In this document: piece after piece, positions 1 through 64,000 of the stretch
Layout of the letters: every line of letters begins with the position of its first letter
Numbering within the stretch: the first letter of the stretch is position 1
Assembly: GCA_964435065.1 (NCBI GenBank)
Contig: CAYSXS010000001.1
Location: 20,538 to 84,537, forward strand
DNA: 64,000 nt
Reading direction: 5' to 3'
Source of the DNA: an uncultured Gammaproteobacteria bacterium
GTDB taxonomy: Bacteria; Patescibacteriota; Patescibacteriia; UBA2196
Program-made: the position numbers and the translations under genes
The notes under the pieces: model-generated
Seen by the model: the letters and a program-made list of their open reading frames with translations, nothing else
The model's database searches: none
Told to the model about the DNA's origin: nothing

Positions 1-2
1 AT

Positions 3-812
3 ACAGATGAAGATATAGCAGATTTAGATGAAAGTACTTTGCAAATATATTATTGGGATCCTGCAACTAGTGCATGGGTTTTAACTGGTGGTACAGTAGA
101 TGTGGCTAATAATAGTATTTCAGTTGATGTAGCTCACTTTACTGTTTTTGCCGTTTTTGGCCAAGAAACATCAATATCAGAAGAAGATGCTGGAAGTTTA
201 ATTAAACTTGAATGTCCTGCAGGTGCTGGTGTTAACCACTCATGTAAAAGTGTATATTATGCAAACGACGGTAAACGCTATGCCTTTCCTGATGAAAAAA
301 CGTACAATAGTTGGTATACAGATTTTTCAGGAGTAGAAGCTGTTTCTCAAGAGGCATTATCCTCTTATCAGCTTGGTGGCAATGTTACTATGAGGCCAGG
401 TACTAATCTAATTAAGATTATGTCTGATCCAAAAGTATATGCTGTTGAGCCAGGTGGTGTTTTACGCTGGGTAGATTCTGAAGCTGCAGCTATGAATTTG
501 TATGGTGCTAATTGGTCAAGCAAGGTGGTTGATGTTTTAACCACTGCTTTCCCAGATTATGATGCCGATACAGCTGTATCTAATCCTTTAACTGATTCTA
601 GTAAACATCCAATTGGATCTTTGATTCAATATGCTGGTTCTGGAGATATATATTATATAACTGCAGGCAATGCAAAACGAGCATTTAGTAATTGGTCTGC
701 TTTTACTAATAACGGGCTTAGATCAGAATTTATAATTCAAACCGATGTAGACTACGCTGATGGTATTAATATCACTGGTTTAGAAACTGTTTTAACGAAG
801 ACAGCTAGTTAA
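3..812 (+). CDS. 3' end of a larger surface/secreted protein with ~60-aa degenerate tandem repeats. The reading frame is open to the window edge, so this is 5'-partial.
   Basis: There is no stop in frame from position 3. The ORF track begins at an internal TTG at 39. Three related repeat segments are visible (KSVYYANDGKRYAF... / KVYAVEPGGVLRWV... / DIYYITAGNAKRAF...). GC is higher than in neighbouring genes. Confidence 0.5.
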   Translation, partial: TDEDIADLDESTLQIYYWDPATSAWVLTGGTVDVANNSISVDVAHFTVFAVFGQETSISEEDAGSLIKLECPAGAGVNHSCKSVYYANDGKRYAFPDEKTYNSWYTDFSGVEAVSQEALSSYQLGGNVTMRPGTNLIKIMSDPKVYAVEPGGVLRWVDSEAAAMNLYGANWSSKVVDVLTTAFPDYDADTAVSNPLTDSSKHPIGSLIQYAGSGDIYYITAGNAKRAFSNWSAFTNNGLRSEFIIQTDVDYADGINITGLETVLTKTAS

Positions 813-833
813 TAAAAGACAATAAAACAAATT

Positions 834-872
834 AAAAGAACGTTCTTATTTCAAGAACGTTCTTTGTTTTTT
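834..872. terminator. Bidirectional rho-independent terminator between convergent genes
   Basis: Palindrome AAAGAACGTTCTT-atttc-AAGAACGTTCTTT followed by GTTTTTT. It lies between the + gene ending at 812 and the - gene ending at 882. Confidence 0.7.
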
Positions 873-881
873 AAATATATG

Positions 882-2024
882 TTAAATATATATCTGTTCG
901 GTTTCTCTAAGAGTCTTATTTAAACTGAATTGTTTAACTTTTTCTAAGTTATTCTCTTTAAATACATTTTTTAAATTATCGTCTTCCAATATTTTTTCAA
1001 TTGCTTCAGCCAAATCTAGAGGTCTTTTTGATTTTACTAAAATTCCATTAACATTATCCTTAACAATTTCAGGATTACCACCTACATTAGTTGTAACAAT
1101 GGGTACACCAGCTGCTAAAGCTTCAATTAATGTATATGATAAACCCTCTTTAACTGATGGAAGGCAGAATATGTCAAAAGCAGGTAAATATTGTTGGGCA
1201 TTGTTTTTTTGTCCAATTAATTTAAAATTGTTTTCTAATCCTAATTTCTTAATTTCTTTTTCTAAACTCTCTTTTAAGGCTCCCTGACCAATTACAATAA
1301 ACTTCAAATCTTTGTATTTATCAACTAATATCTTAGCTGCACGGATTAGATATATTAAACCTTTAGTTTCATATAGGTTGGCAATAGTTCCGATTATTTG
1401 GTTTGTAATTTGTAATTTTTCTTTAGCTTCTTGTTTAGATAAAAAGTTTAAATTATCCAAATTAATACCATTATGTATGGTGATTAGTTTTTTAGGTTTA
1501 GCAATTTTGTTTTTTAAACAAGATTGTTTATCAAAATTTGATACGCATATTATCTTATCTTCACATTTGCCAGATATTTTTTCAGATGTTTTGTAATATG
1601 TCCTTTGCCAATAGGGTAGTGGTTCGTTTAGAACTAAACCATGCACAGTATATATTATCCTCATCTTTCTGTTTTTCAACTTTTTGTAAATCCACCCAAC
1701 AACTGCACCTGTTGCACCAATTTTACTTGAGTTTAAATGAATGACATCTGGTTTGATTTGTTTTAGTAAAGAATATATTTCAAAGCCAGATAAAAAATCA
1801 TTAATTGGTTTTAGGTTTCTTACAACATGTTTTAATCTGTGAACTTTGATATTTTGTTTTTCTAAGTCTATCATCCATTGTTCTTCTTTTCCTTCACCAA
1901 CACCAACCTCAACTTCAAATCGATCTTTGTTTAAACCTAAAGCTAAGTCATGAATATATTTTTGTGCTCCACCTGGATCAGTTTGAGTAACAAGGTAGAG
2001 TATTTTTGTTTTTTTATCATTCAT
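882..2024 (-). CDS. Glycosyltransferase family 4 (GT-B fold)
   Basis: C-terminal EX7E-type motif FCLPSVKEGLSYTLIEALAAGVPIVTTNVGGNPEIV. The N-terminal nucleotide-sugar binding domain is typical of GT4. Confidence 0.8.
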   Translation of the reverse strand: MNDKKTKILYLVTQTDPGGAQKYIHDLALGLNKDRFEVEVGVGEGKEEQWMIDLEKQNIKVHRLKHVVRNLKPINDFLSGFEIYSLLKQIKPDVIHLNSSKIGATGAVVGWIYKKLKNRKMRIIYTVHGLVLNEPLPYWQRTYYKTSEKISGKCEDKIICVSNFDKQSCLKNKIAKPKKLITIHNGINLDNLNFLSKQEAKEKLQITNQIIGTIANLYETKGLIYLIRAAKILVDKYKDLKFIVIGQGALKESLEKEIKKLGLENNFKLIGQKNNAQQYLPAFDIFCLPSVKEGLSYTLIEALAAGVPIVTTNVGGNPEIVKDNVNGILVKSKRPLDLAEAIEKILEDDNLKNVFKENNLEKVKQFSLNKTLRETEQIYI

Positions 2025-2074
2025 ATGTGTATGTTTTAAATATATACTAATTTAAGCTAAAAATCAAAAATTGT

Positions 2075-2103
2075 TTGCCAAAAGGGTGTTTAAATTGTAA
2101 AAT
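2075..2103 (+). promoter_or_regulatory. Putative sigma70-type promoter for the operon starting at 2129
   Basis: TTGCCA - 17 nt - TAAAAT, located about 25 nt upstream of the 2129 start. Confidence 0.4.
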
Positions 2104-2128
2104 GTAGGTGTGATAACTTACTGAAATT

Positions 2129-3265
2129 ATGTCTGAAAAGCAAAGAACTAAACCCAAAGTTCTAGTTTTAAGTTTAACGTATTTACCCTATATAGGCGGA
2201 GCTGAGGTCGCTATAAAAGAGATCTCAAGCCGTTTAGAGGGTTTTTTTACTTTTGATGTATTAACTGCTAGATTAGACAGGAAATTACCCAAATACGAGC
2301 AAATAGACGGTATTGGTGTATATAGGGTTGGGGTTGGGCATAAGACAATAGATAAGTATATATTTACGTTTTTTGGGTTTTTTAAAGCTCTAAGATTACA
2401 CTTAAAGAATAGGTATTCGATTGTTTGGTCAATCATGGCAGCCTATTCTAGTTTTTCTGCTTTGTTTAGAATATTCACAAAAGCAAAAGTGGTTTTAACT
2501 TTACAAGAAGGAGATCCAATAGAATATATTACTGGTTTGAAAAGATTTAAGATATTTTTACCAGCATACAAAATATATTTTAAATTAGTAAATAAAGTAA
2601 CAGTAATTAGTAGTTTTCTTGGTAACTGGGCAGAATATCTAGGTGTTAAAAAAGAAAAGATCGTTCTTGTACCTAATGGAGTTGATTTTAAAAAGTTTAG
2701 TGAGATTGATAAAAAGAAAGATGGGGGAAATAAAGTGATTTTTACAGCATCTAGATTAGTTGAAAAAAACGGAGTTGAAGATTTAATCAAAGCAGTTAGT
2801 CTTTTAAATGATCCACAGATTGTTTTAAGAATTGCTGGAGATGGCCCATTAAGAAAACAATTAGAAAAATTAGCTAAAGAATTAAATTTAGAGAGCAATA
2901 TTTTTTTAGGAAAGATAGAGCATGAAAAAACATTAAAATATTATGCTCAAGCTGATGTATTTTGTAGGCCGTCGCTTTCGGAAGGATTTGGCAATGTATT
3001 TCCAGAGGCAATGGCAGCAGGAATTCCTATAATAGCTACGCCAGTTGGTGGAATATTGGATTTTTTAAAAGACAAAGAAACAGGTTGGTTTTGTAAAGTT
3101 AAAAATCCTGAAAGTATTGCAGATAAGATAAGATATATTTTAGATGAGAATAATGTTAATGAAGTTAATATGGTGGTGAGTAATGCAAAAAAGATGGTAA
3201 AGGAAAAATATACATGGGATAAGATTAGCGAGCAAATGAATAAAGTATTTAAAGAATTATGTTAA
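2129..3265 (+). CDS. Glycosyltransferase family 4
   Basis: Motif FCRPSLSEGFGNVFPEAMAAGIPIIATPVGGILDFL (EX7E region). Confidence 0.8.
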   Translation: MSEKQRTKPKVLVLSLTYLPYIGGAEVAIKEISSRLEGFFTFDVLTARLDRKLPKYEQIDGIGVYRVGVGHKTIDKYIFTFFGFFKALRLHLKNRYSIVWSIMAAYSSFSALFRIFTKAKVVLTLQEGDPIEYITGLKRFKIFLPAYKIYFKLVNKVTVISSFLGNWAEYLGVKKEKIVLVPNGVDFKKFSEIDKKKDGGNKVIFTASRLVEKNGVEDLIKAVSLLNDPQIVLRIAGDGPLRKQLEKLAKELNLESNIFLGKIEHEKTLKYYAQADVFCRPSLSEGFGNVFPEAMAAGIPIIATPVGGILDFLKDKETGWFCKVKNPESIADKIRYILDENNVNEVNMVVSNAKKMVKEKYTWDKISEQMNKVFKELC

Positions 3266-3696
3266 AAAATGTTTTTAAATTAATTTGGCAAATTATTTGG
3301 CATCGAACTATTCTTCGATGGCAACAGTTTTTTAAATTTTGTGTGGTAGGAACAACAGGAGCTATTATTGATATTGGTGGGCTATATATCCTGGTTGAAT
3401 TTTTAGGTATACATTATCTTGTGGCTGCTACAATATCTTTTATAGTAGCTGTAATTAATAACTATTTTCTTAATAAATATTGGACATTTAAGAATAAGAG
3501 TAAAGAACATACAAAACAGTTTATTGGCTTTGTATTAGTCAGTATTGCTGGGCTATTGATCAGTTTAGGTGTTATGTATGCGTTAACTGAATGGATAGGC
3601 GTATGGTACTTGCTTTCTAAGGCAATAGCAGCTATTATTGTTTTATTCTGGAATTTTTTTATGAACAAATATGTAACTTTTAAAGAATATGAATAA
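3259..3696 (+). CDS. GtrA-family membrane protein, a polysaccharide-synthesis / lipid-linked sugar translocation accessory protein
   Basis: FFKFCVVGTTGAIIDIGGLYILVEFLGIHYLVAATISF... with 4 TM helices, which is a GtrA-like signature. It overlaps the upstream gene by 7 nt. Confidence 0.7.
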   Translation: MLKNVFKLIWQIIWHRTILRWQQFFKFCVVGTTGAIIDIGGLYILVEFLGIHYLVAATISFIVAVINNYFLNKYWTFKNKSKEHTKQFIGFVLVSIAGLLISLGVMYALTEWIGVWYLLSKAIAAIIVLFWNFFMNKYVTFKEYE

Positions 3697-4879
3697 AGAT
3701 AAAAAAATATTTATAGCAGCAGACATATTCCCTCCAACATCAGGTGGCCCAGCCACTTATTCTTTAAATTTAGCTAAAAGTTTACACAAAAAAGGATATA
3801 CAGTTAGGGTTTTAACTTATGGGCATTTACACCAAAGAAAACCAAAAGTAGATTTTAAAATAACTAAAGTTAGTTCGCGCTGGCCTTTGCTTTTGAGGTA
3901 TCTTTTCTACTTCATACATTTGTTTATTCGATCATATAACTATGATGTAATTTATGCTCAAGGACCAGTAGCATCTGGTTGGCCAAGCCTTTTCGTTTCT
4001 AGACTTACAGCAAAGAGGTTAATTGTTAAAGTTGTTGGTGATTATGCTTGGGAACAAGCTAGATTAACACACAAAACCGAACAAGGGATTGAAGAATGGC
4101 AAATAAAGCCAGAATATAAGGAAAAAATAATTGGAAAATCTAGATTACTTATTAAAGCAGAGAAAGCTGTTGTTAAAGCTGCTGATAAAGTTATTGTTCC
4201 TTCTCATTATTTAAAAAAGATAGTAACTGGTTGGGGAGCAAAAGAAGGACAGGTGGAGGTTATATATAACAGCATATCGTTACCAGAAGCTGTAGATATT
4301 TCTAAAGGTGAAGTAAAGAAAAAAATAGGAATTTCTGGGAATATTTTAGTTTCAGTTAGTCGTCTAGTCCCCTGGAAAGGTTTTGAGTTTTTAATCAAAC
4401 TCATGCCTGACTTGTTGAAAATAAATCCAGAATTTAAATTAATCATTGTTGGTGATGGACCAGAATTAAAAAAATATCAAACAATCGTTCAAGATTTAAA
4501 CTTAGTTGAAAAAGTTTTTTTACCTGGTCGTATGTCACAAGAAAAACTTTTATTGTATTTCAAGGCAGCAGATATGTTTTTACTAAATACTGAATATGAA
4601 GGTTTGTCACATTTAATACTAGAGGCTATGTTCTGCAATGTCCCAGTTATTGTTTCAAATAGAGGTGGTAATCCTGAAATTATTGATCATGAAATTAATG
4701 GTTTGCTGGTTGAATATAGCAACAAAGAAGGATGGTTAAAAGCTATTACTAGAATTTGGGAAGATGAGGATAATAAGCTAAGAAAAAGGCTTACAGAACA
4801 TCCAACACCAAAACTTCCATGTTTTAACTTTGATGAATTAGTTAAAAGAACTTTAGAGGTTCTTTTAGAAGAAGATTAA
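3689..4879 (+). CDS. Glycosyltransferase family 4
   Basis: Motif MFLLNTEYEGLSHLILEAMFCNVPVIVSNRGGNPEII. Confidence 0.8.
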   Translation: MNKDKKIFIAADIFPPTSGGPATYSLNLAKSLHKKGYTVRVLTYGHLHQRKPKVDFKITKVSSRWPLLLRYLFYFIHLFIRSYNYDVIYAQGPVASGWPSLFVSRLTAKRLIVKVVGDYAWEQARLTHKTEQGIEEWQIKPEYKEKIIGKSRLLIKAEKAVVKAADKVIVPSHYLKKIVTGWGAKEGQVEVIYNSISLPEAVDISKGEVKKKIGISGNILVSVSRLVPWKGFEFLIKLMPDLLKINPEFKLIIVGDGPELKKYQTIVQDLNLVEKVFLPGRMSQEKLLLYFKAADMFLLNTEYEGLSHLILEAMFCNVPVIVSNRGGNPEIIDHEINGLLVEYSNKEGWLKAITRIWEDEDNKLRKRLTEHPTPKLPCFNFDELVKRTLEVLLEED

Positions 4880-4884
4880 TATAT

Positions 4885-6015
4885 ATGAAAGTATTAATGT
4901 TTTCAATGGATAAGACTTTGCTTGGTGCTACCAAAAGTGGCGGTGATGCAGTTAGACGCCATAAGGTTTATAGTGAGTTTTGTGATGAATTAAATATTGT
5001 TGTTTTTTGTAAAAAAGGATTTAAAAAACAGCAGTTGTCTAAGAATGTTTTTGTCTGGCCAACCAATTCATTAACTCGATGGGGGTTCTTTTTCAGTGGA
5101 TATATGATTGGTAAAGGAATATACAAGAATTCACCTTTTAATTTAGTAATAGGGGATATATTTACTGCTCTACCTGCCTGGTTTCTAAAAGTAAGGTTTA
5201 AAGTAAAGTTTTTAATGCATTTTCATGGAGATTTTTGGGGAAACAAAGATGCTTTAGAAAAAAAATGGCACAATTATTTTCTTTTGATATTTAGTAAATT
5301 TTTATCTCGTAGAGCTAATGCTGTTAGAGTTGTTTCAAAAAGGATAAAAGAAAAATTAGTTAAAGAAGGTATTAAAAAAGATAAGGTTTATGTTATTTCA
5401 ACTCCTGCAGATTTAAGTAAGTTTTTAACTTTTGATCAAACACGTGTGTATGAGTTAAAACAGAAATATCCAAATAAAAATATATTGTTTGTTGGAAGAC
5501 TTGAAACTGTAAAGAACTTAGATTGGTTTTTAGAAGTATTTAAAGAAATTAAGAAAGGATATACAGATGTTAGGTTTTTAATTGCAGGTGAGGGAAGTGA
5601 AAAAATAAATTTAGAATTAAAAGTAAAAGAATTAAAATTAGAGGATAGTGTGAAATTTTTGGGTAAAGTAGATTATGATAACCTAACAAACTATTATCAA
5701 TTAGCCGATATATTTGTTTTACCATCATTATCTGAAAGTTTTGGTAGGGTTTTAGTAGAGGCAGGAGCTAGTGGTACACCTTGTGTTGCTAATGCAACTA
5801 CAGGAGCTAAAGACGTTATTAAAGACAAAGAAACAGGCTTCTTAGTGTCGATTAACAACCAAAAACAAACGATAGATAAAGTAATAACTCTATTAAAAGA
5901 TAGTAAATTAGGTGTAAAGATGGGGAACAAAGCACAAGAGTTTGTAAAAGAAAACTTTGATGGCGATATACAAACAAAGAAGATAATTAGATTGTGGCAA
6001 GATTTAATATTTTAA
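4885..6015 (+). CDS. Glycosyltransferase family 4
   Basis: Motif FVLPSLSESFGRVLVEAGASGTPCVANATTGAKDVI. Confidence 0.8.
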   Translation: MKVLMFSMDKTLLGATKSGGDAVRRHKVYSEFCDELNIVVFCKKGFKKQQLSKNVFVWPTNSLTRWGFFFSGYMIGKGIYKNSPFNLVIGDIFTALPAWFLKVRFKVKFLMHFHGDFWGNKDALEKKWHNYFLLIFSKFLSRRANAVRVVSKRIKEKLVKEGIKKDKVYVISTPADLSKFLTFDQTRVYELKQKYPNKNILFVGRLETVKNLDWFLEVFKEIKKGYTDVRFLIAGEGSEKINLELKVKELKLEDSVKFLGKVDYDNLTNYYQLADIFVLPSLSESFGRVLVEAGASGTPCVANATTGAKDVIKDKETGFLVSINNQKQTIDKVITLLKDSKLGVKMGNKAQEFVKENFDGDIQTKKIIRLWQDLIF

Positions 6016-6035
6016 ATTGTTAAAATTAAATATCT

Positions 6036-6066
6036 AAAAACCAGCTTAAATTAAAAGCTGGTTTTT
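6036..6066. terminator. Bidirectional terminator hairpin
   Basis: AAAAACCAGCTT-aaattaa-AAGCTGGTTTTT, between convergent genes ending at 6015 (+) and 6078 (-). Confidence 0.7.
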
Positions 6067-6077
6067 AAGTATATGTT

Positions 6078-6950
6078 TTATTGATTATTTTGCTTTCTTG
6101 ACGAGTTTTTTATTTGGTTTAGTTCTTCTATTCCTTCTGCACGTGTTTTTCTAATTTGGGCGCGTACTTCAACATTATCTTTGATAAGTTCTTTCTTTTT
6201 ATCTTGTATGTCTTGCCAAAGTTCTTTATTTTCTGTCTTTATTTCGTTTAGCTTGTTTTGTATTTCTTCTCCAACTTCTGGTGTAGCGTCTTGCAACTCT
6301 TCAACAAAATTGTATTGTATCGCTCTTCTTACTGCATTTGATGTTCTATTTTGTATAGTGTTTTTTAATCGTTCAGCAAACTGCTCTTTATTTTCTAATT
6401 TCATCATTGTTTGGCTAAACTGTTGTAAGTGTGTTTCGCGTTGGGTACGTATTTTTTCCATTGCCCGTTCAGGAACTTGAGTTTCAAGTTTTTGCATTAT
6501 TTCTTGATGTTTTAATAGATGATCTGAGTATTTATCTAAAAATTTATTTAACTTTTCTGCATCAGGGTTATTTTCTTTAGCCTGCATAACTCTACTATTA
6601 ACTTTTTCCATTAAATCATCATATTTATTGCTTACTTTTTCTAGTAGTTTTTCAGCTTTTTCATCATCTGGGTTTTCATCTAAATATTTTTGGATTTTTA
6701 ATAACTGAGAACTGGCTTGTTGTAATTGTAATTCAGATTTTTTAATTGGATTTTTTGTAACAAATATTTTTACATTTCTCCAAGCATTGTGAAACCAAGA
6801 AGTTCCTCCAATATCTAAATCTTCTTCAGTGACCTCTAGTGTGGTTTCTTCTGGTTCGTCTACAGTTTCTGTTGTTTCTGCGGATACAGTTGCAGAGAAA
6901 CAAAAAACCATAGCAAATATGGTTGTCATTAAAATTGTTTTTTTGAGCAT
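6078..6950 (-). CDS. Secreted alpha-helical / coiled-coil protein of unknown function
   Basis: N-terminal signal peptide MLKKTILMTTIFAMVFCFSATVSA, followed by a long charged, heptad-like sequence. Confidence 0.5.
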   Translation of the reverse strand: MLKKTILMTTIFAMVFCFSATVSAETTETVDEPEETTLEVTEEDLDIGGTSWFHNAWRNVKIFVTKNPIKKSELQLQQASSQLLKIQKYLDENPDDEKAEKLLEKVSNKYDDLMEKVNSRVMQAKENNPDAEKLNKFLDKYSDHLLKHQEIMQKLETQVPERAMEKIRTQRETHLQQFSQTMMKLENKEQFAERLKNTIQNRTSNAVRRAIQYNFVEELQDATPEVGEEIQNKLNEIKTENKELWQDIQDKKKELIKDNVEVRAQIRKTRAEGIEELNQIKNSSRKQNNQ

Positions 6951-7050
6951 AGATTTTGTTTAATTTATATATTTTTATTATATCATGTATTCAGTATATT
7001 TCCGATAATGTAACCGTATATATGGTGTTAGGTGACAGTTGGGCTATTTT

Positions 7051-7548
7051 TTAGTCCATAAACTGGAAAGAATCTACTAAGTATTGAAAAATATCATCAT
7101 CATTTTGAGATTGTATGCTATAGATATTATCATCTTTTTCAATATTAATTAGATATACATCATCATTTAACATGTTACTAAAATAAGATTGTTTTTCGGC
7201 AGAATAATTATCTACGGTCATGTTTTTAATATTTTTATATTCTATTGCTATGGCTTCTATTTTTTTATGGTACACATCTTTATTGGTAATACTTATAGAA
7301 AGTAATGGTGGTGGCATAATGCCTTTGTTTGTGAATATCGTTTTATTAATAAACCAAGTATCACTTCCCTCAATTTTCGTGACATTCCATTCTTTTGGAT
7401 AGTCAAATTTAAACCTATACGGATTATTTTGGTAAGTCTGCCAGTTTTTAGTTTGATTGTTCTGTGTAGTAACTGAAGATTGTTGCCACCACCAAAAACC
7501 ACCACCAATAATAACAATTACAATAATTAAAATGATTATTTTTCTCAT
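7051..7548 (-). CDS. Membrane-anchored hypothetical protein
   Basis: A single N-terminal TM helix (IIILIIVIVIIGGGFWWW) followed by an extracytoplasmic domain. Confidence 0.45.
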   Translation of the reverse strand: MRKIIILIIVIVIIGGGFWWWQQSSVTTQNNQTKNWQTYQNNPYRFKFDYPKEWNVTKIEGSDTWFINKTIFTNKGIMPPPLLSISITNKDVYHKKIEAIAIEYKNIKNMTVDNYSAEKQSYFSNMLNDDVYLINIEKDDNIYSIQSQNDDDIFQYLVDSFQFMD

Positions 7549-7589
7549 ATTGTTAAATTAGTAATAAAAATTAGCACAATTTTGCTAAT

Positions 7590-7794
7590 GTATGTGTGCA
7601 TCTGAAGTTTGGCACTAATTTTCCTATATTAAAAGTAGTAGCTCTCAATAAATGAAAAAGGATATATCTAACACCAAAACTCCACCCAAACCCCACAAAA
7701 ATTAGTGGGGGACTTGGGTGGAAGAGAATGGACACTCCTTAAGGATTTAATTAATGTCGATTCTCTGTAGCCAGATATACGGTGTTATACGACG
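7590..7794 (+). repeat. Copy A of a repeated non-coding element family. It has the 5' box GTATGTGTGCATCTGAAGTTT and the 3' box CCAGATATACGGTGTTATACGACG.
   Basis: Homologous copies lie at 45820-45932 and 46905-47022. Internally it carries a strong GC hairpin (7681-7720: CCACCCAAACCCCAC-aaaaatta-GTGGGGGACTTGGGTGG). Confidence 0.6.
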
Positions 7795-7835
7795 TAATCT
7801 AAAAGCCGATTCATTATAAATTTTGGTAATTTATT
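7781..7835. repeat. Left arm of a ~55-bp imperfect inverted repeat; its partner is at 8056-8116
   Basis: GGTGTTATACGACGTAATCTAAAAGCC...ATAAATTTTGGTAATTTATT compared with the reverse complement of 8056-8116, GGCGTTATACGACATAATAAAAAGCC...AATAATTTTGGTAATTTATT. The matching core AATTTTGGTAATTTATT is 17 bp. Confidence 0.6.
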
Positions 7836-7836
7836 T

Positions 7837-7995
7837 ATTTTGATCCCTTAGTATTTCCAACACTTTTTCTGGTGGATTGCCGTACCCTTCGCCAGTGTAT
7901 TTATCTGCAACAGCTTTTAGTTCCGGCTTGGAAGCGATAAGATCATTTATTGTATTTTGAGGCGATATTTCGCCTGCGTTTTCTTTCTCCATAAA
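7837..7995 (-). CDS. Possible small ORF (53 aa) between the inverted-repeat arms. This may be non-coding.
   Basis: MEKENAGEISPQNTINDLIASKPELKAVADKYTGEGYGNPPEKVLEILRDQNK. It is GC-richer than its surroundings and has no recognisable family. Confidence 0.2.
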
Positions 7996-8055
7996 ATTTT
8001 TGCGTTATTAATTAATGTTAAAATATATAGAATTATCTTTATACGTCGACCCGAC

Positions 8056-8116
8056 AATAAATTACCAAAATTATTAATAAAATATATAGAGGCTTTTTAT
8101 TATGTCGTATAACGCC
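8056..8116. repeat. Right arm of the ~55-bp imperfect inverted repeat. It overlaps the start of GC-rich element copy 1.
   Basis: See 7781-7835. Confidence 0.6.
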
Positions 8117-8366
8117 GACGGATAGGCGAAGCCTAACGAAGGACTTTCCGCAGGATGTAAGCCGAAGGCTTACAGACTAAGGAAAGGACTGAGTTAGGTT
8201 TGGGCCGAGCAGGGTGAGTGCAGGATCTGGGCGAGCCGCTTATCCGTTGTTGTCAGAAGAATCGTGAGCCTCTAGAAGGCCCAAGCCTATCCGTCGGCGT
8301 TGTCAAAAATTGAGGAGCAAGACTGGAACGAAGTGGAAGGCGAGCGAACGATATTTTTGACAACTC
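8104..8366 (+). repeat. GC-rich 261-bp structured element, copy 1. Candidate structured ncRNA or recombination site.
   Basis: Identical except for one mismatch (260/261 positions) to 47546-47808. It contains a nested perfect 16-bp inverted repeat, ACGCCGACGGATAGGC (8112-8127) pairing with GCCTATCCGTCGGCGT (8285-8300). Internal helices include GTAAGCC-gaa-GGCTTAC and TTGGGCC...GGCCCAA. A second 12-bp stem joins GTTGTCAAAAAT (8299-8310) with ATTTTTGACAAC (8353-8364). Confidence 0.85.
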
Positions 8367-8536
8367 GTTATTATCTGGCCTTTTTGAATATAATATACAA
8401 TATTTTGTATGTTATATGAATATTTGATATAAATCAGTTTTTGTTTATAATTTCATCTTAATTCTAGCTAAAATATGACCTTTATGCAAATAAAGTGCCA
8501 TTTACTAGAACGAAGAAATAGTATAAGATTAAGTAT

Positions 8537-9589
8537 ATGAAGTTACTGTTTTTTACTAGAAAAATAAATAGAAACGACCCAAAAGCAGGGTTTGTTTCGG
8601 ATTGGGTGGAGAAACTGGCTAATGAGGTTGGTTTTTTATATATTTTGGTTTGGCAAAAGTCTAAAGCAGAGAATTTGCCAAAAAATGTTAAATTGATCGA
8701 ATTGCCAAAGAATAAAATATTAAGACTGTGGATTTTAAAATTTAAGCTTTTTAAATATATTCCTAAGGTTGATGGTGTGTTTACACATATGATGCCTATT
8801 TATCCAATTTTAGCTGGTTTTTTTACAAAGATCTTTAGAAAAAAACTTGTTCATTGGTATATGCATAAGAGTGTAGATTGGAAATTAAAGTTATCTAACT
8901 GGTTTGTTGATGAATATGTTTCAGCTTCTAAAGAAAGTTTTAGGTTAAAAACTAAAAAACCAGTCAATATATTTGGTCACGGGATAAATATTAATAAGTT
9001 TAATTTTTTAAATAAACAAGTTGAGAATGAAAATTTTAATATTCTAAGTGTAGGAAGAATAAGTCCAACTAAGAATATTGATACTTTGATTAAAATTGCA
9101 GAGCAAATTCAATTGAATAACCCAGAGTTTAGAGATAAATATATTTTTCAAATAGTTGGTGGCCCAGGGTTAGTATCTCAACAGAAATATTATTTAGATC
9201 TAATAGAAGAAGTTAAAGAAAAAGATTTAAATAATGTTGTTGATTTTATCGGTCCTTTACCTCAAGAAGAAATTTTAGAGTATTACAAAAATTGTGATTT
9301 GTTTATTAATCTATCAGATACAGGTTCAATAGATAAGGTTGTTTTAGAAGCTATGGTGAGTAATAAATTGGTTTTAACTTCAAACGAGGCGTTTAAAAAG
9401 ATTCTTCCTTCAGAACTGTTTTGTGAATCTAAAGATGTAGAATATTTGATTGATAAGATAAAAGAAATGTATTCCATACCAGAAGAGAAGAAAAAAGAAT
9501 TACAACAGCGATTAAAATATGAAGTAATTACTAATCATAATTTAGATAACTTAGTAAAAAAAATAGTGAAACTATATGAAAAAAATTGA
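8537..9589 (+). CDS. GT-B fold glycosyltransferase (GT4-like)
   Basis: C-terminal FINLSDTGSIDKVVLEAMVSNKLVLTSNEAFKKIL. It is the first gene of a ~22-kb co-directional gene run. Confidence 0.6.
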   Translation: MKLLFFTRKINRNDPKAGFVSDWVEKLANEVGFLYILVWQKSKAENLPKNVKLIELPKNKILRLWILKFKLFKYIPKVDGVFTHMMPIYPILAGFFTKIFRKKLVHWYMHKSVDWKLKLSNWFVDEYVSASKESFRLKTKKPVNIFGHGININKFNFLNKQVENENFNILSVGRISPTKNIDTLIKIAEQIQLNNPEFRDKYIFQIVGGPGLVSQQKYYLDLIEEVKEKDLNNVVDFIGPLPQEEILEYYKNCDLFINLSDTGSIDKVVLEAMVSNKLVLTSNEAFKKILPSELFCESKDVEYLIDKIKEMYSIPEEKKKELQQRLKYEVITNHNLDNLVKKIVKLYEKN

Positions 9590-10118
9590 TTTAGGATGTG
9601 GTAATGCAAAACGTGATAAAGAAAGTATTGGGGTTGATGCGGTAAAACTACCTGGAGTTGATTTTGTTTGTGATATTGATAAGGAAAAATTACCATTTGA
9701 GGACAATGAAATTGATGAAGTTTATTCAAGACATCTTTTTGAACATCTTGAGAATTTTTTCTTTGTTATGAAAGAGGTTCATCGTGTTTTAAAGCCTGAA
9801 GGGCAATTAGTTCTAAAAGTGCCATATTTTGCAGCACCAACTTCATATTCAGATCCAACACATAAAAGATTTTTTGGTATTTACAGTTTTCAATGTTTTG
9901 ATCCAACAAGTGGAAAATATAGTTATCGTGAAGTAGAAAACACAAAGTTTGAATTAATCTCTGTAAGATATTCGTTTCACTATGGATTTTTATCTAAGTT
10001 TTTTGAGAAGCTTTTTAATAAGAGTAAGGGTGTTCAAGCTAAGTATGAAAGGTATTTGTGCTATTTCATTCCTGCTTACGATTTAAAATTTATTCTAAAA
10101 CCAATCAAAGATGTTTAA
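9576..10118 (+). CDS. Class I SAM-dependent methyltransferase
   Basis: Motif I DLGCGNAKRDKESIGVDAV, plus the acidic D/E loop. Confidence 0.75.
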   Translation: MKKIDLGCGNAKRDKESIGVDAVKLPGVDFVCDIDKEKLPFEDNEIDEVYSRHLFEHLENFFFVMKEVHRVLKPEGQLVLKVPYFAAPTSYSDPTHKRFFGIYSFQCFDPTSGKYSYREVENTKFELISVRYSFHYGFLSKFFEKLFNKSKGVQAKYERYLCYFIPAYDLKFILKPIKDV

Positions 10119-10989
10119 AAGAAAAGAACTAATCAAAAGAGAACTGTTTTACTTTCGTAAAAGTCTTTTAGAATACAAAAGATTTTGGGCATATGTTTAT
10201 TATAAATATATATTTTCTAAAAAAATTTTAAAACAAGATAAAGTTTTAGAAAAGCCTGTTAATAATCCAAATTTATCTGTTCATGTATTAACTTGTCATT
10301 GGGATTTCAAAATGTTTTTTTGGTCTTTATCCAGTTATTATAAATCATTTGAAACAATAGGACAGTTATTTATTCATAATGATGGCACACTAAGCGTAAA
10401 AGAAGTTGATTTAATAAAAAAGTTTTTCCCAAGTTCTAAAATAATAGATGCTAGGACTTTTGACAAAGAGTTTTCTTTTAAATTAGACCAATATCCAGTT
10501 TTTAGAGATATACGTGCAAAGAATTTTGATTTTTTCTCTTTTAAAAAGATCATAGATCCATTTTTGGCTTCAGATAAAGATATGTGCCTTATTTTTGATA
10601 CTGATATTTTGTGGTTTAAAAAACCAACTGAATTAGAAGAACAAATACAAAATGGCTGTGAAAAATCTTTCATGCAGAAAAACAATAGTTATAACGATGC
10701 AGAGATTGATAAAAAATTAACTAAGTTTAATGCCGGCATTATGCTTTATGCTAGAAAGAATTTTGATACACAAATATTAACAGATTTTTTTAAGGGTCTA
10801 GATCAGAGTAATAAGGATGATTTACATTTTGCTGATCAGACAGGACATGTAAAATGTTTAAAGAACCTAGAGGCGCTACCAGAAGATAGATATATAATTA
10901 GAGGTGATGTTAATGAAAATATAGTAGCAAAACACTATACTGCTCCCAGAAGACCTTTGTTTTATATAGATGGTATTAGGAAGTTATAA
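10111..10989 (+). CDS. Putative GT-A fold nucleotide-diphospho-sugar transferase (GT8-like)
   Basis: DxD motif CLIFDTDILWF together with a NAGIMLY motif reminiscent of GT8 NxGVMLxN. Confidence 0.4.
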   Translation: MFKRKELIKRELFYFRKSLLEYKRFWAYVYYKYIFSKKILKQDKVLEKPVNNPNLSVHVLTCHWDFKMFFWSLSSYYKSFETIGQLFIHNDGTLSVKEVDLIKKFFPSSKIIDARTFDKEFSFKLDQYPVFRDIRAKNFDFFSFKKIIDPFLASDKDMCLIFDTDILWFKKPTELEEQIQNGCEKSFMQKNNSYNDAEIDKKLTKFNAGIMLYARKNFDTQILTDFFKGLDQSNKDDLHFADQTGHVKCLKNLEALPEDRYIIRGDVNENIVAKHYTAPRRPLFYIDGIRKL

Positions 10990-12031
10990 AAATTATATGA
11001 AAATATGTTTTTTTGGTAATTACATTTCAGATTATTCCAGAGTAAAAGTTTTGCGTAAAGGTTTTCAGCAAAATGATGTTGAGATTTTTGAATGCCATAC
11101 TAGAAAAACAGGTTTAAAGAAATATTTAGATTTATATAACCAACACAAAAAGATTAGAAATAAGTATGATGTTATCTTAGTTATGATGGGAGGACAAACA
11201 TTGGTTTGGTTTGCAAAGCTATTAACAAAAAAGAAATTAATTTTTGATGCTTTTACTTCTTTATATTTAACAAACATTGAAGATAGGAAAACATGCACAC
11301 CTGAAAGTTTCAAGGCTAAATATTATGCTTGGTTAGATAAAGCTTCTTGTAAAAAGGCAGATAAGGTTTTGTTAGATACTGATGCACAGATACAATATTT
11401 TATTGATAAATATAAGTTAGATAAAGATAAATTTATACGAGTTTTTGTTAGTTCAGACAATGAATGTAATTTAGAAAAAGAAAAGAATAATAAGTTTATT
11501 ATTCATTGGCATGGATATATTGTCCCGCTTTATAGTTTAGAAACAGTTATTAAATCAGCAAAAATATTAGAGAAATATGAAGATATTGAATTTCAGATAG
11601 TGACTCGTTTTAATAGTAAGTATGAGAAAATAAAAGAACTAACAGAAAAGTTAGAATTAAAGAATATTAAATTCTACCCAGAAACAGATTACGAAGGAGT
11701 AGCTAAATTTGTTAATAAAGCAGATGTTTGTTTAGGAATATTTGGGAACAACAAGAAAGCACAAGTTGTAATTCCTAACAAGGTTTACGAAGCAATAATT
11801 TGTGCTAAACCAGTTATTACTGCAAATCACAAAGTTATAGATGAGGTATTTACTAATGAAGATAATATTTTAACAGTTTTGCCGGAAGACGAAAAAGATT
11901 TAGCAAATAAAATATTGAAATTGAAAGATAATAGTGATTTAAGGTATAGAATTGGTCAATCAGCCCATACTTTGCATATTAACAACCTTAAACCAAAACA
12001 AATTGTTAAGGAATTAATAACTAAAATTTAG
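10970..12031 (+). CDS. Hypothetical protein, possibly a GT-B-like glycosyltransferase C-terminal domain
   Basis: ...CLGIFGNNKKAQVVIPNKVYEAIICAKPVITANHKVIDEVF resembles a GT-B C-terminal Rossmann domain, but no EX7E motif is present. Confidence 0.3.
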   Translation: MVLGSYKNYMKICFFGNYISDYSRVKVLRKGFQQNDVEIFECHTRKTGLKKYLDLYNQHKKIRNKYDVILVMMGGQTLVWFAKLLTKKKLIFDAFTSLYLTNIEDRKTCTPESFKAKYYAWLDKASCKKADKVLLDTDAQIQYFIDKYKLDKDKFIRVFVSSDNECNLEKEKNNKFIIHWHGYIVPLYSLETVIKSAKILEKYEDIEFQIVTRFNSKYEKIKELTEKLELKNIKFYPETDYEGVAKFVNKADVCLGIFGNNKKAQVVIPNKVYEAIICAKPVITANHKVIDEVFTNEDNILTVLPEDEKDLANKILKLKDNSDLRYRIGQSAHTLHINNLKPKQIVKELITKI

Positions 12032-12034
12032 TTT

Positions 12035-12703
12035 ATGTTTTATTTCTCAGGAACACGAAAACCAGATTATAAGAACTTGAATAAAGATATATATAATAAT
12101 TATTGGAAGGATAGAGGATATATAATGCGTGATAAGTTAATGGAACGAGAGATTGTCTTTTTAGATTGGATTAAACCAAACAGCAAGGTATTAAGCGTAG
12201 GTTGTGGTAATTCTAGATTACTTTATGAGTTACAAAAACAAAAACAATGTGAAGTTTTTGGGATTGATATATCACCAGAAGTTGTAGATGGTTTAAAACA
12301 AAACAATATTCCATCTGAGGTTCAGGATATTACAAAAGAAGATTTTTCTTTATCTAATAATTATGACTATATTGTAATGAGTGAATTATTAGAACATTTG
12401 GTTATGCCAGAGAATTTATTAGAAAAAGTAAGACATAGTGCAAAACATTTAATTTTATCAGTTCCTAATTCTGCATTTTATCGTTATCGTCTAGGTTTAT
12501 TATTTAAAGGAAGGTTTTGTACTCAATGGGCAAAACATCCAGCAGAACACTTAAGATATTGGAGCCATAAAGATTTTTTAGATTGGTTAGAAGCATTAGA
12601 TTTTCAAATTAAAGAATCTAAACCTTCAAATGGATTTTTTTTAAAAGATATTTGGCCAAACATGTTTGGTCACCAAATTTGTTATTTAATAAATAAGAAA
12701 TAA
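12035..12703 (+). CDS. Class I SAM-dependent methyltransferase
   Basis: VLSVGCGNSRLLYEL (motif I) and YDYIVMSELLEHL (motif II/III). Confidence 0.7.
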   Translation: MFYFSGTRKPDYKNLNKDIYNNYWKDRGYIMRDKLMEREIVFLDWIKPNSKVLSVGCGNSRLLYELQKQKQCEVFGIDISPEVVDGLKQNNIPSEVQDITKEDFSLSNNYDYIVMSELLEHLVMPENLLEKVRHSAKHLILSVPNSAFYRYRLGLLFKGRFCTQWAKHPAEHLRYWSHKDFLDWLEALDFQIKESKPSNGFFLKDIWPNMFGHQICYLINKK

Positions 12704-13852
12704 ATGAAAATATTATATATCTCAAATTCAAGAATTCCAACAGAAAAAGCATATGGTATTCAAATAATGAAGACGTGTGAAGCTTTTGGTTTGCAAAATA
12801 AAAAGATAGAGTTGGTTTTACCAACTAGAAAAAATAAGAAGTTTAAGAATATAAGCCCTTTTGATTATTATTCTGTTAAAAATTGTTTTAGAATAAAAAA
12901 AATTAAAACTTGTGATCCTAATTTTTTAATGAAATTACCAAAAGGTATATATATAAAATTTCAAGGATTGTTTTTTATTTTAAGATTATTTTTTTATCTA
13001 TTATTTAAAAAAAATAAGTCTGAGTATATTTTTTATACTCGTGATGAATATTTGTTACCTTTATTGCATAAATTTTCAGATAAAGTTATTTGGGAAGCTC
13101 ACACCTTACCAAAGAACACAGATAGATATTTAAAAAGTTGGCAAAAGTGTTATAAAATAATTACTATTAGCAAAGCCTTAAAAAGCGAGTTGGAGTCTTT
13201 AAATATTAAACAGGAAAAGATGTTTGTTGCTCATGATGGAGTAGACCTAGAGGAGTTTGAGCTTTCTGCTTTTAATTTACAAAAATCAAGAAAAAAATTA
13301 GGTTTACCTTTAGATAAAAAGATTATAATGTACACGGGGCACTTATATGACTGGAAAGGCGTACAGGTTTTAGCTGATTCAACTAATTTTTTATTGGATA
13401 ATCAAATGATAGTTTTTGTTGGTGGAACTCACTCAGATATTAAGATTTTTCAAAAGAAAAACATGCAATTAATTAAAGATAATAAAATTTTACTTTTAGG
13501 GCACAAAAATCCAAAACTAATTCCTGAATATTTACAATCAGCAGACGTGCTTATTTTACCCAATTCAGCCAAAGATAATAAATCAAAATGGACCTCACCA
13601 ATGAAACTTTTTGAATATATGGCTTCTGGAGTACCTATTGTTGCTTCAGGACTGCCAAGCATAAAGGAGGTTTTAAATAAAGATAATTCAATTTTAGTTA
13701 GTCCGGATAGCCCCAGGGACATTTTTGATGGGATTAAAATAGTTTTGGATAATAAGGAATTATCAAATAAGATTAGTAAACAAGCCCTACAAGACGTACA
13801 AGACTATACGTGGAATAAAAGAGCAGAGAAAATCTTAGAATTTATACAGTAA
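12704..13852 (+). CDS. Glycosyltransferase family 4
   Basis: SPMKLFEYMASGVPIVASGLPSIKEVL. Confidence 0.75.
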   Translation: MKILYISNSRIPTEKAYGIQIMKTCEAFGLQNKKIELVLPTRKNKKFKNISPFDYYSVKNCFRIKKIKTCDPNFLMKLPKGIYIKFQGLFFILRLFFYLLFKKNKSEYIFYTRDEYLLPLLHKFSDKVIWEAHTLPKNTDRYLKSWQKCYKIITISKALKSELESLNIKQEKMFVAHDGVDLEEFELSAFNLQKSRKKLGLPLDKKIIMYTGHLYDWKGVQVLADSTNFLLDNQMIVFVGGTHSDIKIFQKKNMQLIKDNKILLLGHKNPKLIPEYLQSADVLILPNSAKDNKSKWTSPMKLFEYMASGVPIVASGLPSIKEVLNKDNSILVSPDSPRDIFDGIKIVLDNKELSNKISKQALQDVQDYTWNKRAEKILEFIQ

Positions 13853-13860
13853 AATAACTT

Positions 13861-15678
13861 ATGTTAAATTGGATTAATAAAAATTATAAACTCATTTTAA
13901 TCTTAATAGTTTTAATAACTCTCTTGCTTAAAATCTTGCCTTTTGAAGTTCGTTCCTGGACAATGGATGCAGACAGCCAGATTGTTAAAGAGGCTCTTCA
14001 AATAGGAGAGTCAGTAACAAGTGGGGATTGGGAATTTTTAAAAGAACCAGTCCTGTTTCCTTTTATTGGCCCATATATCTATTTGTTTTTTTATGGTTTA
14101 TTTTTTTTAATAGGAAAATTAATTGGATTGTTTTCAAGTAGTACAGAGTTTGTAGATTATATATATTTTCATATTCAGAGTCTCTATTGGTGGAGTAGGA
14201 TTTTAATTGCAGTTTTTGGAACATTATTGATTCCGTTAGTCTTTTCTATCACACGCAGAATAATTCAAAAGATTGATCAACAAAAAGCGATTGTGTTATC
14301 TCTTTTTGCATCTAGTTTGGTGGCGTTGAATTTAATTTTAAATATTTTCTCTCAACAACCACGTCCACATGTTCTTGTGGCTTTTTTTATTCTTTTAACT
14401 TTCTATTTTTATCTCAGATTTTTGGATTATAAAAAAATTATAGATTATTTTTTATTAAGCTTATCTTGTGGATTAGCTATTGGTGTTTTACAAAACGGTA
14501 TATTTGCAGTGATCTTTTTTGTTTTAGCAAGTTATTATTTATTTAAAGATACTTATCTAAAGACAAATAAGGTTTTTGCTAATTTTTCTTGGTTAAAGTT
14601 TTTATTAGCTGGATTAATTATTTTAATAATTTTTGTCATAAGTTATCCATATGCAATTTTGAATTTTTCTTCTGTGTTAGAAGCACAAGGAAAGTTTGAG
14701 TCTGTAAATGGGTTTGATTTTACTTTGAGTAGTGGATCTCAAACATTCTCTGGTATAAATGGAAAGGGGATTAATATTTTGATACGTGGTTTATTGTTTT
14801 ATCACCAAGTATTAAGTTTTATTTTTTTATTAACTTTTTTATTGTATATATTTTCGAAATTTAGAAAAAAACAGTTGTATAACAAGATTAAGAATGTTGT
14901 TTTTGATAGAAGTTTAGTTGGTTTATATTTATTCACCATACTATATATTTTAATTCTAATTATATATGATGGAGCACGTATTAGGTTTATGAGTCCATTA
15001 ACTCCTTTTTTGTGTGTTATTGGAGCAGTATTTTTATTAAAATACATTATGCAAGCCAAAACATCGGTGAAAAGAGTTATTTTAGGGTTGATAATGGTTT
15101 TGATGTTATTTGAGTTTGTCCAAGTATTGCGTTTTGTACATATTTTATCACAACCATATACACGCGATGAGTCTGTTGAATGGATCCAAAAAAATATTCC
15201 TAAGGATGAATTAATTTTAATTCAAAGCCGTGGACCAATTTTAATACCAAATCGAAAGAGTTTAGAATTACAAGAAAGTATTAATCCAGAATCTTTAACA
15301 ACTAAGGATAATTTTTTATTAGAATTACCTTTAGATAAATATCCGGCGGATAATAACTATATTCTACGTTTAGGATTGGTTGGTAGTGAATTCCAAACAG
15401 AAGAAGAGTTAGAATCCTTGTTACTAGAATTAAAACCTGATTATTTCGTCTTGTTTTACACCACCCCTAAACCAGAAGATTTTATTGATGATTTTAAAGA
15501 ATTTAGATTAGCTGAGAAGTATGGGGAAAGTATAAAAAAATTTACACCGTTTAAAAACGAAGATAAGAAACAAAGAATGATGTTTACTTGGGCTTTTGAA
15601 AATCCAATTGTTGATTTATGGAATTTTAAACAATTAGGTCCCATTATTGATGTTTATGAATTAAAATGGGACAATTAA
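13861..15678 (+). CDS. GT-C fold membrane glycosyltransferase (ArnT/PMT-like, GT39/GT83 type) with a C-terminal soluble domain
   Basis: About 12 TM helices. The first-loop motif MDADSQIVKEALQIGESVTSGDWEFLKEP matches the ArnT/PMT 'DE..GDW' signature. Confidence 0.55.
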   Translation: MLNWINKNYKLILILIVLITLLLKILPFEVRSWTMDADSQIVKEALQIGESVTSGDWEFLKEPVLFPFIGPYIYLFFYGLFFLIGKLIGLFSSSTEFVDYIYFHIQSLYWWSRILIAVFGTLLIPLVFSITRRIIQKIDQQKAIVLSLFASSLVALNLILNIFSQQPRPHVLVAFFILLTFYFYLRFLDYKKIIDYFLLSLSCGLAIGVLQNGIFAVIFFVLASYYLFKDTYLKTNKVFANFSWLKFLLAGLIILIIFVISYPYAILNFSSVLEAQGKFESVNGFDFTLSSGSQTFSGINGKGINILIRGLLFYHQVLSFIFLLTFLLYIFSKFRKKQLYNKIKNVVFDRSLVGLYLFTILYILILIIYDGARIRFMSPLTPFLCVIGAVFLLKYIMQAKTSVKRVILGLIMVLMLFEFVQVLRFVHILSQPYTRDESVEWIQKNIPKDELILIQSRGPILIPNRKSLELQESINPESLTTKDNFLLELPLDKYPADNNYILRLGLVGSEFQTEEELESLLLELKPDYFVLFYTTPKPEDFIDDFKEFRLAEKYGESIKKFTPFKNEDKKQRMMFTWAFENPIVDLWNFKQLGPIIDVYELKWDN

Positions 15679-15681
15679 AGT

Positions 15682-17028
15682 ATGAAAATTACGAATAAAC
15701 AATTTATTCTAATCTTAATGGTGCTGGCCTTAATAAGCGGATTTTTTTGGGCTTTTGTGTTTGGTAATGATCCTGGTGTTAGCGATGATGCTCGAGGTTA
15801 TGACGAAACAGCACAATCTATAGTTTCAGAAGGTATTTTTAATAATGATAGGATGGAAGATACTTTAGACCGTCCAGTTTATTCATTTTTTTTAGCTATT
15901 ATTTATAAGGTTTTTGGACACAGCTTTGTTATTGTTCGTATTATCCAAATTTTATTTTTTGTAATGATAGCTTTATTGGTTTATAAATTATGTAATTTAT
16001 TATTTACAGAAAAAGTTAGTCGTTTTGCAGGAGTTTTAACAGCCTTTTCATATTCATTAGCGGCACACGCTGGTATTTTGTATAGAGAAGTTTTGTTTGC
16101 ATTTCTAGTTTTATTTTTAGTTTGGTGTCTATATAAAGCTCAATTTACTTTTAAAGTTATTTGGTTTTTATTGGCTGGGGCAGTATTGGGTATTATGTTT
16201 TTAACTAATTCAGTTGTTCAATTTTTAATATTTTTAATTTTAATTAATTTCATTTTTGTTTTTTATAAAAAAAGAAAAATTAAAGATTTAATCCCTCGAT
16301 TAGTATTATTTGTTTTAGCCTTTTTGCTTGTTTTAACTCCTTGGTTTGTTTTTTACAAAAGTAATTTTGGTCAGATACCAACAGGTGGAGGGGGTTTATA
16401 TCTGGCTGAACGAGCAGAAACAATGCAAAATATTGATGATAAATATTTATCGCATTTAATTGGTAATGGAATAGGGGATTTTGTGGCTTTTCAATTGTTT
16501 TCGGATTATGATCCAAAACTTTCAAGGCACGGATGGGAGGCTTGGCGTAAACATGATGAATTGTTGGCTCAAGGACAAAATGTTAAAGAAGCAGATAAAG
16601 AATTTATTGAAGATTCACTTAGAACATTTGCAAAACATCCGATTATGTTTTTAAAAATGGAGTTTATTGATTTTTTAAAATTTAATCAGCCAATGACACC
16701 AAAAGTTTGGATGCAAGCAATGTTTGTTGGTACACATCCAGGAATAGCTGATTGGATGAAAATTCTTATTATCTTTGGTATTAGGTTTGTTTATTTAATT
16801 TTTTCTGGTTTAATTATTTATTCTATTCTAAAAACATTTAAGAAATGGTCAAATGTGAGTTGGTTGATTATTATAATCTTCTACTTTAACTTTGTTTATA
16901 GTACTTTACATGCTACTGCTCGTTATTCAATTCCAATTTATCCGTTGTATATAATATTTTTGACTCTGGGTGTAATGTTGTTAATTAATAAATTTAGACA
17001 TAAAGATGAAAATCTGCTTAATAACTAA
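15682..17028 (+). CDS. GT-C fold membrane glycosyltransferase (ArnT/PMT-like)
   Basis: GNDPGVSDDARGYDETAQSIVSEGIF in the first extracytoplasmic loop, and a multi-TM body. Confidence 0.6.
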   Translation: MKITNKQFILILMVLALISGFFWAFVFGNDPGVSDDARGYDETAQSIVSEGIFNNDRMEDTLDRPVYSFFLAIIYKVFGHSFVIVRIIQILFFVMIALLVYKLCNLLFTEKVSRFAGVLTAFSYSLAAHAGILYREVLFAFLVLFLVWCLYKAQFTFKVIWFLLAGAVLGIMFLTNSVVQFLIFLILINFIFVFYKKRKIKDLIPRLVLFVLAFLLVLTPWFVFYKSNFGQIPTGGGGLYLAERAETMQNIDDKYLSHLIGNGIGDFVAFQLFSDYDPKLSRHGWEAWRKHDELLAQGQNVKEADKEFIEDSLRTFAKHPIMFLKMEFIDFLKFNQPMTPKVWMQAMFVGTHPGIADWMKILIIFGIRFVYLIFSGLIIYSILKTFKKWSNVSWLIIIIFYFNFVYSTLHATARYSIPIYPLYIIFLTLGVMLLINKFRHKDENLLNN

Positions 17029-18118
17029 TAATTTAGAAATGAGAGATGGATGGGGAAGCTATTCACGTAGCTTGGCTTTAGGTTTATTAAAAAATAATAT
17101 AGAGGTAGAGGTTTTAGTTGCATATGATCAATCTGTATCTGATATTAATAATTTAAAAGTACATAATATTTTACCAAAACTTTTTGTACCTAGGTTTAAA
17201 AAAACATATTGGTTTTTTAAAAACTATTTTAAAATAAAAAAAGTTATTAATAATTGTGATTTAGTACATGTGGTTGTAGAGCCATATTCAGCTTTACTTT
17301 ATTCATTAATAAAAAAGAAACCATATTTCATAACAGCTCACGGTACTTATGCTGTTCATCCGTTAACAAAGAAATATTTATTTAAAATTTATGAGAAGGT
17401 ATATAATCGAGCAAAAAAGATTATTTGTATTAGCAAATTTACACAAAACAAACTTTTGGATAAAATAAAATTAGATAATACATGTGTAATACCTAATGGT
17501 GTTAATTTATCTAAATTTATTGTTAAATCTTTAGATATAAAAAAAGAATTCCAATTTTTTAGTGTTGGTGTAATAATTGCACGCAAAGGTTATCATTTAG
17601 TTATAGGTGCTCTTGGTAAACTTAAACAGTTACGTCCAGAATTTAAATTTAAATATGTTATTCTTGGTAGAGTATATAACAAAGAATATTATCAAGAATT
17701 ATTACAATTGATAAAAGAAAACAATTTAAAAAATGAAGTTATTTTTAAGAAAGACTTAGAAGAACAAGAATTAGCTGAATTATATCAATCTAGTGATCTA
17801 TTTATCCTTATCCCTGAACAAAAAGGAGAATCTAAGTTTGAAGGCTTTGGTTTGGTGTATTTAGAAGCAATGGCTACGGGTGTTCCTGTTGTTGCTGCAA
17901 CAGACAGTGCTGCTGAAGAGTTTATTAAAGATAAAGAAAATGGTTTTTTATCTGACCCAAATATTGAAAAATTAAGTAATAAAATAATAGAAATTTTGGA
18001 TACGCCAGAATTATTAAAAGAAATAGGCGATAATGGTCGAACAACAGCTAAAGAATTTGATTGGGATATTATTGTCCCAAGATATATTGAAGTTTATGAA
18101 TCAACAAAAATTAGTTAA
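17006..18118 (+). CDS. Glycosyltransferase family 4
   Basis: FEGFGLVYLEAMATGVPVVAATDSAAEEFI. Confidence 0.8.
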   Translation: MKICLITNNLEMRDGWGSYSRSLALGLLKNNIEVEVLVAYDQSVSDINNLKVHNILPKLFVPRFKKTYWFFKNYFKIKKVINNCDLVHVVVEPYSALLYSLIKKKPYFITAHGTYAVHPLTKKYLFKIYEKVYNRAKKIICISKFTQNKLLDKIKLDNTCVIPNGVNLSKFIVKSLDIKKEFQFFSVGVIIARKGYHLVIGALGKLKQLRPEFKFKYVILGRVYNKEYYQELLQLIKENNLKNEVIFKKDLEEQELAELYQSSDLFILIPEQKGESKFEGFGLVYLEAMATGVPVVAATDSAAEEFIKDKENGFLSDPNIEKLSNKIIEILDTPELLKEIGDNGRTTAKEFDWDIIVPRYIEVYESTKIS

Positions 18119-19028
18119 GAGAATTAATGAAATTTATCATGATTGGGAAGCAAAATATTATTTAGAACGGCATCCTGAGATTTTTAAACAAGAAAGAAAT
18201 AACTGGCAAAAGTTTGCTAGTAAGTTTTTTACAAGTGAAAGAGCTAAAAGAATTTTAGATGTGGGTTGTGGTACAGGATTTGTTCCTCAGGTTATTGGAA
18301 GATATCTAACAAAAGATGATGAATTTTTTTGTAGTGATATTTCTTCTGATATGCTTGAAACTGCTAAAGATAATTTATCTAAGAATGGTTATATAAATAA
18401 ATTTTATTTTTTAAAGGGTAGTATTGAAGAATTAAATTTTGAACCAGAAAGTTTAGATATTGTTATTATAAATTCAGTTCTACATCATTTACCAGATATA
18501 GAAATATTTTTTAAAGAATCAAATAGGATTTTAAAACCTGGTGGTAAGTTAATTATATTTCATGAACCTAATAAAAAGTTTTTTCAACATAGTTTTTTAA
18601 GAAATAACTTTTTATTATTACAATATATTAAAAACACAGTTTTTAAGTTTAGAAAAAACTTAAGAGGACGGGTTTCAGATAAAAAAGAAAAAGAAGATAT
18701 TTTTGACTACATAAATAAAATACTTAAACAAGAAGAGTTAATTAGTAAAGATCTAGATAAAACAGAAATAAAGCAATTTGTTGATTATGGATCACCTACA
18801 GCATCTGGTAAAATAGATAAAGATAGAGGATTTGATATAAATGAGATCCAACAGCAATATTTAACTAATTTTAGTATTTTAGAGTTTACAACATACAATT
18901 ATTTGTGTAAGATTAATCATCGTTCAAATTTAATATTAACCCTTTATAACTACTTATTAAGCAGGTTTTGGCCTAAATCAGGGAGTAGTTGGGGAGCTAT
19001 TTTAGAAAAAAATGATACAACAAACTAA
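18033..19028 (+). CDS. Class I SAM-dependent methyltransferase. The true start is probably the ATG at 18096.
   Basis: ILDVGCGTGFV (motif I), LDIVIINSVLHHL. The track start at 18033 overlaps the upstream gene by 85 nt, whereas the internal ATG at 18096 would overlap by only 23 nt. Confidence 0.7.
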   Translation: MVEQQLKNLIGILLSQDILKFMNQQKLVKRINEIYHDWEAKYYLERHPEIFKQERNNWQKFASKFFTSERAKRILDVGCGTGFVPQVIGRYLTKDDEFFCSDISSDMLETAKDNLSKNGYINKFYFLKGSIEELNFEPESLDIVIINSVLHHLPDIEIFFKESNRILKPGGKLIIFHEPNKKFFQHSFLRNNFLLLQYIKNTVFKFRKNLRGRVSDKKEKEDIFDYINKILKQEELISKDLDKTEIKQFVDYGSPTASGKIDKDRGFDINEIQQQYLTNFSILEFTTYNYLCKINHRSNLILTLYNYLLSRFWPKSGSSWGAILEKNDTTN

Positions 19029-20337
19029 AAATCTATTTAAAATCAACTTTGTTAAAGATGTAGCAACTCTTCAGGTTGGTAAAATTGTATCAATGATATT
19101 GAGTGTGGCTGCTTCAATAGTTTTTGCGCGTGTTTTAAAAATAGAAGGATATGGAATTTATGGGTTGATTTTTTCTTTTGCAGGTATCTTAGGTATTTTA
19201 ATGAGTTGGGGGTCCATACATGCCACAGTAACACTATTATCAAAAGCATATGCTCAAAAAGATAAAATTGAAGTAAAAAATGTTTTATCTTATTTCGTAG
19301 GTTTAAATTTGATTAAGATCTGTACTTTAGGGATAATTTTTTATATATTAGCGCCATGGCTTAGTCAATTATTTTATCATAATATTCAAGTAGGTTTGTT
19401 GGTTAGAGTTATATTACTTGCTAATTATATAGAGATAGTTTTTTCCATGTTCACTGTTGTTTTGCAGGTTAGTCGTCGTATTAAAAAATTAACTTTAATT
19501 GAGACTTTTAAAAAGTTTATGATAAGTATCTTGCCGGCAGGGTTTGTACTTATTGGTTTAGGTCTTTCGGGTTTAGTTCTGGGACATTTTTTAGTAGCAG
19601 TTATCTTTTTATTAATTTCTTTTGGGATTTATTCTATTTATGGTCCACGCGATGCCTTATTGCCAAGTTTTAGAGATATTTTTAAAAACATTTCATTAAA
19701 AATAATTGCTAAGTATTTTAGGTTTGGCTTTGCGGTAGCTATAAATAAAAATCTGGGTAGTTTAATAGCGCATTTACCAATATTTTTACTTGGTTTTTTT
19801 GCTAGCTTAACAGATATTGGTTATTACAAGGTGGCAATGGCATATATTGTTTTGCCGAATATGTTTTTAGGACCTGTAAGTAGATTACTGAATGTACAAT
19901 TACCAAAGTCAATTAATTATAGTAATTCTATTTTTAAACAACATCTTATAAAAACCTCTTTATATTCAGGGTTTACTATGTTGGTAACATCGATTCCGTT
20001 GGTTTTATTATCTTCTTTTTTGATTTCTTTTTTTTATGGAGCAGAATATATGGGAGCAAGTAAATTGGTTTATTATTTAATATCACTAACTATCACATCA
20101 GGGTTTGCTGTTGGGTTTAGTCCGTTTTTCAGAACTGTAAGAAAAATGAAAGTAGCAATAATAATGTCGTTTTGTCAGTTTGCTTTAATTTTATTATCTG
20201 CGATTTTGGCTATATATACATTTAATGTTGATCCATTGATGGCTATAGTAGTGGCTTTAACAGCGGTTAGTTTTTTATTTTTTATTATTAATTGGTTATA
20301 CATTTTAAAATATTTCAAAAAAATTAAATTTACATAA
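19012..20337 (+). CDS. Wzx-like oligosaccharide flippase (MOP/polysaccharide biosynthesis protein family)
   Basis: 441 aa with about 12 TM helices. The N-terminal VGKIVSMILSVAASIVFARVL pattern is typical of Wzx/RfbX. Confidence 0.6.
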   Translation: MIQQTKNLFKINFVKDVATLQVGKIVSMILSVAASIVFARVLKIEGYGIYGLIFSFAGILGILMSWGSIHATVTLLSKAYAQKDKIEVKNVLSYFVGLNLIKICTLGIIFYILAPWLSQLFYHNIQVGLLVRVILLANYIEIVFSMFTVVLQVSRRIKKLTLIETFKKFMISILPAGFVLIGLGLSGLVLGHFLVAVIFLLISFGIYSIYGPRDALLPSFRDIFKNISLKIIAKYFRFGFAVAINKNLGSLIAHLPIFLLGFFASLTDIGYYKVAMAYIVLPNMFLGPVSRLLNVQLPKSINYSNSIFKQHLIKTSLYSGFTMLVTSIPLVLLSSFLISFFYGAEYMGASKLVYYLISLTITSGFAVGFSPFFRTVRKMKVAIIMSFCQFALILLSAILAIYTFNVDPLMAIVVALTAVSFLFFIINWLYILKYFKKIKFT

Positions 20338-20378
20338 AAGTAATTATAGATTGTATATGCACTAAGTATTTATATAAT

Positions 20379-21497
20379 ATGAAAAAAATTAAAGTAGCAT
20401 TTATTTCTGCGGGTTTAGGTTATGTCAATAGAGGAGTAGAAATTAAATACACAGAAATAGTTAAAGAACTTTCACAAAAACCAGATATGGAAATTAGTTT
20501 ATTTGGGTTGGGAAAAGATTTAAAAATTAAAAATGTTGATTTTTTTAAAATTTTTGGGTTTAAAAGAAAGTTTTTTACAAATTTTCCAAAAATCAAAAGA
20601 TTATATTTAAAACGTAATCATGACTATGAATCTTGTTTGTTTTCTATTTTGGTAATTCCATTTTTATTGTTTAAATCTTTTGATATAATTGTCTTTAGTT
20701 CTTTTCCTTTTAATTTGTTAGCATTAAAAATATATAGAAAAATAAGAAATTCAAAGGTTAAATTTGTTTATTTGACAGATGGTGGATCAGCTTTTACTGT
20801 TTCACGTCATGCAGAGGCAGATAAAGTGGTGGCTATAAATCCAGATTATAAAGAACTTTTTGGTAAAAAATTTGATTCGGTTCTAATCCCAAACGGTTTT
20901 AACAAAGAAATATTTTATCCAAGAAAAGATGTTGTACACGAAGATCTTAATTTGCCAAAAGATAAATTTATAATTTTTTCTTCTAGTGCTTTAGATAAGG
21001 TAAAAAGAATTGATTTCTTAATCAAAACTGTTAGTAAAATTCCAGATTCCCATCTTGTTATTGCTGGAAACGGAACAGAAGAAAATAATTTGAAACAAAG
21101 GAGTAAAGAATTAATGAATGAGAGTGTTACTTTTTTAGGATCAATTGATCAAGAAAAATTAGCACAGTATTATTCAATCGCAGATATTTTTGTACTCCCT
21201 TCATTGGTAGAACCATTTGGTATGGTTATTATTGAAGCAATGGCTTGTAAAACACCAGTTATTACAAATGATTCAAATACACAAAAGTGGATTGTTGGAG
21301 ATGGTGGAAGTTGTATTGATATGTCTAGTGAGGATAGATTAATTGAAGAAATTGAAAAATATCAAAATAAAGATTTTAATAAAGATATGGGAGAAAAGGC
21401 ATTCAAAAACGTTCATAATAGGTTTTTATGGAAAACAATAGCAGCAGATTATTACAAAGTTTTTAAAGAATTTAAGCAATTAGATGATTTAACCTAA
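20379..21497 (+). CDS. Glycosyltransferase family 4
   Basis: IFVLPSLVEPFGMVIIEAMACKTPVITND. Confidence 0.75.
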   Translation: MKKIKVAFISAGLGYVNRGVEIKYTEIVKELSQKPDMEISLFGLGKDLKIKNVDFFKIFGFKRKFFTNFPKIKRLYLKRNHDYESCLFSILVIPFLLFKSFDIIVFSSFPFNLLALKIYRKIRNSKVKFVYLTDGGSAFTVSRHAEADKVVAINPDYKELFGKKFDSVLIPNGFNKEIFYPRKDVVHEDLNLPKDKFIIFSSSALDKVKRIDFLIKTVSKIPDSHLVIAGNGTEENNLKQRSKELMNESVTFLGSIDQEKLAQYYSIADIFVLPSLVEPFGMVIIEAMACKTPVITNDSNTQKWIVGDGGSCIDMSSEDRLIEEIEKYQNKDFNKDMGEKAFKNVHNRFLWKTIAADYYKVFKEFKQLDDLT

Positions 21498-21568
21498 TCT
21501 CAAAATAATTATGAGAGAAGATAAAGAAACAAACCTAAAGTATATTAATATTTTATGTTAAAAAAAGG

Positions 21569-21614
21569 AAAACAATCAAGATTTTGTACGGCAGATTTTG
21601 GTGGTGGATAACCA
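21569..21614 (+). promoter_or_regulatory. Conserved ~45-nt upstream element R1, a candidate cis-regulatory site for a methyltransferase gene
   Basis: AAAACAATCAAG...GTACGGCAGATTTTGGTGGTGGATAACCA. A near-identical copy lies at 22512-22556. It contains the inverted repeat TTTGGT-N9-ACCA. Confidence 0.45.
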
Positions 21615-21663
21615 TGGCAGATTTGCAGGCAGTTAAATAAAAACAGATTATAAATAGTGTTTT

Positions 21664-22473
21664 ATGAATAAAGAAAAAGAATTATTCAAATTCTATAATC
21701 AAAATAAAGAGTATTATTCCTTAATAGAAGATAGTCATAAGCAAGATAATACTTTCCCTATACATAAACAAATTATCAGAGGATGTAACAAAAAACAAGG
21801 TTTGATAGTGGATCTTGGTTGTGGGGTTGGTGTTGATATTTTTGGGATGTCAAGTAACGCAAATTTTTGTTTAGGAATGGATATTTCAAGTTTTGCAATC
21901 GCACAAGCGACACAAAACAAAGATCATAACAAAAATATTGAATTTAAGCAGGCGAATTTAGAAAAATTGCCATTAAAGGATAGTAGTGTTGACACCGTGA
22001 CATCTTTTTTTACATTTGAACATTTATTTAATCCAGAAAAAGTTTTGGATGAGGTTGATCGTGTATTGAAAAGTAAAGGTGAATTTTTTTTACTTTGTCC
22101 AAATTACGTTAGTCCGTTTCGGGGAGCACCTATTTTTGGTGGGGTTCATAAGCTAAAGGTCTTGTATAAGATGATGCTTTATTTGTGGCGCATGGTAAAT
22201 GTATCTCTGTTTAGAAAAAAAGATTTTAGAGTCAGGTTGATTGACTCAAATTTGATTGATCTGACAAAAATCGGTGAAGATTGGGACGCTGTCAATGAGC
22301 CTTCGGTCTTCGAATTTGTTCATTATTTTAGACGTAAAGGGTATTCTGTTGATTTTCAAACTTGGCTTTCTCCCGTAAAGAGTGGTGTTGAGAAGTTTTT
22401 TTCATATTTTAAGAAGATATTGGTTATAAAATATTGTGGACCAGTGTGTTATCTTCATGTAGTTAAGAAATAA
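21664..22473 (+). CDS. Class I SAM-dependent methyltransferase
   Basis: VDLGCGVGVDIFGMS (motif I), VDTVTSFFTFEHL. Confidence 0.7.
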   Translation: MNKEKELFKFYNQNKEYYSLIEDSHKQDNTFPIHKQIIRGCNKKQGLIVDLGCGVGVDIFGMSSNANFCLGMDISSFAIAQATQNKDHNKNIEFKQANLEKLPLKDSSVDTVTSFFTFEHLFNPEKVLDEVDRVLKSKGEFFLLCPNYVSPFRGAPIFGGVHKLKVLYKMMLYLWRMVNVSLFRKKDFRVRLIDSNLIDLTKIGEDWDAVNEPSVFEFVHYFRRKGYSVDFQTWLSPVKSGVEKFFSYFKKILVIKYCGPVCYLHVVKK

Positions 22474-22511
22474 TGGAGATTAGTTAATAAATTTTTTATA
22501 TCTAAAAAAAT

Positions 22512-22556
22512 AAACAACCAAGGGTGTATAAGGCAGATTTTGGTGGGGGATAACCA
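22512..22556 (+). promoter_or_regulatory. Conserved upstream element R2, paralogous to R1
   Basis: AAACAACCAAGGGTGTATAAGGCAGATTTTGGTGGGGGATAACCA. Confidence 0.45.
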
Positions 22557-22797
22557 AATAGGATTATTATAAGGTTTTTTAGGAAAAAGGTATAAGGATA
22601 ATGAGTATGCAAAAAACAATGGACAGCAAACAACCAGTAATGTTTTATTGGGAAGAAATAAGCAAAAAGTATTACCAGGTATTTAGAAGTTTTATTAATA
22701 GAAAAAAGAATAGTAATTTAAGGTAATTTAAAATTAATTTTATCAGAATCCGTTTTTAAAGTATTTTTCAAAATCTACAAGAAACTAAAAATTTTAT

Positions 22798-23598
22798 ATG
22801 AAAAAAAGGTTATTACAAACAATTAGAGAACAACTTGAATTAATTTTACCGGTTTTTGTTTTTGATTTAGTATTGAAAATATTTAGAAAACTCAAATTAA
22901 TTTTAAAATCGATTATCCCTGAATCTTTTTTTAAGATAGTTGGTAAAGTAAAACAAAGAATAATGTGTGAGTATGTTAATTTTAGATATAAAAACTATTC
23001 AAGTGATAAATTAGCAAAATTATATAATCAAGATTATCATAAAGTTTATATTAATAATTCTGATGAAATTGAACTTAAAAAATGGCAAGTAGTTGTTATT
23101 AAAAGAGCGATTCCAGAGTTAAAGAAAGTTTTAGTAGCTGGCTGTTCAGGTGGTGAATTAGTAAGAGCATTAAGAAATATAGGAATTGACGCGTATGGAT
23201 TTGATGTTTCACCTGATTTGGATAAAATAGCGATAAGTGAATTGCGAGCATACATTAAACAAGGAAATATTTTAAATATTCCTTTTTCTACAGATGATAA
23301 ATTCGATGCGTTTATAGCTGTTGATATATTTGAGCATATTCCAATGAATCAAGTGAACTATATGGTAAAAGAAATAGCGAGAATTAATGCGAAATATATG
23401 ATTACCATAATTAATCATTTTGACTATATGCATCTTGGTCATATAACTATGAAACCATTGCTATGGTGGCAAAGAAAATTTAGAAATTATTATGAAATAA
23501 ATGAAAATATAAATTTTTCAAGAGAAGAAGTGCCATTGCTTTATTCTATTAATAATGATTCGGAACATAAATTTCTTTTTTGGGAAAGGGTCCAATAA
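22798..23598 (+). CDS. Class I SAM-dependent methyltransferase
   Basis: VLVAGCSGGELVRALRNIGIDAYGFDVSPD (motif I and post-I). Confidence 0.65.
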   Translation: MKKRLLQTIREQLELILPVFVFDLVLKIFRKLKLILKSIIPESFFKIVGKVKQRIMCEYVNFRYKNYSSDKLAKLYNQDYHKVYINNSDEIELKKWQVVVIKRAIPELKKVLVAGCSGGELVRALRNIGIDAYGFDVSPDLDKIAISELRAYIKQGNILNIPFSTDDKFDAFIAVDIFEHIPMNQVNYMVKEIARINAKYMITIINHFDYMHLGHITMKPLLWWQRKFRNYYEINENINFSREEVPLLYSINNDSEHKFLFWERVQ

Positions 23599-23601
23599 TG
23601 C

Positions 23602-24837
23602 ATGTCTAAAGATAATAAACAATTAAAAATTTTGATGTTAACTCATCTTTACTCAAACACATTTCCTGGTGGTGAAACCAGGGCGGCTTGGGAATTTACT
23701 CAAGAGTTGGCTGAAGAGGGTTTAAAAATATATGTAGTAACTACAACAGCTAAAATAGAAAATGTTAAGTTGCATAAAAACATAAAGGTGTATAGGATAC
23801 CTTTTTCAACGCAGTCCAGAAATTTTAGTAAGTTAGATGCTTTTAAAACTTTTTTTTATTCTTTACCAATTATTTTGTTTAAAAGAATTGATATTATTCA
23901 TTTAATCAACACACAAAGCCCGCATCCGTTTGCTTACTTTAAAATAAGACCATATGTTTCTACAGTTGATTTACATTGGAAATATGAGGATAAGAGGTTT
24001 AATAATGATTTAATGTATGATCGTAAACTTAAAAAAGAAGAGTTTGGTTTAGATGAGCAAAAGATGAATTTATTTGATAGGGTTTTAAATAGATTAACTG
24101 TGTATTTTTTTAAATGGTTTAAAATGGGTGAACCTTTGCCTAAAACAGTTGATTTGTGTGCCTATAGACATACAAAATTATTAGAAGGCTTACAACAAAC
24201 AAATCCAGAATCAAGAAAAGTTCATATACCGGTTGGAGCACATACTAATAAGTTTAAACCACAAGACATGCAAGAAAGACATTCAAGCAAAGACACGGTT
24301 TTTTTCTTCGCAGGTACTATTGCAAAAAGAAAAGGTGTGGAGTTTTTGGTTGAAGCTTTTAATTTATTAAATGAAGAAAACGAAGACGTCAAACTATTAT
24401 TGGCTGGGCCAGGTGCACCACAAACAGTTGAATTTATTAAGAATTTGATTAAAAATAAAGACAATGTTAAGCTTTTGGGACAGCTTTCAGCAGATGAATT
24501 AATACATTATTATAACTTAGCAGATGTTTTTGTAGCACCTTCGATCGGAATTGACCTAGGAATTAATAGAGTTGTTATTGAAGCAATGTCTTGTGGAACA
24601 CCAGTTATTATTAATAAAGCTCATGATTCATTGCCTTTGGATGGTAAAACAGGATATTGTGTAGATGGTGGAGATGTTGTTGGTATTAAGGAAGCAATGG
24701 AAAAGTTTATTAAAGATAAAAACTTAATTAAAGAAATGGGTGATAATGCAAGAGAATTTGTTTTAGAGAATCATGGTTGGGGTATTTTAGCTAAAAGATT
24801 AAAAAAATCATATATAGACCTTTTAAAAAATCCATAG
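23602..24837 (+). CDS. Glycosyltransferase family 4
   Basis: VFVAPSIGIDLGINRVVIEAMSCGTPVIINKAHDSLPL. Confidence 0.75.
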   Translation: MSKDNKQLKILMLTHLYSNTFPGGETRAAWEFTQELAEEGLKIYVVTTTAKIENVKLHKNIKVYRIPFSTQSRNFSKLDAFKTFFYSLPIILFKRIDIIHLINTQSPHPFAYFKIRPYVSTVDLHWKYEDKRFNNDLMYDRKLKKEEFGLDEQKMNLFDRVLNRLTVYFFKWFKMGEPLPKTVDLCAYRHTKLLEGLQQTNPESRKVHIPVGAHTNKFKPQDMQERHSSKDTVFFFAGTIAKRKGVEFLVEAFNLLNEENEDVKLLLAGPGAPQTVEFIKNLIKNKDNVKLLGQLSADELIHYYNLADVFVAPSIGIDLGINRVVIEAMSCGTPVIINKAHDSLPLDGKTGYCVDGGDVVGIKEAMEKFIKDKNLIKEMGDNAREFVLENHGWGILAKRLKKSYIDLLKNP

Positions 24838-24852
24838 ACAGAGGAGGAAACA

Positions 24853-26064
24853 ATGTTGAAAGTATTGATTGTCAGTTTGAGGAGTCCTTTTTTGGATTCC
24901 GATAAGGTTTTTCCTCATTTGGCTATATTGTATTTAAAAGCAGTGCTGGATAAGGAAGGAATAGAAAATCAACTTGAGGATAGTTTTGATTTTAATAACC
25001 CTCAAAAATATTCTGGTTTTACTCATTTTGCAATATCTGCTTTATCTTCCCAAATGTTAGAGGCAGATAAAATTCTTGATTTTAAAGAAAAATATTTTCC
25101 AAATATTAAAATAATTTTAGGTGGCCCTGCCTCAACATTCTATTTGGATGAATGTCGAGGGAAATCCTATGATTATTTAGTGGTCGGAGATGGAGAAAAA
25201 GCTATTTTAGAAATTTTATATGATCAAACAGGAAGAATAGTTCAAGACCAAATGACAAGAGATGAAATGAATTTGATGCCAATACCTTTTAGATCAGCAG
25301 AGTTTTTAAATAAGTATGTGTATCATCTTGACAAAGTTCGTGTTACAACTGTGATGACGTCAAGGGGTTGTCCATTTGGATGCGATTTTTGTGAGCACGC
25401 TAGAACAAAAGTTAGGTTATGTACACTAGAGCATATTGAACAAGAGATTATTAATATTAAAGAAATTGGTTTTGGTGGGATTATGTTTTTTGACGATTTG
25501 TTTGCTATGACACTAAAAAGAGTAAAAGATATTGGTCCTATTATTAAAAAACATAACATGATTTTTAGGTGTTTTGGTCATTCTAACACTATGACAGAGG
25601 AAATAGCAGAAACTCTTGCAGACAATGGATGTAAAGAAATAGGTGTTGGGTTTGAAAGTGGTGCACAATCTATTTTGGATGCTGTAAAACACCCAAGAAC
25701 AACTATTGATAAAAATTTAGATTTTGTTAAACTTTGTCATAAGTTTGGTATACGTGTAAAATCTTTTTTTGTTCTAGGTTTGCCCGGCGAAACTGCTGAG
25801 ACAGCCTTGTTAACAGAAAAATTTATCGAAGATTCAGGTGTTGATGATTTTGATTTAGCTGTTTATTATCCTTATCGAGGAACCAGGATAAGAGATAAAA
25901 TGGAAGAATATGATTTAACTTTTGTTGGTAATGGTGAGGAGAATGCAGTTGGTTACTATAAAGGATATGGTGGACATGCAGAAGCCATTATTAACACCTC
26001 TGCTTTATCTGCAGGAGAGATTGTAGCAATAAAAGACAGGATTTTTGAGAAGTATAAGAAATAA
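24853..26064 (+). CDS. Cobalamin-binding (class B) radical SAM enzyme
   Basis: N-terminal B12-binding-like Rossmann domain (IKIILGGPASTF, DYLVVGDGE) followed by the radical SAM CxxxCxxC motif TSRGCPFGCDFCEH. An RBS GAGGAGG precedes the start. Confidence 0.85.
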   Translation: MLKVLIVSLRSPFLDSDKVFPHLAILYLKAVLDKEGIENQLEDSFDFNNPQKYSGFTHFAISALSSQMLEADKILDFKEKYFPNIKIILGGPASTFYLDECRGKSYDYLVVGDGEKAILEILYDQTGRIVQDQMTRDEMNLMPIPFRSAEFLNKYVYHLDKVRVTTVMTSRGCPFGCDFCEHARTKVRLCTLEHIEQEIINIKEIGFGGIMFFDDLFAMTLKRVKDIGPIIKKHNMIFRCFGHSNTMTEEIAETLADNGCKEIGVGFESGAQSILDAVKHPRTTIDKNLDFVKLCHKFGIRVKSFFVLGLPGETAETALLTEKFIEDSGVDDFDLAVYYPYRGTRIRDKMEEYDLTFVGNGEENAVGYYKGYGGHAEAIINTSALSAGEIVAIKDRIFEKYKK

Positions 26065-26076
26065 TAAGTTTATTTG

Positions 26077-26115
26077 TCCCACAATATTCAATTGTGGGGC
26101 ATATTTATTTTCTTG
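26077..26115 (+). terminator. Rho-independent-like terminator
   Basis: CCCACAAT-attca-ATTGTGGG followed by a T-rich tract. Confidence 0.55.
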
Positions 26116-26148
26116 ATTTTATAGTCAAAATCATGGTTTAATTAAGAT

Positions 26149-27237
26149 ATGATAAATATATTAAAAAACATTAAAAACCTATATAGAGCCTATGATAAAA
26201 TGTTAATAGTTCATTTTATTAAACATCTATTTAATAGGTCTTGGCCTCCATATGGTTTAATCCTCTATGTTACTAATAGATGCAACAGCCGTTGCATCAT
26301 GTGTTTTAATTGGAAAATTTTAAATAAAGATTTACAGAATGAATTAACTTTAGAAGAAATAGATAAATTTACAAAAAAAATTGGGAAATTAAAATCAGTT
26401 GGTTTGGGTGGCGGAGAGCCGTCTTTAAGATCTGATTTACCAGAAATTGTTAATTTATTTGTTAAAAACAACAAAGCATCGGTTGTTTTTATTGCTTTTA
26501 ATTCTTTATTACCTGACAGGACTGCAGAACAAGTAGAAGCAATTTTTAAAAAATCACCTGATGTTAGTTTAAAAATTGGTTTATCATTAGATGGGGTAGG
26601 TGATGTTCATGATAAAGTACGTGGTGTTGAAGGTAATTTTGAAAAGTTTTTACAGACATATAAAAAACTGGATGATTTAAAAAAGAAATACCCAAGGTTA
26701 AGAACTAGAATTTGTACTACAGTTTTAAACCAAAATCTTAGTAATATACCAGAATTAATTGAATATGCAAAAGAAAATCTTAAATCAAGTTTTCATGGTT
26801 TAGAATTAGTTAAGGGTAGTGTCCCACAAGCAGACACAAAAGGGTTGGATCTTGAGGAGTATGAGAAAGTAATTAAATCAATTGAAGAAAACGAAAAGGA
26901 TAGTAAAAATATTTATAGAAGGATAATTAATCCACTTTACCAGAAGATGTGTGTTTATGTTTTAAAGCATAAGAAACAGGTCGTACCTTGTAGGATGTCA
27001 AGCTTTATGCCAGTCATTGATGCCCAAGGTAATGTGTATCCTTGTGAGGGTAGAGGAAAAATTGGAAATTTACGTGAAGCAAATTATGATTTAAAAAATA
27101 TTTGGCAATCAGATGGTGCAAAAACTGAAAGAAAGAAAATTAAGCAAGAAAAGTGTTTTTGTACACATTCAGTTTATCAAATTCCAAATGTATATATGAG
27201 TCCTAAAATGTTGTTAAAAATAATTTTTAGTAAATAG
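26149..27237 (+). CDS. Radical SAM enzyme with a C-terminal SPASM/twitch-like Cys-rich domain
   Basis: YVTNRCNSRCIMCFNW (CxxxCxxC), and C-terminal cysteines CRMSSF...YPCEGRG...CFCTHS. Confidence 0.8.
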   Translation: MINILKNIKNLYRAYDKMLIVHFIKHLFNRSWPPYGLILYVTNRCNSRCIMCFNWKILNKDLQNELTLEEIDKFTKKIGKLKSVGLGGGEPSLRSDLPEIVNLFVKNNKASVVFIAFNSLLPDRTAEQVEAIFKKSPDVSLKIGLSLDGVGDVHDKVRGVEGNFEKFLQTYKKLDDLKKKYPRLRTRICTTVLNQNLSNIPELIEYAKENLKSSFHGLELVKGSVPQADTKGLDLEEYEKVIKSIEENEKDSKNIYRRIINPLYQKMCVYVLKHKKQVVPCRMSSFMPVIDAQGNVYPCEGRGKIGNLREANYDLKNIWQSDGAKTERKKIKQEKCFCTHSVYQIPNVYMSPKMLLKIIFSK

Positions 27238-27238
27238 T

Positions 27239-28171
27239 ATGTATTTAAGTGTTGTTATCCCAACTCATAATAGGAAAGATTGTTGTAAAGAAGTTTTGCT
27301 ATCTTTTAATAATCAAAACTTTAAAGATTTTGAAATAGTAGTTATTGATGATGGCTCAAAAGAGTGTATTGAGGACATGATAAATAATTTAGAAGTATCT
27401 TTTCCTATACGTTTTGTTCGTCAAGAAAATTTAGGACAAGGCTCAGCTAGGAATTTAGGCATTAAAAATTCTCAAGGGGAAATAATCTTTTTTATAGACG
27501 ATGATTGTATTCCAGTCGACCCAGATCTCTTAAGAATACACGCAGAAGCCCATAAAAATGCTAATAACAACAAGGCAGTATTTTTGGGCTTAACTATATT
27601 ACATCCATCTATAAAAATTACACCTTTTGTTAAATATATTGATGGTTATCATTTGGCATATGATAAAATAACAGACCCAAATAATGTGCCTCCAGGATGT
27701 TTCTATACAGACAATGTTTCTGTTAGTAAAGAGTTTTTAATTCAATCGGGCATGTTTGATGAAGGGTTTTTCCCTAATGCAGCATATGAGGATGGGGAAT
27801 TAGGTTATCGTTTGCATAAAAATGGTATGAAAATGTCTTTTATTCCTGAAGCAAAAGTATGGCACAATAACCATATAACATTTAAGTCATACCCACATGA
27901 TATGTGGAAAAGAGGTTATTGGTCTGTACGTTTAGCTGAAAAAGTTCCAGAGTTGAAATATAAGACAAATATAAATGAAACAAAGAATATTTTTAAATTA
28001 ATTTTAAAAAGAATCATTTTTAATAAAGTCATTATGAATTTCTGTGTTAAAGTAATAAGTTTTCTTGATAAAAACAATATAAAAATTCCAATAGTTGTTT
28101 ACAGGAAAGTGTTAGATTTTTATAAAATACGAGGAATTAAAGATTATAAAAAAGAAAAAGGATTAATATGA
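27239..28171 (+). CDS. Glycosyltransferase family 2
   Basis: LSVVIPTHNRKDCCKEVLLSF...FEIVVIDDGS... and a DxD region (FIDDDCIP). Confidence 0.8.
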   Translation: MYLSVVIPTHNRKDCCKEVLLSFNNQNFKDFEIVVIDDGSKECIEDMINNLEVSFPIRFVRQENLGQGSARNLGIKNSQGEIIFFIDDDCIPVDPDLLRIHAEAHKNANNNKAVFLGLTILHPSIKITPFVKYIDGYHLAYDKITDPNNVPPGCFYTDNVSVSKEFLIQSGMFDEGFFPNAAYEDGELGYRLHKNGMKMSFIPEAKVWHNNHITFKSYPHDMWKRGYWSVRLAEKVPELKYKTNINETKNIFKLILKRIIFNKVIMNFCVKVISFLDKNNIKIPIVVYRKVLDFYKIRGIKDYKKEKGLI

Positions 28172-29094
28172 ACGATCAGCCTAAAATTTCTATTATCATA
28201 GCAAACTATAATGGGCAAGAGTTTTTGGCTGATTGTTTAGAATCAATTTTAAAATCTGATTATTCAGATTTTGAAGTTATCTTGGTTGATAATAACTCTA
28301 CCGACGATTCAGTAGAAATAATTAGAAATCAATTTCCTCAGGCAAAACTCATTATTAATAAAAAGAACTTAGGTTTTTCTAGAGCTAATAATATTGGTAT
28401 AGAACAGGCAAGCGGGGATGCTTATTTATTAATAAACAATGATACAATAATAAAACCTGATTTAGTTAAAGTTTTAAGCAATGAATTGTTTAGTTCAGAA
28501 AAAATAGGGATTGTTGGCCCAAAGATTTATTTCTTAGAAAAAGGGAAAGATTTAGAAAACCAAAAAACTATTTGGTTTGCTGGTGGTAAAATTGATTGGC
28601 AAAAAGCCAAAAGTTGGCATATTAGTAGAAATAAAGATGATTACAAAGATGAAAAAAAAGAAGTAGATTTTATTACAGGATGTACTTTAATGATAAAAAA
28701 AGAAGTTGTTGAAAAAATTGGGCTACTTGAAAAAAAGTTTTTTGCCTACTATGAAGATGCTGATTGGTGTCAACGAGCAAAAAAAGCAGGTTACAAGGTA
28801 TTATATATACCTTTTGGTGGTGTATGGCATTTAAAGTCAGCTACAGCTAGTCGTCACATTTTTAATAAAAATAGTAGTAAGATAAAGATTGTCTTGGAAT
28901 ATCTTAGTAATCTTAACCGTTTAAAATATAATCAATGGCGTAATCGTTTTATTTTTTATATACGTTGGCAGCCTAGAAAATATTTATTTAGATTTTTAAT
29001 AGATTTTATAATTTTAAAAACACCAATTTTTATTTATTCGATTTTGGTTCTAAGTCCAATTTCTTTAATTAAAATAGTTAAAAATCATTTATGA
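28168..29094 (+). CDS. Glycosyltransferase family 2 with a C-terminal membrane segment
   Basis: ISIIIANYNGQEFLADCLESI...FEVILVDNNSTDDS, and the DxD motif LINNDTII. Confidence 0.8.
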   Translation: MNDQPKISIIIANYNGQEFLADCLESILKSDYSDFEVILVDNNSTDDSVEIIRNQFPQAKLIINKKNLGFSRANNIGIEQASGDAYLLINNDTIIKPDLVKVLSNELFSSEKIGIVGPKIYFLEKGKDLENQKTIWFAGGKIDWQKAKSWHISRNKDDYKDEKKEVDFITGCTLMIKKEVVEKIGLLEKKFFAYYEDADWCQRAKKAGYKVLYIPFGGVWHLKSATASRHIFNKNSSKIKIVLEYLSNLNRLKYNQWRNRFIFYIRWQPRKYLFRFLIDFIILKTPIFIYSILVLSPISLIKIVKNHL

Positions 29095-30659
29095 ATAAAA
29101 AAATTAAAATTTTACTTATTGTTTTAGTTTTATTTGTAGTATCGATGGCTGTTCATTATTATCCTGTTTACAAAAAAGATTACAGTTTTGGGTTTAATGG
29201 TGGAAATTTAATTTTAGCTCGCAATTTTGCTGAAACAGGTCAGTTTAATTTAGAAAGTCCAGAAAATGTTATTTTAAACAGTCAGTTATCGGCTGAGGAG
29301 GGAATGTATTATAATCCAGGAAATGAATTGACTTATATAATATATGGTAATATTTTTAAATATTTTGGCTTTCAGAAAAATTTAGCTTTGTATTTATCAA
29401 TTTTACTATGGGCATTGAGTGGAACGATTTTATTTTTCTTAGTTAAGAAGTTATTTAATTTAAAAACAGCAATAATCTTTGGTGTAGTTACTATTTTTCT
29501 GCCATTTATTTTACAGGGGGTATTAATAAGTGGTTTTTATGAATGGGCGATTTTGTTTTTTTCTATTGCTTTGTTTTTGTTTTTTAATATAAAGGAAAAG
29601 TTTTTTTGGCTTAATCTCATATTAGCCGGTATATTTTTTAGTTTAGCGGTTTTATGTAGAAATGTTTTTGTTGTTTCAGTTATACCGTTTGTTATATATG
29701 AATTTTATCGTCATAGATCAATTAAGAAACTACTTTATTTATTATTACCAATTATATTGATTTTAGGTATTTTTTTTGGTAGTACAATAGTAAGTGGGCA
29801 AAAGAGTGACTATTTATCCAAAGAGGATTCAAATTTCTCTAATTATAGTCATCTTTATCCGGATCCATATACTTTTCATTTTGAAAAAGAAGAGTACCTT
29901 GAAACAATACAAGGTACTTCAAATTCAATGTTTTCTGAATATTTACTTAAGTATGACCAAAAGGTTAGTTTAAAGAATCAAATTATTATGTATTTTGCTT
30001 CAATTAAATTTTACCCTAAGGAATTTATTAAATTAATAATATCAGGTGGACCATTAATTATATTATTAATGTTTTTGGGCATATATTATTTATTTAAAAA
30101 AGACAAGAGATTGTTTAAATTGTTTATGTTGTGGTTTGTTGTTTGGTATGTTTTATTAGTTATTTTAAAAACAAATAACTGGGATCATTTTCTTGAGTTA
30201 AGTTGGCCTATAGGATTATTAATTGCATTAGGGATATATTATTTATTTGATTTTATTTGTAAATTAGAGATAAAAAAGAATTTTAAGTATCTAGCACTTG
30301 TTTTAATAAGTTTATGTATAATCTTACATTTTATGCAGGCTAATAAATGGATGTTGCATGAAGAATATAATACTTCAAATATAGACACTGTTATGGCACT
30401 TGTACCGTTTATTGATAATGCAGATATTGGGAACAAGGATGTTGTTGTTACTAGCCATCACCCAGGAACACCATTGATACTTAATTATTATACTAATAAG
30501 AATTTTATATATTTTCATACTGAGACAATAAAAAAACTGCTAGCCGAAGAAAGCTTACAGTCTGCTTTTCAAAAGTTTGGGGTAACTCACATTGTTGGAT
30601 TTGATAATGATTTAAGTAATCAAATATATACTCAAACTTCTGTAAATATAATTAAATAG
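29091..30659 (+). CDS. GT-C fold membrane glycosyltransferase (ArnT/PMT-like)
   Basis: Multi-TM protein. The first-loop region FNGGNLILARNFAETGQF resembles the ArnT 'YAEIAREMLETGDW' motif. Confidence 0.5.
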   Translation: MNKKIKILLIVLVLFVVSMAVHYYPVYKKDYSFGFNGGNLILARNFAETGQFNLESPENVILNSQLSAEEGMYYNPGNELTYIIYGNIFKYFGFQKNLALYLSILLWALSGTILFFLVKKLFNLKTAIIFGVVTIFLPFILQGVLISGFYEWAILFFSIALFLFFNIKEKFFWLNLILAGIFFSLAVLCRNVFVVSVIPFVIYEFYRHRSIKKLLYLLLPIILILGIFFGSTIVSGQKSDYLSKEDSNFSNYSHLYPDPYTFHFEKEEYLETIQGTSNSMFSEYLLKYDQKVSLKNQIIMYFASIKFYPKEFIKLIISGGPLIILLMFLGIYYLFKKDKRLFKLFMLWFVVWYVLLVILKTNNWDHFLELSWPIGLLIALGIYYLFDFICKLEIKKNFKYLALVLISLCIILHFMQANKWMLHEEYNTSNIDTVMALVPFIDNADIGNKDVVVTSHHPGTPLILNYYTNKNFIYFHTETIKKLLAEESLQSAFQKFGVTHIVGFDNDLSNQIYTQTSVNIIK

Positions 30660-30667
30660 TTATATCC

Positions 30668-31612
30668 TTATTCCTTATTTATTAAGACGTCAGGTTTTTT
30701 ATCCACGTCTTTTATTGTTGATAAACTTTTTATAAAAAATAAACCCAATACAGCAATAATCCAATAACCAAAGATAGAATATAGTATTCCTAAACTCAAA
30801 TTTATGTTTGCTGGAGCTACACCTGCGAATAAATATACAATAGCTGAGTCTCTAGTACCCATACCTGCCAGTGTCACTGGCAATATCCCAATAAACAAGG
30901 CTATTGGAAGTGTTAAACAAATAAAAATAAAGGAAACTTGTATACCTAATGCAAGATATAAGAAATATACTTGTAAAAAGGTTCCTAACCAGTTTAATAA
31001 AGTTATTAAAGCAATTTGTATGAATTGTTTTGGTTTTTTGATTAATATCTTTGAGCAATAGAAAACATTATTAATTTTTTCTCTATATTTATCTTTTATC
31101 GGTAATTTCATTTCATTTATATATTTTGCCAAGATAAAAAAAATAACAATAGCTATAAGGCCAGCTATCATTATTAATACAATTATTGTGTTTTTGTAAA
31201 TTATCCCGCCAATGAGAGCTAAAATTAGTAGAAGTAATATATCAAAAACTCTTTCTATTAAAATACTTCCAGCTGTCTTGCTTACGGGTACAGAATTCTT
31301 AATAGGGTTAGCTCGGATTAAATCACCTGCTTTTGAAGGAGTAACACTTGATAGAGACCATGCTCCCATTACGATTTTAAATGCTTTCCAAAAACTTAAG
31401 CTAAAACCCATTGAATTTAAAATGATGCGCCATCTAAGTGCACCAAAAACTGGATAGGTTAGTATTACTGAAAAAGTTGCTAACAGCCACCAAAGATTAG
31501 CATTTAATATAATATTCCAAACAGAATTAAGATCGATTTGTCTGAAAAGCAAATAAAAAACAACAAAAGTTGTAATTAAAATAATAAAGAATTTTAAATA
31601 TTTTTTTATCAT
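30668..31612 (-). CDS. Flippase-like domain membrane protein (UPF0104 / LPG-synthase TM-region family)
   Basis: 8 TM helices with the pattern ...YPVFGALRWRIILNSMGFSLSFWKAFKIVMGAWSLSSVTPSKAGDLIR... Confidence 0.55.
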   Translation of the reverse strand: MIKKYLKFFIILITTFVVFYLLFRQIDLNSVWNIILNANLWWLLATFSVILTYPVFGALRWRIILNSMGFSLSFWKAFKIVMGAWSLSSVTPSKAGDLIRANPIKNSVPVSKTAGSILIERVFDILLLLILALIGGIIYKNTIIVLIMIAGLIAIVIFFILAKYINEMKLPIKDKYREKINNVFYCSKILIKKPKQFIQIALITLLNWLGTFLQVYFLYLALGIQVSFIFICLTLPIALFIGILPVTLAGMGTRDSAIVYLFAGVAPANINLSLGILYSIFGYWIIAVLGLFFIKSLSTIKDVDKKPDVLINKE

Positions 31613-33063
31613 GTTGTTTTTTTGTCTTTTGGGAATGTGTTTTTGATAATAACAGACAAAAGTTTAGAACCAGCCTTAAAGTTATTTTTTAAAGCATCCC
31701 AACTACGTAACTCTTTTAGTCTTCTAAATATATATTTAGGATTTAAATAATATTGGCCATATGCATCAATTAATATCTTATACAATTGTTCACGTGTAAA
31801 TATTTCTTCCCAAGCAGGTGCTTTAAAGTCTGGTTGTGGATTTTTAGAAAACTTTTGCCAATAGTCTTCTTTGATAATATTTTCATTTAACCCTTTAAGG
31901 TATAGGTCGGTTGCGGGGAAAGGTGTTAGCACAGTGAAGTGAACAAAGTCTGGGAACATCTTTTTTGCTAACTTAATAGTTTCTTTAATGTCAGACATTG
32001 TTTCTGTTGGTGATCCAATCATAAAATATCCAGCAGTTTCTATGCCTGCTTCTTTTGTTAGTTTAAAAGCTGTTTCAACTTGTTCTAAAGTAATTCCTTT
32101 ACGTAAGACAGTTAGTATTTTTTTTGTTCCAGCTTCAACTCCATAATGGATACGTGTACAACCAGCAGACTTCATTAACAAAAGTAATTCTTTATCAACT
32201 GTATTAACTCTTGCGCGAATATCCCATTTAAGTTTTATTTTTTTATCTAGAATTAAATTACAAATATTTACTACACGTTGTCTATCAATGGTAAAAGTGT
32301 CGTCGTAAATAAAGACTTCATTAATTCCCATTTCTTGAATTTTCTCCATTTCTTTTACAACATCTTCAGCAGATCTAGCTCTGAATATTTTACCTAAATG
32401 GGGGCGATCACAAAACAAACATTTGTATGGGCAACCACGAGAAGTAAACATAGTAGTGGTTGGGTTTTTGTGAGCCATGATTGAATAATACTTTTTATAT
32501 GGTGTTAATTCGCGTGCAGGCATTGGTAGTTGGTCTAAATCCATTATTAACTCTCTTTTACCTGTATTAACAATTTTTTTGTTTGTATCTCTGAATACTA
32601 GGCCTCGTATATCTTTTAGCTTGTCTAAATCGTGAATATTATTCAATAAATCAATAAATGGCTGTTCTCCTTCACCTAAAACCAAGAAATCAACTTCTAA
32701 GTTATCCATTGTTTCTTCTGGATAGATGTTTACGTGTGGTCCACCTAAAACTATTTTTATCTCTGGATTAACTTCTTTAATTAATTTAGCTGTTTTAATA
32801 ACATCAATTAAAGTAAAAGTCATAGCAGTAATCCCAACTACGTCTGGTTTTTCTTCTTTAATCTTTTCTTGTATATTGGTGTAGTTTACCTTTTCTATTT
32901 CACAGTCTAATATTTTAACATCAAAATTTGTTTTTTCTTTAACATATGCAGCAATATACATTAATCCTAAAGGAGGTAAAAAATCCATGCCAGATTCTAA
33001 TTCTTTTGGCATGTCGCTCTCAATAATATTTTTAATGGGTGGATTAATTAGTAGAATCTTCAT
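31609..33063 (-). CDS. Cobalamin-binding (class B) radical SAM enzyme
   Basis: N-terminal B12-binding domain (KIVLGGPHVN, DFLVLGEGE) followed by the radical SAM motif FTSRGCPYKCLFCDRP. Confidence 0.85.
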   Translation of the reverse strand: MKILLINPPIKNIIESDMPKELESGMDFLPPLGLMYIAAYVKEKTNFDVKILDCEIEKVNYTNIQEKIKEEKPDVVGITAMTFTLIDVIKTAKLIKEVNPEIKIVLGGPHVNIYPEETMDNLEVDFLVLGEGEQPFIDLLNNIHDLDKLKDIRGLVFRDTNKKIVNTGKRELIMDLDQLPMPARELTPYKKYYSIMAHKNPTTTMFTSRGCPYKCLFCDRPHLGKIFRARSAEDVVKEMEKIQEMGINEVFIYDDTFTIDRQRVVNICNLILDKKIKLKWDIRARVNTVDKELLLLMKSAGCTRIHYGVEAGTKKILTVLRKGITLEQVETAFKLTKEAGIETAGYFMIGSPTETMSDIKETIKLAKKMFPDFVHFTVLTPFPATDLYLKGLNENIIKEDYWQKFSKNPQPDFKAPAWEEIFTREQLYKILIDAYGQYYLNPKYIFRRLKELRSWDALKNNFKAGSKLLSVIIKNTFPKDKKTT

Positions 33064-33799
33064 AAAGATATTTTTCTATGGAAACACAATCAAATCTTTT
33101 AACAATATATTGTAACTTTTTCCAAGTATTTTTAGTGTTATAGTATTTAAGGAATTTTTTAATAAATGTCATTTTAATATTTGGTACCTCAGTTGCAAAA
33201 TCAAATGGATGAAAATATAAACAAGTAGATTTTTTAATCGTTTTGTTTTTCAATAAGGTTTTAAATAAAAACCAGGGGATAGCTCTGATATAAAAACCAC
33301 CACTAAAAACTTTTATTTCTTTAAAATTATCTATATTAAATAAATTAGGTTTTATACTTAAAGGCAATATTGAAGAGTCATATTTTAAATTATTTTCTTT
33401 TAATACTTTTATTGACCACTCTGTAGATTTATTTAATGAAAAATTAACTGCTCGATGTCCAATTGGTTTTTTGTCGATTAAACTTTCAATCTGACTGATT
33501 AATTGTTTAATTTCTTCATTAAACATTTCTGGATTTTTATCCCACAATGGTTTATGGTCTGAAGAATGAACAGCAATTTCGTGACCAGCATTAGAAATTT
33601 GTTTTACTACATTTGGTTCTTTGTCTAAAACTTTTTTAGTAACAAAGAAGGTAGCAGTTGAATTTGTTTGTTTTAATAAGTTTAATAGGTTATTAATAAA
33701 GGTTGCCACTTCGTCCTTTTCATTACCAAGTAAATATTTTTGTATAGAGAGTGATTCAAACCAATACTCTAAATCAAATGTAAGTAAAATCTTTTTCAT
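33044..33799 (-). CDS. Polysaccharide deacetylase (NodB homology, CE4), ArnD/NaxD-like
   Basis: LTFDLEYWFE...ATFFVTKKVL...AGHEIAVHSSDHKPLW, which covers the NodB motifs TFD(D) and H-S-x-x-H. Confidence 0.75.
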   Translation of the reverse strand: MKKILLTFDLEYWFESLSIQKYLLGNEKDEVATFINNLLNLLKQTNSTATFFVTKKVLDKEPNVVKQISNAGHEIAVHSSDHKPLWDKNPEMFNEEIKQLISQIESLIDKKPIGHRAVNFSLNKSTEWSIKVLKENNLKYDSSILPLSIKPNLFNIDNFKEIKVFSGGFYIRAIPWFLFKTLLKNKTIKKSTCLYFHPFDFATEVPNIKMTFIKKFLKYYNTKNTWKKLQYIVKRFDCVSIEKYLYEDSTN

Positions 33800-33800
33800 G

Positions 33801-34703
33801 TTATTTTCTATTTAACTCTCTACGGATAGCAGCAAGTTGATCAGCTATTAAACCAAAGAAAAAGATTAAAACCGAAGTTATGAATAATAGGACGGTACTA
33901 TCAGTGATGTTGTTAAATTCAGAAATTAAAATATCATTTATGAATAGGCCTAAGAATCCTAAGAAAAATAAACCACTGATTGGTAAAAAGATTCGTAAAG
34001 GTGAGAAAAGCATAATTAAGCGGATTATCAACATAAAATAGGTGAGTGCATCTTTTGGGTTAACTAGACTTTTTCCACTATCACGTTTATTTATTTCAAG
34101 AGGGACAAATTTAATATTTAACTTTTCTTTAAGAAAAGCAAAGACACTTGTAGTTGAACAAGAAAAACCATCTGGATATAAATGTTCGAATCGTAAAAAT
34201 TCGTCACGTTTTATTAATCTTAATCCACAATTAAAGTCATTTACTTTATGACCCAATAAATATCTAGCTAACCAATGGATAACCTTTTTGCCTGGTTGGC
34301 GAATCCATGGACCTTGGTAACCTTGTCTTTCTCCAGCTATTAGATCATATTCATCTGTGTATTTTAGCATTTCTTCAATATACTTTGGGTTATGTTGACC
34401 ATCTGCATCAAAAGTTAAAACCCAATCATGTTTAGCATTCTTAGCTCCAGTTTTTAGTCCAGCACCGTATCCCTTATTGTATGAATGATTAATGGTTTTA
34501 ATATTTTCAATACTTTCAAGAACACTTTTTGTATTATCTGTAGAAGCATCGTTGATTACTATAATTTCAAAATTTTCTAAATTTAAATTATTTAGTGTAT
34601 TTTTTAAATTATCTAATACAGATTTAATACTGTCAGCTTCGTTGTATGCTGGTATAATAACTGAAATGTTTTTAGTTTGAGGGTTATTCATATTATTTAT
34701 CAT
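33801..34703 (-). CDS. GT2 polyprenyl-phosphate sugar synthase (GtrB/ArnC/DPM1-like) with C-terminal TM helices
   Basis: ISVIIPAYNEADSIKSVLDNL...FEIIVINDASTDNT...FDADGQH, and two C-terminal TM segments. Confidence 0.75.
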   Translation of the reverse strand: MINNMNNPQTKNISVIIPAYNEADSIKSVLDNLKNTLNNLNLENFEIIVINDASTDNTKSVLESIENIKTINHSYNKGYGAGLKTGAKNAKHDWVLTFDADGQHNPKYIEEMLKYTDEYDLIAGERQGYQGPWIRQPGKKVIHWLARYLLGHKVNDFNCGLRLIKRDEFLRFEHLYPDGFSCSTTSVFAFLKEKLNIKFVPLEINKRDSGKSLVNPKDALTYFMLIIRLIMLFSPLRIFLPISGLFFLGFLGLFINDILISEFNNITDSTVLLFITSVLIFFFGLIADQLAAIRRELNRK

Positions 34704-35646
34704 AATAATCTAGGTACCAATTAACAAAATTCTTAATACCAGATTTTATTGTTGTTTGTGGTGAGAAATTTAACATTTTTTGTGCTTTTGATAAATCTGC
34801 TTGAGTTTCTAACACTTCACCTGTTTGTATTGGGATATATTCTCGTATAGCTTTTTTATCTAAATATTTTTCTATTAATTCAACAAATTTTATTAATTCA
34901 ATTGATTCATTGCTACCAAGATTAAAAATTTCATAATCAAACGGGTTTTCTAAGGCCAAGGCTGTTCCATTAACAATATCGTCAACATACGACCAATTTC
35001 TTTTCATTTTTCCATTGTTATGTATATTTATTGGTTTATTTTCTAAAATGTTTTTTGTAAAAAGGAAAAGTGCCATATCTGGACGTCCCCACGGGCCATA
35101 AACCGTGAAGTATCTTAATCCAGTTGATTTTATGTTATGCACTTTATAATAACTATATGCAATCATCTCTGTGGCGATTTTAGAAGTAGCATAAAAAGAA
35201 AGTGGGGTTTGTGTTCTGTCGTTTTCTGAAAAAGGAAGCTTCTTGTTATCCCCATAGACACTAGAAGAAGAAGCATAAACAATTTGTTTAATATTAAATT
35301 CTTTTGCTAATTCAAAAATATTTAAGGTGCCTAGAATATTTGTTTGTTCGTATGCAAAAGGGTTTTCTACAGAATAACGTACACCAGCTTGAGCAGCTAA
35401 GTGAACAATTTTATCTATTTTATTCTCTTTAAAAACTTCCCTTAGTTTTTGTATATCAGAAATGTCAATTCTGTATAACTTAAAATTAAAACCTTTTAAT
35501 AAGATTTTAATTCGATCTTCTTTTAATTGGGGGTCATAATAATCATTGAAATTATCAACAATAATTATATTATGATTTTGTTGGATTAACTTTTTAGCTA
35601 CCTGTGATCCAATAAAACCAGCTCCACCTGTTATTAAAATATTCAT
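34693..35646 (-). CDS. NAD-dependent sugar-nucleotide epimerase/dehydratase (SDR; GalE/WbpP-like 4-epimerase candidate)
   Basis: MNILITGGAGFIGSQVAKKL (GxxGxxG), and the catalytic YxxxK motif (YATSK). Confidence 0.75.
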   Translation of the reverse strand: MNILITGGAGFIGSQVAKKLIQQNHNIIIVDNFNDYYDPQLKEDRIKILLKGFNFKLYRIDISDIQKLREVFKENKIDKIVHLAAQAGVRYSVENPFAYEQTNILGTLNIFELAKEFNIKQIVYASSSSVYGDNKKLPFSENDRTQTPLSFYATSKIATEMIAYSYYKVHNIKSTGLRYFTVYGPWGRPDMALFLFTKNILENKPINIHNNGKMKRNWSYVDDIVNGTALALENPFDYEIFNLGSNESIELIKFVELIEKYLDKKAIREYIPIQTGEVLETQADLSKAQKMLNFSPQTTIKSGIKNFVNWYLDYYDK

Positions 35647-35672
35647 ATATACTTTATATCATTTTTTGTTAT

Positions 35673-37091
35673 CTATTGTCCACCACCACTAAGAACTGTC
35701 TTAATCGTTTTAAGTAATATAGATAAATCTAAAAAGAATGATCTGTTTTTTATATAGTAAAGATCATATTGTAATTTTTCTAAAGCATCCTGTTCTGAAG
35801 CACCGTAAGGAAAATTAATTTGTGCCCAACCAGATAATCCTGGTTTGATTAAATGGCGTTGGTTATAGAAAGGAATCTTTTCAGCTAACTGAGTTACAAA
35901 TTCAGGTCTTTCTGGTCTAGGACCAATAAAGCTCATTTCACCTTTAAGAATATTAAATAATTGAGGAATTTCATCAATTCTTGTTTTACGCATAATTCTA
36001 CCACTACGTGTAATTCTAGGATCATTTTTTTGGGCCCATTGAGGACCATTAGTTTCAGCCCTTCTATTCATACTACGTATTTTAACAGCTAAAAATGATT
36101 TATTATTCTTTCCAGTTCTTTTTTGTTTAAACAAGAATGGCCCAGGACTGTTAAGCCTAACTATCATATATATGAAAGGAATGAATACTAAGGTTAGAAC
36201 CAAAAATACAGAAGCTATAAATATGTCCATAACTCTTTTAGATATTTGATAAATAGATTTTGATTCCTCGTTTAGGTTTTCTAAAAACCAAATTTGTCCA
36301 ATGGAGTTTACAGGAATTTTACCTGTAAATTTTTCTAAAAACGTAGGTAAATCAAATATTGTAATTTTTTCAGACAAACAATCATAAAGATCAGCAATTA
36401 ATTTTTGATCTTGTCGTATATCTGTACCAGCAATAATGGTTGATATTTTTTCTTCAATAATTAATTTCTTTAAGCTACTGGGTGCATCAATTAAATTAAT
36501 ACTTTCTGGTAAATCAGTTTCTAAAGGAAGTTGACCATCACGAGTTATTGCTACAACCTTGAAGCCAAGTTGTGGTTTGTTGTTAATTTCACTGGCCAAG
36601 TCAATAATTGAAGGTGAGTGTCCTAAAATTAAAACATTACTTTGTAAAGCAGTAGCACCAGCCAGCTTATTAAACAACTGTCTCCAGAGGATTAATAGTA
36701 AGGTAAATATTAAAAGCTGTATGAACAAGTTTGTCTTTGGAGCAATACCAGCATCAAATAAATAGAAGAAAGTAATTGCTAAACCAACACACCAAGAGAT
36801 GCTTTTAAAGAAATTGGCGAAAAACATAGTATTGTTTTTTGCCAAACTTAAATCATAGAAACTGGTGATGTAAAAGACAATTATCCATAGAACAAAGATT
36901 AATGTAAATGGAATAAAGTGTTGAGCCCATCTTTCTGTTGTTACGGCCTGATTGTACCTAATTAGTAAAGTTAGCCATAACGAAAAATAGAGAATAAAGA
37001 CATCTCCGATAAACAATGATATTTTTTTAATTCTTGTGGCTGTATTAATCATAACTAGTGGTATTGTACAATATTTCTTAAAAAGATGCAA
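35673..37091 (-). CDS. Polyprenyl-phosphate glycosyl-1-phosphate transferase, the initiating 'sugar transferase' (WbaP/CpsE family)
   Basis: C-terminal bacterial sugar-transferase domain KRVMDIFIASVFLVLTLVFIPF...GPFLFKQKRTGKNNKSFLAVKIRSM...DEIPQLFNILKGEMSFIGPRPERPEF. Confidence 0.85.
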   Translation of the reverse strand: MHLFKKYCTIPLVMINTATRIKKISLFIGDVFILYFSLWLTLLIRYNQAVTTERWAQHFIPFTLIFVLWIIVFYITSFYDLSLAKNNTMFFANFFKSISWCVGLAITFFYLFDAGIAPKTNLFIQLLIFTLLLILWRQLFNKLAGATALQSNVLILGHSPSIIDLASEINNKPQLGFKVVAITRDGQLPLETDLPESINLIDAPSSLKKLIIEEKISTIIAGTDIRQDQKLIADLYDCLSEKITIFDLPTFLEKFTGKIPVNSIGQIWFLENLNEESKSIYQISKRVMDIFIASVFLVLTLVFIPFIYMIVRLNSPGPFLFKQKRTGKNNKSFLAVKIRSMNRRAETNGPQWAQKNDPRITRSGRIMRKTRIDEIPQLFNILKGEMSFIGPRPERPEFVTQLAEKIPFYNQRHLIKPGLSGWAQINFPYGASEQDALEKLQYDLYYIKNRSFFLDLSILLKTIKTVLSGGGQ

Positions 37092-37156
37092 GTTTATATT
37101 TTTATTTATCCTAACTGTGGTATAATTGTATCAACTTTGGGTGTGATAGATTTTGG

Positions 37157-37185
37157 TTGACATTTTACTTAACTAAGTATATGAT
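37157..37185 (+). promoter_or_regulatory. Putative sigma70 promoter for brnT
   Basis: TTGACA - 17 nt - TATGAT, about 25 nt upstream of the 37211 start. Confidence 0.45.
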
Positions 37186-37210
37186 GAACATATACATAAT
37201 GATATAATTT

Positions 37211-37516
37211 ATGTTAGATTTATCAAAATTAAATGGATTTGAGTGGAATAATGCGAATGTGGATAAAAATTGGAATAAACACAAGGTTTATTGGAGAGAG
37301 TGTGAAGAAGTTTTTGTGGATTTACCTTTGTTGATTTCTTTAGATAAAAATCATTCACAAATAGAAATGAGATTTCATGCTTTAGGAAAGACGAGTGATA
37401 ATAGAAAATTATTTATAGTTTTTACTATTAGAAATAAGAAAATAAGAATAATTTCGGCTCGGAATCAGAACCGAAAAGAAAAAGAAATATATGACAAAGC
37501 AAAAAAAACAATTTAA
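37211..37516 (+). CDS. brnT: BrnT-family toxin (DUF497 ribonuclease toxin)
   Basis: FEWNNANVDKNWNKHKV...ECEEVF...RFHALGKTSDNRKLFIVFTIRNKKIRIISAR matches the BrnT fold signature. It overlaps the downstream antitoxin. Confidence 0.7.
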   Translation: MLDLSKLNGFEWNNANVDKNWNKHKVYWRECEEVFVDLPLLISLDKNHSQIEMRFHALGKTSDNRKLFIVFTIRNKKIRIISARNQNRKEKEIYDKAKKTI

Positions 37517-37775
37517 AAAAATACCTTTATTTAAAAACGAAAATGAAGAAATAGAATTTTGGGCAAACAACGACTCGACAGATTATATTAATTGGTCCGA
37601 ATCAGTTGTAAATCCAGAACTTCCTAATCTTAAGCTTTCTACAAAAAGTATATCTTTACGTTTACCTGTTCTTCTTTTGGATCGTTTAAAATCTTTAGCT
37701 AATCGTCGTGATGTTCCGTATCAATCCTATATCAAAATAATTTTAGATGAAAAAGTAAAGAATGAATTAAAATAA
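37491..37775 (+). CDS. brnA: BrnA-family antitoxin
   Basis: FKNENEEIEFWANNDSTDYINWSES...PNLKLSTKSISLRLPVLLLDRLKSLANRRDVPYQSYIKIIL matches the BrnA consensus (FWxxHDSTDYxDWS...ISLRLP...A..RDVPYQSLIK). Confidence 0.7.
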   Translation: MTKQKKQFKKIPLFKNENEEIEFWANNDSTDYINWSESVVNPELPNLKLSTKSISLRLPVLLLDRLKSLANRRDVPYQSYIKIILDEKVKNELK

Positions 37776-37777
37776 AT

Positions 37778-40048
37778 ATGGATAAAATTTCTAAGTACGT
37801 AAAATGGATCTTGGTAGGTATTTTATATCTAATTTTACTAACACCAATTTTAATAACTTCAAAATATGTTTTTCCTTTTATTACGGGAAAAACAATGTTT
37901 TTTAGGATTTTAGTTGAGGTTGCTCTTCTGGTTTATATTATTCTGGCTATTTTGAATAAGAAATATAGGCCAAAGATGAATAAGTTGATATGGGCTGTTG
38001 TGATCTTTGGAGTTATAGTTGGTTTAACGGGATTTCTAGGTGTAGATGCGTATAAAAGTTTTTGGGGCACTATTGAAAGAGGAGAAGGTTTTTTAACTAT
38101 CTCTCATCTGGTTATTTTCTTTTTAATACTCAGTTGGACCTTAAAAACTAAGGGTGAGTGGTTAAGTTATTTAACCGGATTGGTTGTTGTAGGTTTATTG
38201 GTGGATTTATACGCCATATTACAAAGAGCAGAAATAGAAAAGTTTTTCTTGTTTGGAAATATTATTCATTCTGGAGAAGGTAGGCTGTCATCTACGTTAG
38301 GTAATGCAGCATTTTTAGGTGCTTTTACTTTGGCTCAATTTTTTATTAGCTTTTTGTTATTTTTAAAAAGAAAACATGTACTTTGGAAGATATTTTTTGC
38401 TTTAGCCAGTTTGATGAACCTATATATCCTATATCAAACCCAAACCCGTGGTGCAGCTATTGGTTTGGTTGTTGTATTCATTTTACTTTCCATATTATAC
38501 ATAGCTAAAAGTCCTGAACGGATTAAAAGGATAATAGCTAGCGTCTTGTTGTTATCAGTTATAGTTTTTGGTTTACTTGTTTGGTTTAACAAAGATGCTG
38601 AGTGGGTTAAAAAAGCTCCAATGTTAGAACGTTTAACAAGTATTTCTCGAGGTGATATTACAACTGAGTCTCGTTTAATGGCTTGGGATACTTCGTGGAA
38701 AGGGCTGAAAGATAGACTTTTGCTTGGTTATGGTTGGGAAAATTATAATGTTGCGTTTAATAAATATTTTCATCCAGAGATATTTATAGATAACGGATCT
38801 CAACTTTGGTTTGATAGAGCTCATAATACAATATTTGATATTGCTATAGCTACTGGCTTTATTGGTTTAGTATCATATTTTTTAATATTTTTTATAGCTC
38901 TATGTTATCTATTTAAAAATCTTAAAAAAGATTTTGATTTTTCAGCTATATTAATAGGTTTGTTAATTGCTCATTTTGTTCAGAATATTTTTGTGTTTGA
39001 TGTCTTGTCTACTTTTGTTATTTTGTTTAGCGTATTTGGCATAGTTGGTTATCTTGATAATCCAAAATATGAAGAAAAAGAAAAACCAGAAGATTTTACA
39101 GATAATTTTATATTAAAAATTACAATAATCATTATTGCTCTAGCCCTAGTACTTTCAAGTATTCAATATTTTAATCTTAAACCCCTTAAAGCTAATGAAA
39201 TAGCTATTCAGGGTTTAATGTATGGTTCATCAGATAGGTTACAAGAATCAATTAAATATTTTGATGAATCAATTTCAATGGACACCTACCAGAAACAAGA
39301 AATTAGAAGAAAAGCAGTAGATATAGTTATTCAGAATAACAAGATACCTGAAGATGGAGATAAAGTAAAAGAAGCACAAGCTAGAGAATATTTTAAGTTT
39401 GCTAAAGATCAAATAGAAGACAATATTAAAGAACACCCAGCAGACGTACAAGATTTGATGTACCTTATGATGCTTTTGAATCGTAATGCTCGTTTGGATG
39501 TAAATAACTTTGCTGAAACTGTTAGAATTGGGAAAAAAGCTTTAGAATTATCGCCTACACGTGCTCATATATATTTTGAAATGGGTCAAGCAGAGCTTAA
39601 TCAAGGACATGTTGATGAAGGTATAGGATATTTTGAAAAAGCTGTTGAGTTAAACCCAAGAACAATGGAGTCTCAATTTAATTTAATGACAGCATATTCT
39701 TTGATCAAAAGACAAGATAAAGTAGATGAGGTTGTAAATAACATGGAAGAATTAGGTTATACGTTTGTGGATATATCTCAATTAGAGAGGATATATACCA
39801 TATATGCTAGAGCTAATAGATATGATAAGATGTCTTGGGTATTAGAAAAGGTAATTGAACAAGATCAATCAGTTAAATGGTATACAATGTTAGCCAGTGT
39901 ATATAGAGATATGGGAGATTATGAAAAATCCATTGAGACAGCAAGAAAAGCTGCTGAAATTGATCCAAAGATGAAGAAAGATGTAGATAAGTTTATTAAT
40001 TCCCTCTACCCACCAACGCCTGTTGTGGAGGAGGAAACAGAGGAATAA
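37778..40048 (+). CDS. O-antigen ligase/polymerase-domain membrane protein (Wzy_C-like) with a C-terminal TPR-repeat domain
   Basis: About 12 TM helices. The periplasmic-loop region ...RAHNTIFDIAIATGFIGL... is typical of O-antigen ligase family proteins. The C-terminal ~250 aa carry TPR-like repeats (e.g. AHIYFEMGQAELNQGHVDEGIGYFEKAVELNP). Confidence 0.65.
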   Translation: MDKISKYVKWILVGILYLILLTPILITSKYVFPFITGKTMFFRILVEVALLVYIILAILNKKYRPKMNKLIWAVVIFGVIVGLTGFLGVDAYKSFWGTIERGEGFLTISHLVIFFLILSWTLKTKGEWLSYLTGLVVVGLLVDLYAILQRAEIEKFFLFGNIIHSGEGRLSSTLGNAAFLGAFTLAQFFISFLLFLKRKHVLWKIFFALASLMNLYILYQTQTRGAAIGLVVVFILLSILYIAKSPERIKRIIASVLLLSVIVFGLLVWFNKDAEWVKKAPMLERLTSISRGDITTESRLMAWDTSWKGLKDRLLLGYGWENYNVAFNKYFHPEIFIDNGSQLWFDRAHNTIFDIAIATGFIGLVSYFLIFFIALCYLFKNLKKDFDFSAILIGLLIAHFVQNIFVFDVLSTFVILFSVFGIVGYLDNPKYEEKEKPEDFTDNFILKITIIIIALALVLSSIQYFNLKPLKANEIAIQGLMYGSSDRLQESIKYFDESISMDTYQKQEIRRKAVDIVIQNNKIPEDGDKVKEAQAREYFKFAKDQIEDNIKEHPADVQDLMYLMMLLNRNARLDVNNFAETVRIGKKALELSPTRAHIYFEMGQAELNQGHVDEGIGYFEKAVELNPRTMESQFNLMTAYSLIKRQDKVDEVVNNMEELGYTFVDISQLERIYTIYARANRYDKMSWVLEKVIEQDQSVKWYTMLASVYRDMGDYEKSIETARKAAEIDPKMKKDVDKFINSLYPPTPVVEEETEE

Positions 40049-40049
40049 T

Positions 40050-40460
40050 ATGTCGCAAGTACACTGTGCAATTAAGGCATTAATTAAAAAAGAAGATAAG
40101 TTTTTGATTGTTAATATAAATGTACAGGGAGAAGAATTTTGGGATTTACCTGGTGGTAAAGTTGATTTTGGAGAATCTCCATACGAGACTTTGCACAGAG
40201 AAATAAAGGAAGAGATTGATTTAAAAGCAAAGATTATTAAACCATTAGGTATGTGGTGGTTTTTTAGAAAAGTAGACGGGGATCAAGTTGTTTGTAATAC
40301 TTTTCTTTGTGAACCAGAAGGATATGACGTAGATATATCAAAAAATCCTGATACAGAAAAAATAACAAAATTTAAATGGATAACAAAAGAAGAATTTTTA
40401 TCTGATGAATGTAAAGTAGCCCATAAAAGTTTTAAGGAGTTTATTTCAAAAGTAATTTAA
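40050..40460 (+). CDS. NUDIX hydrolase. The likely start is the ATG at 40050; the track lists a TTG at 40023.
   Basis: Nudix box GGKVDFGESPYETLHREIKEEIDL. A GAGG RBS sits 8 nt upstream of 40050. Confidence 0.75.
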   Translation: MSQVHCAIKALIKKEDKFLIVNINVQGEEFWDLPGGKVDFGESPYETLHREIKEEIDLKAKIIKPLGMWWFFRKVDGDQVVCNTFLCEPEGYDVDISKNPDTEKITKFKWITKEEFLSDECKVAHKSFKEFISKVI

Positions 40461-40465
40461 TACAT

Positions 40466-42682
40466 ATGTTTAATATACAAAACAAATTAATATATTCCAT
40501 AATAATTTTCTTGTTAGTGTTTTTGCCTTTAGGAATAAAGACTGAGGCAAAAGAACAAGAACTTCCTGCTCATCAAGCAGGAGAGCTTCTAGTTAAATTA
40601 AAAACTAGTGAAAAGATTTTTAAATTTAAATTTAGTTCAGATATTGAATTACAAGAATTAATGGATATATATAATTCTCAAGACAGTGTTGAGTATGCAG
40701 AACCAAACTATATCTATCGCGCTAGTTTAGAACCAAAAGATACTTTTTACACTCAACAATTGTATTTATCAAAAATTAAAGCAAATCGTGCTTGGGACAT
40801 TACAACTGGTTCCAGAAGGGTTACAATAGCAATTGTAGATTCTGGTGTTGATTTAGATCATCCAGATTTAAGACAAAATATTTGGTTTAACAATAAAGAA
40901 ACAGTTAATAATAATATAGATGATGATAGGAATGGATATATAGATGATATATATGGTTGGGATTTTGTTGGAGATGATAATGACCCAAATCCTGATACAA
41001 GTGTAGAATACAATAAGACAGGAATAAATCATGGTACAGTAATTTCAGGAATTGCTGCTGCTCAAGGGGGAAACAAAGAAGGAATAGCTGGTATAAGTTG
41101 GTCTAGTAAAATTATGGCACTAAGGGTTTTAGATAGCGAGGGTTATGGAACAACAGACAAGGTTGCTAAAGCTATTGATTATGCAGTTAATAATAAAGCT
41201 GATGTTATAAACCTAAGCTTCGTTGGTACTGGTAAAAGTTTAACTTTAGAAAGAGCAATTAAACGAGCGTATGATGCAGGAGTAATAGTAGTAGCAGCTG
41301 CCGGTAATGAAGTCGCTTCTGGTGTAGATATGGGCAAAGAAGAGAATAAACAATATCCTGTTTGTCATGATGGGCCAAATAGTGAGAATTGGGTGATTGG
41401 AGTAGCTTCAATAGATAATGATGATCATTTAGCTAGCTTTTCAAATTATGGTTCAAGTTGTATTGATTTAGTTACCCCTGGTGTACGTTTGTTTAGTACT
41501 GTGTATCACGATGAATCTAATAGTGATTTCAAAGACTATTATCAACACGGTTGGACAGGTACTTCTGTTTCTGCACCACAAGTAGCAGGAGCGTTTGCTT
41601 TAGTAAAATCATACAAGCCATCTTTTTCTGCTCAACAGATTAAAGATTTGTTTTTAAATAATGCGATAGATATAGATAGCAAGAATCCAACATATAGGAA
41701 TAAGTTAGGTAGTGGTTTAATGAATGTTTATGCAACCATTTCTAAAGCTTTAGGTGAACAACCAGAAGAAGCAGTTAAAAAAGAATTAGTTATCACAGCT
41801 GCTGGACAAGGTGGTGGGCCACATGTAAAAGCTTTTAGAAAAAACTATCTAGAAAATGAATTTTTTGCTTTTGATGCATACTATAGAGGAGGGCTTTCTG
41901 TTGCTTCAGGAGATTTAGATAGAGATGGGGATATAGAGGTTGTGGTTGGTTTGGGAGCAGGAACACATCCATGGTTTAAGATTTTTTCTGAAGAAGGTGA
42001 ATTACAAAGTCAATTCATGGCTTACGGAGAAGGTTTTCGTGGTGGAGTAGAAGTTGCCATAGGTGATGTTGATGGAGATGGTATAAAAGAGATAATTACA
42101 GGGGCTGGTCCTGGAGGAGGTCCACACATTAGAATTTTTTCACATAATGGAGCGTTAAAAAATCATTTCTTTGCTTTTGATAGAAATTTTACAGGTGGAG
42201 TAGAATTAGCAAGCGGAGATGTTAATGGGGATGGTAAAGATGAAATTATTGTAGTTCCAAAATCAAATCGTGAATCAAAGGTTAAAGTATTTAATTTAAA
42301 AGGGGAGTTAATTAGTGAATTTTTAGCTTTTGATTTAGGGGTTAAGAATGGAATACATGTTGCAGCAGGAGATTTAGATAATGACGGAAAAGATGAAATA
42401 ATTATTGGAGCAGGTTATGGCAATAGTCCACAGATAAAAACTTTTGATTTAAATGGTAATAATATAACTGAATTCACATCTTATCACCCTAATTTCCGTG
42501 GTGGTGTGTATGTTGCATCTGGAGATACTGATTCGGATGGGTTTGATGAGATAATAGCAGGTGCTGGTAAAACAGGAGGTCCTCATGTAAGGGTATTTAA
42601 CAAAAATGGGGGATTAGAATTTCATTTCTTTGCGTATAACGAGAACTTTAGAGGTGGAGTTCGTGTGTCTTCAAGTAACTAA
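40466..42682 (+). CDS. Secreted subtilisin-like serine protease (S8) fused to a C-terminal FG-GAP-type repeat beta-propeller
   Basis: Signal peptide present. Catalytic triad motifs AIVDSGVD (Asp), HGTVISGIAAA (His) and GTSVSAPQVAGAFAL (Ser). These are followed by ~7 repeats of ...GGGPHVKAF...FFAFD..FRGGV.VA.GD.DGDG.DEII... Confidence 0.8.
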   Translation: MFNIQNKLIYSIIIFLLVFLPLGIKTEAKEQELPAHQAGELLVKLKTSEKIFKFKFSSDIELQELMDIYNSQDSVEYAEPNYIYRASLEPKDTFYTQQLYLSKIKANRAWDITTGSRRVTIAIVDSGVDLDHPDLRQNIWFNNKETVNNNIDDDRNGYIDDIYGWDFVGDDNDPNPDTSVEYNKTGINHGTVISGIAAAQGGNKEGIAGISWSSKIMALRVLDSEGYGTTDKVAKAIDYAVNNKADVINLSFVGTGKSLTLERAIKRAYDAGVIVVAAAGNEVASGVDMGKEENKQYPVCHDGPNSENWVIGVASIDNDDHLASFSNYGSSCIDLVTPGVRLFSTVYHDESNSDFKDYYQHGWTGTSVSAPQVAGAFALVKSYKPSFSAQQIKDLFLNNAIDIDSKNPTYRNKLGSGLMNVYATISKALGEQPEEAVKKELVITAAGQGGGPHVKAFRKNYLENEFFAFDAYYRGGLSVASGDLDRDGDIEVVVGLGAGTHPWFKIFSEEGELQSQFMAYGEGFRGGVEVAIGDVDGDGIKEIITGAGPGGGPHIRIFSHNGALKNHFFAFDRNFTGGVELASGDVNGDGKDEIIVVPKSNRESKVKVFNLKGELISEFLAFDLGVKNGIHVAAGDLDNDGKDEIIIGAGYGNSPQIKTFDLNGNNITEFTSYHPNFRGGVYVASGDTDSDGFDEIIAGAGKTGGPHVRVFNKNGGLEFHFFAYNENFRGGVRVSSSN

Positions 42683-42713
42683 AAAATATATATAATTAAA
42701 TAAAAATAAAATT

Positions 42714-43715
42714 ATGAATTATCCTTCAGGCAAAAAAAATATTTTAATTACTGGTGGGGCCGGTTTTATTGGCTCTCATTTATGTGATATCTTAGCTAAA
42801 GACAATCATGTAATTTGTATAGACAATTTTATCACTGGTAGTGAAAAACACATTGACCACTTACTTAAGAATCCTAACTTTGAGTTTATTAAACACGATG
42901 TCTCAGAACCTTTTAAGTTTGAAGATTTTCCTGAGTTAAAACAGTTTAAAGCAGAACTTCAAGGTGTTCAAGAAATTTATCATTTAGCTTGTCCAACTTC
43001 ACCTAAAGAATATAACAGGTTTCCAATTGAAACTTTAATTACAAACTCTCATGGTACGTTAAATACATTGCAGATAGCTAAGAAGTTTGGATCAAAGTTT
43101 TTGCTTCTTTCAACATCAGCAATATATGGAGATCAAGAAGGACATGTAAAAGAAGATAACTGGGGGAGTATTAATCCAATTGGCCCACGTTCTTGCTATA
43201 ACGAAGGTAAAAGGTTTACTGAAAGTTTAACTAGAAGTTTTCACACAAAAGAAGAAGTTGATACTAAAATAGCTAGAGTATTTAATACTTATGGCCCAAG
43301 AATGAAATTAGATGATGGTCGTATGATCCCAGACTTTATTGTGAACTCTCTGAAGAGTGAACCAGTTACTGTTTTTGGTTCAGAAGAAGAACAAGGAAGC
43401 TATTGCTATGTTCAAGATATGGTGGAAGGAATTATTCAATTAATGGCTGCAGATATTAATACACCTGTTAATTTAGGCAGTGATCACGCAGTTAAATTAG
43501 TTGATGTTGCTAAAAAAGTAATTAAAATGACAACCAGTGAATCAAAGATTGAATTTAAAGAATATCCTCCATATACAGCTAAACAAATTATCCCAGATAT
43601 TTCTTTAGCAAAAGAAACCTTTGATTGGTTCCCAATGGTTGGCTTAGATGATGGTTTAGAAAAAACTATTGAAAATATGCGTGTAAACTTAGGGGAATAC
43701 AAGGCAGAGCTTTAA
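42714..43715 (+). CDS. NAD-dependent epimerase/dehydratase, UDP-glucuronate decarboxylase-like (UXS/ArnA C-domain type)
   Basis: ILITGGAGFIGSHLCDIL, followed by a catalytic YNEGKR (YxxxK) motif. The overall pattern matches UXS1-type enzymes. Confidence 0.65.
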   Translation: MNYPSGKKNILITGGAGFIGSHLCDILAKDNHVICIDNFITGSEKHIDHLLKNPNFEFIKHDVSEPFKFEDFPELKQFKAELQGVQEIYHLACPTSPKEYNRFPIETLITNSHGTLNTLQIAKKFGSKFLLLSTSAIYGDQEGHVKEDNWGSINPIGPRSCYNEGKRFTESLTRSFHTKEEVDTKIARVFNTYGPRMKLDDGRMIPDFIVNSLKSEPVTVFGSEEEQGSYCYVQDMVEGIIQLMAADINTPVNLGSDHAVKLVDVAKKVIKMTTSESKIEFKEYPPYTAKQIIPDISLAKETFDWFPMVGLDDGLEKTIENMRVNLGEYKAEL

Positions 43716-43718
43716 ATT

Positions 43719-44378
43719 ATGAATATATACATAATCATACCGGTTTTTAATGAGGAGAATAACATCCAAACAACTTTGGGAGATTTAAAACAGTATGGTT
43801 ATACAATAATAGTAGTTGATGATGGTTCAAAAGATAAGACAGTAGAGATAGTAGAATCAATGAATGTAAAGGTGTTGAAACATAAAGTTAATCGTGGACA
43901 AGGAGCAGCTCTTCAAACAGGTACAACTTATGCAGTTCAAAAAGGAGCAGATATTATTGTACACTTTGATGGTGATGGTCAATTTTTAGCACAAGAGATT
44001 AAAGATTTAATTGAACCAATTAAATTTGAAAATTTAGATATTACTCTTGGATCAAGATTTTTAAAAGAAAATAAAGGAATGCCATGGCTAAAGAAATATA
44101 TTATCCATCCTGTTTCTAGAGTTATTAATACAATTTTTACAAGAATAAAGTTAACAGATGTGCATTGTGGTTTTCGGGCTTTATCAAAACAAGCAGCTGA
44201 GAAAATATATATTACACAAGATGGAATGTCTCATGGAACAGAGATTATTTCCCAAATCAAGAAATATGGGTTAAAATATCGAGAAGTTCCTGTAACGGTT
44301 ATATATAAAGAGTTTGGGCAAGGAATTAAAGGAGGATTTAATATATTAAAAGAATTATTATTAGGTAAATTTGTATAA
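43719..44378 (+). CDS. GT2 glycosyltransferase, soluble catalytic domain of the DPM1/Ppm1 type
   Basis: IIIPVFNEENNIQTTLGDL...IIVVDDGSKDKT...FDGDGQF. It has no TM helix, and the next gene is a small membrane protein. Confidence 0.7.
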   Translation: MNIYIIIPVFNEENNIQTTLGDLKQYGYTIIVVDDGSKDKTVEIVESMNVKVLKHKVNRGQGAALQTGTTYAVQKGADIIVHFDGDGQFLAQEIKDLIEPIKFENLDITLGSRFLKENKGMPWLKKYIIHPVSRVINTIFTRIKLTDVHCGFRALSKQAAEKIYITQDGMSHGTEIISQIKKYGLKYREVPVTVIYKEFGQGIKGGFNILKELLLGKFV

Positions 44379-44700
44379 ACATATGTTAATTCAAATCCTT
44401 TTATCAATATTTATACTTTTTGCAATTATTAGATTAATTGTGAAATTTAAAAAAACTGATGCTAAAGCATCAGGTTCATTATGGTTATTGTTTTGGATAA
44501 TAACTGTTGTAGCTGTTTGGGTACCAGATTTTTTAACTCAAGTAGCTAATCTGGTTGGTATTGGTCGTGGTGCAGATTTAGTTTTGTATGTTAGTGTTGT
44601 CGTTGTTTTTTATTTAATTTTCAAAATATATGTTAGATTAGAAAAGATAGAAAGGAATATTACTAAAGTAGTAAGAAAAGATAGTCTTAAAGAAGATTAG
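44371..44700 (+). CDS. Small membrane protein (DUF2304-like), a probable membrane partner of the upstream GT2
   Basis: 109 aa with 3 TM helices. It overlaps the upstream GT2 by 8 nt. Confidence 0.45.
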   Translation: MYKHMLIQILLSIFILFAIIRLIVKFKKTDAKASGSLWLLFWIITVVAVWVPDFLTQVANLVGIGRGADLVLYVSVVVVFYLIFKIYVRLEKIERNITKVVRKDSLKED

Positions 44701-44703
44701 GAT

Positions 44704-45735
44704 ATGGTATACATTGTAATTTTAACTTGGAATGGAATCAAATATTTACCCAAATTGTTTACAAGTTTGGGTAATTTAGTTTTTGATGAAAATAAGTTGA
44801 AAATAGTTGTTATTGATTCAGGATCAACAGATGGGAGTAGAGAATATTTGGAGGATTTAGATAATATACATTTAATAAAATTAGATAAGAATATCGGGTT
44901 TGTTAAGGGTAATAATTTGGGAATGCAATATGCTTTGGATAATAAAGCAGAATATGTTGTGTTATTAAACCAAGACATAGAAGTTAAAGAAGATTTTTTA
45001 GATTATTTAGTAAATACAGCAGAAAGCGATAAAAAGATTGGTATAGTACAGCCCTTAATGATGTATTATGAAAATAGAGAAGAAATTAATTCTAAGGGTA
45101 ATCTTTTACACTATCTAGGATATGGATATTGTGAAGGTAACCATGAAAAAGTTACAAATAACAAACAAACAAAAGAAATTGAATATGCTTCTGCTGCCGC
45201 AGTGATATATAAGGCAAAGATGTTAAAAGAAATAGGGTTATTTGATGAAAATATTTTTGCTTATCATGAAGATAGTGAAATTTGTTTAAGGGCTAAATTA
45301 AGAGGATACAAAATATATTTAGAACCTAAATCTATTGTTTATCATGATTATTCTTTCCCAACAGGAAAGAATAAAGAAAGATACTTTTGGATGGAAAAGA
45401 ATAGACTATACATAATCCTTAAATTCTATAAACTAAAAACAATCTTTTTGATTTTGCCGATGATATGGTTTATGGATTTAGGACAGATATATTTTGCAAT
45501 TACTAAAAGATATTTTTATCAATGGTTAAGATCAAGGTTTTGGTTTGTTTTTAATTTAAACAGTTTTTTAAAAGCTAGAAGAGACATACAAAAGAATAGA
45601 CAAATTTCTGATAAAGAATTAACTAAGAATTTCACTAGTGAAATTCTTTATCAAGAAGTTTCTAATCCTTTATTAGATAAAATTGCTAATCCAATAATGA
45701 AGGTCTATTGGAAAGTAGTTAAAAAATTTGTTTGA
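44704..45735 (+). CDS. Glycosyltransferase family 2
   Basis: VYIVILTWNGIKYLPKLFTSL...IVVIDSGSTDGS, plus the DxD-type motif LNQDIEV. Confidence 0.75.
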   Translation: MVYIVILTWNGIKYLPKLFTSLGNLVFDENKLKIVVIDSGSTDGSREYLEDLDNIHLIKLDKNIGFVKGNNLGMQYALDNKAEYVVLLNQDIEVKEDFLDYLVNTAESDKKIGIVQPLMMYYENREEINSKGNLLHYLGYGYCEGNHEKVTNNKQTKEIEYASAAAVIYKAKMLKEIGLFDENIFAYHEDSEICLRAKLRGYKIYLEPKSIVYHDYSFPTGKNKERYFWMEKNRLYIILKFYKLKTIFLILPMIWFMDLGQIYFAITKRYFYQWLRSRFWFVFNLNSFLKARRDIQKNRQISDKELTKNFTSEILYQEVSNPLLDKIANPIMKVYWKVVKKFV

Positions 45736-45780
45736 AATAAAAAATAGCCGTTGGTCGCAGCTATTTTTTATTTCAAACAA
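45729..45780 (+). terminator. Rho-independent terminator (long A/U-rich stem) at the end of the + operon
   Basis: GTTTGAAATAAAAAATAGC-cgttggtcgca-GCTATTTTTTATTTCAAAC. It overlaps the stop codon of the GT2 gene. Confidence 0.65.
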
Positions 45781-45819
45781 GGTGATATTTAATCAGTTTT
45801 AAAATATTTTTTGAATAAC

Positions 45820-45932
45820 GTATGTCTGTATCTGAAGTTTTTTGCTTTCTTCATTACTATCGAAAGCAAAATTAGTAATTTAAGCGAAGGGCGAGCCGAG
45901 CCCTTAAGCCAGATACACGCCGTTAAGCGACC
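45820..45932 (+). repeat. Copy B of the repeated non-coding element family (5' box GTATGTCTGTATCTGAAGTTT; 3' box CCAGATACACGCCGTTAAGCGACC)
   Basis: Homologous to 7590-7794 and 46905-47022. Internal hairpins are TTTTGCTTTC...GAAAGCAAAA and AAGGGC-gagccga-GCCCTT. Confidence 0.6.
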
Positions 45933-46091
45933 CCAACGGAATGAAATGGAGTGAGAGCACAGCGTGGCCCGAGTTCAAAAAATATTTTTCGTCTTTATTC
46001 ATCAGATAGTCTTTCGTATATTTCTTATAAATTTGATTTTTTCGTTTTGAAAAATGAAAGAGGGGTTAGCGGTGAATTTCATTTTTTAGAA

Positions 46092-46655
46092 TTAATAATA
46101 TTTCTCTATTCCTCCAAAACCTATTAGTTTGTTTTCTCTTGTTTTGTTGATGAAGTTTTTTAGCCTTTTTTTGAATTCTTCTGGATGCTTTTGTACTCTA
46201 TGAATATAGGCAATACGAATTCTTTTGTATGTATCAGAAAATGTATTGTAATTTTTCCATGCGATTTTATCCTCCTTTACAGCATCAATGATGTCTTTTG
46301 GAAAAACAAACTTTTCTGAGGCAATTTTCTTTGCTTTGTCCAATATTAGGGGATGAATCATGTCATGTTTTAAAAGCCATTTTATTCTTTCTTTGTTTTG
46401 CTGAGAATAAGTGCTTTTGGGATTTCTTGGAGAAAAACGTTGAACACTACTCTCTTCATCAAAAGATTTAATCGTGCTATCGATCCAACCAAAACATAAT
46501 GACTCCTCTACGGCATCGTTGTATACAATTCTTATTTTACCTGAAGATTTTTTCGGATACATCAACCAGACATCTTTTTCTTTATCAAAATTCTTTTCCA
46601 GCCATTTACGCCAGTCTTTCCTATTTGTCACATAGAGTGTTTTTTCTATATTCAT
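46092..46655 (-). CDS. YdeI/OmpD-associated family protein (bacteriocin-protection-like, DUF1801-related)
   Basis: ...DVWLMYPKKSSGKIRIVYNDAVEESLCFGWIDSTIKSFDEESSVQRFSPRNPKSTYSQQNKERIKWL... Confidence 0.6.
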   Translation of the reverse strand: MNIEKTLYVTNRKDWRKWLEKNFDKEKDVWLMYPKKSSGKIRIVYNDAVEESLCFGWIDSTIKSFDEESSVQRFSPRNPKSTYSQQNKERIKWLLKHDMIHPLILDKAKKIASEKFVFPKDIIDAVKEDKIAWKNYNTFSDTYKRIRIAYIHRVQKHPEEFKKRLKNFINKTRENKLIGFGGIEKYY

Positions 46656-46699
46656 TTTATTTATTATAAATTAATGAATGATAATTTTAAATATTTTCA

Positions 46700-46924
46700 T
46701 GATCCATTTATTTGAGTCGCAAAATTATTTAAAATCTGTGCTAACTCAACAGGTTTACCAAGCATGGGAAAATGCCTAGAATCGATATCATTTTTTTTGA
46801 CTTGAAGATTCTTAATCATATTATCCTGAATTTTCTCACTAAATGCCTTATTTTTTTTCAGGCGAATATATAGGGAATTAACAGGGATGTCTTTTGTGTT
46901 TAATGTATGCGTACATCTGAAGTT
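46700..46924 (-). pseudogene. C-terminal fragment of an alpha/beta-hydrolase fold gene whose 5' part is missing
   Basis: The minus-strand translation ...DIPVNSLYIRLKKNKAFSEKIQDNMIKNLQVKKNDIDSRHFPMLGKPVELAQILNNFATQINGS* carries the catalytic-His 'HFPML' C-terminal signature of alpha/beta hydrolases. The frame is open to ~46924 and then terminates exactly inside repeat copy C. No start or N-terminal domain is present. Confidence 0.5.
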
Positions 46925-47022
46925 TCAGCTCCTTCTTTGTAGCTTATCAATATATTAACAGATAAAAAAGATACAAAGAAGGAGCTGAAATTTGGATGAA
47001 CATTTGGCGTAGTTGTACGAAG
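46905..47022 (+). repeat. Copy C of the repeated non-coding element family (5' box GTATGCGTACATCTGAAGTTT; 3' box CATTTGGCGTAGTTGTACGAAG)
   Basis: Perfect 17-bp hairpin TCAGCTCCTTCTTTGTA...TACAAAGAAGGAGCTGA. It abuts the truncated hydrolase gene. Confidence 0.6.
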
Positions 47023-47195
47023 TTCTGTTTTTTAGCTACGACTGCAAGGAGTAGCTATTTGGGCGATAAGCCCAAATAAAGAAATATTTTTTGTTATTTT
47101 TAGCTTATTGACTTATATTTTTACCTATGCTTATATTATGTAATAAAGACTAAACCAATAATTAAAATTTTACAAATAAGGTAGGAGAAATAGTT

Positions 47196-47441
47196 ATGAA
47201 AGATTTAATTAACTTTGGAGACAAGCTTCCTAGGGTCGGTCAGATTATCAATTTGTTTCGTCCTCCCGGAGCTTCCATAGTTTCATGTGAAGATACGAAG
47301 GGTTGTAGCAGTGAAAAGAGATGGGAAGTTGACAATCTTGTTGCGGATGGAGATTTTTGGTTTCGTTGCACAAAATGTAACAGATTAATCTCTCTTCATG
47401 CTAACGTGAAAGAAAAATATAATTGGAAATCGTGTGATTAA
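47196..47441 (+). CDS. Small (81 aa) Cys-rich, zinc-ribbon-like protein of unknown function
   Basis: Strong RBS AGGAGA 8 nt upstream. It has a C-x5-C ... C-x2-C arrangement (SCEDTKGC / CTKC) and is GC-richer than the surrounding genes. Confidence 0.5.
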   Translation: MKDLINFGDKLPRVGQIINLFRPPGASIVSCEDTKGCSSEKRWEVDNLVADGDFWFRCTKCNRLISLHANVKEKYNWKSCD

Positions 47442-47545
47442 GCGACACGAAGAAATAAACTTGTATCATGGCCCAGCAAGTATAAAATATGGGTCTTTTT
47501 CATTTGCCAGAAAAATAACAAAAAATATTTCTTAAAAAATGGAAT

Positions 47546-47808
47546 TTCGTACAACGCCGACGGATAGGCGAAGCCTAACGAAGGACTTTCCGCAGGATGT
47601 AAGCCGAAGGCTTACAGACTAAGGAAAGGACTGAGTTAGGTTTGGGCCGAGCAGGGTGAGTGCAGGATCTGGGCGAGCCGCTTATCCGTTGTTGTCAGAA
47701 GAATCGTGAGCCTCTAGAAGGCCCAAGCCTATCCGTCGGCGTTGTCAAAAATTGAGGAGCAAGACTGGAACGAAGTGGAAGGCGAGCGAACGATATTTTT
47801 GACAACTG
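47546..47808 (+). repeat. GC-rich 261-bp structured element, copy 2
   Basis: 260/261 nt identical to 8104-8366, with the same orientation and the same nested inverted repeats. It ends 108 bp upstream of the tyrosine recombinase gene. Confidence 0.85.
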
Positions 47809-47915
47809 GTTTATATATGAAAACAATTCGTATAATGACCTTTATTTGTACTGTATACGAATGTATCGTATAATTAATCTATATATAATTTTATTATAAT
47901 CTTTTTTTAAAAAAT

Positions 47916-48749
47916 ATGCAATTTGATTTTGAAAAATATTTAAATAAAACCAAAGACGAGTTAAGGTTAAGAAATTATAGTCAAAAGACCATAAAAAGCT
48001 ATTCAGGTTGTTTGAAAGATTATTTTAATTTTTTAAATACTAATAAGGGTATTGTTGACTTAAAATCAGTTGAAAAAGTAAAAAAATTTTTATTGAATAA
48101 ACAGAACAAGGGCAATTCAGGACAAACTATAAATTTATATTTAAATGCTATTAAATTTTTTTATAGAGATATTCTGAAGAATAATGAAAAAATAGATTTG
48201 AAGTTTTCTAAAACAAGTAAAAAATTGCCGGTGGTTTTATCACATAGTGAAATTGAAAAAATATTAAGTCATATTAGGAATGGTAAGCATAAATTAATGA
48301 TTTCTTTGGTTTATGGTGCTGGCTTAAGGATAAGTGAGGTAATTAATTTAAAAGTCCAAGATGTTGATCTAAATGAATTAACAATTCATTTAAAACAAGC
48401 AAAAGGCAAAAAAGATAGAATAACAATTCTATCTCCTAAAATTAAAGAAGAGCTGAATAACTTTTTGATGAACAAGCAGATGAAAGATTTGGTTTTTGAA
48501 AGTGAACGAGGTGGTAAGTTATCTGAAAGAACAGCTCAAAAAGTTTTTGAAAATGGATTAAAATCAGCTAAAATAAATAAACCAGCAACTTTTCATTCTT
48601 TGCGTCATTCATTTGCAACACATTTATTGGAAAATGGGGTAGATGTACGTTATGTGCAAGAACTATTAGGACATGCAAATATTCGTACAACACAGATATA
48701 CACTAAAGTAACTAATCCAAGCTTAAAAAATATTAAAAGTCCATTATGA
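47916..48749 (+). CDS. Tyrosine site-specific recombinase (phage-integrase / XerCD-like family)
   Basis: N-terminal SAM-like core-binding domain. Catalytic motifs are GLRISEVINLKVQDVD (Arg I), HSLRHSFATHLL (HxxR) and GHANIRTTQIYTKV (the Tyr nucleophile). 277 aa. Confidence 0.85.
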   Translation: MQFDFEKYLNKTKDELRLRNYSQKTIKSYSGCLKDYFNFLNTNKGIVDLKSVEKVKKFLLNKQNKGNSGQTINLYLNAIKFFYRDILKNNEKIDLKFSKTSKKLPVVLSHSEIEKILSHIRNGKHKLMISLVYGAGLRISEVINLKVQDVDLNELTIHLKQAKGKKDRITILSPKIKEELNNFLMNKQMKDLVFESERGGKLSERTAQKVFENGLKSAKINKPATFHSLRHSFATHLLENGVDVRYVQELLGHANIRTTQIYTKVTNPSLKNIKSPL

Positions 48750-49852
48750 AAATAGCTCATGTTGTTTGTAGATTTCCACCATATAAAGGTGGAATGGGAA
48801 ATGTAGCATATGAGCAAGCTAAAGAGCTTGCTAAATTAGGGTATGAAGTTACAGTGTTTACACCAAATTATTCTCATAAAGAACAGGATTTTAATTTTAA
48901 TGTAATATATTTAAAATCTTTAATTAAATTTGGTAATGCTGCTTTTTTACCTCAGTTGATATATAGGTTGAGGAAATTTGATGTTGTACAATTACACCAT
49001 CCTTTTTTTGGTGCTACAGAAATTGTTTGGGTAGCAAAAAAGTTAGGATTAATAAAAAAGTTGGTAGTTTTTTGTCATATGGAATTTATTCCTAAAAATT
49101 TGTTTTTTAAACTTTTTATGACACCAGATAAAATTATTTTAAAATCTTTATTAAACTCATCAAGTAAAATAGTTGTTAGTAGCTTAGATTATGTTCGTCA
49201 ATTATCAATTAAGAAGTACTTTGAAAAGAATAAAGAAAAATTTATTGAGATTCCTTTTGGTTCACAATTTAATTTACCTGAGTTGAAAGAAAAAACAAGA
49301 GATAAGAATATTCTTTTTGTTGGTGCTTTAGATAAAGCACATAATTTTAAAGGTGTAGATATATTATTAAAATCCTTTAAAGAGGTTTTGTCTAAAGTAA
49401 ATGATATCAAATTAAATATTGTTGGGGGTGGAGATATGATGGAAGAATATATTAAACAAGCCAAAGGTTTAGGGATTATTGATAATGTTAATTTTCCTGG
49501 GCGTGTGTCAGATGAAAAATTGAAAGAATATTATGCAAATTGTGATTTTTTTGTATTACCTTCCGTGGATTCTGGTGAAGCTTTTGGGTTAGTTCTTGTC
49601 GAAGCGATGAGTTTTGCAAAATCAGTTATTGCTTCTAACTTGCCAGGCGTACGTACAGTTTGTAGAGACAATCAGAATGGGTTTTTAATTGAACCAGGAA
49701 ATATGCAAGATTTAACTGAAAAAATGTTAAAATTAATACAGGATAATGATTTATCTAAAGAAATGGGTAAAAAGAGTAGACAAATAGTAGAAAATGAATA
49801 TACTTGGCCTGTTCATGTAAAGAAATTAGAAGAAGTTTATGAGAGTATATAG
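48746..49852 (+). CDS. Glycosyltransferase family 4
   Basis: FVLPSVDSGEAFGLVLVEAMSFAKSVIASNLPGVRTV. It overlaps the recombinase stop by 4 nt (ATGA). Confidence 0.8.
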   Translation: MKIAHVVCRFPPYKGGMGNVAYEQAKELAKLGYEVTVFTPNYSHKEQDFNFNVIYLKSLIKFGNAAFLPQLIYRLRKFDVVQLHHPFFGATEIVWVAKKLGLIKKLVVFCHMEFIPKNLFFKLFMTPDKIILKSLLNSSSKIVVSSLDYVRQLSIKKYFEKNKEKFIEIPFGSQFNLPELKEKTRDKNILFVGALDKAHNFKGVDILLKSFKEVLSKVNDIKLNIVGGGDMMEEYIKQAKGLGIIDNVNFPGRVSDEKLKEYYANCDFFVLPSVDSGEAFGLVLVEAMSFAKSVIASNLPGVRTVCRDNQNGFLIEPGNMQDLTEKMLKLIQDNDLSKEMGKKSRQIVENEYTWPVHVKKLEEVYESI

Positions 49853-51026
49853 GATAGTATTAATATTTTTAATATTTGTATTACTGCCAGTAAGTTTGGC
49901 TAGTGCTTTTGTTAATGAAGAAAGTAATTTAGATGAATATGTAAAACCTTTCTATAACCGGTATTCAAAACATTTTGATCAATATGGATTAAAATATATG
50001 AGTCCTAGTTATGGAATAGAAGATTTTAAAGAACCTGTTACAGCAAGAGAATGGATGTCTTTAGCTTCTTACTATAAATACACTAATAACCAGGACATTA
50101 TTCATGATTCAATAATTAAAGCATATAGGGAAATTAGTAGAAGACCTTCGTATACTCAATCTTTTAATGATGCAGAAGCTTTTTTATTAATTATTAGATT
50201 GATGGAGAATAATAAAGAAGTATTAACATATATTGAAAAAGAAAGAGTTCTTGATTTAATGTCAGCATATTTAGAACAAGGCATAAAAGCTAAAGATACA
50301 GAAAATAGGGCAATTATTGCATCAGCTCATTGGCAATACATTACAAATTATCTTTATTCTAATAACAGAATTATAAATAAAATATATTATGATGGTTTAA
50401 TAAAAGAAAAAATAGATAAAGCTATACAGGAAAGTATAAATAAAGATGGTTGGTACTTTGAAAATAATATGAAATCGTTTACACCTCATTACCACACTAT
50501 TTCTGCTTTCATGTTATTAATCTATGGAGATTTAACTCAACAGAATGAATATCTTGATTTATCTAAAAAAATGTATTTTAACATTAAGAAAATTACTTTT
50601 AAAAATGGGATGGTTGAAGCAAAGCTAGGGCATAGACCTTTAGGTTTAGGAGCTCAGTTCTATTTAACTCAATCGTTATTAGGTCAATATTTTAATGATG
50701 ATGACTACAAGGTATATTTATTCTATGCAAGTGGGAATAGATTTTTTTCAGATAAACAGTATTCTAATAGATTAGAATTTCATTCAACTATTGAAAATAC
50801 AGAACCAATCTATCATGATGATTATGCATTTAGTGATATAGCTGAGTTGGGTCTTGTTATTACTAAATTAAAAGATATTAATTTAGAACATAAATACTAT
50901 TTAACCAATCCAGTTCAAAATTTAAGAGATAATACTTTTAGGATATATAACTATGGAAAATTAATATTTTTTAATGGAAAAAGAAATATTTTAGGTAGTT
51001 ATGGTAACTGGTCACATATTTTATGA
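49839..51026 (+). CDS. Secreted hypothetical protein, largely alpha-helical, possibly glycan-binding or glycan-processing
   Basis: Signal peptide MRVYRIVLIFLIFVLLPVSLASAF. No confident family assignment. Confidence 0.4.
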   Translation: MRVYRIVLIFLIFVLLPVSLASAFVNEESNLDEYVKPFYNRYSKHFDQYGLKYMSPSYGIEDFKEPVTAREWMSLASYYKYTNNQDIIHDSIIKAYREISRRPSYTQSFNDAEAFLLIIRLMENNKEVLTYIEKERVLDLMSAYLEQGIKAKDTENRAIIASAHWQYITNYLYSNNRIINKIYYDGLIKEKIDKAIQESINKDGWYFENNMKSFTPHYHTISAFMLLIYGDLTQQNEYLDLSKKMYFNIKKITFKNGMVEAKLGHRPLGLGAQFYLTQSLLGQYFNDDDYKVYLFYASGNRFFSDKQYSNRLEFHSTIENTEPIYHDDYAFSDIAELGLVITKLKDINLEHKYYLTNPVQNLRDNTFRIYNYGKLIFFNGKRNILGSYGNWSHIL

Positions 51027-51724
51027 AAACATATATAGTCATCCCAACATATAATGAGAAAGAGAATATTGAAGAATTAGTTAAAGAAATAGACAATCTT
51101 AAGATTGAAGATTTAAATATTTTAATTGTTGATGATAATTCACCTGATGGAACAGGTGAAATTGCTGATAGATTGAAAAATAGTTATCCAGTAGAAGTTT
51201 TACATAGACAAGATAAGCAAGGATTAGGATCAGCGTATAGAGCAGGGTTTAAATATTGTTTAGAACATAATGCAGAATATATATTTGAAATGGATGCAGA
51301 TTTTTCTCATAAACCAAAAGATGTTCCTCGTATGTTACAAGCAGCACAAGTAGGTGCAGATTTAGTTATTGGTTCAAGAAAGATTAAAGGAGGTAAAATC
51401 ATTGGCTGGAATGCTTGGCGTCATTTTTGTTCAGATGGAGCGATGTTTGCTTCTAGAATAATGTTAGGTTTAAAAACTAAAGATGTGACAGCTGGTTTTC
51501 GTTGTTTTAAAGCAGAAACGCTGAAAACTATTAAATATTCAGAAATTAAAAGTAATGGATATGCTTTTCAGGAAGAAATGATATATAGAATAGAAAAAGC
51601 TGGTTTAAAGGTAGTTGAAGTTCCAGTAGTATTTCTTGATCGTGAAAAAGGCAAGTCTAAGCTTAATAAAAAGGACATTATTGATTTTTTTGTTACTATT
51701 ATTAGATTAAAGTTTAAAAAATGA
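51023..51724 (+). CDS. Polyprenol-monophosphate mannose/hexose synthase (DPM1/Ppm1-like GT2)
   Basis: YIVIPTYNEKENIEELVKEI...ILIVDDNSPDGTGEIADRL...EMDADFSHKPKD is a close match to DPM1-type signatures. Confidence 0.75.
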   Translation: MKTYIVIPTYNEKENIEELVKEIDNLKIEDLNILIVDDNSPDGTGEIADRLKNSYPVEVLHRQDKQGLGSAYRAGFKYCLEHNAEYIFEMDADFSHKPKDVPRMLQAAQVGADLVIGSRKIKGGKIIGWNAWRHFCSDGAMFASRIMLGLKTKDVTAGFRCFKAETLKTIKYSEIKSNGYAFQEEMIYRIEKAGLKVVEVPVVFLDREKGKSKLNKKDIIDFFVTIIRLKFKK

Positions 51725-52317
51725 AATATTTTAAATACATATTAATATTTTTTCTTTTTCTGGGTTGTTTTAATTTTGTTTATGCTCAAAATGAGATTGA
51801 ACAAACGTCAGCATATGTTTTGTATGTGATTGATGGAGATACTGTAAGAGTAAGTATTGATGGTAAGGAACATAGAGTTAGATTACTTGGAATTGACGCA
51901 CCAGAGATTGTTAATGTAGAAGAAAACAAAGAAGGTGAGTGTTTTTCAGATGAAGCTACAAAAAAGTTAAAAGAATTGATTTTAAACAAAGAAATTGTGC
52001 TGGTTAATGATTCTTTAAGTGATGATAAGGATAAATATAATAGGTTGTTAAGATATATATATTTAGATGACTTAGATGTTAATGCAGAACTACTAAAAGA
52101 TGGGTACGCTAAGTCTTTTTTGTTTTTTCCTTTTGATAAAGCGCAAGAATATGGAATTTTAGATAATTTCGCTAAATTACAAAATTCAGGGTTATATGAT
52201 CCAGATGCCTGTTCTAAAGTTGTTGATGATACAGAAACAGATACGCCATATCTTTTATTTGGAATAGCAGGACTAGCTATTCTCTTAATTATTATTTTTT
52301 TAAAGAAAAATGATTAA
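51721..52317 (+). CDS. Thermonuclease (SNase/micrococcal-nuclease-like) with an N-terminal signal and a C-terminal TM anchor
   Basis: YVLYVIDGDTVRVSIDGKEHRVRLLGIDAPEI is the SNase signature. The C-terminal hydrophobic segment is LLFGIAGLAILLIIIFL. Confidence 0.75.
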   Translation: MKYFKYILIFFLFLGCFNFVYAQNEIEQTSAYVLYVIDGDTVRVSIDGKEHRVRLLGIDAPEIVNVEENKEGECFSDEATKKLKELILNKEIVLVNDSLSDDKDKYNRLLRYIYLDDLDVNAELLKDGYAKSFLFFPFDKAQEYGILDNFAKLQNSGLYDPDACSKVVDDTETDTPYLLFGIAGLAILLIIIFLKKND

Positions 52318-53653
52318 AAAAAACTTATACAAAATTGTTTTATTTCTCTTCTTCATATTTTTAATCTTTTTCCGCTTACACAATGCGGATGTTTTTAATT
52401 CATATTGGGGTTATGATGGAGGAGGACATTTAGAATATATACAGGAAATATATGAACAAGGAAGTTTGCCTAACATGGAAGAAAACTATTTAGCTTGGCA
52501 TGAGCCAGCTTTTTATTTCTCCTATTCTGTAATTGGTAAAATATTTAATTTAATTTATCCAAGTGATTTTACTGTTGTTATTAAGTTTTTACAGATATTT
52601 TCTGCAATGCTTGGTGTTTTAATGATTTGGTTAATTTACAAAATTGCGCAGCAATTTAGTAAGAATAAGAATGTTTGGTTAGCAGCAGTATTTTCTTCAG
52701 GATTTTTATCAGTAATTATAGAAACAACTAACTATTTAACTAATGAATTGTTATTAGCTTTTTTAATTATTCTCCTTTTTTACTATTTCATTAGGTTTTC
52801 AAAAAAAGGTTGGAATTTAAAAAGGGTTTTAGGTATTTCTGTTTTGTGTGGAATAGCTTTATTAGTTAAACTATCAGCTTTAATTTTTATCTTTTCCATA
52901 TTAATTTGGTTTTTATATAGATGTATATATACAGGTAAGATTAAATGGTTAGGATATCTCGTGGCTTTTGTTGTTGTTGCTTCTTTAATTTATTCTCCTT
53001 GGGCGATATATAAGCAAAAGAACATTGGTAGTTTATGGTCAATTAATATATATGAAGATAATTTATCTGAAAGCGGGGAACTTAACTCAGATTTCTTCTA
53101 TAGACTAAATCCTCAGATATTTAATAATCCATTTTGGATGACAAGTAGTAATTCTTTCTGCGCAGTAATTTTTGCAGATACATTTTCAGACTATTACTCA
53201 ATATCTAATAACCTTGATAAAAATTTATCATTGCCAGATAATCAAAAAATATGGGTAGATAGTGGTAATTTTGTAACTCATTTGAAGTATAGGTTGTCTA
53301 TTCTTCTACTTTATTCCTCTGTATTCTTCATTCTAATCTTCTTAGGAGGAGTAATTGGCTTATGTTGGCAATTAATTAAGAAAAAACTAAAACCAGGTAT
53401 TAACCTATTTATCTTAATATTCATAATTGGTTCTTTTCTAGCATTGATGTATAATGTTTTTAGTTTTCCATTCTTGGAACGGGGGACATTAAAGGCCAGT
53501 TTTGTATTAAGTGTCTGGCCAATCCTTATGATTATCTCATGGTCGTGGTTAGGACAAGTTTTAAAGAAGTTTAAATTATCTTTTTTATGGATCCCTATTT
53601 GGTTTTTAATTTTAATTTGGTGTAGTTTATCTGTAGCCATAAATTGGATTTAA
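52310..53653 (+). CDS. GT-C fold membrane glycosyltransferase (PMT/ArnT-like)
   Basis: Multi-TM protein. The first loop YWGYDGGGHLEYIQEIYEQGSLPN resembles the PMT/ArnT acidic-loop motif. Confidence 0.5.
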   Translation: MIKKNLYKIVLFLFFIFLIFFRLHNADVFNSYWGYDGGGHLEYIQEIYEQGSLPNMEENYLAWHEPAFYFSYSVIGKIFNLIYPSDFTVVIKFLQIFSAMLGVLMIWLIYKIAQQFSKNKNVWLAAVFSSGFLSVIIETTNYLTNELLLAFLIILLFYYFIRFSKKGWNLKRVLGISVLCGIALLVKLSALIFIFSILIWFLYRCIYTGKIKWLGYLVAFVVVASLIYSPWAIYKQKNIGSLWSINIYEDNLSESGELNSDFFYRLNPQIFNNPFWMTSSNSFCAVIFADTFSDYYSISNNLDKNLSLPDNQKIWVDSGNFVTHLKYRLSILLLYSSVFFILIFLGGVIGLCWQLIKKKLKPGINLFILIFIIGSFLALMYNVFSFPFLERGTLKASFVLSVWPILMIISWSWLGQVLKKFKLSFLWIPIWFLILIWCSLSVAINWI

Positions 53654-53660
53654 AATATAT

Positions 53661-54806
53661 ATGAAGATTTGTTTAATAAACAATTTATACAAACCTTTTA
53701 ATAAAGGTGGAGCAGAAGCAGTTGTAGAAGATACTGCTAAATGTTTAGTTTCTTTAAAACACGAAGTAATTTTAATTACTTTAGGTGAAGAGGATAAAAT
53801 AGAAGAATTGGATGGAGTTAAGGTATACAGAATTAAACCTTGGAATATATTTTCTTTTTTAGATATGGATAATAAGAATGGGGTGGTTAGATTTATCTGG
53901 TGGTTTTTTAATGTTTTTAATCTATCTTCAAGAAAGAAAATTAAGAATATTTTAAAAAAAGAAAAACCAGATCTTGTGCATATACACAATATGGTTGGTA
54001 TGAGTTTTTTAATTTCACGATTGATTAGTAGATTAAAGATAAAATCAGTATTAACTATTCATGACATTCAATTAGTTTATCCTTCAGGGCAATTAATTTA
54101 TGGGCAAGAGAATACATTTATTAACACCTTCTTTTTAAGAAAATGGTATGAAAAACTTGTTAAGTTTTTAATTTCATCTCCTGATGTAGTTATTTCCCCA
54201 TCAAAATGGTTATTGGATTTTTATGCAAAAAAAGGATTCTTTAAGGATTCATATAAAAAAGTTTTACCAAATTCAGTTCCTCAAATATCTAGTCAAAGAG
54301 TCGAAAGTGAAAAATTAAGATTTTTGTATGTCGGACAAGTAGGAGAATACAAAGGAATATTTACTTTGTTAAATGTATTTAAAGATTTAGATTATGAATT
54401 GCATGTTGTTGGTGATGGTAAAGATTTAGAAAAAGCTAAAAAGTTTGAAAGTAATAATATATTATTCCATGGAAGATTAGATAAAAAAGAATTAGAAAAT
54501 ATATATTCTAATTCAGATATTTTAATCTTTCCAAGTTTAACTTATGAAAATTGTCCAATGGCTATTATGTTGGCTTTTGGTTTTGGTATTCCAGTAATTG
54601 GCTCACGTATTGGTGGTGTACCTGAATTAATCGAAGAAAACATAACAGGTTGGTTGTTTGAACCAGGTAATGAGCAAGAATTAGGTAAATTAGTTAGTAT
54701 ATGCAAAGATAAGGTTAAAGGAATGAGAGATAACTGTTTAAATAGAGCAAAAGAGCATACTATTGAAAAATATTTAAAAAAATTAGAAGAAATATATATA
54801 ACTTGA
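53661..54806 (+). CDS. Glycosyltransferase family 4
   Basis: NKGGAEAVVEDTAKCL at the N-terminus, and LIFPSLTYENCPMAIMLAFGFGIPVIGSRIGGVPELI at the C-terminus. Confidence 0.75.
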   Translation: MKICLINNLYKPFNKGGAEAVVEDTAKCLVSLKHEVILITLGEEDKIEELDGVKVYRIKPWNIFSFLDMDNKNGVVRFIWWFFNVFNLSSRKKIKNILKKEKPDLVHIHNMVGMSFLISRLISRLKIKSVLTIHDIQLVYPSGQLIYGQENTFINTFFLRKWYEKLVKFLISSPDVVISPSKWLLDFYAKKGFFKDSYKKVLPNSVPQISSQRVESEKLRFLYVGQVGEYKGIFTLLNVFKDLDYELHVVGDGKDLEKAKKFESNNILFHGRLDKKELENIYSNSDILIFPSLTYENCPMAIMLAFGFGIPVIGSRIGGVPELIEENITGWLFEPGNEQELGKLVSICKDKVKGMRDNCLNRAKEHTIEKYLKKLEEIYIT

Positions 54807-54839
54807 TTTTATTAACCTTTTATGTAAAAATACATTACT

Positions 54840-55541
54840 ATGACTGATACAAAACAACAAAACAACCCACAACAAAATGAAGAGCAAGCAAAGCTTGCTA
54901 AAGAATTTCAAGAACAAATGAATAAATCTTTGGACGAAATGTCTAAAATAGATGATTTTAAGGAATATTTTAAAGTTCAAAGAGAAATTATTCAGAAATA
55001 TATTAATACTTGGAAATATATTGAAACGAATCTAGAAAGAGATTCTGTTGAAGATTATACCATGTTACTTAAGAGTTTTGGACAAATGGCAGAATTAGAT
55101 AAGGAAAAAGGTAAGATACCCAAAGAAAAATCAGAAACTATAGATAAGTTTAATAAACAGGTTTTAGAAACCTTAGAAAAAGGTGATTATCAAAAGACTT
55201 CAGAACAGTTATTCTATGTCTTATTAGGAAATGTCTTAGAACATGTTAACAAAGCGGATATAGACATGAAAGAGTTTAATATTCAGAAAGACTTATACCC
55301 ACATCTACAAATGCCTTTAGGTTTATCTTTCTTTCTGTTCCAAAATTTAATCTTTGGAAAAATGGCTCAGAAAGTTAATGAACTTAGTAAAGAATATTTA
55401 AAAAAATATTGTGCTTTACTTCTTGGTTTGTGGCGTATGATTTTTGAGTTAATGCAGTATGAGAAGCAAATGGAAGCCATGAAAAAGAAACAAGCTGAAG
55501 AAGGAAAGGAAGGTGAAGAAAGTAAAGAAGAAAATAAATAG
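54840..55541 (+). CDS. Acidic coiled-coil hypothetical protein
   Basis: Q/E/K-rich, no signal peptide, no recognised domain. Confidence 0.4.
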   Translation: MTDTKQQNNPQQNEEQAKLAKEFQEQMNKSLDEMSKIDDFKEYFKVQREIIQKYINTWKYIETNLERDSVEDYTMLLKSFGQMAELDKEKGKIPKEKSETIDKFNKQVLETLEKGDYQKTSEQLFYVLLGNVLEHVNKADIDMKEFNIQKDLYPHLQMPLGLSFFLFQNLIFGKMAQKVNELSKEYLKKYCALLLGLWRMIFELMQYEKQMEAMKKKQAEEGKEGEESKEENK

Positions 55542-55576
55542 TTTAAATATTTTCAAAATTTAACACTGGAGGGCAA

Positions 55577-55891
55577 ATGTATAAGATAATAATTGTTGTT
55601 TTGTCTTTTTTATTTCTACAATTAAATTCTTTTGCGCAGAATTCTGTGCAAGTTTTTTCTGTTGAATCCATTAACATCTCGGAAAAGACAAAAAACTTTG
55701 GTAACGGTTTTTTGTCCGAAGTTGATGATTTAAAAAATATTTTGAAAGGAAAGTTGGATGTTTTAAAACAAATTTATGTTTTTAGTTGGAAAAACTATCG
55801 TTTTGAAGTGAAATCAAATATTGATGATTTTGTTATGAACGGTAGGAGTAAGAGAAACAAATTTATAATTACAATTTTTATATCACATTAA
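55577..55891 (+). CDS. Small secreted hypothetical protein
   Basis: Signal peptide MYKIIIVVLSFLFLQLNSFAQ, with the RBS GGAGGG upstream. Confidence 0.45.
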   Translation: MYKIIIVVLSFLFLQLNSFAQNSVQVFSVESINISEKTKNFGNGFLSEVDDLKNILKGKLDVLKQIYVFSWKNYRFEVKSNIDDFVMNGRSKRNKFIITIFISH

Positions 55892-55927
55892 ATTCACAAA
55901 TAGTTCATTTAAAAATGAGGTGAAGAA

Positions 55928-56740
55928 ATGAAAAAAAATACAGGAAGATTATTAGCTTTTGGTTTATTGTTTTCTATAGTCGTAATTTGTTTAATTTTAG
56001 TAATGTTTATTATCATAGATGTGGAACATAAAGTTAATTTTAAAGTTTGGTTTGAATATCCGATTCTTTTTTTTTATGCCACCCTTATTTTATTTCTACC
56101 ATTTATTATGTGGCTTGAGAGTGGTTCGCAGAAAAAAATTAGGTGTTATGGAACATGGAAAGAGACATTAGAGACAAGCGCTATTGTTTGCACACTTATT
56201 ATAATGTTTTTTCTCTATTACAAAATGTGGGCAATCGTCAATGTGGAGTTAGTTAGATTTATTTGGATATTTTATGTGGCAATTGCATATCTTGTTATAT
56301 ACTACTTTTTTTTGCGTCCTATCTATCCAGTTTCTTCAATGTATATATCCAAAAACAATATATTATACAAACCAGGTAAAATAATCTTTATTTCTCAGTT
56401 TAAAAGATATTTTATTAAAACCTGGGATAAAACAATTTCGTTTTTAAGAGAGCAAGAAGTCATTTTTAAAGACGGTAAACTTATGATGCAAGTAGGTTTT
56501 TCTGTAAGTATAACAATTTTAGGAGAAGATTTTCAGAACGCTGCTTATTTTAAGGATCAGAATGATTTAGAAGACTTAATATGGATTAATTGTTTTCAAG
56601 ACATTATTACTCTTAAATTTGGATATATGACGTATCTGGAAATAAAACAAACAGAAAAATTGTTTTCTGAATACCAAGAAAGACTAGCAAATTATTTTAT
56701 GGTTAAATGGGATGGAAAAATAACAATGGAGGAAGTATAA
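55928..56740 (+). CDS. Integral membrane hypothetical protein (about 5 TM)
   Basis: An RBS GAGG precedes the start, and there are hydrophobic helices throughout the N-terminal half. Confidence 0.45.
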   Translation: MKKNTGRLLAFGLLFSIVVICLILVMFIIIDVEHKVNFKVWFEYPILFFYATLILFLPFIMWLESGSQKKIRCYGTWKETLETSAIVCTLIIMFFLYYKMWAIVNVELVRFIWIFYVAIAYLVIYYFFLRPIYPVSSMYISKNNILYKPGKIIFISQFKRYFIKTWDKTISFLREQEVIFKDGKLMMQVGFSVSITILGEDFQNAAYFKDQNDLEDLIWINCFQDIITLKFGYMTYLEIKQTEKLFSEYQERLANYFMVKWDGKITMEEV

Positions 56741-56764
56741 ACATTTGTTGTTCATATAATTTTG

Positions 56765-56803
56765 TCCCCAGTGTCTGTTTTAGATACTGGGGATATTTTT
56801 TTT
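56765..56803 (+). terminator. Rho-independent terminator
   Basis: TCCCCAGT-gtctgttttagat-ACTGGGGA followed by TATTTTTTTT. Confidence 0.7.
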
Positions 56804-56830
56804 GACAAATTCTGTGTTTTGTAGTAATAT
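56802..56830 (+). promoter_or_regulatory. Near-consensus sigma70 promoter driving rnpB
   Basis: TTGACA - 17 nt - TAATAT, ending about 7 nt before the predicted RNase P RNA 5' end. Confidence 0.6.
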
Positions 56831-56837
56831 ACTAATT

Positions 56838-57216
56838 GTCCGGGTAGGTGAGTGATTACCTGTATTTCTTAGGAAATATGGGAGGAAAGTCCGAACACCA
56901 ACCTATTCAATTAGGAATAATAGTTCTGAAATAGAACCAGGTATAAGACTTACGAGAAAAGTAGTTCACGATCGTGTTACTTTTAGTGGACAAAGTCAAA
57001 ACCTCGAGCTAGTGCCACAGAGACTATACTAACCCTTATGGGTGAAATGTGAAAAGTGAACTGATGTTTTTTTAAAGCTACAGTTCTCATCCCTTGGTGA
57101 CAAGGAGATGTGGTAAACCTTATTTTGGTGCAAGTCATAATTGACGCGTAGATAGATGATCACAATTACTGCTTTGCAGTAATACAGAATTCGGCTTATG
57201 ACCCTGCCTGGACAAC
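56838..57216 (+). ncRNA. rnpB: RNase P RNA (bacterial type, ~379 nt)
   Basis: Conserved P4 strands GGAGGAAAGTCCGAACACC (5') and ACAGAATTCGGCTTATG (3', corresponding to ACAGAACCCGGCUUA). P1 closes through GTCCGGGTAGG pairing with CCTGCCTGGAC. The region is GC-richer than its flanks and contains no ORF. Confidence 0.8.
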
Positions 57217-57240
57217 AATTAAATTTATATTACTTAATAT

Positions 57241-58632
57241 ATGAAAAAGAATGATTTGATCTTTTCTGCAGTCTTGGTTCCTATAGATTATATTATGATT
57301 ATATTAGCCGGCGTTGCCGCCTATTTTTTACGTTATGAAAGATGGGTGCAAGAAATACGTCCGGTTATTTTTAATTTAGATTTTAAGTCATACCTTTCAT
57401 ATATCTGGTGGGTTGCTCTGGTTTGGTTAGTTATTTTTGTAATTGCTGGGTTGTATCAAACAAAAGGTGCACGAAAGGTTTTTGATGAAATTGGTAAGGT
57501 ATTTTTAGCTTGTTCAACAGGTATGCTGGTTGTTATTGTTGCAGCTTTTTTCTCACGTGAACTATTTGATTCTCGTTTTATCCTATTGGCTGGTTGGATT
57601 TTAGCTTTTCTTTTTGTTTCTGTCGGTAGATTGGTTGTAAATGGTGTTCAACGCTTGTTATATATCAAGAAAATTGGTGTACATAAAGTAGTTTTGATTG
57701 GAGCAGATAATTCAACTGAAGATATTGCTAAGGAGATATATAAGAGTAGAACATTGGGTTATACAATTATTGGTCGTTTCCAAAATTTACAAAATGGTAA
57801 TTTGGATAAATTAACAGAATTACATAAATCTAAATTTATTGATGAGATTATTCAAGGGGATACTAATCTAAGTAGACAAGAAAATTTAGCTTTACTCGAT
57901 TTTGCTGATGAACACCATATTATTTTTAAATACGCAGCTGACTTTTTTGATACACAAAGTAAAAATGTTGACTTATACACAATGGCTGGGATACCGGTTG
58001 TAGAAGTTAGAAGAACAAAACTAGATGGTTGGGGAAAGATATTGAAAAGATTTTTTGATATTATCATATCTTCCTTGCTTTTAATCATATTTTCACCGTT
58101 TTTCTTAATATTAGCTTTAATTGTTAAGGTAGACTCTAGAGGGCCTGTTTTTTACGGTTCTAAGCGTGTAGGAGCTAAAGGAAAGAAGATCAGGATATAT
58201 AAGTTTAGATCTATGATTAGGAACGCAGAACGTCTTAAAAAGAAGCTTTTATCTAAAAATGAACGTCTTGACGGCCCTTTATTTAAGATGGAAGATGATC
58301 CTCGTGTAACAAGAGTAGGTAAGTTTATGCGTAAATGGAGTATTGATGAATTACCCCAATTCTGGAATGTTCTAAAAGGAGATATGAGTTTAGTTGGTCC
58401 TCGTCCTCATGAACCAAATGAAGTTGCTAAATATGAAAAACACCATAAAAAGTTATTAAATATTAAACCTGGTGTAACAGGTATGGCTCAAGTTTCTGGT
58501 AGATCAGATTTAGAATTTGAAGAAGAAGTTAAGTTAGATACTTTCTATATCGAGAACTGGACTCCATGGCTTGATTTAATAATTTTAATAAAAACACCTT
58601 TTATTGTTTTATTGAAAAAAGGTGCGAAGTAA
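57241..58632 (+). CDS. Polyprenyl-phosphate glycosyl-1-phosphate transferase (WbaP/WcaJ/CpsE-like), second copy
   Basis: [57 protein letters not shown]...[24 protein letters not shown]. Confidence 0.85.
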
Positions 58633-58766
58633 GATTAGGCAGTAGTCATCCTGAATGAGTCTTGGTGCTTTGGGAGGAGCCGAAGGATTCTGTACAGTTT
58701 TAATTTTGTTAGTTTTGTTTTTTCATGTTACAATGAAAATACTAAAATAATTTTATCCACAATTTT

Positions 58767-59207
58767 ATGAAAAATATAAATTCAAACAATTTAGTGGGCG
58801 CAGAGAAATTAAGAGAGCTTGTAAGGGAAGAATTAAAAAATACTGCAACCAAAGATGATTTAAAGGGTTTTGCAACCAAAGATGATTTAAAGGGTTTTGC
58901 AACCAAAGATGATTTAAAAAACTTTGCTACTAAAGATGATTTTAATAATTTAGCAGATAAAGTTTTAGGATTAGACACAAAAATTGATAATGTTAAGGAA
59001 GATCTACAGGATCAAATGAATGAAAAATTTGATAAAGTTTTAGAAAGCAATGATAAACTTGGAAAAAAGATGGATATCATAATTGCAGAGTCAGCAGCAC
59101 ATTCTAAGTCATATAAAGATAATGAAGAAGAAATAGAAAAACATGAGGAAGTTTTGGATAATCACGAAAATAGAATTAAGGTTTTGGAAATACAACCTGC
59201 AATATAA
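58767..59207 (+). CDS. Coiled-coil protein with 4 tandem 9-aa repeats (ATKDDLKGF)
   Basis: ...NTATKDDLKGFATKDDLKGFATKDDLKNFATKDDFNNLADKVLGL... followed by a charged helical region. A TTGTTA-17-TACAAT promoter-like sequence lies upstream. Confidence 0.5.
   Translation: MKNINSNNLVGAEKLRELVREELKNTATKDDLKGFATKDDLKGFATKDDLKNFATKDDFNNLADKVLGLDTKIDNVKEDLQDQMNEKFDKVLESNDKLGKKMDIIIAESAAHSKSYKDNEEEIEKHEEVLDNHENRIKVLEIQPAI
58845..58952 (+). repeat. 4 tandem copies of a 27-bp repeat (GCAACCAAAGATGATTTAAAGGGTTTT) within the CDS
   Basis: Copies 1-2 are identical, and copies 3-4 are progressively diverged. This also explains the spurious antisense ORF at 58742-58978. Confidence 0.85.
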
Positions 59208-59227
59208 TTTTTAGTTTTTAGTTATTT

Positions 59228-59253
59228 CCAGCTAACTTTAGCTGGATTTTTTT
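59228..59253 (+). terminator. Rho-independent terminator
   Basis: CCAGCTA-actt-TAGCTGG followed by ATTTTTTT. Confidence 0.7.
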
Positions 59254-59330
59254 ATTGTTTGACATTATTATCATAATATGTTATGCTATAGGTACATAAA
59301 AACAATTTATTAATTTTTAAAAATCAATTT

Positions 59331-60071
59331 TTGGAGGATAAGATGAGAAATATATATTTTTTGTTTTTAACAATTTTATTTTTTTTCTCAAATCTACATG
59401 GGCAAGATGAGATATTCCAATTCTCATTAGACAAAACTTCTCTTTTGACTTTTGGCTGGGTAATAACATCAGACCAATTAAAGAGAAATCCAGCTGAATT
59501 TGAAGGTCTGCCAACTAATTTTTGGGGACATCACCTGCATTTGGGATATGGACTTCATTTATCAGGAGCAATTATAAAGAATAAATTTCCCGAATTTTAT
59601 CAAGGTTTACCAAATGGATTAAAGGTTTTATTTAATTTAGGCTCTGTAATAGAGATAGATGATATTTATCAACATCTTTATTTACAGAGAAATGATGAAT
59701 TTGGACCAGGATTCAAAGGAGGACATCCGGCATCAAGTCCAATTCATAAGTTTTATTGCTGGACATTAAGACAAGAGAGAGAGAGAGTTAATTGGAAAAA
59801 CATGCTAGAATTATTTCGGTATAAACGATTAAATATCTCAGCAGGGTTTTACAAAGGCCCAGCATTTGAAATGACATTAAAATTGGCAGAATGGAAAAAG
59901 ATTTATGTTTCTGCTAATTATATTCAAAAATTTGAATATAATTCAAAAACAGAACTTAAAATTGAAACAGGAATTTTAGGCGGAATGATTGGAGTAAAGA
60001 TATTGGATTGGTTAAAATTTGAATGTGGAATTGGAATCGGAGGGAATATTTTTTATGGGTTTAAAATTTAA
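59331..60071 (+). CDS. Secreted hypothetical protein
   Basis: Signal peptide MRNIYFLFLTILFFFSNLHG, RBS GGAGGA upstream, and a Gly/aromatic-rich C-terminus. Confidence 0.45.
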   Translation: MEDKMRNIYFLFLTILFFFSNLHGQDEIFQFSLDKTSLLTFGWVITSDQLKRNPAEFEGLPTNFWGHHLHLGYGLHLSGAIIKNKFPEFYQGLPNGLKVLFNLGSVIEIDDIYQHLYLQRNDEFGPGFKGGHPASSPIHKFYCWTLRQERERVNWKNMLELFRYKRLNISAGFYKGPAFEMTLKLAEWKKIYVSANYIQKFEYNSKTELKIETGILGGMIGVKILDWLKFECGIGIGGNIFYGFKI

Positions 60072-60154
60072 AAACTAAACTCGTTAGTAGCAGAAATGCG
60101 AACGCGGGTTTTTTTATTTTTGCCAATTTTAGATTAAATTGTTAAGATGATGGT

Positions 60155-61243
60155 ATGAAAATTGCTTTAATCCATGACATGTTAGTACAAGAAGGTGGGC
60201 AGGAAAGAGTTTTGCGTGCTTTGCAAGAGCTTTTTTCAGATGCTCCTACTTTTGTTTTGATTTATGATAGGGATAATAAGGAGAAGTATTATAAAGAAAA
60301 GGATATTAGAGCTACTTTTTTACAAAAAATGCCTGGAATTGAAAAGAAGTTTCAATGGTATTTACCTTTAATGTCTTCTGCTATTGAATCTCATGATTTA
60401 CGTGGTTTTGATTTAATATTATCTTCTAGCTCTTCTTTTGCTAAAGGAGTAATTACACAACCAGGTACACAACATGTTTGCTATTGTCATACACCTACTC
60501 GTTATCTTTGGTCAGATTCACAAGGATATGTAGAAGATTTACCTTATCCTAATATTGTTAAAAAAGTTTTACCTCTATATCTATCTCATCTACGTAATTG
60601 GGATTGGGCTGCTTCACAAAGAATAGATGGTTTTTTAGCTAATTCCAAAACAGTTAAAGATAGAATTAAGAGATATTATAATAAAGAGGCTCAGGTTATA
60701 TATCCACCAGTTGATACAGATAAATTCTATATATCTAACTATTTAGGTAACTATTATCTAATAGGTGGTAGATTGGTGCCATATAAGAGGTATGATTTGG
60801 CTATTAAAGCTTTTAATAAACTTGATATGCCTTTAAAGGTTTTTGGTATAGGCCCAGAGTTAGAAAGATTAAAAAGCATAGCTAGACCAAATATTGAATT
60901 TTTAGGTGAAGTCAATGAACAACAAAAAGCAGAATTATATTCTAAATCCTTAGCTTTTATACATCCTCAAGAAGAAGATTTTGGTATTACAGCTGTAGAA
61001 GCAATGGCTTCTGGCCGTCCTGTAGTTGCTTACAAAGCAGGGGGTGCTTTAGAAACAATTGTTGAAGATCATACAGGGCAGTTTATTAAAGATCAGACAT
61101 GGGAAGATTTAGCCAATACAATTATTCATTTTAAACCAGAGAAATATAAATCAGATGAAATTAAAAATCATGCTAGGAAATTTTCCAAAGCACGATTTAT
61201 GGAAGAAGTTAGGGGTTTTGTAAATAGTATAAAAGAAAATTAA
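60155..61243 (+). CDS. Glycosyltransferase family 4
   Basis: MKIALIHDMLVQEGGQERV... at the N-terminus, and FIHPQEEDFGITAVEAMASGRPVVAYKAGGALETI at the C-terminus. Confidence 0.8.
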   Translation: MKIALIHDMLVQEGGQERVLRALQELFSDAPTFVLIYDRDNKEKYYKEKDIRATFLQKMPGIEKKFQWYLPLMSSAIESHDLRGFDLILSSSSSFAKGVITQPGTQHVCYCHTPTRYLWSDSQGYVEDLPYPNIVKKVLPLYLSHLRNWDWAASQRIDGFLANSKTVKDRIKRYYNKEAQVIYPPVDTDKFYISNYLGNYYLIGGRLVPYKRYDLAIKAFNKLDMPLKVFGIGPELERLKSIARPNIEFLGEVNEQQKAELYSKSLAFIHPQEEDFGITAVEAMASGRPVVAYKAGGALETIVEDHTGQFIKDQTWEDLANTIIHFKPEKYKSDEIKNHARKFSKARFMEEVRGFVNSIKEN

Positions 61244-63288
61244 TATTCAAAAATCCATATTTTATTATTTCCAATTTCAAAACTTTTTATTGCATTAGCT
61301 TGTGCCTCTGGCACAAGCTTTTTAAAATTTGTCCAATAATCATTAATAACTAAATATACTTTATCTGTGTTAGTTAAATCTTTAACTTGTTGGATATATT
61401 CATCTTTTATTCCTGTATATGATATATTTAAATATATTTTATACAATTCAGACGATGTGGGTATTGGGTAATAGAAAAGTTGTTGTTCATTATTTGTAAA
61501 ATATTTTTTAAAACCAAATTCTTGTAAAGCAGCTGCGGAAGTAGATTGATTTGTTAGAACAACAAAATTATCTGTATCAGACATTTCTTGAATTTTTTGT
61601 ACAGCTAATATATCTGCTTGTGAAACAGAGTATCCTTTATTTTTTTCAATCACATCATATGTTGGGTAGGCTAGATATACACAACTAGTTAAAACAAAAG
61701 CAGTGATAATGATTAAAAGCTTTTTGTTTTTAATTGATATTTTAAGTATGTGGTAAATAGCGTAGATAACAAAAGGTAATACAAAGAAATATGAAAAATG
61801 AATTAAACGTTCAGGAAATATATTTTGCTCATAATATATTACGGCATTGAATTTTAATAAAGATAGTAAGTATGAGTTGATTATTAATATTAAAGAAACA
61901 AGCAAAAATATCCAAGTTTCCTTGTATTTTTTAAACATCATCCAAAATCCTGTTCCAGTTAGGATTAATATTAAGATAGGGAATAGAGACTTTAGGAAAT
62001 ATATAGAGTGTAAGAAAGAATGAAAAGGTAGATAAGTAAAGTCAAAAGTGGATATTAATCTTTGTTTTAAATTAGATAAGTCTAAAGAAATATCAAAACC
62101 TGGTAATATGTAAGATAAAGCATAGAATGCAATAGGAATACAAACAAGGAATATTAGGACAGAAAGTATTGTTAGAGTTCTTTTTTTACGTACAGAAAGT
62201 AACCAAACCAACATTAATGCAGGTAATCCAGCTAAAGGGTGGATACAAGTAATAGCTATGGCTAAAAGCCATAGATGGTTTAACTTTAATATGTTACTTC
62301 TAAAATATATTAAAGTTAAGAATATATATATGATTAAAAAGATATTGGCTAAATGTTGAGGAACAGTAAAGAAGGTTGTAAAAATAATTAAGAAAGGAAG
62401 AACAAAAGAAACAATTTGAGAAAGTCTTCTTTCTAGATTTAGTTTTAATAAAGTAAAATATGTTAGTGTAGGAATAATTAAAGAAGATAAAACAGGAACT
62501 AAAAGTTTATCTATTAAACTAACACTAACTTGAAAAATTTTACTTAATATTACAACCAAAGAATATTGTCCTATGTAGTATGGATTTTTAGGAAGAATAT
62601 ATCCATTTTCTAAAATTATCTTTTCAGTAGCACGATGGATAAAAGGATCAAAACCATATCCTATAGAGTAAATTATTAATGCAATGGCAGAGGTTAAAAA
62701 AGTATGGATTGTAATTAAAAATATATTTAACTTTTCTGAAAAAGTGAATATCTTATACAACAATAAACATGTTGAGATAAAATATATGATAAAGAAATAT
62801 GAAGGCACAACCTGCCAAGGAGAAACAATAGCTTCGGTTGTATTGTGAGAAAACAAGATGTACACCAAGGAAATTATTAAACCTAAATATATACCATCTA
62901 AAAACCATATATATTTCTTTTTATATTCTTTAACTTCAATTTCTAATTTAGATGTATCTAAATTAGAAATATTTTTTCTATACAACAAAAAGATGGAAAG
63001 TAATGGGATTAATAATATTAAAGAAATAGTCCAGCTAAATAACCCAATTGTGTAATATATTATTGTTCCACAGATAGTAACTAGTATTAATAGAAAGATA
63101 AATCCTAAAATCCAAGAAAAACTTTTATCTTTTTCTTTAAATAGGTTTTTACCTAAAAAGTATGAAAATGTAGATAAGTATAATATTCCGAAAATAACAC
63201 CCAAAACAACACTTTTTATTAAAAAGATGTTTAGAATGGTTATTAAGAATATAATACCTAAAATTGGTAAAAACTTGATTTTTTGCAT
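61240..63288 (-). CDS. Large GT-C fold membrane glycosyltransferase-like protein (ArnT/PMT/YfhO-like) with a C-terminal extracytoplasmic domain
   Basis: 682 aa with more than 14 TM helices. The loop motif FDPFIHRATEKIILENGYILPKNPYYIGQ matches the ArnT-type 'DE..R..E......G' acidic loop. Confidence 0.45.
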   Translation of the reverse strand: MQKIKFLPILGIIFLITILNIFLIKSVVLGVIFGILYLSTFSYFLGKNLFKEKDKSFSWILGFIFLLILVTICGTIIYYTIGLFSWTISLILLIPLLSIFLLYRKNISNLDTSKLEIEVKEYKKKYIWFLDGIYLGLIISLVYILFSHNTTEAIVSPWQVVPSYFFIIYFISTCLLLYKIFTFSEKLNIFLITIHTFLTSAIALIIYSIGYGFDPFIHRATEKIILENGYILPKNPYYIGQYSLVVILSKIFQVSVSLIDKLLVPVLSSLIIPTLTYFTLLKLNLERRLSQIVSFVLPFLIIFTTFFTVPQHLANIFLIIYIFLTLIYFRSNILKLNHLWLLAIAITCIHPLAGLPALMLVWLLSVRKKRTLTILSVLIFLVCIPIAFYALSYILPGFDISLDLSNLKQRLISTFDFTYLPFHSFLHSIYFLKSLFPILILILTGTGFWMMFKKYKETWIFLLVSLILIINSYLLSLLKFNAVIYYEQNIFPERLIHFSYFFVLPFVIYAIYHILKISIKNKKLLIIITAFVLTSCVYLAYPTYDVIEKNKGYSVSQADILAVQKIQEMSDTDNFVVLTNQSTSAAALQEFGFKKYFTNNEQQLFYYPIPTSSELYKIYLNISYTGIKDEYIQQVKDLTNTDKVYLVINDYWTNFKKLVPEAQANAIKSFEIGNNKIWIFEY

Positions 63289-63353
63289 ATATTCGTATAG
63301 GGTTATATTAACAGATATTAATCAGTAGGTAAATTGATTTCAATAAATCTTTT

Positions 63354-63653
63354 TTGGAGGAGGTTAACATGGCAATACAGTATCGTACATTAATAACAGT
63401 TGATTTTTCTCATGGTATTGAAGGTGGAAATACTGTTATAAACATCGAGGGTTTGGGGATTAAAGAATCAAACATATTTCTCAAAGGCAAACATAACAAA
63501 GAGACTGTTGAGAAATTTTTGAAGGAAGTTGCTAATGGGGGCGAATTTCCTTTAATCAGGGAAAGATTACTGGTAAAATTTGGGAATTCGGATAGTGAAC
63601 AGGAAACTTTGTCTATTTTTGAAGAGGATGATATTGACGGAATGGTTCCTTAA
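63354..63653 (+). CDS. Small hypothetical cytoplasmic protein
   Basis: Strong RBS GGAGGAGG upstream and a terminator downstream. No family recognised. Confidence 0.4.
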   Translation: MEEVNMAIQYRTLITVDFSHGIEGGNTVINIEGLGIKESNIFLKGKHNKETVEKFLKEVANGGEFPLIRERLLVKFGNSDSEQETLSIFEEDDIDGMVP

Positions 63654-63682
63654 AGATAGACGTTATTGCCTTCGAATTATAA

Positions 63683-63717
63683 AACCCCACATCTTCTTGG
63701 TGTGGGGGTTGTTTTTT
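63683..63717 (+). terminator. Rho-independent terminator
   Basis: CCCCACA-tcttcttgg-TGTGGGG followed by GTTGTTTTTTG. Confidence 0.75.
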
Positions 63718-63755
63718 GCCCAAACACAATATATATGGGTATAATATAGATATAT

Positions 63756-64000
63756 GAAATGTTTACAGAAAAACAAGATAAAAGTCATATTAGGCACATT
63801 GTGTATAGTTTTTTTTGTAATATATTCATATTTACCTTTATCCCAGATCATACAGAGTGATATTCCAATGAATGAGATAGGAATGCGTTTTAATACACCA
63901 GATGAAGTAATGAATTTTCATTTTACAAATATATTTGTAGATGAGAATAAGATGTACTATGTAGAGCCATACAATATAGTTGCTAATGGAGTTGTATTTC
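63756..64000 (+). CDS. 5' part of a membrane-anchored protein that runs off the window (3'-partial)
   Basis: ATG at 63756 with no stop before the window end. MKCLQKNKIKVILGTLCIVFFVIYSYLPL... contains an N-terminal TM helix. Confidence 0.4.

Follow-up and report, generated by a model that had tools for sequence, protein, structure and literature searches.

A truncated alpha/beta-hydrolase gene probably cut by integron-type recombination in a Patescibacteria-type genome

In a stretch of 64,000 nt (the whole of the DNA analysed here, which we call the window), positions 45813-48749 probably constitute a small chromosomal integron-like locus of a Patescibacteria-type genome, in which an alpha/beta-hydrolase gene was cut by integron-type recombination. 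Four observations carry this reading: a truncation series of the same gene in two related loci and the window (L097, L006, window), a break in homology at the predicted crossover, the attC nature of the repeats, and a statistical link between the family of the neighbouring recombinase and attC arrays. Read along the minus strand, the locus would consist of an attI-like region (47915 to 47806), a GC-rich unit (47805 to 47555) and then two cassettes, one with a Zn-ribbon gene (47554 to 46904, ending in repeat copy C) and one with the truncated hydrolase and a YdeI gene (hydrolase'-YdeI; 46903 to 45819, ending in repeat copy B).

The fragment is the decayed tail of a hydrolase gene

The remnant (46697-46903, minus strand) is a real, decayed tail of an alpha/beta-hydrolase gene, truncated at its 5' end: 68 codons and a stop codon (46697-46699) are left, without a start codon. 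The minus-strand frame across 46697-46960 reads ...C*YIDKLQRRS*NFRCTHTLNTKDIPVNSLYIRLKKNKAFSEKIQDNMIKNLQVKKNDIDSRHFPMLGKPVELAQILNNFATQINGS*, and the next in-frame stop upstream of the remnant, at 46925-46927, falls on the inner end of copy C's 25-nt box (46901-46925). The original prediction, which described this frame as a hydrolase C-terminus lacking both a start and an N-terminal domain, is borne out on each of these points. No start codon covers the homologous part of the remnant, and an internal ATG opens a 40-aa ORF that is the sole callable one.

Searches of Pfam and the Protein Data Bank with the 75-aa fragment alone returned no match, and its hydrolase homology is visible only by way of a relative, P0001 (95 aa, 91% identical to the fragment, from locus L006), the one protein returned by a search of 5.8 billion. 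P0001 matches the C-terminal ~90 residues of many proteins of 233-254 aa with E-values down to 7e-20; the homology to hydrolases is real. These longer proteins are members of Abhydrolase_6, and P0001 and the window fragment align to their residues ~145-235; in the Protein Data Bank, P0001 likewise matches hydroxynitrile-lyase and esterase structures at their C-termini. The remnant therefore shows homology to Abhydrolase_6 in its C-terminal segment only. A second relative, P0392 on locus L097, is intact, and it shares with other homologues the nucleophile elbow (xHSxG) and the oxyanion HGxG motif, both of which are absent from the window remnant and from L006.

Set against hydroxynitrile-lyase, methylesterase and BioH-like alpha/beta-hydrolases, the remnant keeps a C-terminal segment in which the catalytic Asp and His positions are in register, but it amounts to the last 68 residues, without the elbow. 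The catalytic His is kept and the catalytic Asp has become Asn (KKNKAF, where relatives have KKDKAF); in addition, the SGH of relatives has become SRH and the window copy carries a 3-nt deletion. Without a nucleophile elbow and with its Asp replaced, the remnant, judged from its sequence, cannot be an active enzyme.

Related loci carry the gene at three lengths

P0392 is a full-length hydrolase of 287 aa that belongs to the same cluster as P0001 (built at 90% identity). On metagenomic locus L097 its gene is followed directly by the 40-nt spacer and the YdeI gene that are also present in the window, and so provides the relative with an intact hydrolase-YdeI neighbourhood against which the original prediction proposed to compare the window. 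The DNA of L097 is 89% identical to window positions 46095-46902, and the contig that encodes P0001, L006, has 90% identity to positions 46272-46908. The hydrolase gene is thus intact in L097, 95 codons long in L006 and 68 codons long in the window, while its 3' end, the spacer and YdeI are common to all three. Upstream of its hydrolase stump, L006 carries an unrelated DJ-1/PfpI-like gene, which had no tblastn match in the window. Residues 4-26 of P0001, which are missing from the window, align with full-length hydrolases, and FTPESKRLYIDR is identical in P0004; because these residues are genuine hydrolase sequence, the window state is derived. In L006, on a contig without copy C, the hydrolase was already short by ~150 codons. 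The covariance model described below found no attC on L006 or L097, both of which are short contigs. At its GC-rich start, L097 shows a possible likeness to part of the terminal hairpin of an attC.

Homology of the window to L006 and to L097 ends at 46902-46908, within a few bases of the outer edge of copy C, where the original prediction had placed the break. That prediction took copy C to be the left end of a large foreign segment that had split a host hydrolase gene and that included the Zn-ribbon ORF, a GC-rich element, the tyrosine recombinase and the downstream glycosylation genes. A break at the edge of copy C and a recombinase 1 kb to its right are what such an insertion would leave, but the rest of the evidence makes it very unlikely. 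The hydrolase of L006 is truncated without any copy C. To the right of 47701, up to position 64000, there is neither an N-terminal part of the hydrolase nor a further box or attC. Glycosylation genes and the same base composition are found on both sides of the locus, with no step at 46905, the position at which the original prediction had proposed to compare the two sides. The stop codon of the recombinase gene overlaps the start of the next glycosyltransferase gene by 4 nt, members of the recombinase family are common across Patescibacteria and have, with few exceptions, attC arrays upstream, and the part of the locus that is common to unrelated genomes is the YdeI side. Because the recombinase gene overlaps its neighbour and its family is widespread in Patescibacteria, the right-hand side looks, from its sequence, resident rather than inserted.

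The proposed interruption by foreign DNA is thus partly supported: the 5' truncation and the recombination with mobile DNA stand, and the split by a large insertion does not. Copy C is better read as the attC of a small cassette (46904-47554), one of three units, and the mobile unit as the hydrolase'-YdeI cassette to its left (45819-46903) in place of the 17 kb to its right.

The repeats are integron-type attC sites

The 25-nt box has three copies in the window, all of them on the plus strand (A at 7586, B at 45816, C at 46901), and marks three sites that read on the minus strand. Copy C (46898-47018) has R'' GTACAAC (47018 to 47012) and R' ATTAAAC (46904 to 46898), and closes the Zn-ribbon cassette; copy B (45813-45928) has R'' GCTTAAC and R' GTTATTC; and copy A (7583-7790), with R'' GTATAAC and R' ATTAGCA, closes a cassette with a 53-aa ORF (7831-7992, minus strand). 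The three copies have nothing but the box in common, and each box can pair with a distal segment ending in GTTA. When 185,579 species genomes were scanned for the box, it was matched once, in a Patescibacteria genome (L013) in which no other similarity to the window was found. There the box is the L'-R' half of one among three tandem sites, each at a cassette end, that read CATCA-GCTAAC-L''...L'-[G/A]TTAGCT-GAAAT and whose L'' and L' halves covary.

In the consensus fold of a seven-site alignment, an R stem and an 11-bp L stem are joined by a 3-nt bulge. The covariance model based on it (R1) found sites on which it had not been trained, including copy A (28.9 bits, E 1.6e-4) and both GC-rich elements (23.4 bits for the GC-rich unit); copy B, one of the training sequences, scored 76.5 bits. 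Copy C, in which pairing on the R'' side is irregular, was not detected by R1, and its assignment as attC is drawn from the shared 25-nt L'-R' box together with the 10/10 complementarity of its cassette ends.

Over 54 sites, pairing holds in 93.4% of cells and drops to 33-50% once partners are slid. The L stem is 98.1% paired, with compensatory changes in 10 of its 11 pairs and a covariation score of 0.487 (0.06-0.10 with slid partners). In the AAC core of these sites AA is invariant, the third base is C in 47 and U in 7, and the base that follows is always G (54/54). In 49 of the 54 this base is engaged in a G·U pair, which is possible on the modelled strand only; in copies A, B and C the core reads TAAT/TAAC-G. 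The modelled strand is the more stable one in 10 of 13 folded sites, copies B and C among them, the exceptions being copy A, L007_4 and L007_5. In the arrays of L013, L007, L054 and L041, all one-directional, the sites lie at the 3' ends of ORFs.

Published attC sites are recognised by their R and L boxes, a spacer that stays unpaired, a terminal structure that varies, the G that follows AAC and the folding of one strand (PMC2727003). The window repeats resemble integron attC sites in their inverse core boxes (..YAAC / GTT..), in the AAC with its invariant G on the folded strand, in R and L stems separated by an unpaired spacer, in the variable terminal structure and in their position at ORF 3' ends of one-directional arrays; all three copies are attC sites of the integron type. 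They differ from canonical sites in that extrahelical bases on the R''-L'' arm are absent from the consensus, whose L stem is continuous; their asymmetry comes instead from the L'-R' arm, where 3-5 bases between the R and L boxes are unpaired. Some sites also have A for G at the crossover (ATTA), as in the R' of copies A and C, which starts with A, and some are long (208 nt for copy A). Lacking the canonical extrahelical bases, these sites may not follow canonical integron rules.

The core boxes would also permit the opposite orientation, with the window plus strand as top strand. We rejected it because the boundaries at 47555 and 47806 (GC unit) and at 46904 (hydrolase) fit the minus-strand reading alone, which agrees as well with the ORFs and with the divergent recombinase.

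Strongly folding palindromes that follow ORFs, and for which Rfam has no model, could instead be some other structured element: terminators or REP-like palindromes, miniature remnants of the IS200/IS605 type, or small RNA genes. We regard this as highly improbable, since a conserved AAC core precedes an invariant G, as in attC (PMC2727003), the unit ends complement each other across cassettes, homology breaks at the core, and the sites occur upstream of a single recombinase family in fixed orientation (66 against 0, see below). No transposase gene lies nearby; the window as a whole contains no transposase or TnpB gene of the kind expected of an IS200/IS605 or miniature element, and the sites are linked to a tyrosine recombinase instead. 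Rfam, which contains no attC family either, returned RNase P alone at gathering thresholds and chance microRNA-like matches at both loci at permissive ones. Further candidates were dropped for want of conserved features or partner genes: the 5' end of a group II intron (GUGYG), a CUGA core like that of a hammerhead, IS200/IS605 ends, and a dif/Xer site resembling TAATGTAT. A search for a tRNA or tmRNA gene that could serve as an attachment site found none.

A compact recombinase is tied to attC arrays

The tyrosine recombinase encoded at 47916-48749 (plus strand, 277 aa) is related to both XerA and IntI, and its gene faces away from the cassette array. It matches PF00589 at 6e-44, and its Arg, Lys, HxxR, His and Tyr motifs align with those of VchIntIA, which is also its best match among solved structures (PDB 2a3v, E 1e-44, in two aligned stretches). 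Residues 183-198 of the recombinase (16 residues) face residues 180-238 of 2a3v (59 residues), so that ~43 residues are missing and the IntI-specific additional domain is absent. That domain defines the integron integrase family (PMC9668308). In keeping with its absence, the recombinase falls short of the integron-integrase models (226.6 against a cut-off of 265 for TIGR02249, 142.5 against 435 for NF011946) and passes the NCBIfam XerA model NF040815 (237 bits, cut-off 220), and its length and domain layout are similar to those of archaeal XerA.

Xer enzymes act on short double-stranded dif sites, and to our knowledge they have not been linked to cassette arrays. The present family departs from them in this respect. 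Its relatives, 60-79% identical, were recovered from 80 metagenomic loci, in which 66 attC matches lie upstream of the recombinase gene (154.6 kb searched) and none downstream (256 kb), all but one in the orientation seen in the window. Where at least 1 kb of upstream sequence is available, 30 of 35 loci have an attC match; the ORFs there face away from the recombinase and have attC sites at their 3' ends. All named homologues (266-293 aa) come from Patescibacteria or Parcubacteria. The recombinase family is therefore statistically linked to attC arrays, although this particular enzyme may serve, additionally or exclusively, as a housekeeping Xer recombinase next to which the arrays happen to lie.

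Between the recombinase gene and the array lies a conserved attI-like region (47806-47915; AACTnGTTTATAT...), which includes the probable promoter of the recombinase gene (TTGTAC-17 nt-TATAAT). The attI-like block and a promoter-like TTGTAT...TATAAT are kept beside the recombinase gene in 11 of 11 loci, over which AACT and ~25 further columns are invariant. The arrangement is that of IntI as exemplified by VchIntIA, with matching active-site motifs, a gene that faces away from the array and a conserved attI-like block between the two; unlike IntI, the enzyme is only 277 aa long, without the additional domain, and scores below the NCBI cut-offs. The locus thus combines canonical integron geometry with a non-canonical integrase.

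The break coincides with the predicted crossover

On the minus strand, copy C ends ...CGCATACA|TTAAAC, and hydrolase homology begins at TTAAAC. The canonical integron crossover lies at G|TTRRRY, and the break falls within ~4 nt of the crossover predicted here, [G/A]|TTAAAC at 46904|46903. At the position of the break L006 reads gaTTAAAC and L097 gaATAAAC, so that a core-like site was available within the hydrolase gene. Homology between the two GC units ends at 47555|47554 and 47806|47805 (counterparts 8113 and 8364), again at this position of their sites, which brings the independent homology breaks at a predicted crossover to three (46904|46903, 47555|47554 and 47806|47805).

We also compared the 5' end of each cassette with its own R'' flank, to which it is expected to be complementary, over 10 positions. 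The cassette with the 53-aa ORF and the Zn-ribbon cassette are complementary at 10/10, and the GC unit at 9/10 after we re-registered the alignment; a single T/C difference between the two GC-unit boundaries (8110 against 47552) is mirrored in the R'' boxes of copies A and C (GTTATAC against GTTGTAC). Like integron cassettes, these units have ends that complement their own R'' and homology that breaks at G|TT. The hydrolase'-YdeI cassette matches at 5/10 only, and its 5' end is therefore not cognate. This mismatch, read from sequence, points to recombination at a core-like secondary site inside the hydrolase gene. Integron recombination at secondary or genomic sites has reportedly been described as an attG pathway (Loot et al., Nat Microbiol 2024).

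An ordinary deletion or repeat rearrangement that is not site-specific could have ended beside copy C by chance, with the attC sites as bystanders. A single junction of this kind was seen, and copy C, with its atypical R''-side pairing, is missed by model R1, both of which leave room for this explanation; a break no more than ~4 nt from the predicted crossover, the likeness of the L006 gaTTAAAC at the break to an R' core, and two further homology boundaries in the window at the same site position all speak against it, and we consider it improbable.

On the preferred reading, integron-type recombination, the hydrolase-YdeI pair would formerly have been an intact two-gene unit, as it is in L097. 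A tyrosine recombinase would have swapped strands between a folded attC and a core-like sequence within the hydrolase gene (gaTTAAAC in L006), either as a cassette was excised from an L006-like donor by way of the internal site or in an in-place deletion that joined copy C to that site; neither route calls for insertion of the 17 kb on the right. In the process the first ~175 codons of the hydrolase would have been lost, leaving the rest to decay as a pseudogene. We infer that the enzyme encoded at 47916-48749 catalysed the event and that a secondary site internal to the gene was used. Neither a circular intermediate nor an alternative junction was observed. If the cassette is mobile, its circular junction would be expected to read ...ACATACG + TTAAACACAAAAG (45819 joined to 46903), and its deletion product copy C + TTATTCAAAA.

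A possible Patescibacteria lineage of integrons

The junction taken alone is ordinary integron biology: it illustrates that integron-type exchange can cut a gene short and move the remainder together with a functional neighbour. What looks new is the combination of host group, short integrase, attC sites without extrahelical bases and a conserved GC-rich unit. The full-text literature that we searched contained no report of integrons in CPR/Patescibacteria, surveys based on IntegronFinder do not mention Patescibacteria, and the paper on archaeal integrons stresses that archaeal integrases keep the additional domain.

These features may together describe a widespread and distinct Patescibacteria lineage of integrons, with a compact ~270-aa XerA/IntI-like integrase, attC sites without extrahelical bases and a GC-rich element, a reading that we hold tentatively and judge to be slightly short of an even chance. 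Its integrase would work without the domain thought both to define integron integrases and to be required for activity, and the attC strand to be used would be marked by the asymmetric spacer and the conserved G·T pair. A GC-rich platform element with two alternative pairings would lie beside attI, and the hydrolase stump would be the trace left by this system at a core-like site inside a gene.

What defines an integron is an integrase whose extra domain reads flipped-out bases of the folded attC. Here the extra domain and the flipped-out bases are both missing, yet at dozens of metagenomic loci attC arrays accompany the recombinase family in the classic arrangement. If active, such a system would represent a simpler way of recognising folded single-stranded sites, would bear on the origin of integrons from Xer-like enzymes, and would provide small Patescibacteria genomes with a platform for gene exchange.

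Cassettes, their cargo and a second locus

The hydrolase'-YdeI cassette (45819-46903, minus strand) starts with TTAAAC, ends with the G of the R' box of attC copy B and is bounded by copies C and B. Its intact cargo is a YdeI/OmdA-family gene (46092-46655, minus strand, 187 aa); below 45819, the next feature is the terminator of a glycosyltransferase gene. Proteins of the YdeI family with 70-93% identity to this one occur in metagenome-assembled genomes labelled Patescibacteria, Planctomycetota, Actinomycetia, WOR-3, Diapherotrites, Altiarchaeota and Methanomethylovorans, and the neighbours of these homologues differ between genomes. Loci L007 and L008, an unrelated cassette array, have 92% DNA identity with window positions 45877-46699 and with no other part; L007 is a one-directional array of small unrelated genes, between which lie palindromes that start with ..TAAC and end with GTT... 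Judged by these comparisons, the truncated hydrolase together with YdeI (45819-46903) is the most clearly transferable piece of the locus. In five other YdeI contexts (L010-L012, L014 and L016) no attC was detectable, and YdeI is thus not always in a cassette.

The Zn-ribbon cassette (46904-47554, minus strand) ends in copy C and holds an 81-aa ORF on the plus strand (47196-47441), inverted with respect to the array. Next to it, the GC-rich unit (47555-47805, minus strand) has no ORF and adjoins the platform; in it, an attC-like site occupies 47549-47696, a distal and perfect partner arm 47727-47753, and a hairpin 47741-47806.

A resident chromosomal locus whose few cassettes are of mixed function recalls sedentary chromosomal integrons. 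A second locus in the window (7583-8440), which has lost the recombinase gene, repeats the GC unit and one cassette, which ends in copy A, and in this resembles CALINs, clusters of attC sites without an integrase; a tblastn search found no second copy of the recombinase in the window. Unlike both sedentary integrons and CALINs, the loci described here have a Patescibacteria host and a structured GC-rich unit conserved beside attI. The second copy of that unit (8113-8363, minus strand) is 98% identical to the first and is followed by a degraded attI-like stretch (8364 to ~8440).

A GC-rich unit with alternative pairings near the recombinase gene

Beside the tyrosine recombinase gene lies a GC-rich unit (47544-47806), and a second copy is found at 8102-8364. 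Units of the same design are present at other metagenomic loci of relatives, namely L056 (3450-3626), L058 (324-499), L085 (1334-1525), L094 (174-325), L065 (123-331) and L076 (252-426); across these and the window copies, sequence varies among loci while the design is retained. That design comprises two alternative pairings of one 5' arm: with a nearby partner it can pair imperfectly, giving an attC-like fold, and with a distal partner it can pair perfectly over 15-17 nt. A second perfect hairpin overlaps the distal partner, and its terminal ..YAAC coincides precisely with the attI crossover.

The second window copy, 98% identical, belongs to a second integron-like locus (7583-8440), which has no recombinase. 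A 53-aa ORF and attC copy A are also present there, together with an attI-like stretch that is degraded, and a glycosyltransferase gene follows directly.

Among the 80 recombinase-family loci (L017-L096), 30 have a contig end no more than 300 nt upstream of the recombinase gene, and the L001 contig ends ~250 nt beyond the Zn-ribbon ORF. Both observations are consistent with assemblies having broken at attC sites or at the GC unit, which is repeated. Upstream of the recombinase genes, the attC covariance model gave 66 matches, only one of which has the opposite orientation; it belongs to a high-scoring head-to-head pair in L066, at 17-123 (-) and 174-280 (+).

The hydrolase-YdeI cassette and its relatives

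In L097, a relative with an intact hydrolase gene, the stretch upstream of that gene at the contig start (1-110) is GC-rich and includes TTCTTCACTTCGTTACGAAAAC, which is similar to the attC family's first terminal hairpin. The stretch may be a remnant of a preceding attC; the attC covariance model gave it no score.

Relatives of the window YdeI (46092-46655; relatives P0152-P0271) that belong to the YdeI/OmdA group and share 70-93% identity with it are found in MAGs whose labels span many phyla of both bacteria and archaea, and in varied gene contexts. This distribution suggests frequent horizontal transfer of YdeI, at least some of it in the form of an integron cassette. Comparison of 46272-46903 with L006, a relative that keeps 95 codons of the hydrolase, shows ~95% identity over the hydrolase stump and spacer, whereas the adjoining YdeI gene is ~88% identical, a difference that hints at a mosaic history of the stump-YdeI cassette.

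Other features of the window

The sole Rfam match within the window is a bacterial class A RNase P RNA at 56841-57214 (107 bits). A 27-nt tandem repeat lies inside coding sequence at 58827-58961.

Follow-up and report, generated by a model that had tools for sequence, protein, structure and literature searches.

What does a tyrosine recombinase do at the head of a glycosyltransferase operon, directly behind a GC-rich element and a set of short inverted words? The question is raised by a 64,000-nt stretch of patescibacterial DNA (the window), and the comparison with related loci suggests an answer of fair probability: a gene-cassette platform that resembles an integron and is general to CPR/Patescibacteria, with its recombinase end in this region. 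From an earlier, sequence-only reading of the locus, the dedicated recombinase and its adjacent substrates are retained, whereas the tie to the operon, the island, and the inversion are given up.

The recombinase gene (47916..48749, + strand) heads a plus-strand operon and encodes a Xer/XerA-like tyrosine recombinase of 277 aa. The protein matches Pfam Phage_integrase (PF00589, 6e-44) and PF13495 (4e-14), and has the two-domain fold of the tyrosine recombinase superfamily, with a SAM-like N-terminal and a catalytic domain. The full catalytic set is present (R138, K163, H227, R230, H253, and Y262), including the complete R-HxxR-Y active site recognized earlier (R138, H227-x-x-R230, Y262). The score against NCBIfam recomb_XerA_Arch passes the cutoff (237 bits, cutoff 220), while that against the integron integrase model TIGR02249 stays under it (226 bits, cutoff 265). 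The best matches in the PDB are IntI4 (1e-44), XerA (5e-41), and XerD (6e-24). Residues 8-182 align with IntI4 5-179 and residues 199-277 with IntI4 239-317, leaving an insert of ~40 aa in IntI4 (the additional domain, I2 helix region) without a counterpart. The IntI-specific insert is needed by integron integrases for the recombination of single-stranded attC sites, and its absence speaks against the platform. Over the 80 closest loci, all from CPR-type MAGs (one MAG has two loci), the identity is 56–79%. The recombinase is probably a member of the 'Cand' subgroup of simple tyrosine recombinases, a Xer-related clade confined to candidate phyla (Smyshlyaev et al.); in that classification the candidate-phyla proteins adjoin Xer, and such class-specific recombinases may replace it.

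The TGA stop codon of the recombinase overlaps, as ATGA, the ATG at 48746 of a GT4 glycosyltransferase gene (48746..49852, + strand; Pfam PF00534, 2.8e-43), as had been observed, and this gene belongs to the conserved side of the site, opposite the cassettes. The accompanying statement that at least 12 glycosylation genes follow holds in part, as not all of them serve glycosylation: a SNase-family nuclease gene and the RNase P RNA (56841-57214, downstream of the recombinase and the sole Rfam match in the window) are among them. In related loci the recombinase is usually the first gene of its operon, with an overlap or a gap of ≤50 nt to a varying partner. The next gene (n = 70 loci) is lepA in 13–15, GT1/GT4 in 15, GT2 in 5, and def in 4, and prfA, fmt, mreB, and murJ are also found in this place. 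Since the partner varies (lepA, def, fmt, glycosyltransferases), the link between recombinase and glycosyltransferase is not specific, and with such a partner in only ~20 of the 70 loci the supposed tie to a glycosyltransferase operon proves incidental; this operon is simply what occupies the conserved side of the site in the present lineage. The recombinase is very highly conserved and shares operons with lepA, def, and fmt, which would fit a housekeeping Xer with another main job, a point against the platform.

A conserved 28-bp dif-like site, ATTTCRCATAAC|TCGTTTATATRCGAA, is found upstream of the recombinase gene in nearly all loci, and the recombinase-led operon runs away from it. This class I, attI-like site lies ~105–165 nt 5' of the gene in 72 related loci (~120 nt typically) and has the two-arm layout and the 28–31 bp of Xer/dif sites. 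Its core comprises a D arm (ATTTCNNNNAA), a 7-nt central region, and a C arm (TATRCGAA). The position weight matrix of 62 orthologous sites shows inverted arms, TTCRCATAA and ATATGCGAA, around CTCGTTT, with AAC|TCGTT and CGAA among the invariant positions in these loci; matrices of half-sites alone are too unspecific for mapping sites. In the window, site 2 (47795..47822, + strand; D arm ATTTTTGACAAC, central region TGGTTTA, C arm TATATGAAA) scores 19.1 bits versus 11.9 bits for the best match in shuffled sequences, and its position matches that in the 72 related loci. Site 1 (8353..8380, + strand; 22.5 bits) has the same D arm, the central region TCGTTAT, and a degenerate C arm (TATCTGGC). 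Aligned with site 2 and the closest relative (L015), it is followed by the same promoter-like region and then by a GT1-family gene at 8537, with no recombinase; in L015 the recombinase sits between the site and the homologue of the 8537 operon.

The regulatory region 3' of site 2 (47826..47874, + strand) contains an inverted C-arm copy (TTCGTATAA, 47827-47835), a -35-like TTGTAC (47846-47851), and a -10 TATAAT (47869-47874), with a C-arm half-site (TATACGAAT, 47854-47862) inside the 17-nt spacer. The stretch TTGTAT-N17-TATAAT with an embedded TATGCGAA is conserved in most of the 80 loci and also 3' of site 1, and it is this conservation that suggests a promoter function; the stretch is not listed by a generic promoter scan because its -35 is weak, and the generic promoter and terminator scan gave results no better than shuffles. 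The repeated TCGTATAA word reported near the recombinase and the elements is present in five copies in the window (1.64 expected), four of them beside the two GC-rich elements, at 7785 (minus strand), 8105, 47828, and 47866, but the copy assigned to 47854-47862 is only an inverted 7/8 match. These words are C-arm recombinase half-sites around the promoter-like stretch, an arrangement that may allow autoregulation. Together with the GC-rich element they are among the putative substrates of a dedicated recombinase, in keeping with the earlier view that this is no simple prophage integrase.

The GC-rich element is equally real (54% GC, against 29% for the window) and occurs as two direct copies, 100% identical over 255 nt (8111-8365 and 47553-47807); the identity spans the AAC of the D1 arm to the AAC-T after the D3 arm, and the flanks differ. 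Copy 2 (47544..47806, + strand) matches the covariance model of the structured units described below (CM R1; 44.5 bits, E 5e-9) at full length at 47544-47702. It is composed of the D1 arm (47544-47555), the structured unit up to 47702, a second 3' half with the D2 arm (GTTGTCAAAAAT), a 42-nt loop, and the D3 arm (47795-47806), and its RNA fold has an energy of -115.6 kcal/mol (z -7.5). In copy 1 (8102..8364, + strand; CM R1 42.8 bits, E 1.5e-8) the D1 arm ATGTCGTATAAC is at 8102-8113, the unit at 8102-8260, and the D3 arm at 8353-8364. The first 159 nt of the element fit the unit model and a short hairpin follows; we read the element as an ORF-less mini-cassette at the primary site. The D1-S1...S1r-D2-loop-D3 layout is present in 12 other loci, with a stem sequence that differs in most species. 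Essentially no sequence homologues of the element were found in other species by nhmmer, and its kinship across species is visible only in the architecture and through the covariance model. Rfam, at gathering and permissive thresholds, has no match at the element or the units, and a scan of metagenome contigs for other copies returned only one already known contig.

The outermost unit of the recombinase-adjacent array is U3 (45808..45933, + strand; CM R1 66 bits, E 1.3e-14). The cassette between U3 and U4 (45934..46892, - strand) carries an OmdA/YdeI-like gene (46092-46655; Pfam PF13376, 1.9e-10) and a 40-aa ORF (46697-46819), both oriented away from the recombinase. U4 (46893..47023, + strand), a weak family member (CM R1 23.8 bits, E 1.3e-3, filters off), forms a long hairpin with the inverted D arm AGTTGTACGAAGT at its end and folds as ssDNA with an energy of -27 kcal/mol (z -7.3). 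The next cassette (47024-47543) reaches to the unit at 47544-47702, and its only sizeable ORF (47196..47441, + strand) encodes the 81-aa Cys-rich protein, for which the strong ribosome-binding site (AGGTAGGAG) and the CX5C...CX2C pattern are indeed present. This protein has no Pfam or NCBIfam match and no homologue in the 80 related loci, so that the label Zn ribbon is putative; an identical protein is encoded on 8 metagenome contigs. The cassettes of the 81-aa ORF and of the OmdA-like gene are ordinary ones. Near site 1, the unit U1 (7578..7795, + strand; CM R1 62.1 bits, E 1.4e-13) and the unit at 8102-8260 enclose a cassette (7796..8101, - strand) with a 53-aa ORF (7831-7992) and, beside the D arm, a conserved promoter-looking block common to L016, L029, L038, L057, L059, and L074. 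The 53-aa protein is found on 11 metagenome contigs, in a single orientation in all 10 shown.

Across the related loci the unit extends from a D arm with AAC to GTT with an inverted D arm and measures 86–218 nt, with 125 copies in 55 loci. With E ≤ 0.1 as the threshold CM R1 gives 130 matches, every one of them on the strand of the recombinase; the related loci contribute 125 upstream of the recombinase (243 kb searched) and none downstream (396 kb searched). Units are present in 53 of the 56 loci having at least 800 nt of upstream sequence; the upstream stretches covered measure at most 6 kb, and arrays of up to five units were found in them. The model is specific, with 0 matches in 712 kb of viral contigs that hold the seed words (80 of 120 reported seed-word matches were screened, with no true unit). 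Computed on the alignment fitted to the model, the structure has 31 pairs, with 94.5% of cells paired versus 70.9% in shuffles (slid controls 31–50%); 23 pairs vary on both sides, and the covariation score is 0.548 versus 0.141. The units share a three-way junction, invariant internal motifs, and two near-invariant G-U/G-T pairs, which, as G-T, favor the strand antisense to the ORFs. Two observations count against the platform: the internal motifs and G-U/G-T pairs resemble a functional RNA more than attC, and both DNA strands fold about equally well, with similar energies.

The median gap between units is 786 nt, and the cassettes mostly hold one ORF; in 101 of 111 the longest faces away from the recombinase, and it fills 76% of the gap. 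The gene content is diverse: among 104 cassette proteins 66 Pfam families are represented, none more than twice (restriction-modification genes, Ltp, and glyoxalase among them), and only five pairs of proteins are homologous. Upstream of the recombinase gene, the repeats delimit an array of cassettes resembling that of an integron. As in integrons, the array is made of units with palindromic ends, which differ from canonical attC (no Rfam match), and a primary site lies beside the recombinase gene, itself transcribed away from the cassettes.

Turnover of these cassettes is suggested by the comparison of genomes, here species-level MAGs, whose assemblies tend to break at repeats. Six related pairs are collinear from a start between -122 and -176 through 6.8 kb downstream and cannot be aligned upstream. 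In five pairs this synteny break coincides with the D arm's first base; the pair starting at -176 has GC-rich elements. Between L080 and L091 the distal 2.5 kb are kept and the proximal 3.3 kb are different, whereas L066 and L079 have one 818-nt cassette in common, at different array positions and with both ends exactly at AAC|GT. Upstream of the recombinase gene, 23 of 80 contigs break off at a distance of ≤320 nt, against none downstream, and nine start at most 9 nt before a crossover AAC (binomial P ~5e-6). The circular junctions proposed as a check have a counterpart in two contigs with reciprocal junctions (one each): L006 joins the 53-aa cassette, the element, and the recombinase, and L008 the 81-aa cassette, the element, and the 8537 gene. 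The support they lend is weak, as both may be chimeras because the 255-nt exact repeat crossed exceeds the assembler k-mer.

In the proposed platform the array runs away from the recombinase gene, and each cassette would combine an element of 90–220 nt folded as a three-way junction with, as a rule, one ORF and with a D arm at its end; the element begins right after the AAC of a D arm and ends with GTT and an inverted D arm. For the exchange of cassettes, strands would be cleaved in the D arms, at their AAC triplet. Recombination between two units would excise a circle, in which the terminal D arm would rejoin its own unit and complete the palindrome; recombination of the circle with the primary site would then insert the cassette beside the recombinase. 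We infer that the recombinase at 47916-48749 catalyzes these exchanges, that insertion has this direction, and that the substrate is folded single-stranded DNA. No recombination product was directly observed, which stands as an objection to the platform.

Some of the same features would also suit a plain chromosome-dimer-resolution module, with a single Xer whose gene adjoins dif, on the model of XerS/difSL; the units upstream, like the GC-rich element, would then be selfish IMEX- or MITE-like insertions piled up at dif, and no cassettes would be shuffled. This reading, which overlaps partly with the platform, seems unlikely, although it is not without merit. Read on its other strand, the site is TTCGCATATA-AACGAG-TTATGTGAAAT, similar to bacterial dif and in agreement with E. 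coli dif at 10 of 11 positions of the XerD-arm part. The recombinase passes the XerA equivalog cutoff, is conserved at 56–79% identity across CPR classes with coupling to housekeeping genes, and belongs to proteins that the published classification sets beside Xer as possible stand-ins. Against this, no plus-to-minus GC-skew switch occurs at the site in the window or in any of 36 loci (an indicative test with 6-kb flanks only; four loci, miscomputed through short upstream flanks, are ignored), and the cumulative skew rises through both sites of the window, so a location at the terminus is not supported. The operon behind the recombinase is oriented away from the site instead of converging on it, two full sites lie 39 kb apart in the window, and one MAG has two loci. 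Random accretion, moreover, would not be expected to yield regular one-ORF spacing, 91% co-orientation, and shared cassettes bounded by AAC. We also regard it as very unlikely that the units are RNA elements (3' stabilizers or terminators of cassette genes, or small RNAs) and that the recombinase merely borders a variable region. Their conserved three-way junction, invariant motifs, two conserved G-U pairs, and position at the 3' ends of ORFs would suit such a role, but the G-T pairs favor the antisense strand, there are no Rfam matches, the unit ends bear the D arm and AAC of the recombinase-adjacent site, and shared-cassette ends and synteny breaks fall exactly at the AAC triplet.

The sequence-only reading had considered a switch of surface-glycan expression by excision or inversion between the GC-rich elements or the inverted words, like capsule phase variation, which we find quite unlikely. 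In its favor, two direct copies of the site and promoter-like region in the window each head a long glycan operon, the 39.4-kb segment between the sites holds only glycan-synthesis genes, and a perfect 10-bp inverted repeat flanks 7784-8113; both reciprocal junctions exist as contigs (L006, L008), and in L015 the recombinase precedes the other operon. The junction contigs, however, cross the 255-nt exact repeat in low-coverage k141 assemblies, the glycosyltransferase is partner in so few loci (~20 of 70), and no replication genes are visible that an excised 39-kb circle would carry. The central regions also differ (TCGTTAT at site 1, TGGTTTA at site 2), so full exchange between the sites should be hindered. 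Inversion finds no support in the 53-aa segment (7796-8101), the one segment flanked by inverted arms, which has a single orientation in 10 of 10 metagenome contigs, unlike an invertible promoter. An integrase of a prophage or genomic island carrying glycosylation genes, finally, is scarcely credible: an integrase gene does lie beside repeats that flank 39 kb, but neither the window nor 24 loci have a tRNA or tmRNA target, the 39-kb segment shows, among its listed families, glycan synthesis only and no mobile-element hallmark, and the composition is uniform across the window. The earlier suggestion of an island-borne locus does not hold, because the downstream side of the recombinase is the conserved one, syntenic with housekeeping neighbors across CPR.

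The platform has its closest parallel in integrons. In both, a tyrosine recombinase at one end is transcribed away from the cassettes, with a simple primary site adjoining; the cassettes share one orientation, mostly hold a single ORF, and bring accessory genes of great diversity; an imperfect palindrome comes after each ORF, with AAC...GTT ends, a variable center, and some bases unpaired; crossover takes place at the AAC/GTT triplet, as the comparison suggests for CPR; turnover is concentrated at the recombinase-proximal end; and the strand antisense to the ORFs is favored for folding, at which the G-T pairs hint here. The closest solved homologue of the recombinase is IntI4. The CPR recombinase differs in lacking the ~40-aa IntI insert, in its score under the integron-integrase cutoff, and in being highly conserved as the first gene of a housekeeping operon. 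A symmetrical core of dif type serves as its primary site; the units, at 86–218 nt, are larger and share a conserved three-way-junction core as well as fixed internal motifs; some cassettes seemingly have their own promoter block; and the arrays seen are short. With XerS/difSL, XerH/difH, and archaeal XerA/dif the locus shares a single Xer-type recombinase, a 28–31-bp site with inverted arms, and the match to the XerA profile. For XerS/difSL of streptococci the site is reported to lie immediately upstream of the recombinase gene, as here (PMC1914069). The CPR locus differs from these systems by the lack of a skew switch at the site, the two sites in the 64-kb window, and a one-sided array of units and cassettes. 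IMEX (the CTX phage with its folded attP, TLC, the gonococcal genetic island) likewise have no integrase of their own, insert at dif-like sites, are flanked by hybrid sites, use a hairpin substrate with inverted recombinase-binding arms, and have non-homologous central regions, suggesting single-strand exchange. The CPR inserts, by contrast, are cassettes with one gene or none, arrayed in order and in one orientation, without phage or replication genes, and their unit family is conserved across the whole radiation. The pdif modules of Acinetobacter plasmids are also discrete gene modules that move between contexts, with Xer-type sites in alternating orientation, but these are plain 28-bp XerC/D plasmid sites, with no large structured unit, adjacent dedicated recombinase gene, or co-orientation.

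Full-text searches of the literature on integrons, attC, cassettes, and Xer/dif in CPR or Patescibacteria yielded no account of this arrangement, only the name of the 'Cand' recombinase subgroup. Current integron finders require an IntI domain and canonical attC, and for that reason would be expected to miss such arrays; the covariance model and the 28-bp site matrix offer an immediate means of finding them. We see an even chance that CPR/Patescibacteria have their own integron analogue, built on a Xer/XerA-type recombinase without the insert and a much larger structured site, of independent origin or a relative of the Xer-like ancestor of integrons. Such a system would capture and reshuffle single accessory genes (restriction-modification, resistance, surface proteins) beside an essential operon, and here it may mobilize the 39-kb glycan locus as a giant cassette. 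If this is true, the platform would explain a recurrent break point of CPR metagenome assemblies and would provide a comparison case for the step from double-strand Xer to hairpin recombination, without the insert thought necessary for it. In CPR bacteria, with their tiny genomes and dependence on hosts, the gain and variation of accessory genes are poorly understood; a platform of this kind shared by the whole radiation would be a general route of gene capture in these bacteria.

The gene at 47916-48749 (+) encodes a tyrosine recombinase of 277 aa (Pfam Phage_integrase, 6e-44; SAM-like domain at the N-terminus), and its catalytic residues R138, K163, H227-x-x-R230, H253 and Y262 include the R-HxxR-Y set recognized in the sequence-only reading. 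In NCBIfam scoring the protein passes the XerA model cutoff (237 bits vs 220), misses that of the integron integrases (226 vs 265 bits), and is far under XerC/XerD. IntI4 is the best solved homologue (1e-44), ahead of a pair of archaeal XerA proteins (5e-41; 7e-39) and of XerD (6e-24); in the alignment, ~40 integron-specific residues of IntI4 have no counterpart in the recombinase. With each species represented by a single genome, the scan yielded 80 loci with homologues 56–79% identical, all from low-GC CPR-type MAGs of many classes (Moranbacteria, Kuenenbacteria, Wolfebacteria, Peregrinibacteria, Roizmanbacteria, Shapirobacteria and others). The family probably corresponds to the group of Xer-related simple tyrosine recombinases that Smyshlyaev et al. 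named 'Cand'. Several contigs of 24–41% GC with CPR-type loci (L015, L017, L019, L024, L034 and others) are titled Gammaproteobacteria, Bdellovibrionales or Cyanobacteriota, and are probably mislabelled MAGs.

As had been read from the sequence, a GT4 glycosyltransferase gene begins at 48746 with an ATG that shares bases with the TGA stop of the recombinase. Of 74 loci, 69 have the next ORF in the same direction as the recombinase, usually at a spacing of ≤50 nt, and in 11 loci it overlaps the stop, as in the window. The partner gene is lepA in 13–15 loci, GT1/GT4 in 15, GT2 in 5 and def in 4, with prfA, fmt, mreB and murJ also found in related loci. Since the next ORF is close or overlapping and its identity varies, heading an operon through translational coupling is a trait of the family, with the glycosyltransferase as one of several partner options; the earlier finding as a whole was correctly observed and in part wrongly interpreted. 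Among the + strand genes 3' of the recombinase, an RNase P RNA (RF00010, 107 bits) is present at 56841-57214 (+), flanked by a 270-aa ORF and a sugar-transferase gene. Tandem in-frame repeats of 27 nt occupy 58827-58961 within the ORF 58767-59207, and 153-nt FG-GAP-type repeats occupy 41850-42657 in a subtilase-family gene (40466-42682).

Comparison of the 230 nt upstream of every homologue shows a conserved 28-bp site (class I site), ATTTC[A/G]CATAAC|TCGTTTATAT[G/A]CGAA, located ~105–165 nt 5' of the recombinase start codon. Its arms, TTCRCATAA (D arm) and ATATGCGAA (C arm), are inverted about a 7-nt centre, and positions A10 A11 C12 T13 C14 G15 T16 T17 and C24 G25 A26 A27 are near-invariant in a matrix of 62 sites. 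The reverse complement of the site resembles bacterial dif. On its 3' side the site is followed by an inverted C-arm copy and then by a conserved TTGTAT-N17-TATAAT, the spacer of which holds a further C-arm half-site. These C-arm copies explain the TCGTATAA words of the earlier reading, whose placement beside the GC-rich elements stands: the window has 5 copies (1.64 expected), and four adjoin the two elements. The TTGTAT-N17-TATAAT stretch is absent from the output of a generic promoter scan, so it is its conservation that suggests a putative promoter. The matrix scan finds exactly two full class I sites in the window (best shuffled score 11.9 bits): site 2 at 47795-47822 (+; 19.1 bits), adjoining the recombinase, and site 1 at 8353-8380 (+; 22.5 bits), followed by the same promoter-like region and then by a GT1-family gene, with no recombinase. 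Their central regions are unlike (TCGTTAT in site 1 vs TGGTTTA in site 2).

A 23-nt box recurring in the window is the 5' part of a larger element, the unit, which is also found in the related locus L029 directly after a GC-rich element. By word search both unit ends occur dozens of times in related loci, always 5' of the recombinase and on its strand, the 5' end reading D arm, AAC, GTATCGGCAT(C)ATCTGAAGTT and the 3' end AGCCAGATATGCCGT, GTT, inverted D arm. Sixteen aligned units, from which a covariance model was built, share one three-way-junction structure with compensatory changes in 15 of 31 pairs. Over the window and the 80 loci the model gives 130 matches (E≤0.1), all in the orientation of the recombinase; the related loci contribute 125 in the 243 kb searched upstream of the gene vs none in the 396 kb searched downstream. 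At least one unit is present in 53 of the 56 loci with ≥800 nt of upstream sequence, and no match was obtained in 712 kb of viral contigs selected for seed-word content. In the alignment of 98 matches, which is fitted to the model, 94.5% of cells are paired (70.9% in shuffles, 31–50% in slid controls), both sides change in 23 of 31 pairs, and the covariation score is 0.548 vs 0.141. With filters off, the window holds five units, all on the + strand: U1 (7578-7795, E 1.4e-13), U3 (45808-45933, E 1.3e-14), U4 (46893-47023, E 1.3e-3), and the 5' parts of the two GC-rich element copies (8102-8260, E 1.5e-8; 47544-47702, E 5.3e-9). Weak matches outside both arrays at 33513-33612 (−; E 0.028) and 6998-7038 (+; E 0.08), also with filters off, are probably due to chance. 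The MAG JBAQNP01 has two recombinase loci (L033 and L074) with units upstream of each, and represents either more than one platform per genome or a mixed bin.

The GC-rich element, noticed earlier in the sequence, is real: it has 54% GC (29% in the window) and occurs as two direct copies 39,442 nt apart, 8111-8365 and 47553-47807 being identical over 255 nt with unrelated flanks. It folds far better than shuffled sequences on either strand (z −7.5 and −6.7), and no Rfam family matches it. As the covariance matches show, its nucleotides 1–159 fit the unit model; a second 3' half follows, and then a hairpin formed by two D arms, one inverted and one direct; the direct one (D3) also serves as D arm to the class I site. 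The composite layout is D1, AAC, stem, GTT, D2, loop, D3, AAC. Besides the window, 12 loci have it at the class I site and a further 5 to 7 have part of it, and it recurs within arrays; most species have a stem sequence of their own, and D2 covaries with D3. D1 (ATTTC...) looks like the native arm and D3 (ATTTTG...) like an imported one, and we read the element as an ORF-less mini-cassette. Its 3' extension contains a minus-strand intrinsic-terminator-like hairpin, TGGGCCTTCTAGAGGCTCA with a T-rich tail (47707-47725 and 8265-8283).

The stretches between units (cassettes) have a median length of 786 nt; the longest ORF of a cassette occupies 76% of this length and is directed away from the recombinase in 101 of 111 cases. 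The 104 cassette ORFs fall into 66 Pfam families, each seen at most twice, with only five homologous pairs; their products include DNA methylases, a HaeIII-type endonuclease, Ltp lipoprotein, glyoxalase/bleomycin-resistance proteins and LD-carboxypeptidase. The window cassettes carry a 53-aa ORF (7796-8101), an OmdA-like gene with a 40-aa ORF (45934-46892), and an 81-aa ORF (47024-47543) in the minority + orientation. The last, a Cys-rich ORF, exists as described earlier, and neither family profile searches nor the 80 related loci provide a detectable relative. A block TCGACC..AAATTGCCAAAA..AGRGGCTTTT, conserved directly beside the D arm (window 8040-8101; L016, L029 twice, L038, L057, L059, L074), resembles a promoter region for the first cassette gene, which is on the opposite strand. 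Another strongly conserved non-coding block, a hairpin plus CACCTTATACCCCCCTCTTAAAAAATAAAAATCAAATTT, is located some 170–230 nt upstream of the recombinase start in L018, L021-L023, L037, L039, L050, L056, L064, L066, L067, L071, L078, L080, L089, L091 and L093, and also at L028 3640-3680; it often precedes a small GNNA-loop hairpin, GGGCGATAGCCC, 15–20 nt before the D arm. The L028 array has two cassettes with a tRNA-like or tmRNA-like domain (1467-1538 and 4117-4189), each preceded by a promoter-like TTGACA-N17-TATACT; their RF00023 scores, 14.7 and 21.8 bits, are under the gathering score, and ARAGORN reports nothing there.

Six pairs of related genomes, whose aligned blocks are 74–92% identical in nucleotide sequence, share a collinear stretch that begins between −122 and −176 and runs through the recombinase to 6.8 kb downstream; upstream of it they are unalignable. 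For five pairs the stretch begins within −122 to −136, with the D arm's first base; the sixth, which begins at −176, has GC-rich elements. Between L080 and L091 the distal 2.5 kb of the array are kept and the proximal 3.3 kb differ, the pattern expected if new cassettes enter beside the recombinase. One 818-nt cassette is common to L066 and L079 at unlike array positions: similarity begins exactly after the AAC of one D arm, the arms themselves differing, and stops exactly after the AAC of the next, the subsequent units also differing. Likewise, identity between the GC-rich copies begins precisely at the AAC of D1 and ends at the AAC that follows D3. Contigs end ≤320 nt upstream of the gene in 23 of 80 cases and ≤320 nt downstream in none; nine begin ≤9 nt before a crossover AAC (e.g. 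TAAC|TCGTT, TAAC|GCGCGC; binomial P ~5e-6 with a generous target size), the outcome of a de Bruijn assembler where one right flank is joined at that point to several alternative left flanks. We infer that exchange would take place at the class I site and the AAC triplet.

Formally, the window corresponds to a 53aa-element-site-recombinase chromosome entered by a 39.4-kb circle at a D-arm AAC. In L015, the closest relative, the recombinase lies between the site and a homologue of the operon that starts in the window with the GT1-family gene at 8537. The interval from site 1 to U3 contains glycan-synthesis families only (GT1, GT2, methyltransferases, radical SAM, epimerases, sugar transferase). 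Phase variation of glycans through excision or inversion, as proposed earlier, is improbable. Two metagenome contigs, L006 (ERZ27316110 k141_113424; 7804-8101, element, 47808 onward) and L008 (ERZ27316076 k141_145782; 45094-47543, element, 8366-8997), carry the two reciprocal junctions expected from a 39.4-kb excision between the GC-rich elements. They are short megahit contigs whose k is exceeded by the exact repeat they cross, L008 is more diverged in its right half (97.8%) than in its left (99.4%), the parental junction 53aa-element-8537 is present in three JGI assemblies, and none of the independent contigs retrieved spans the 81aa-element-recombinase junction. The population is present in the JGI samples 3300005915, 3300023257, 3300025669, 3300022868 and 3300005918, in run SRR5581654, and in the runs underlying ERZ27316110 and ERZ27316076. 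Because a chimera through the 255-nt exact repeat would look the same, and given the parental-junction counts and the L008 divergence, they are a lead and not evidence. The other earlier proposal, an island integrase, is the least credible.

A plain Xer/dif module with parasitic insertions would account for the dif-like core and the XerA-like protein, and appears unlikely: cumulative GC skew rises through both window sites, the plus-to-minus switch expected at a terminus occurs in 0 of 36 loci (four miscomputed because of short upstream flanks were ignored; flanks are short, so the test is indicative only), the operon behind the recombinase is directed away from the site, and there are two loci in one MAG and two sites in the window. 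A dual role in dimer resolution and cassette capture is possible, and is the main rival reading. That the units are RNA elements only is very doubtful, even if a functional RNA would equally show the conserved internal motifs CTGAAGTT, AATTTGGGYCGAG and GAGCCAGATA and wobble pairs. Both DNA strands of the unit fold about equally well; the near-invariance of two G-T/G-U pairs (each in 94 of 98 matches) favours the + strand, which lies opposite the cassette ORFs. These pairs, the AAC-GTT pairing at the unit ends followed by a conserved G-T, and the extra bases on the 5' strand relative to the 3' strand recall attC sites, and the TCGACC block beside the D arm is possibly the counterpart of the integron Pc promoter. 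In the full-text literature, with a coverage excluding most subscription-journal papers, no description of such an arrangement in CPR/Patescibacteria was found, and only the naming of the recombinase subgroup came up. We consider it probable that these loci form a CPR-wide integron-like cassette platform, which would work as integrons do, yet with a recombinase that falls outside the integrase-domain test defining them.
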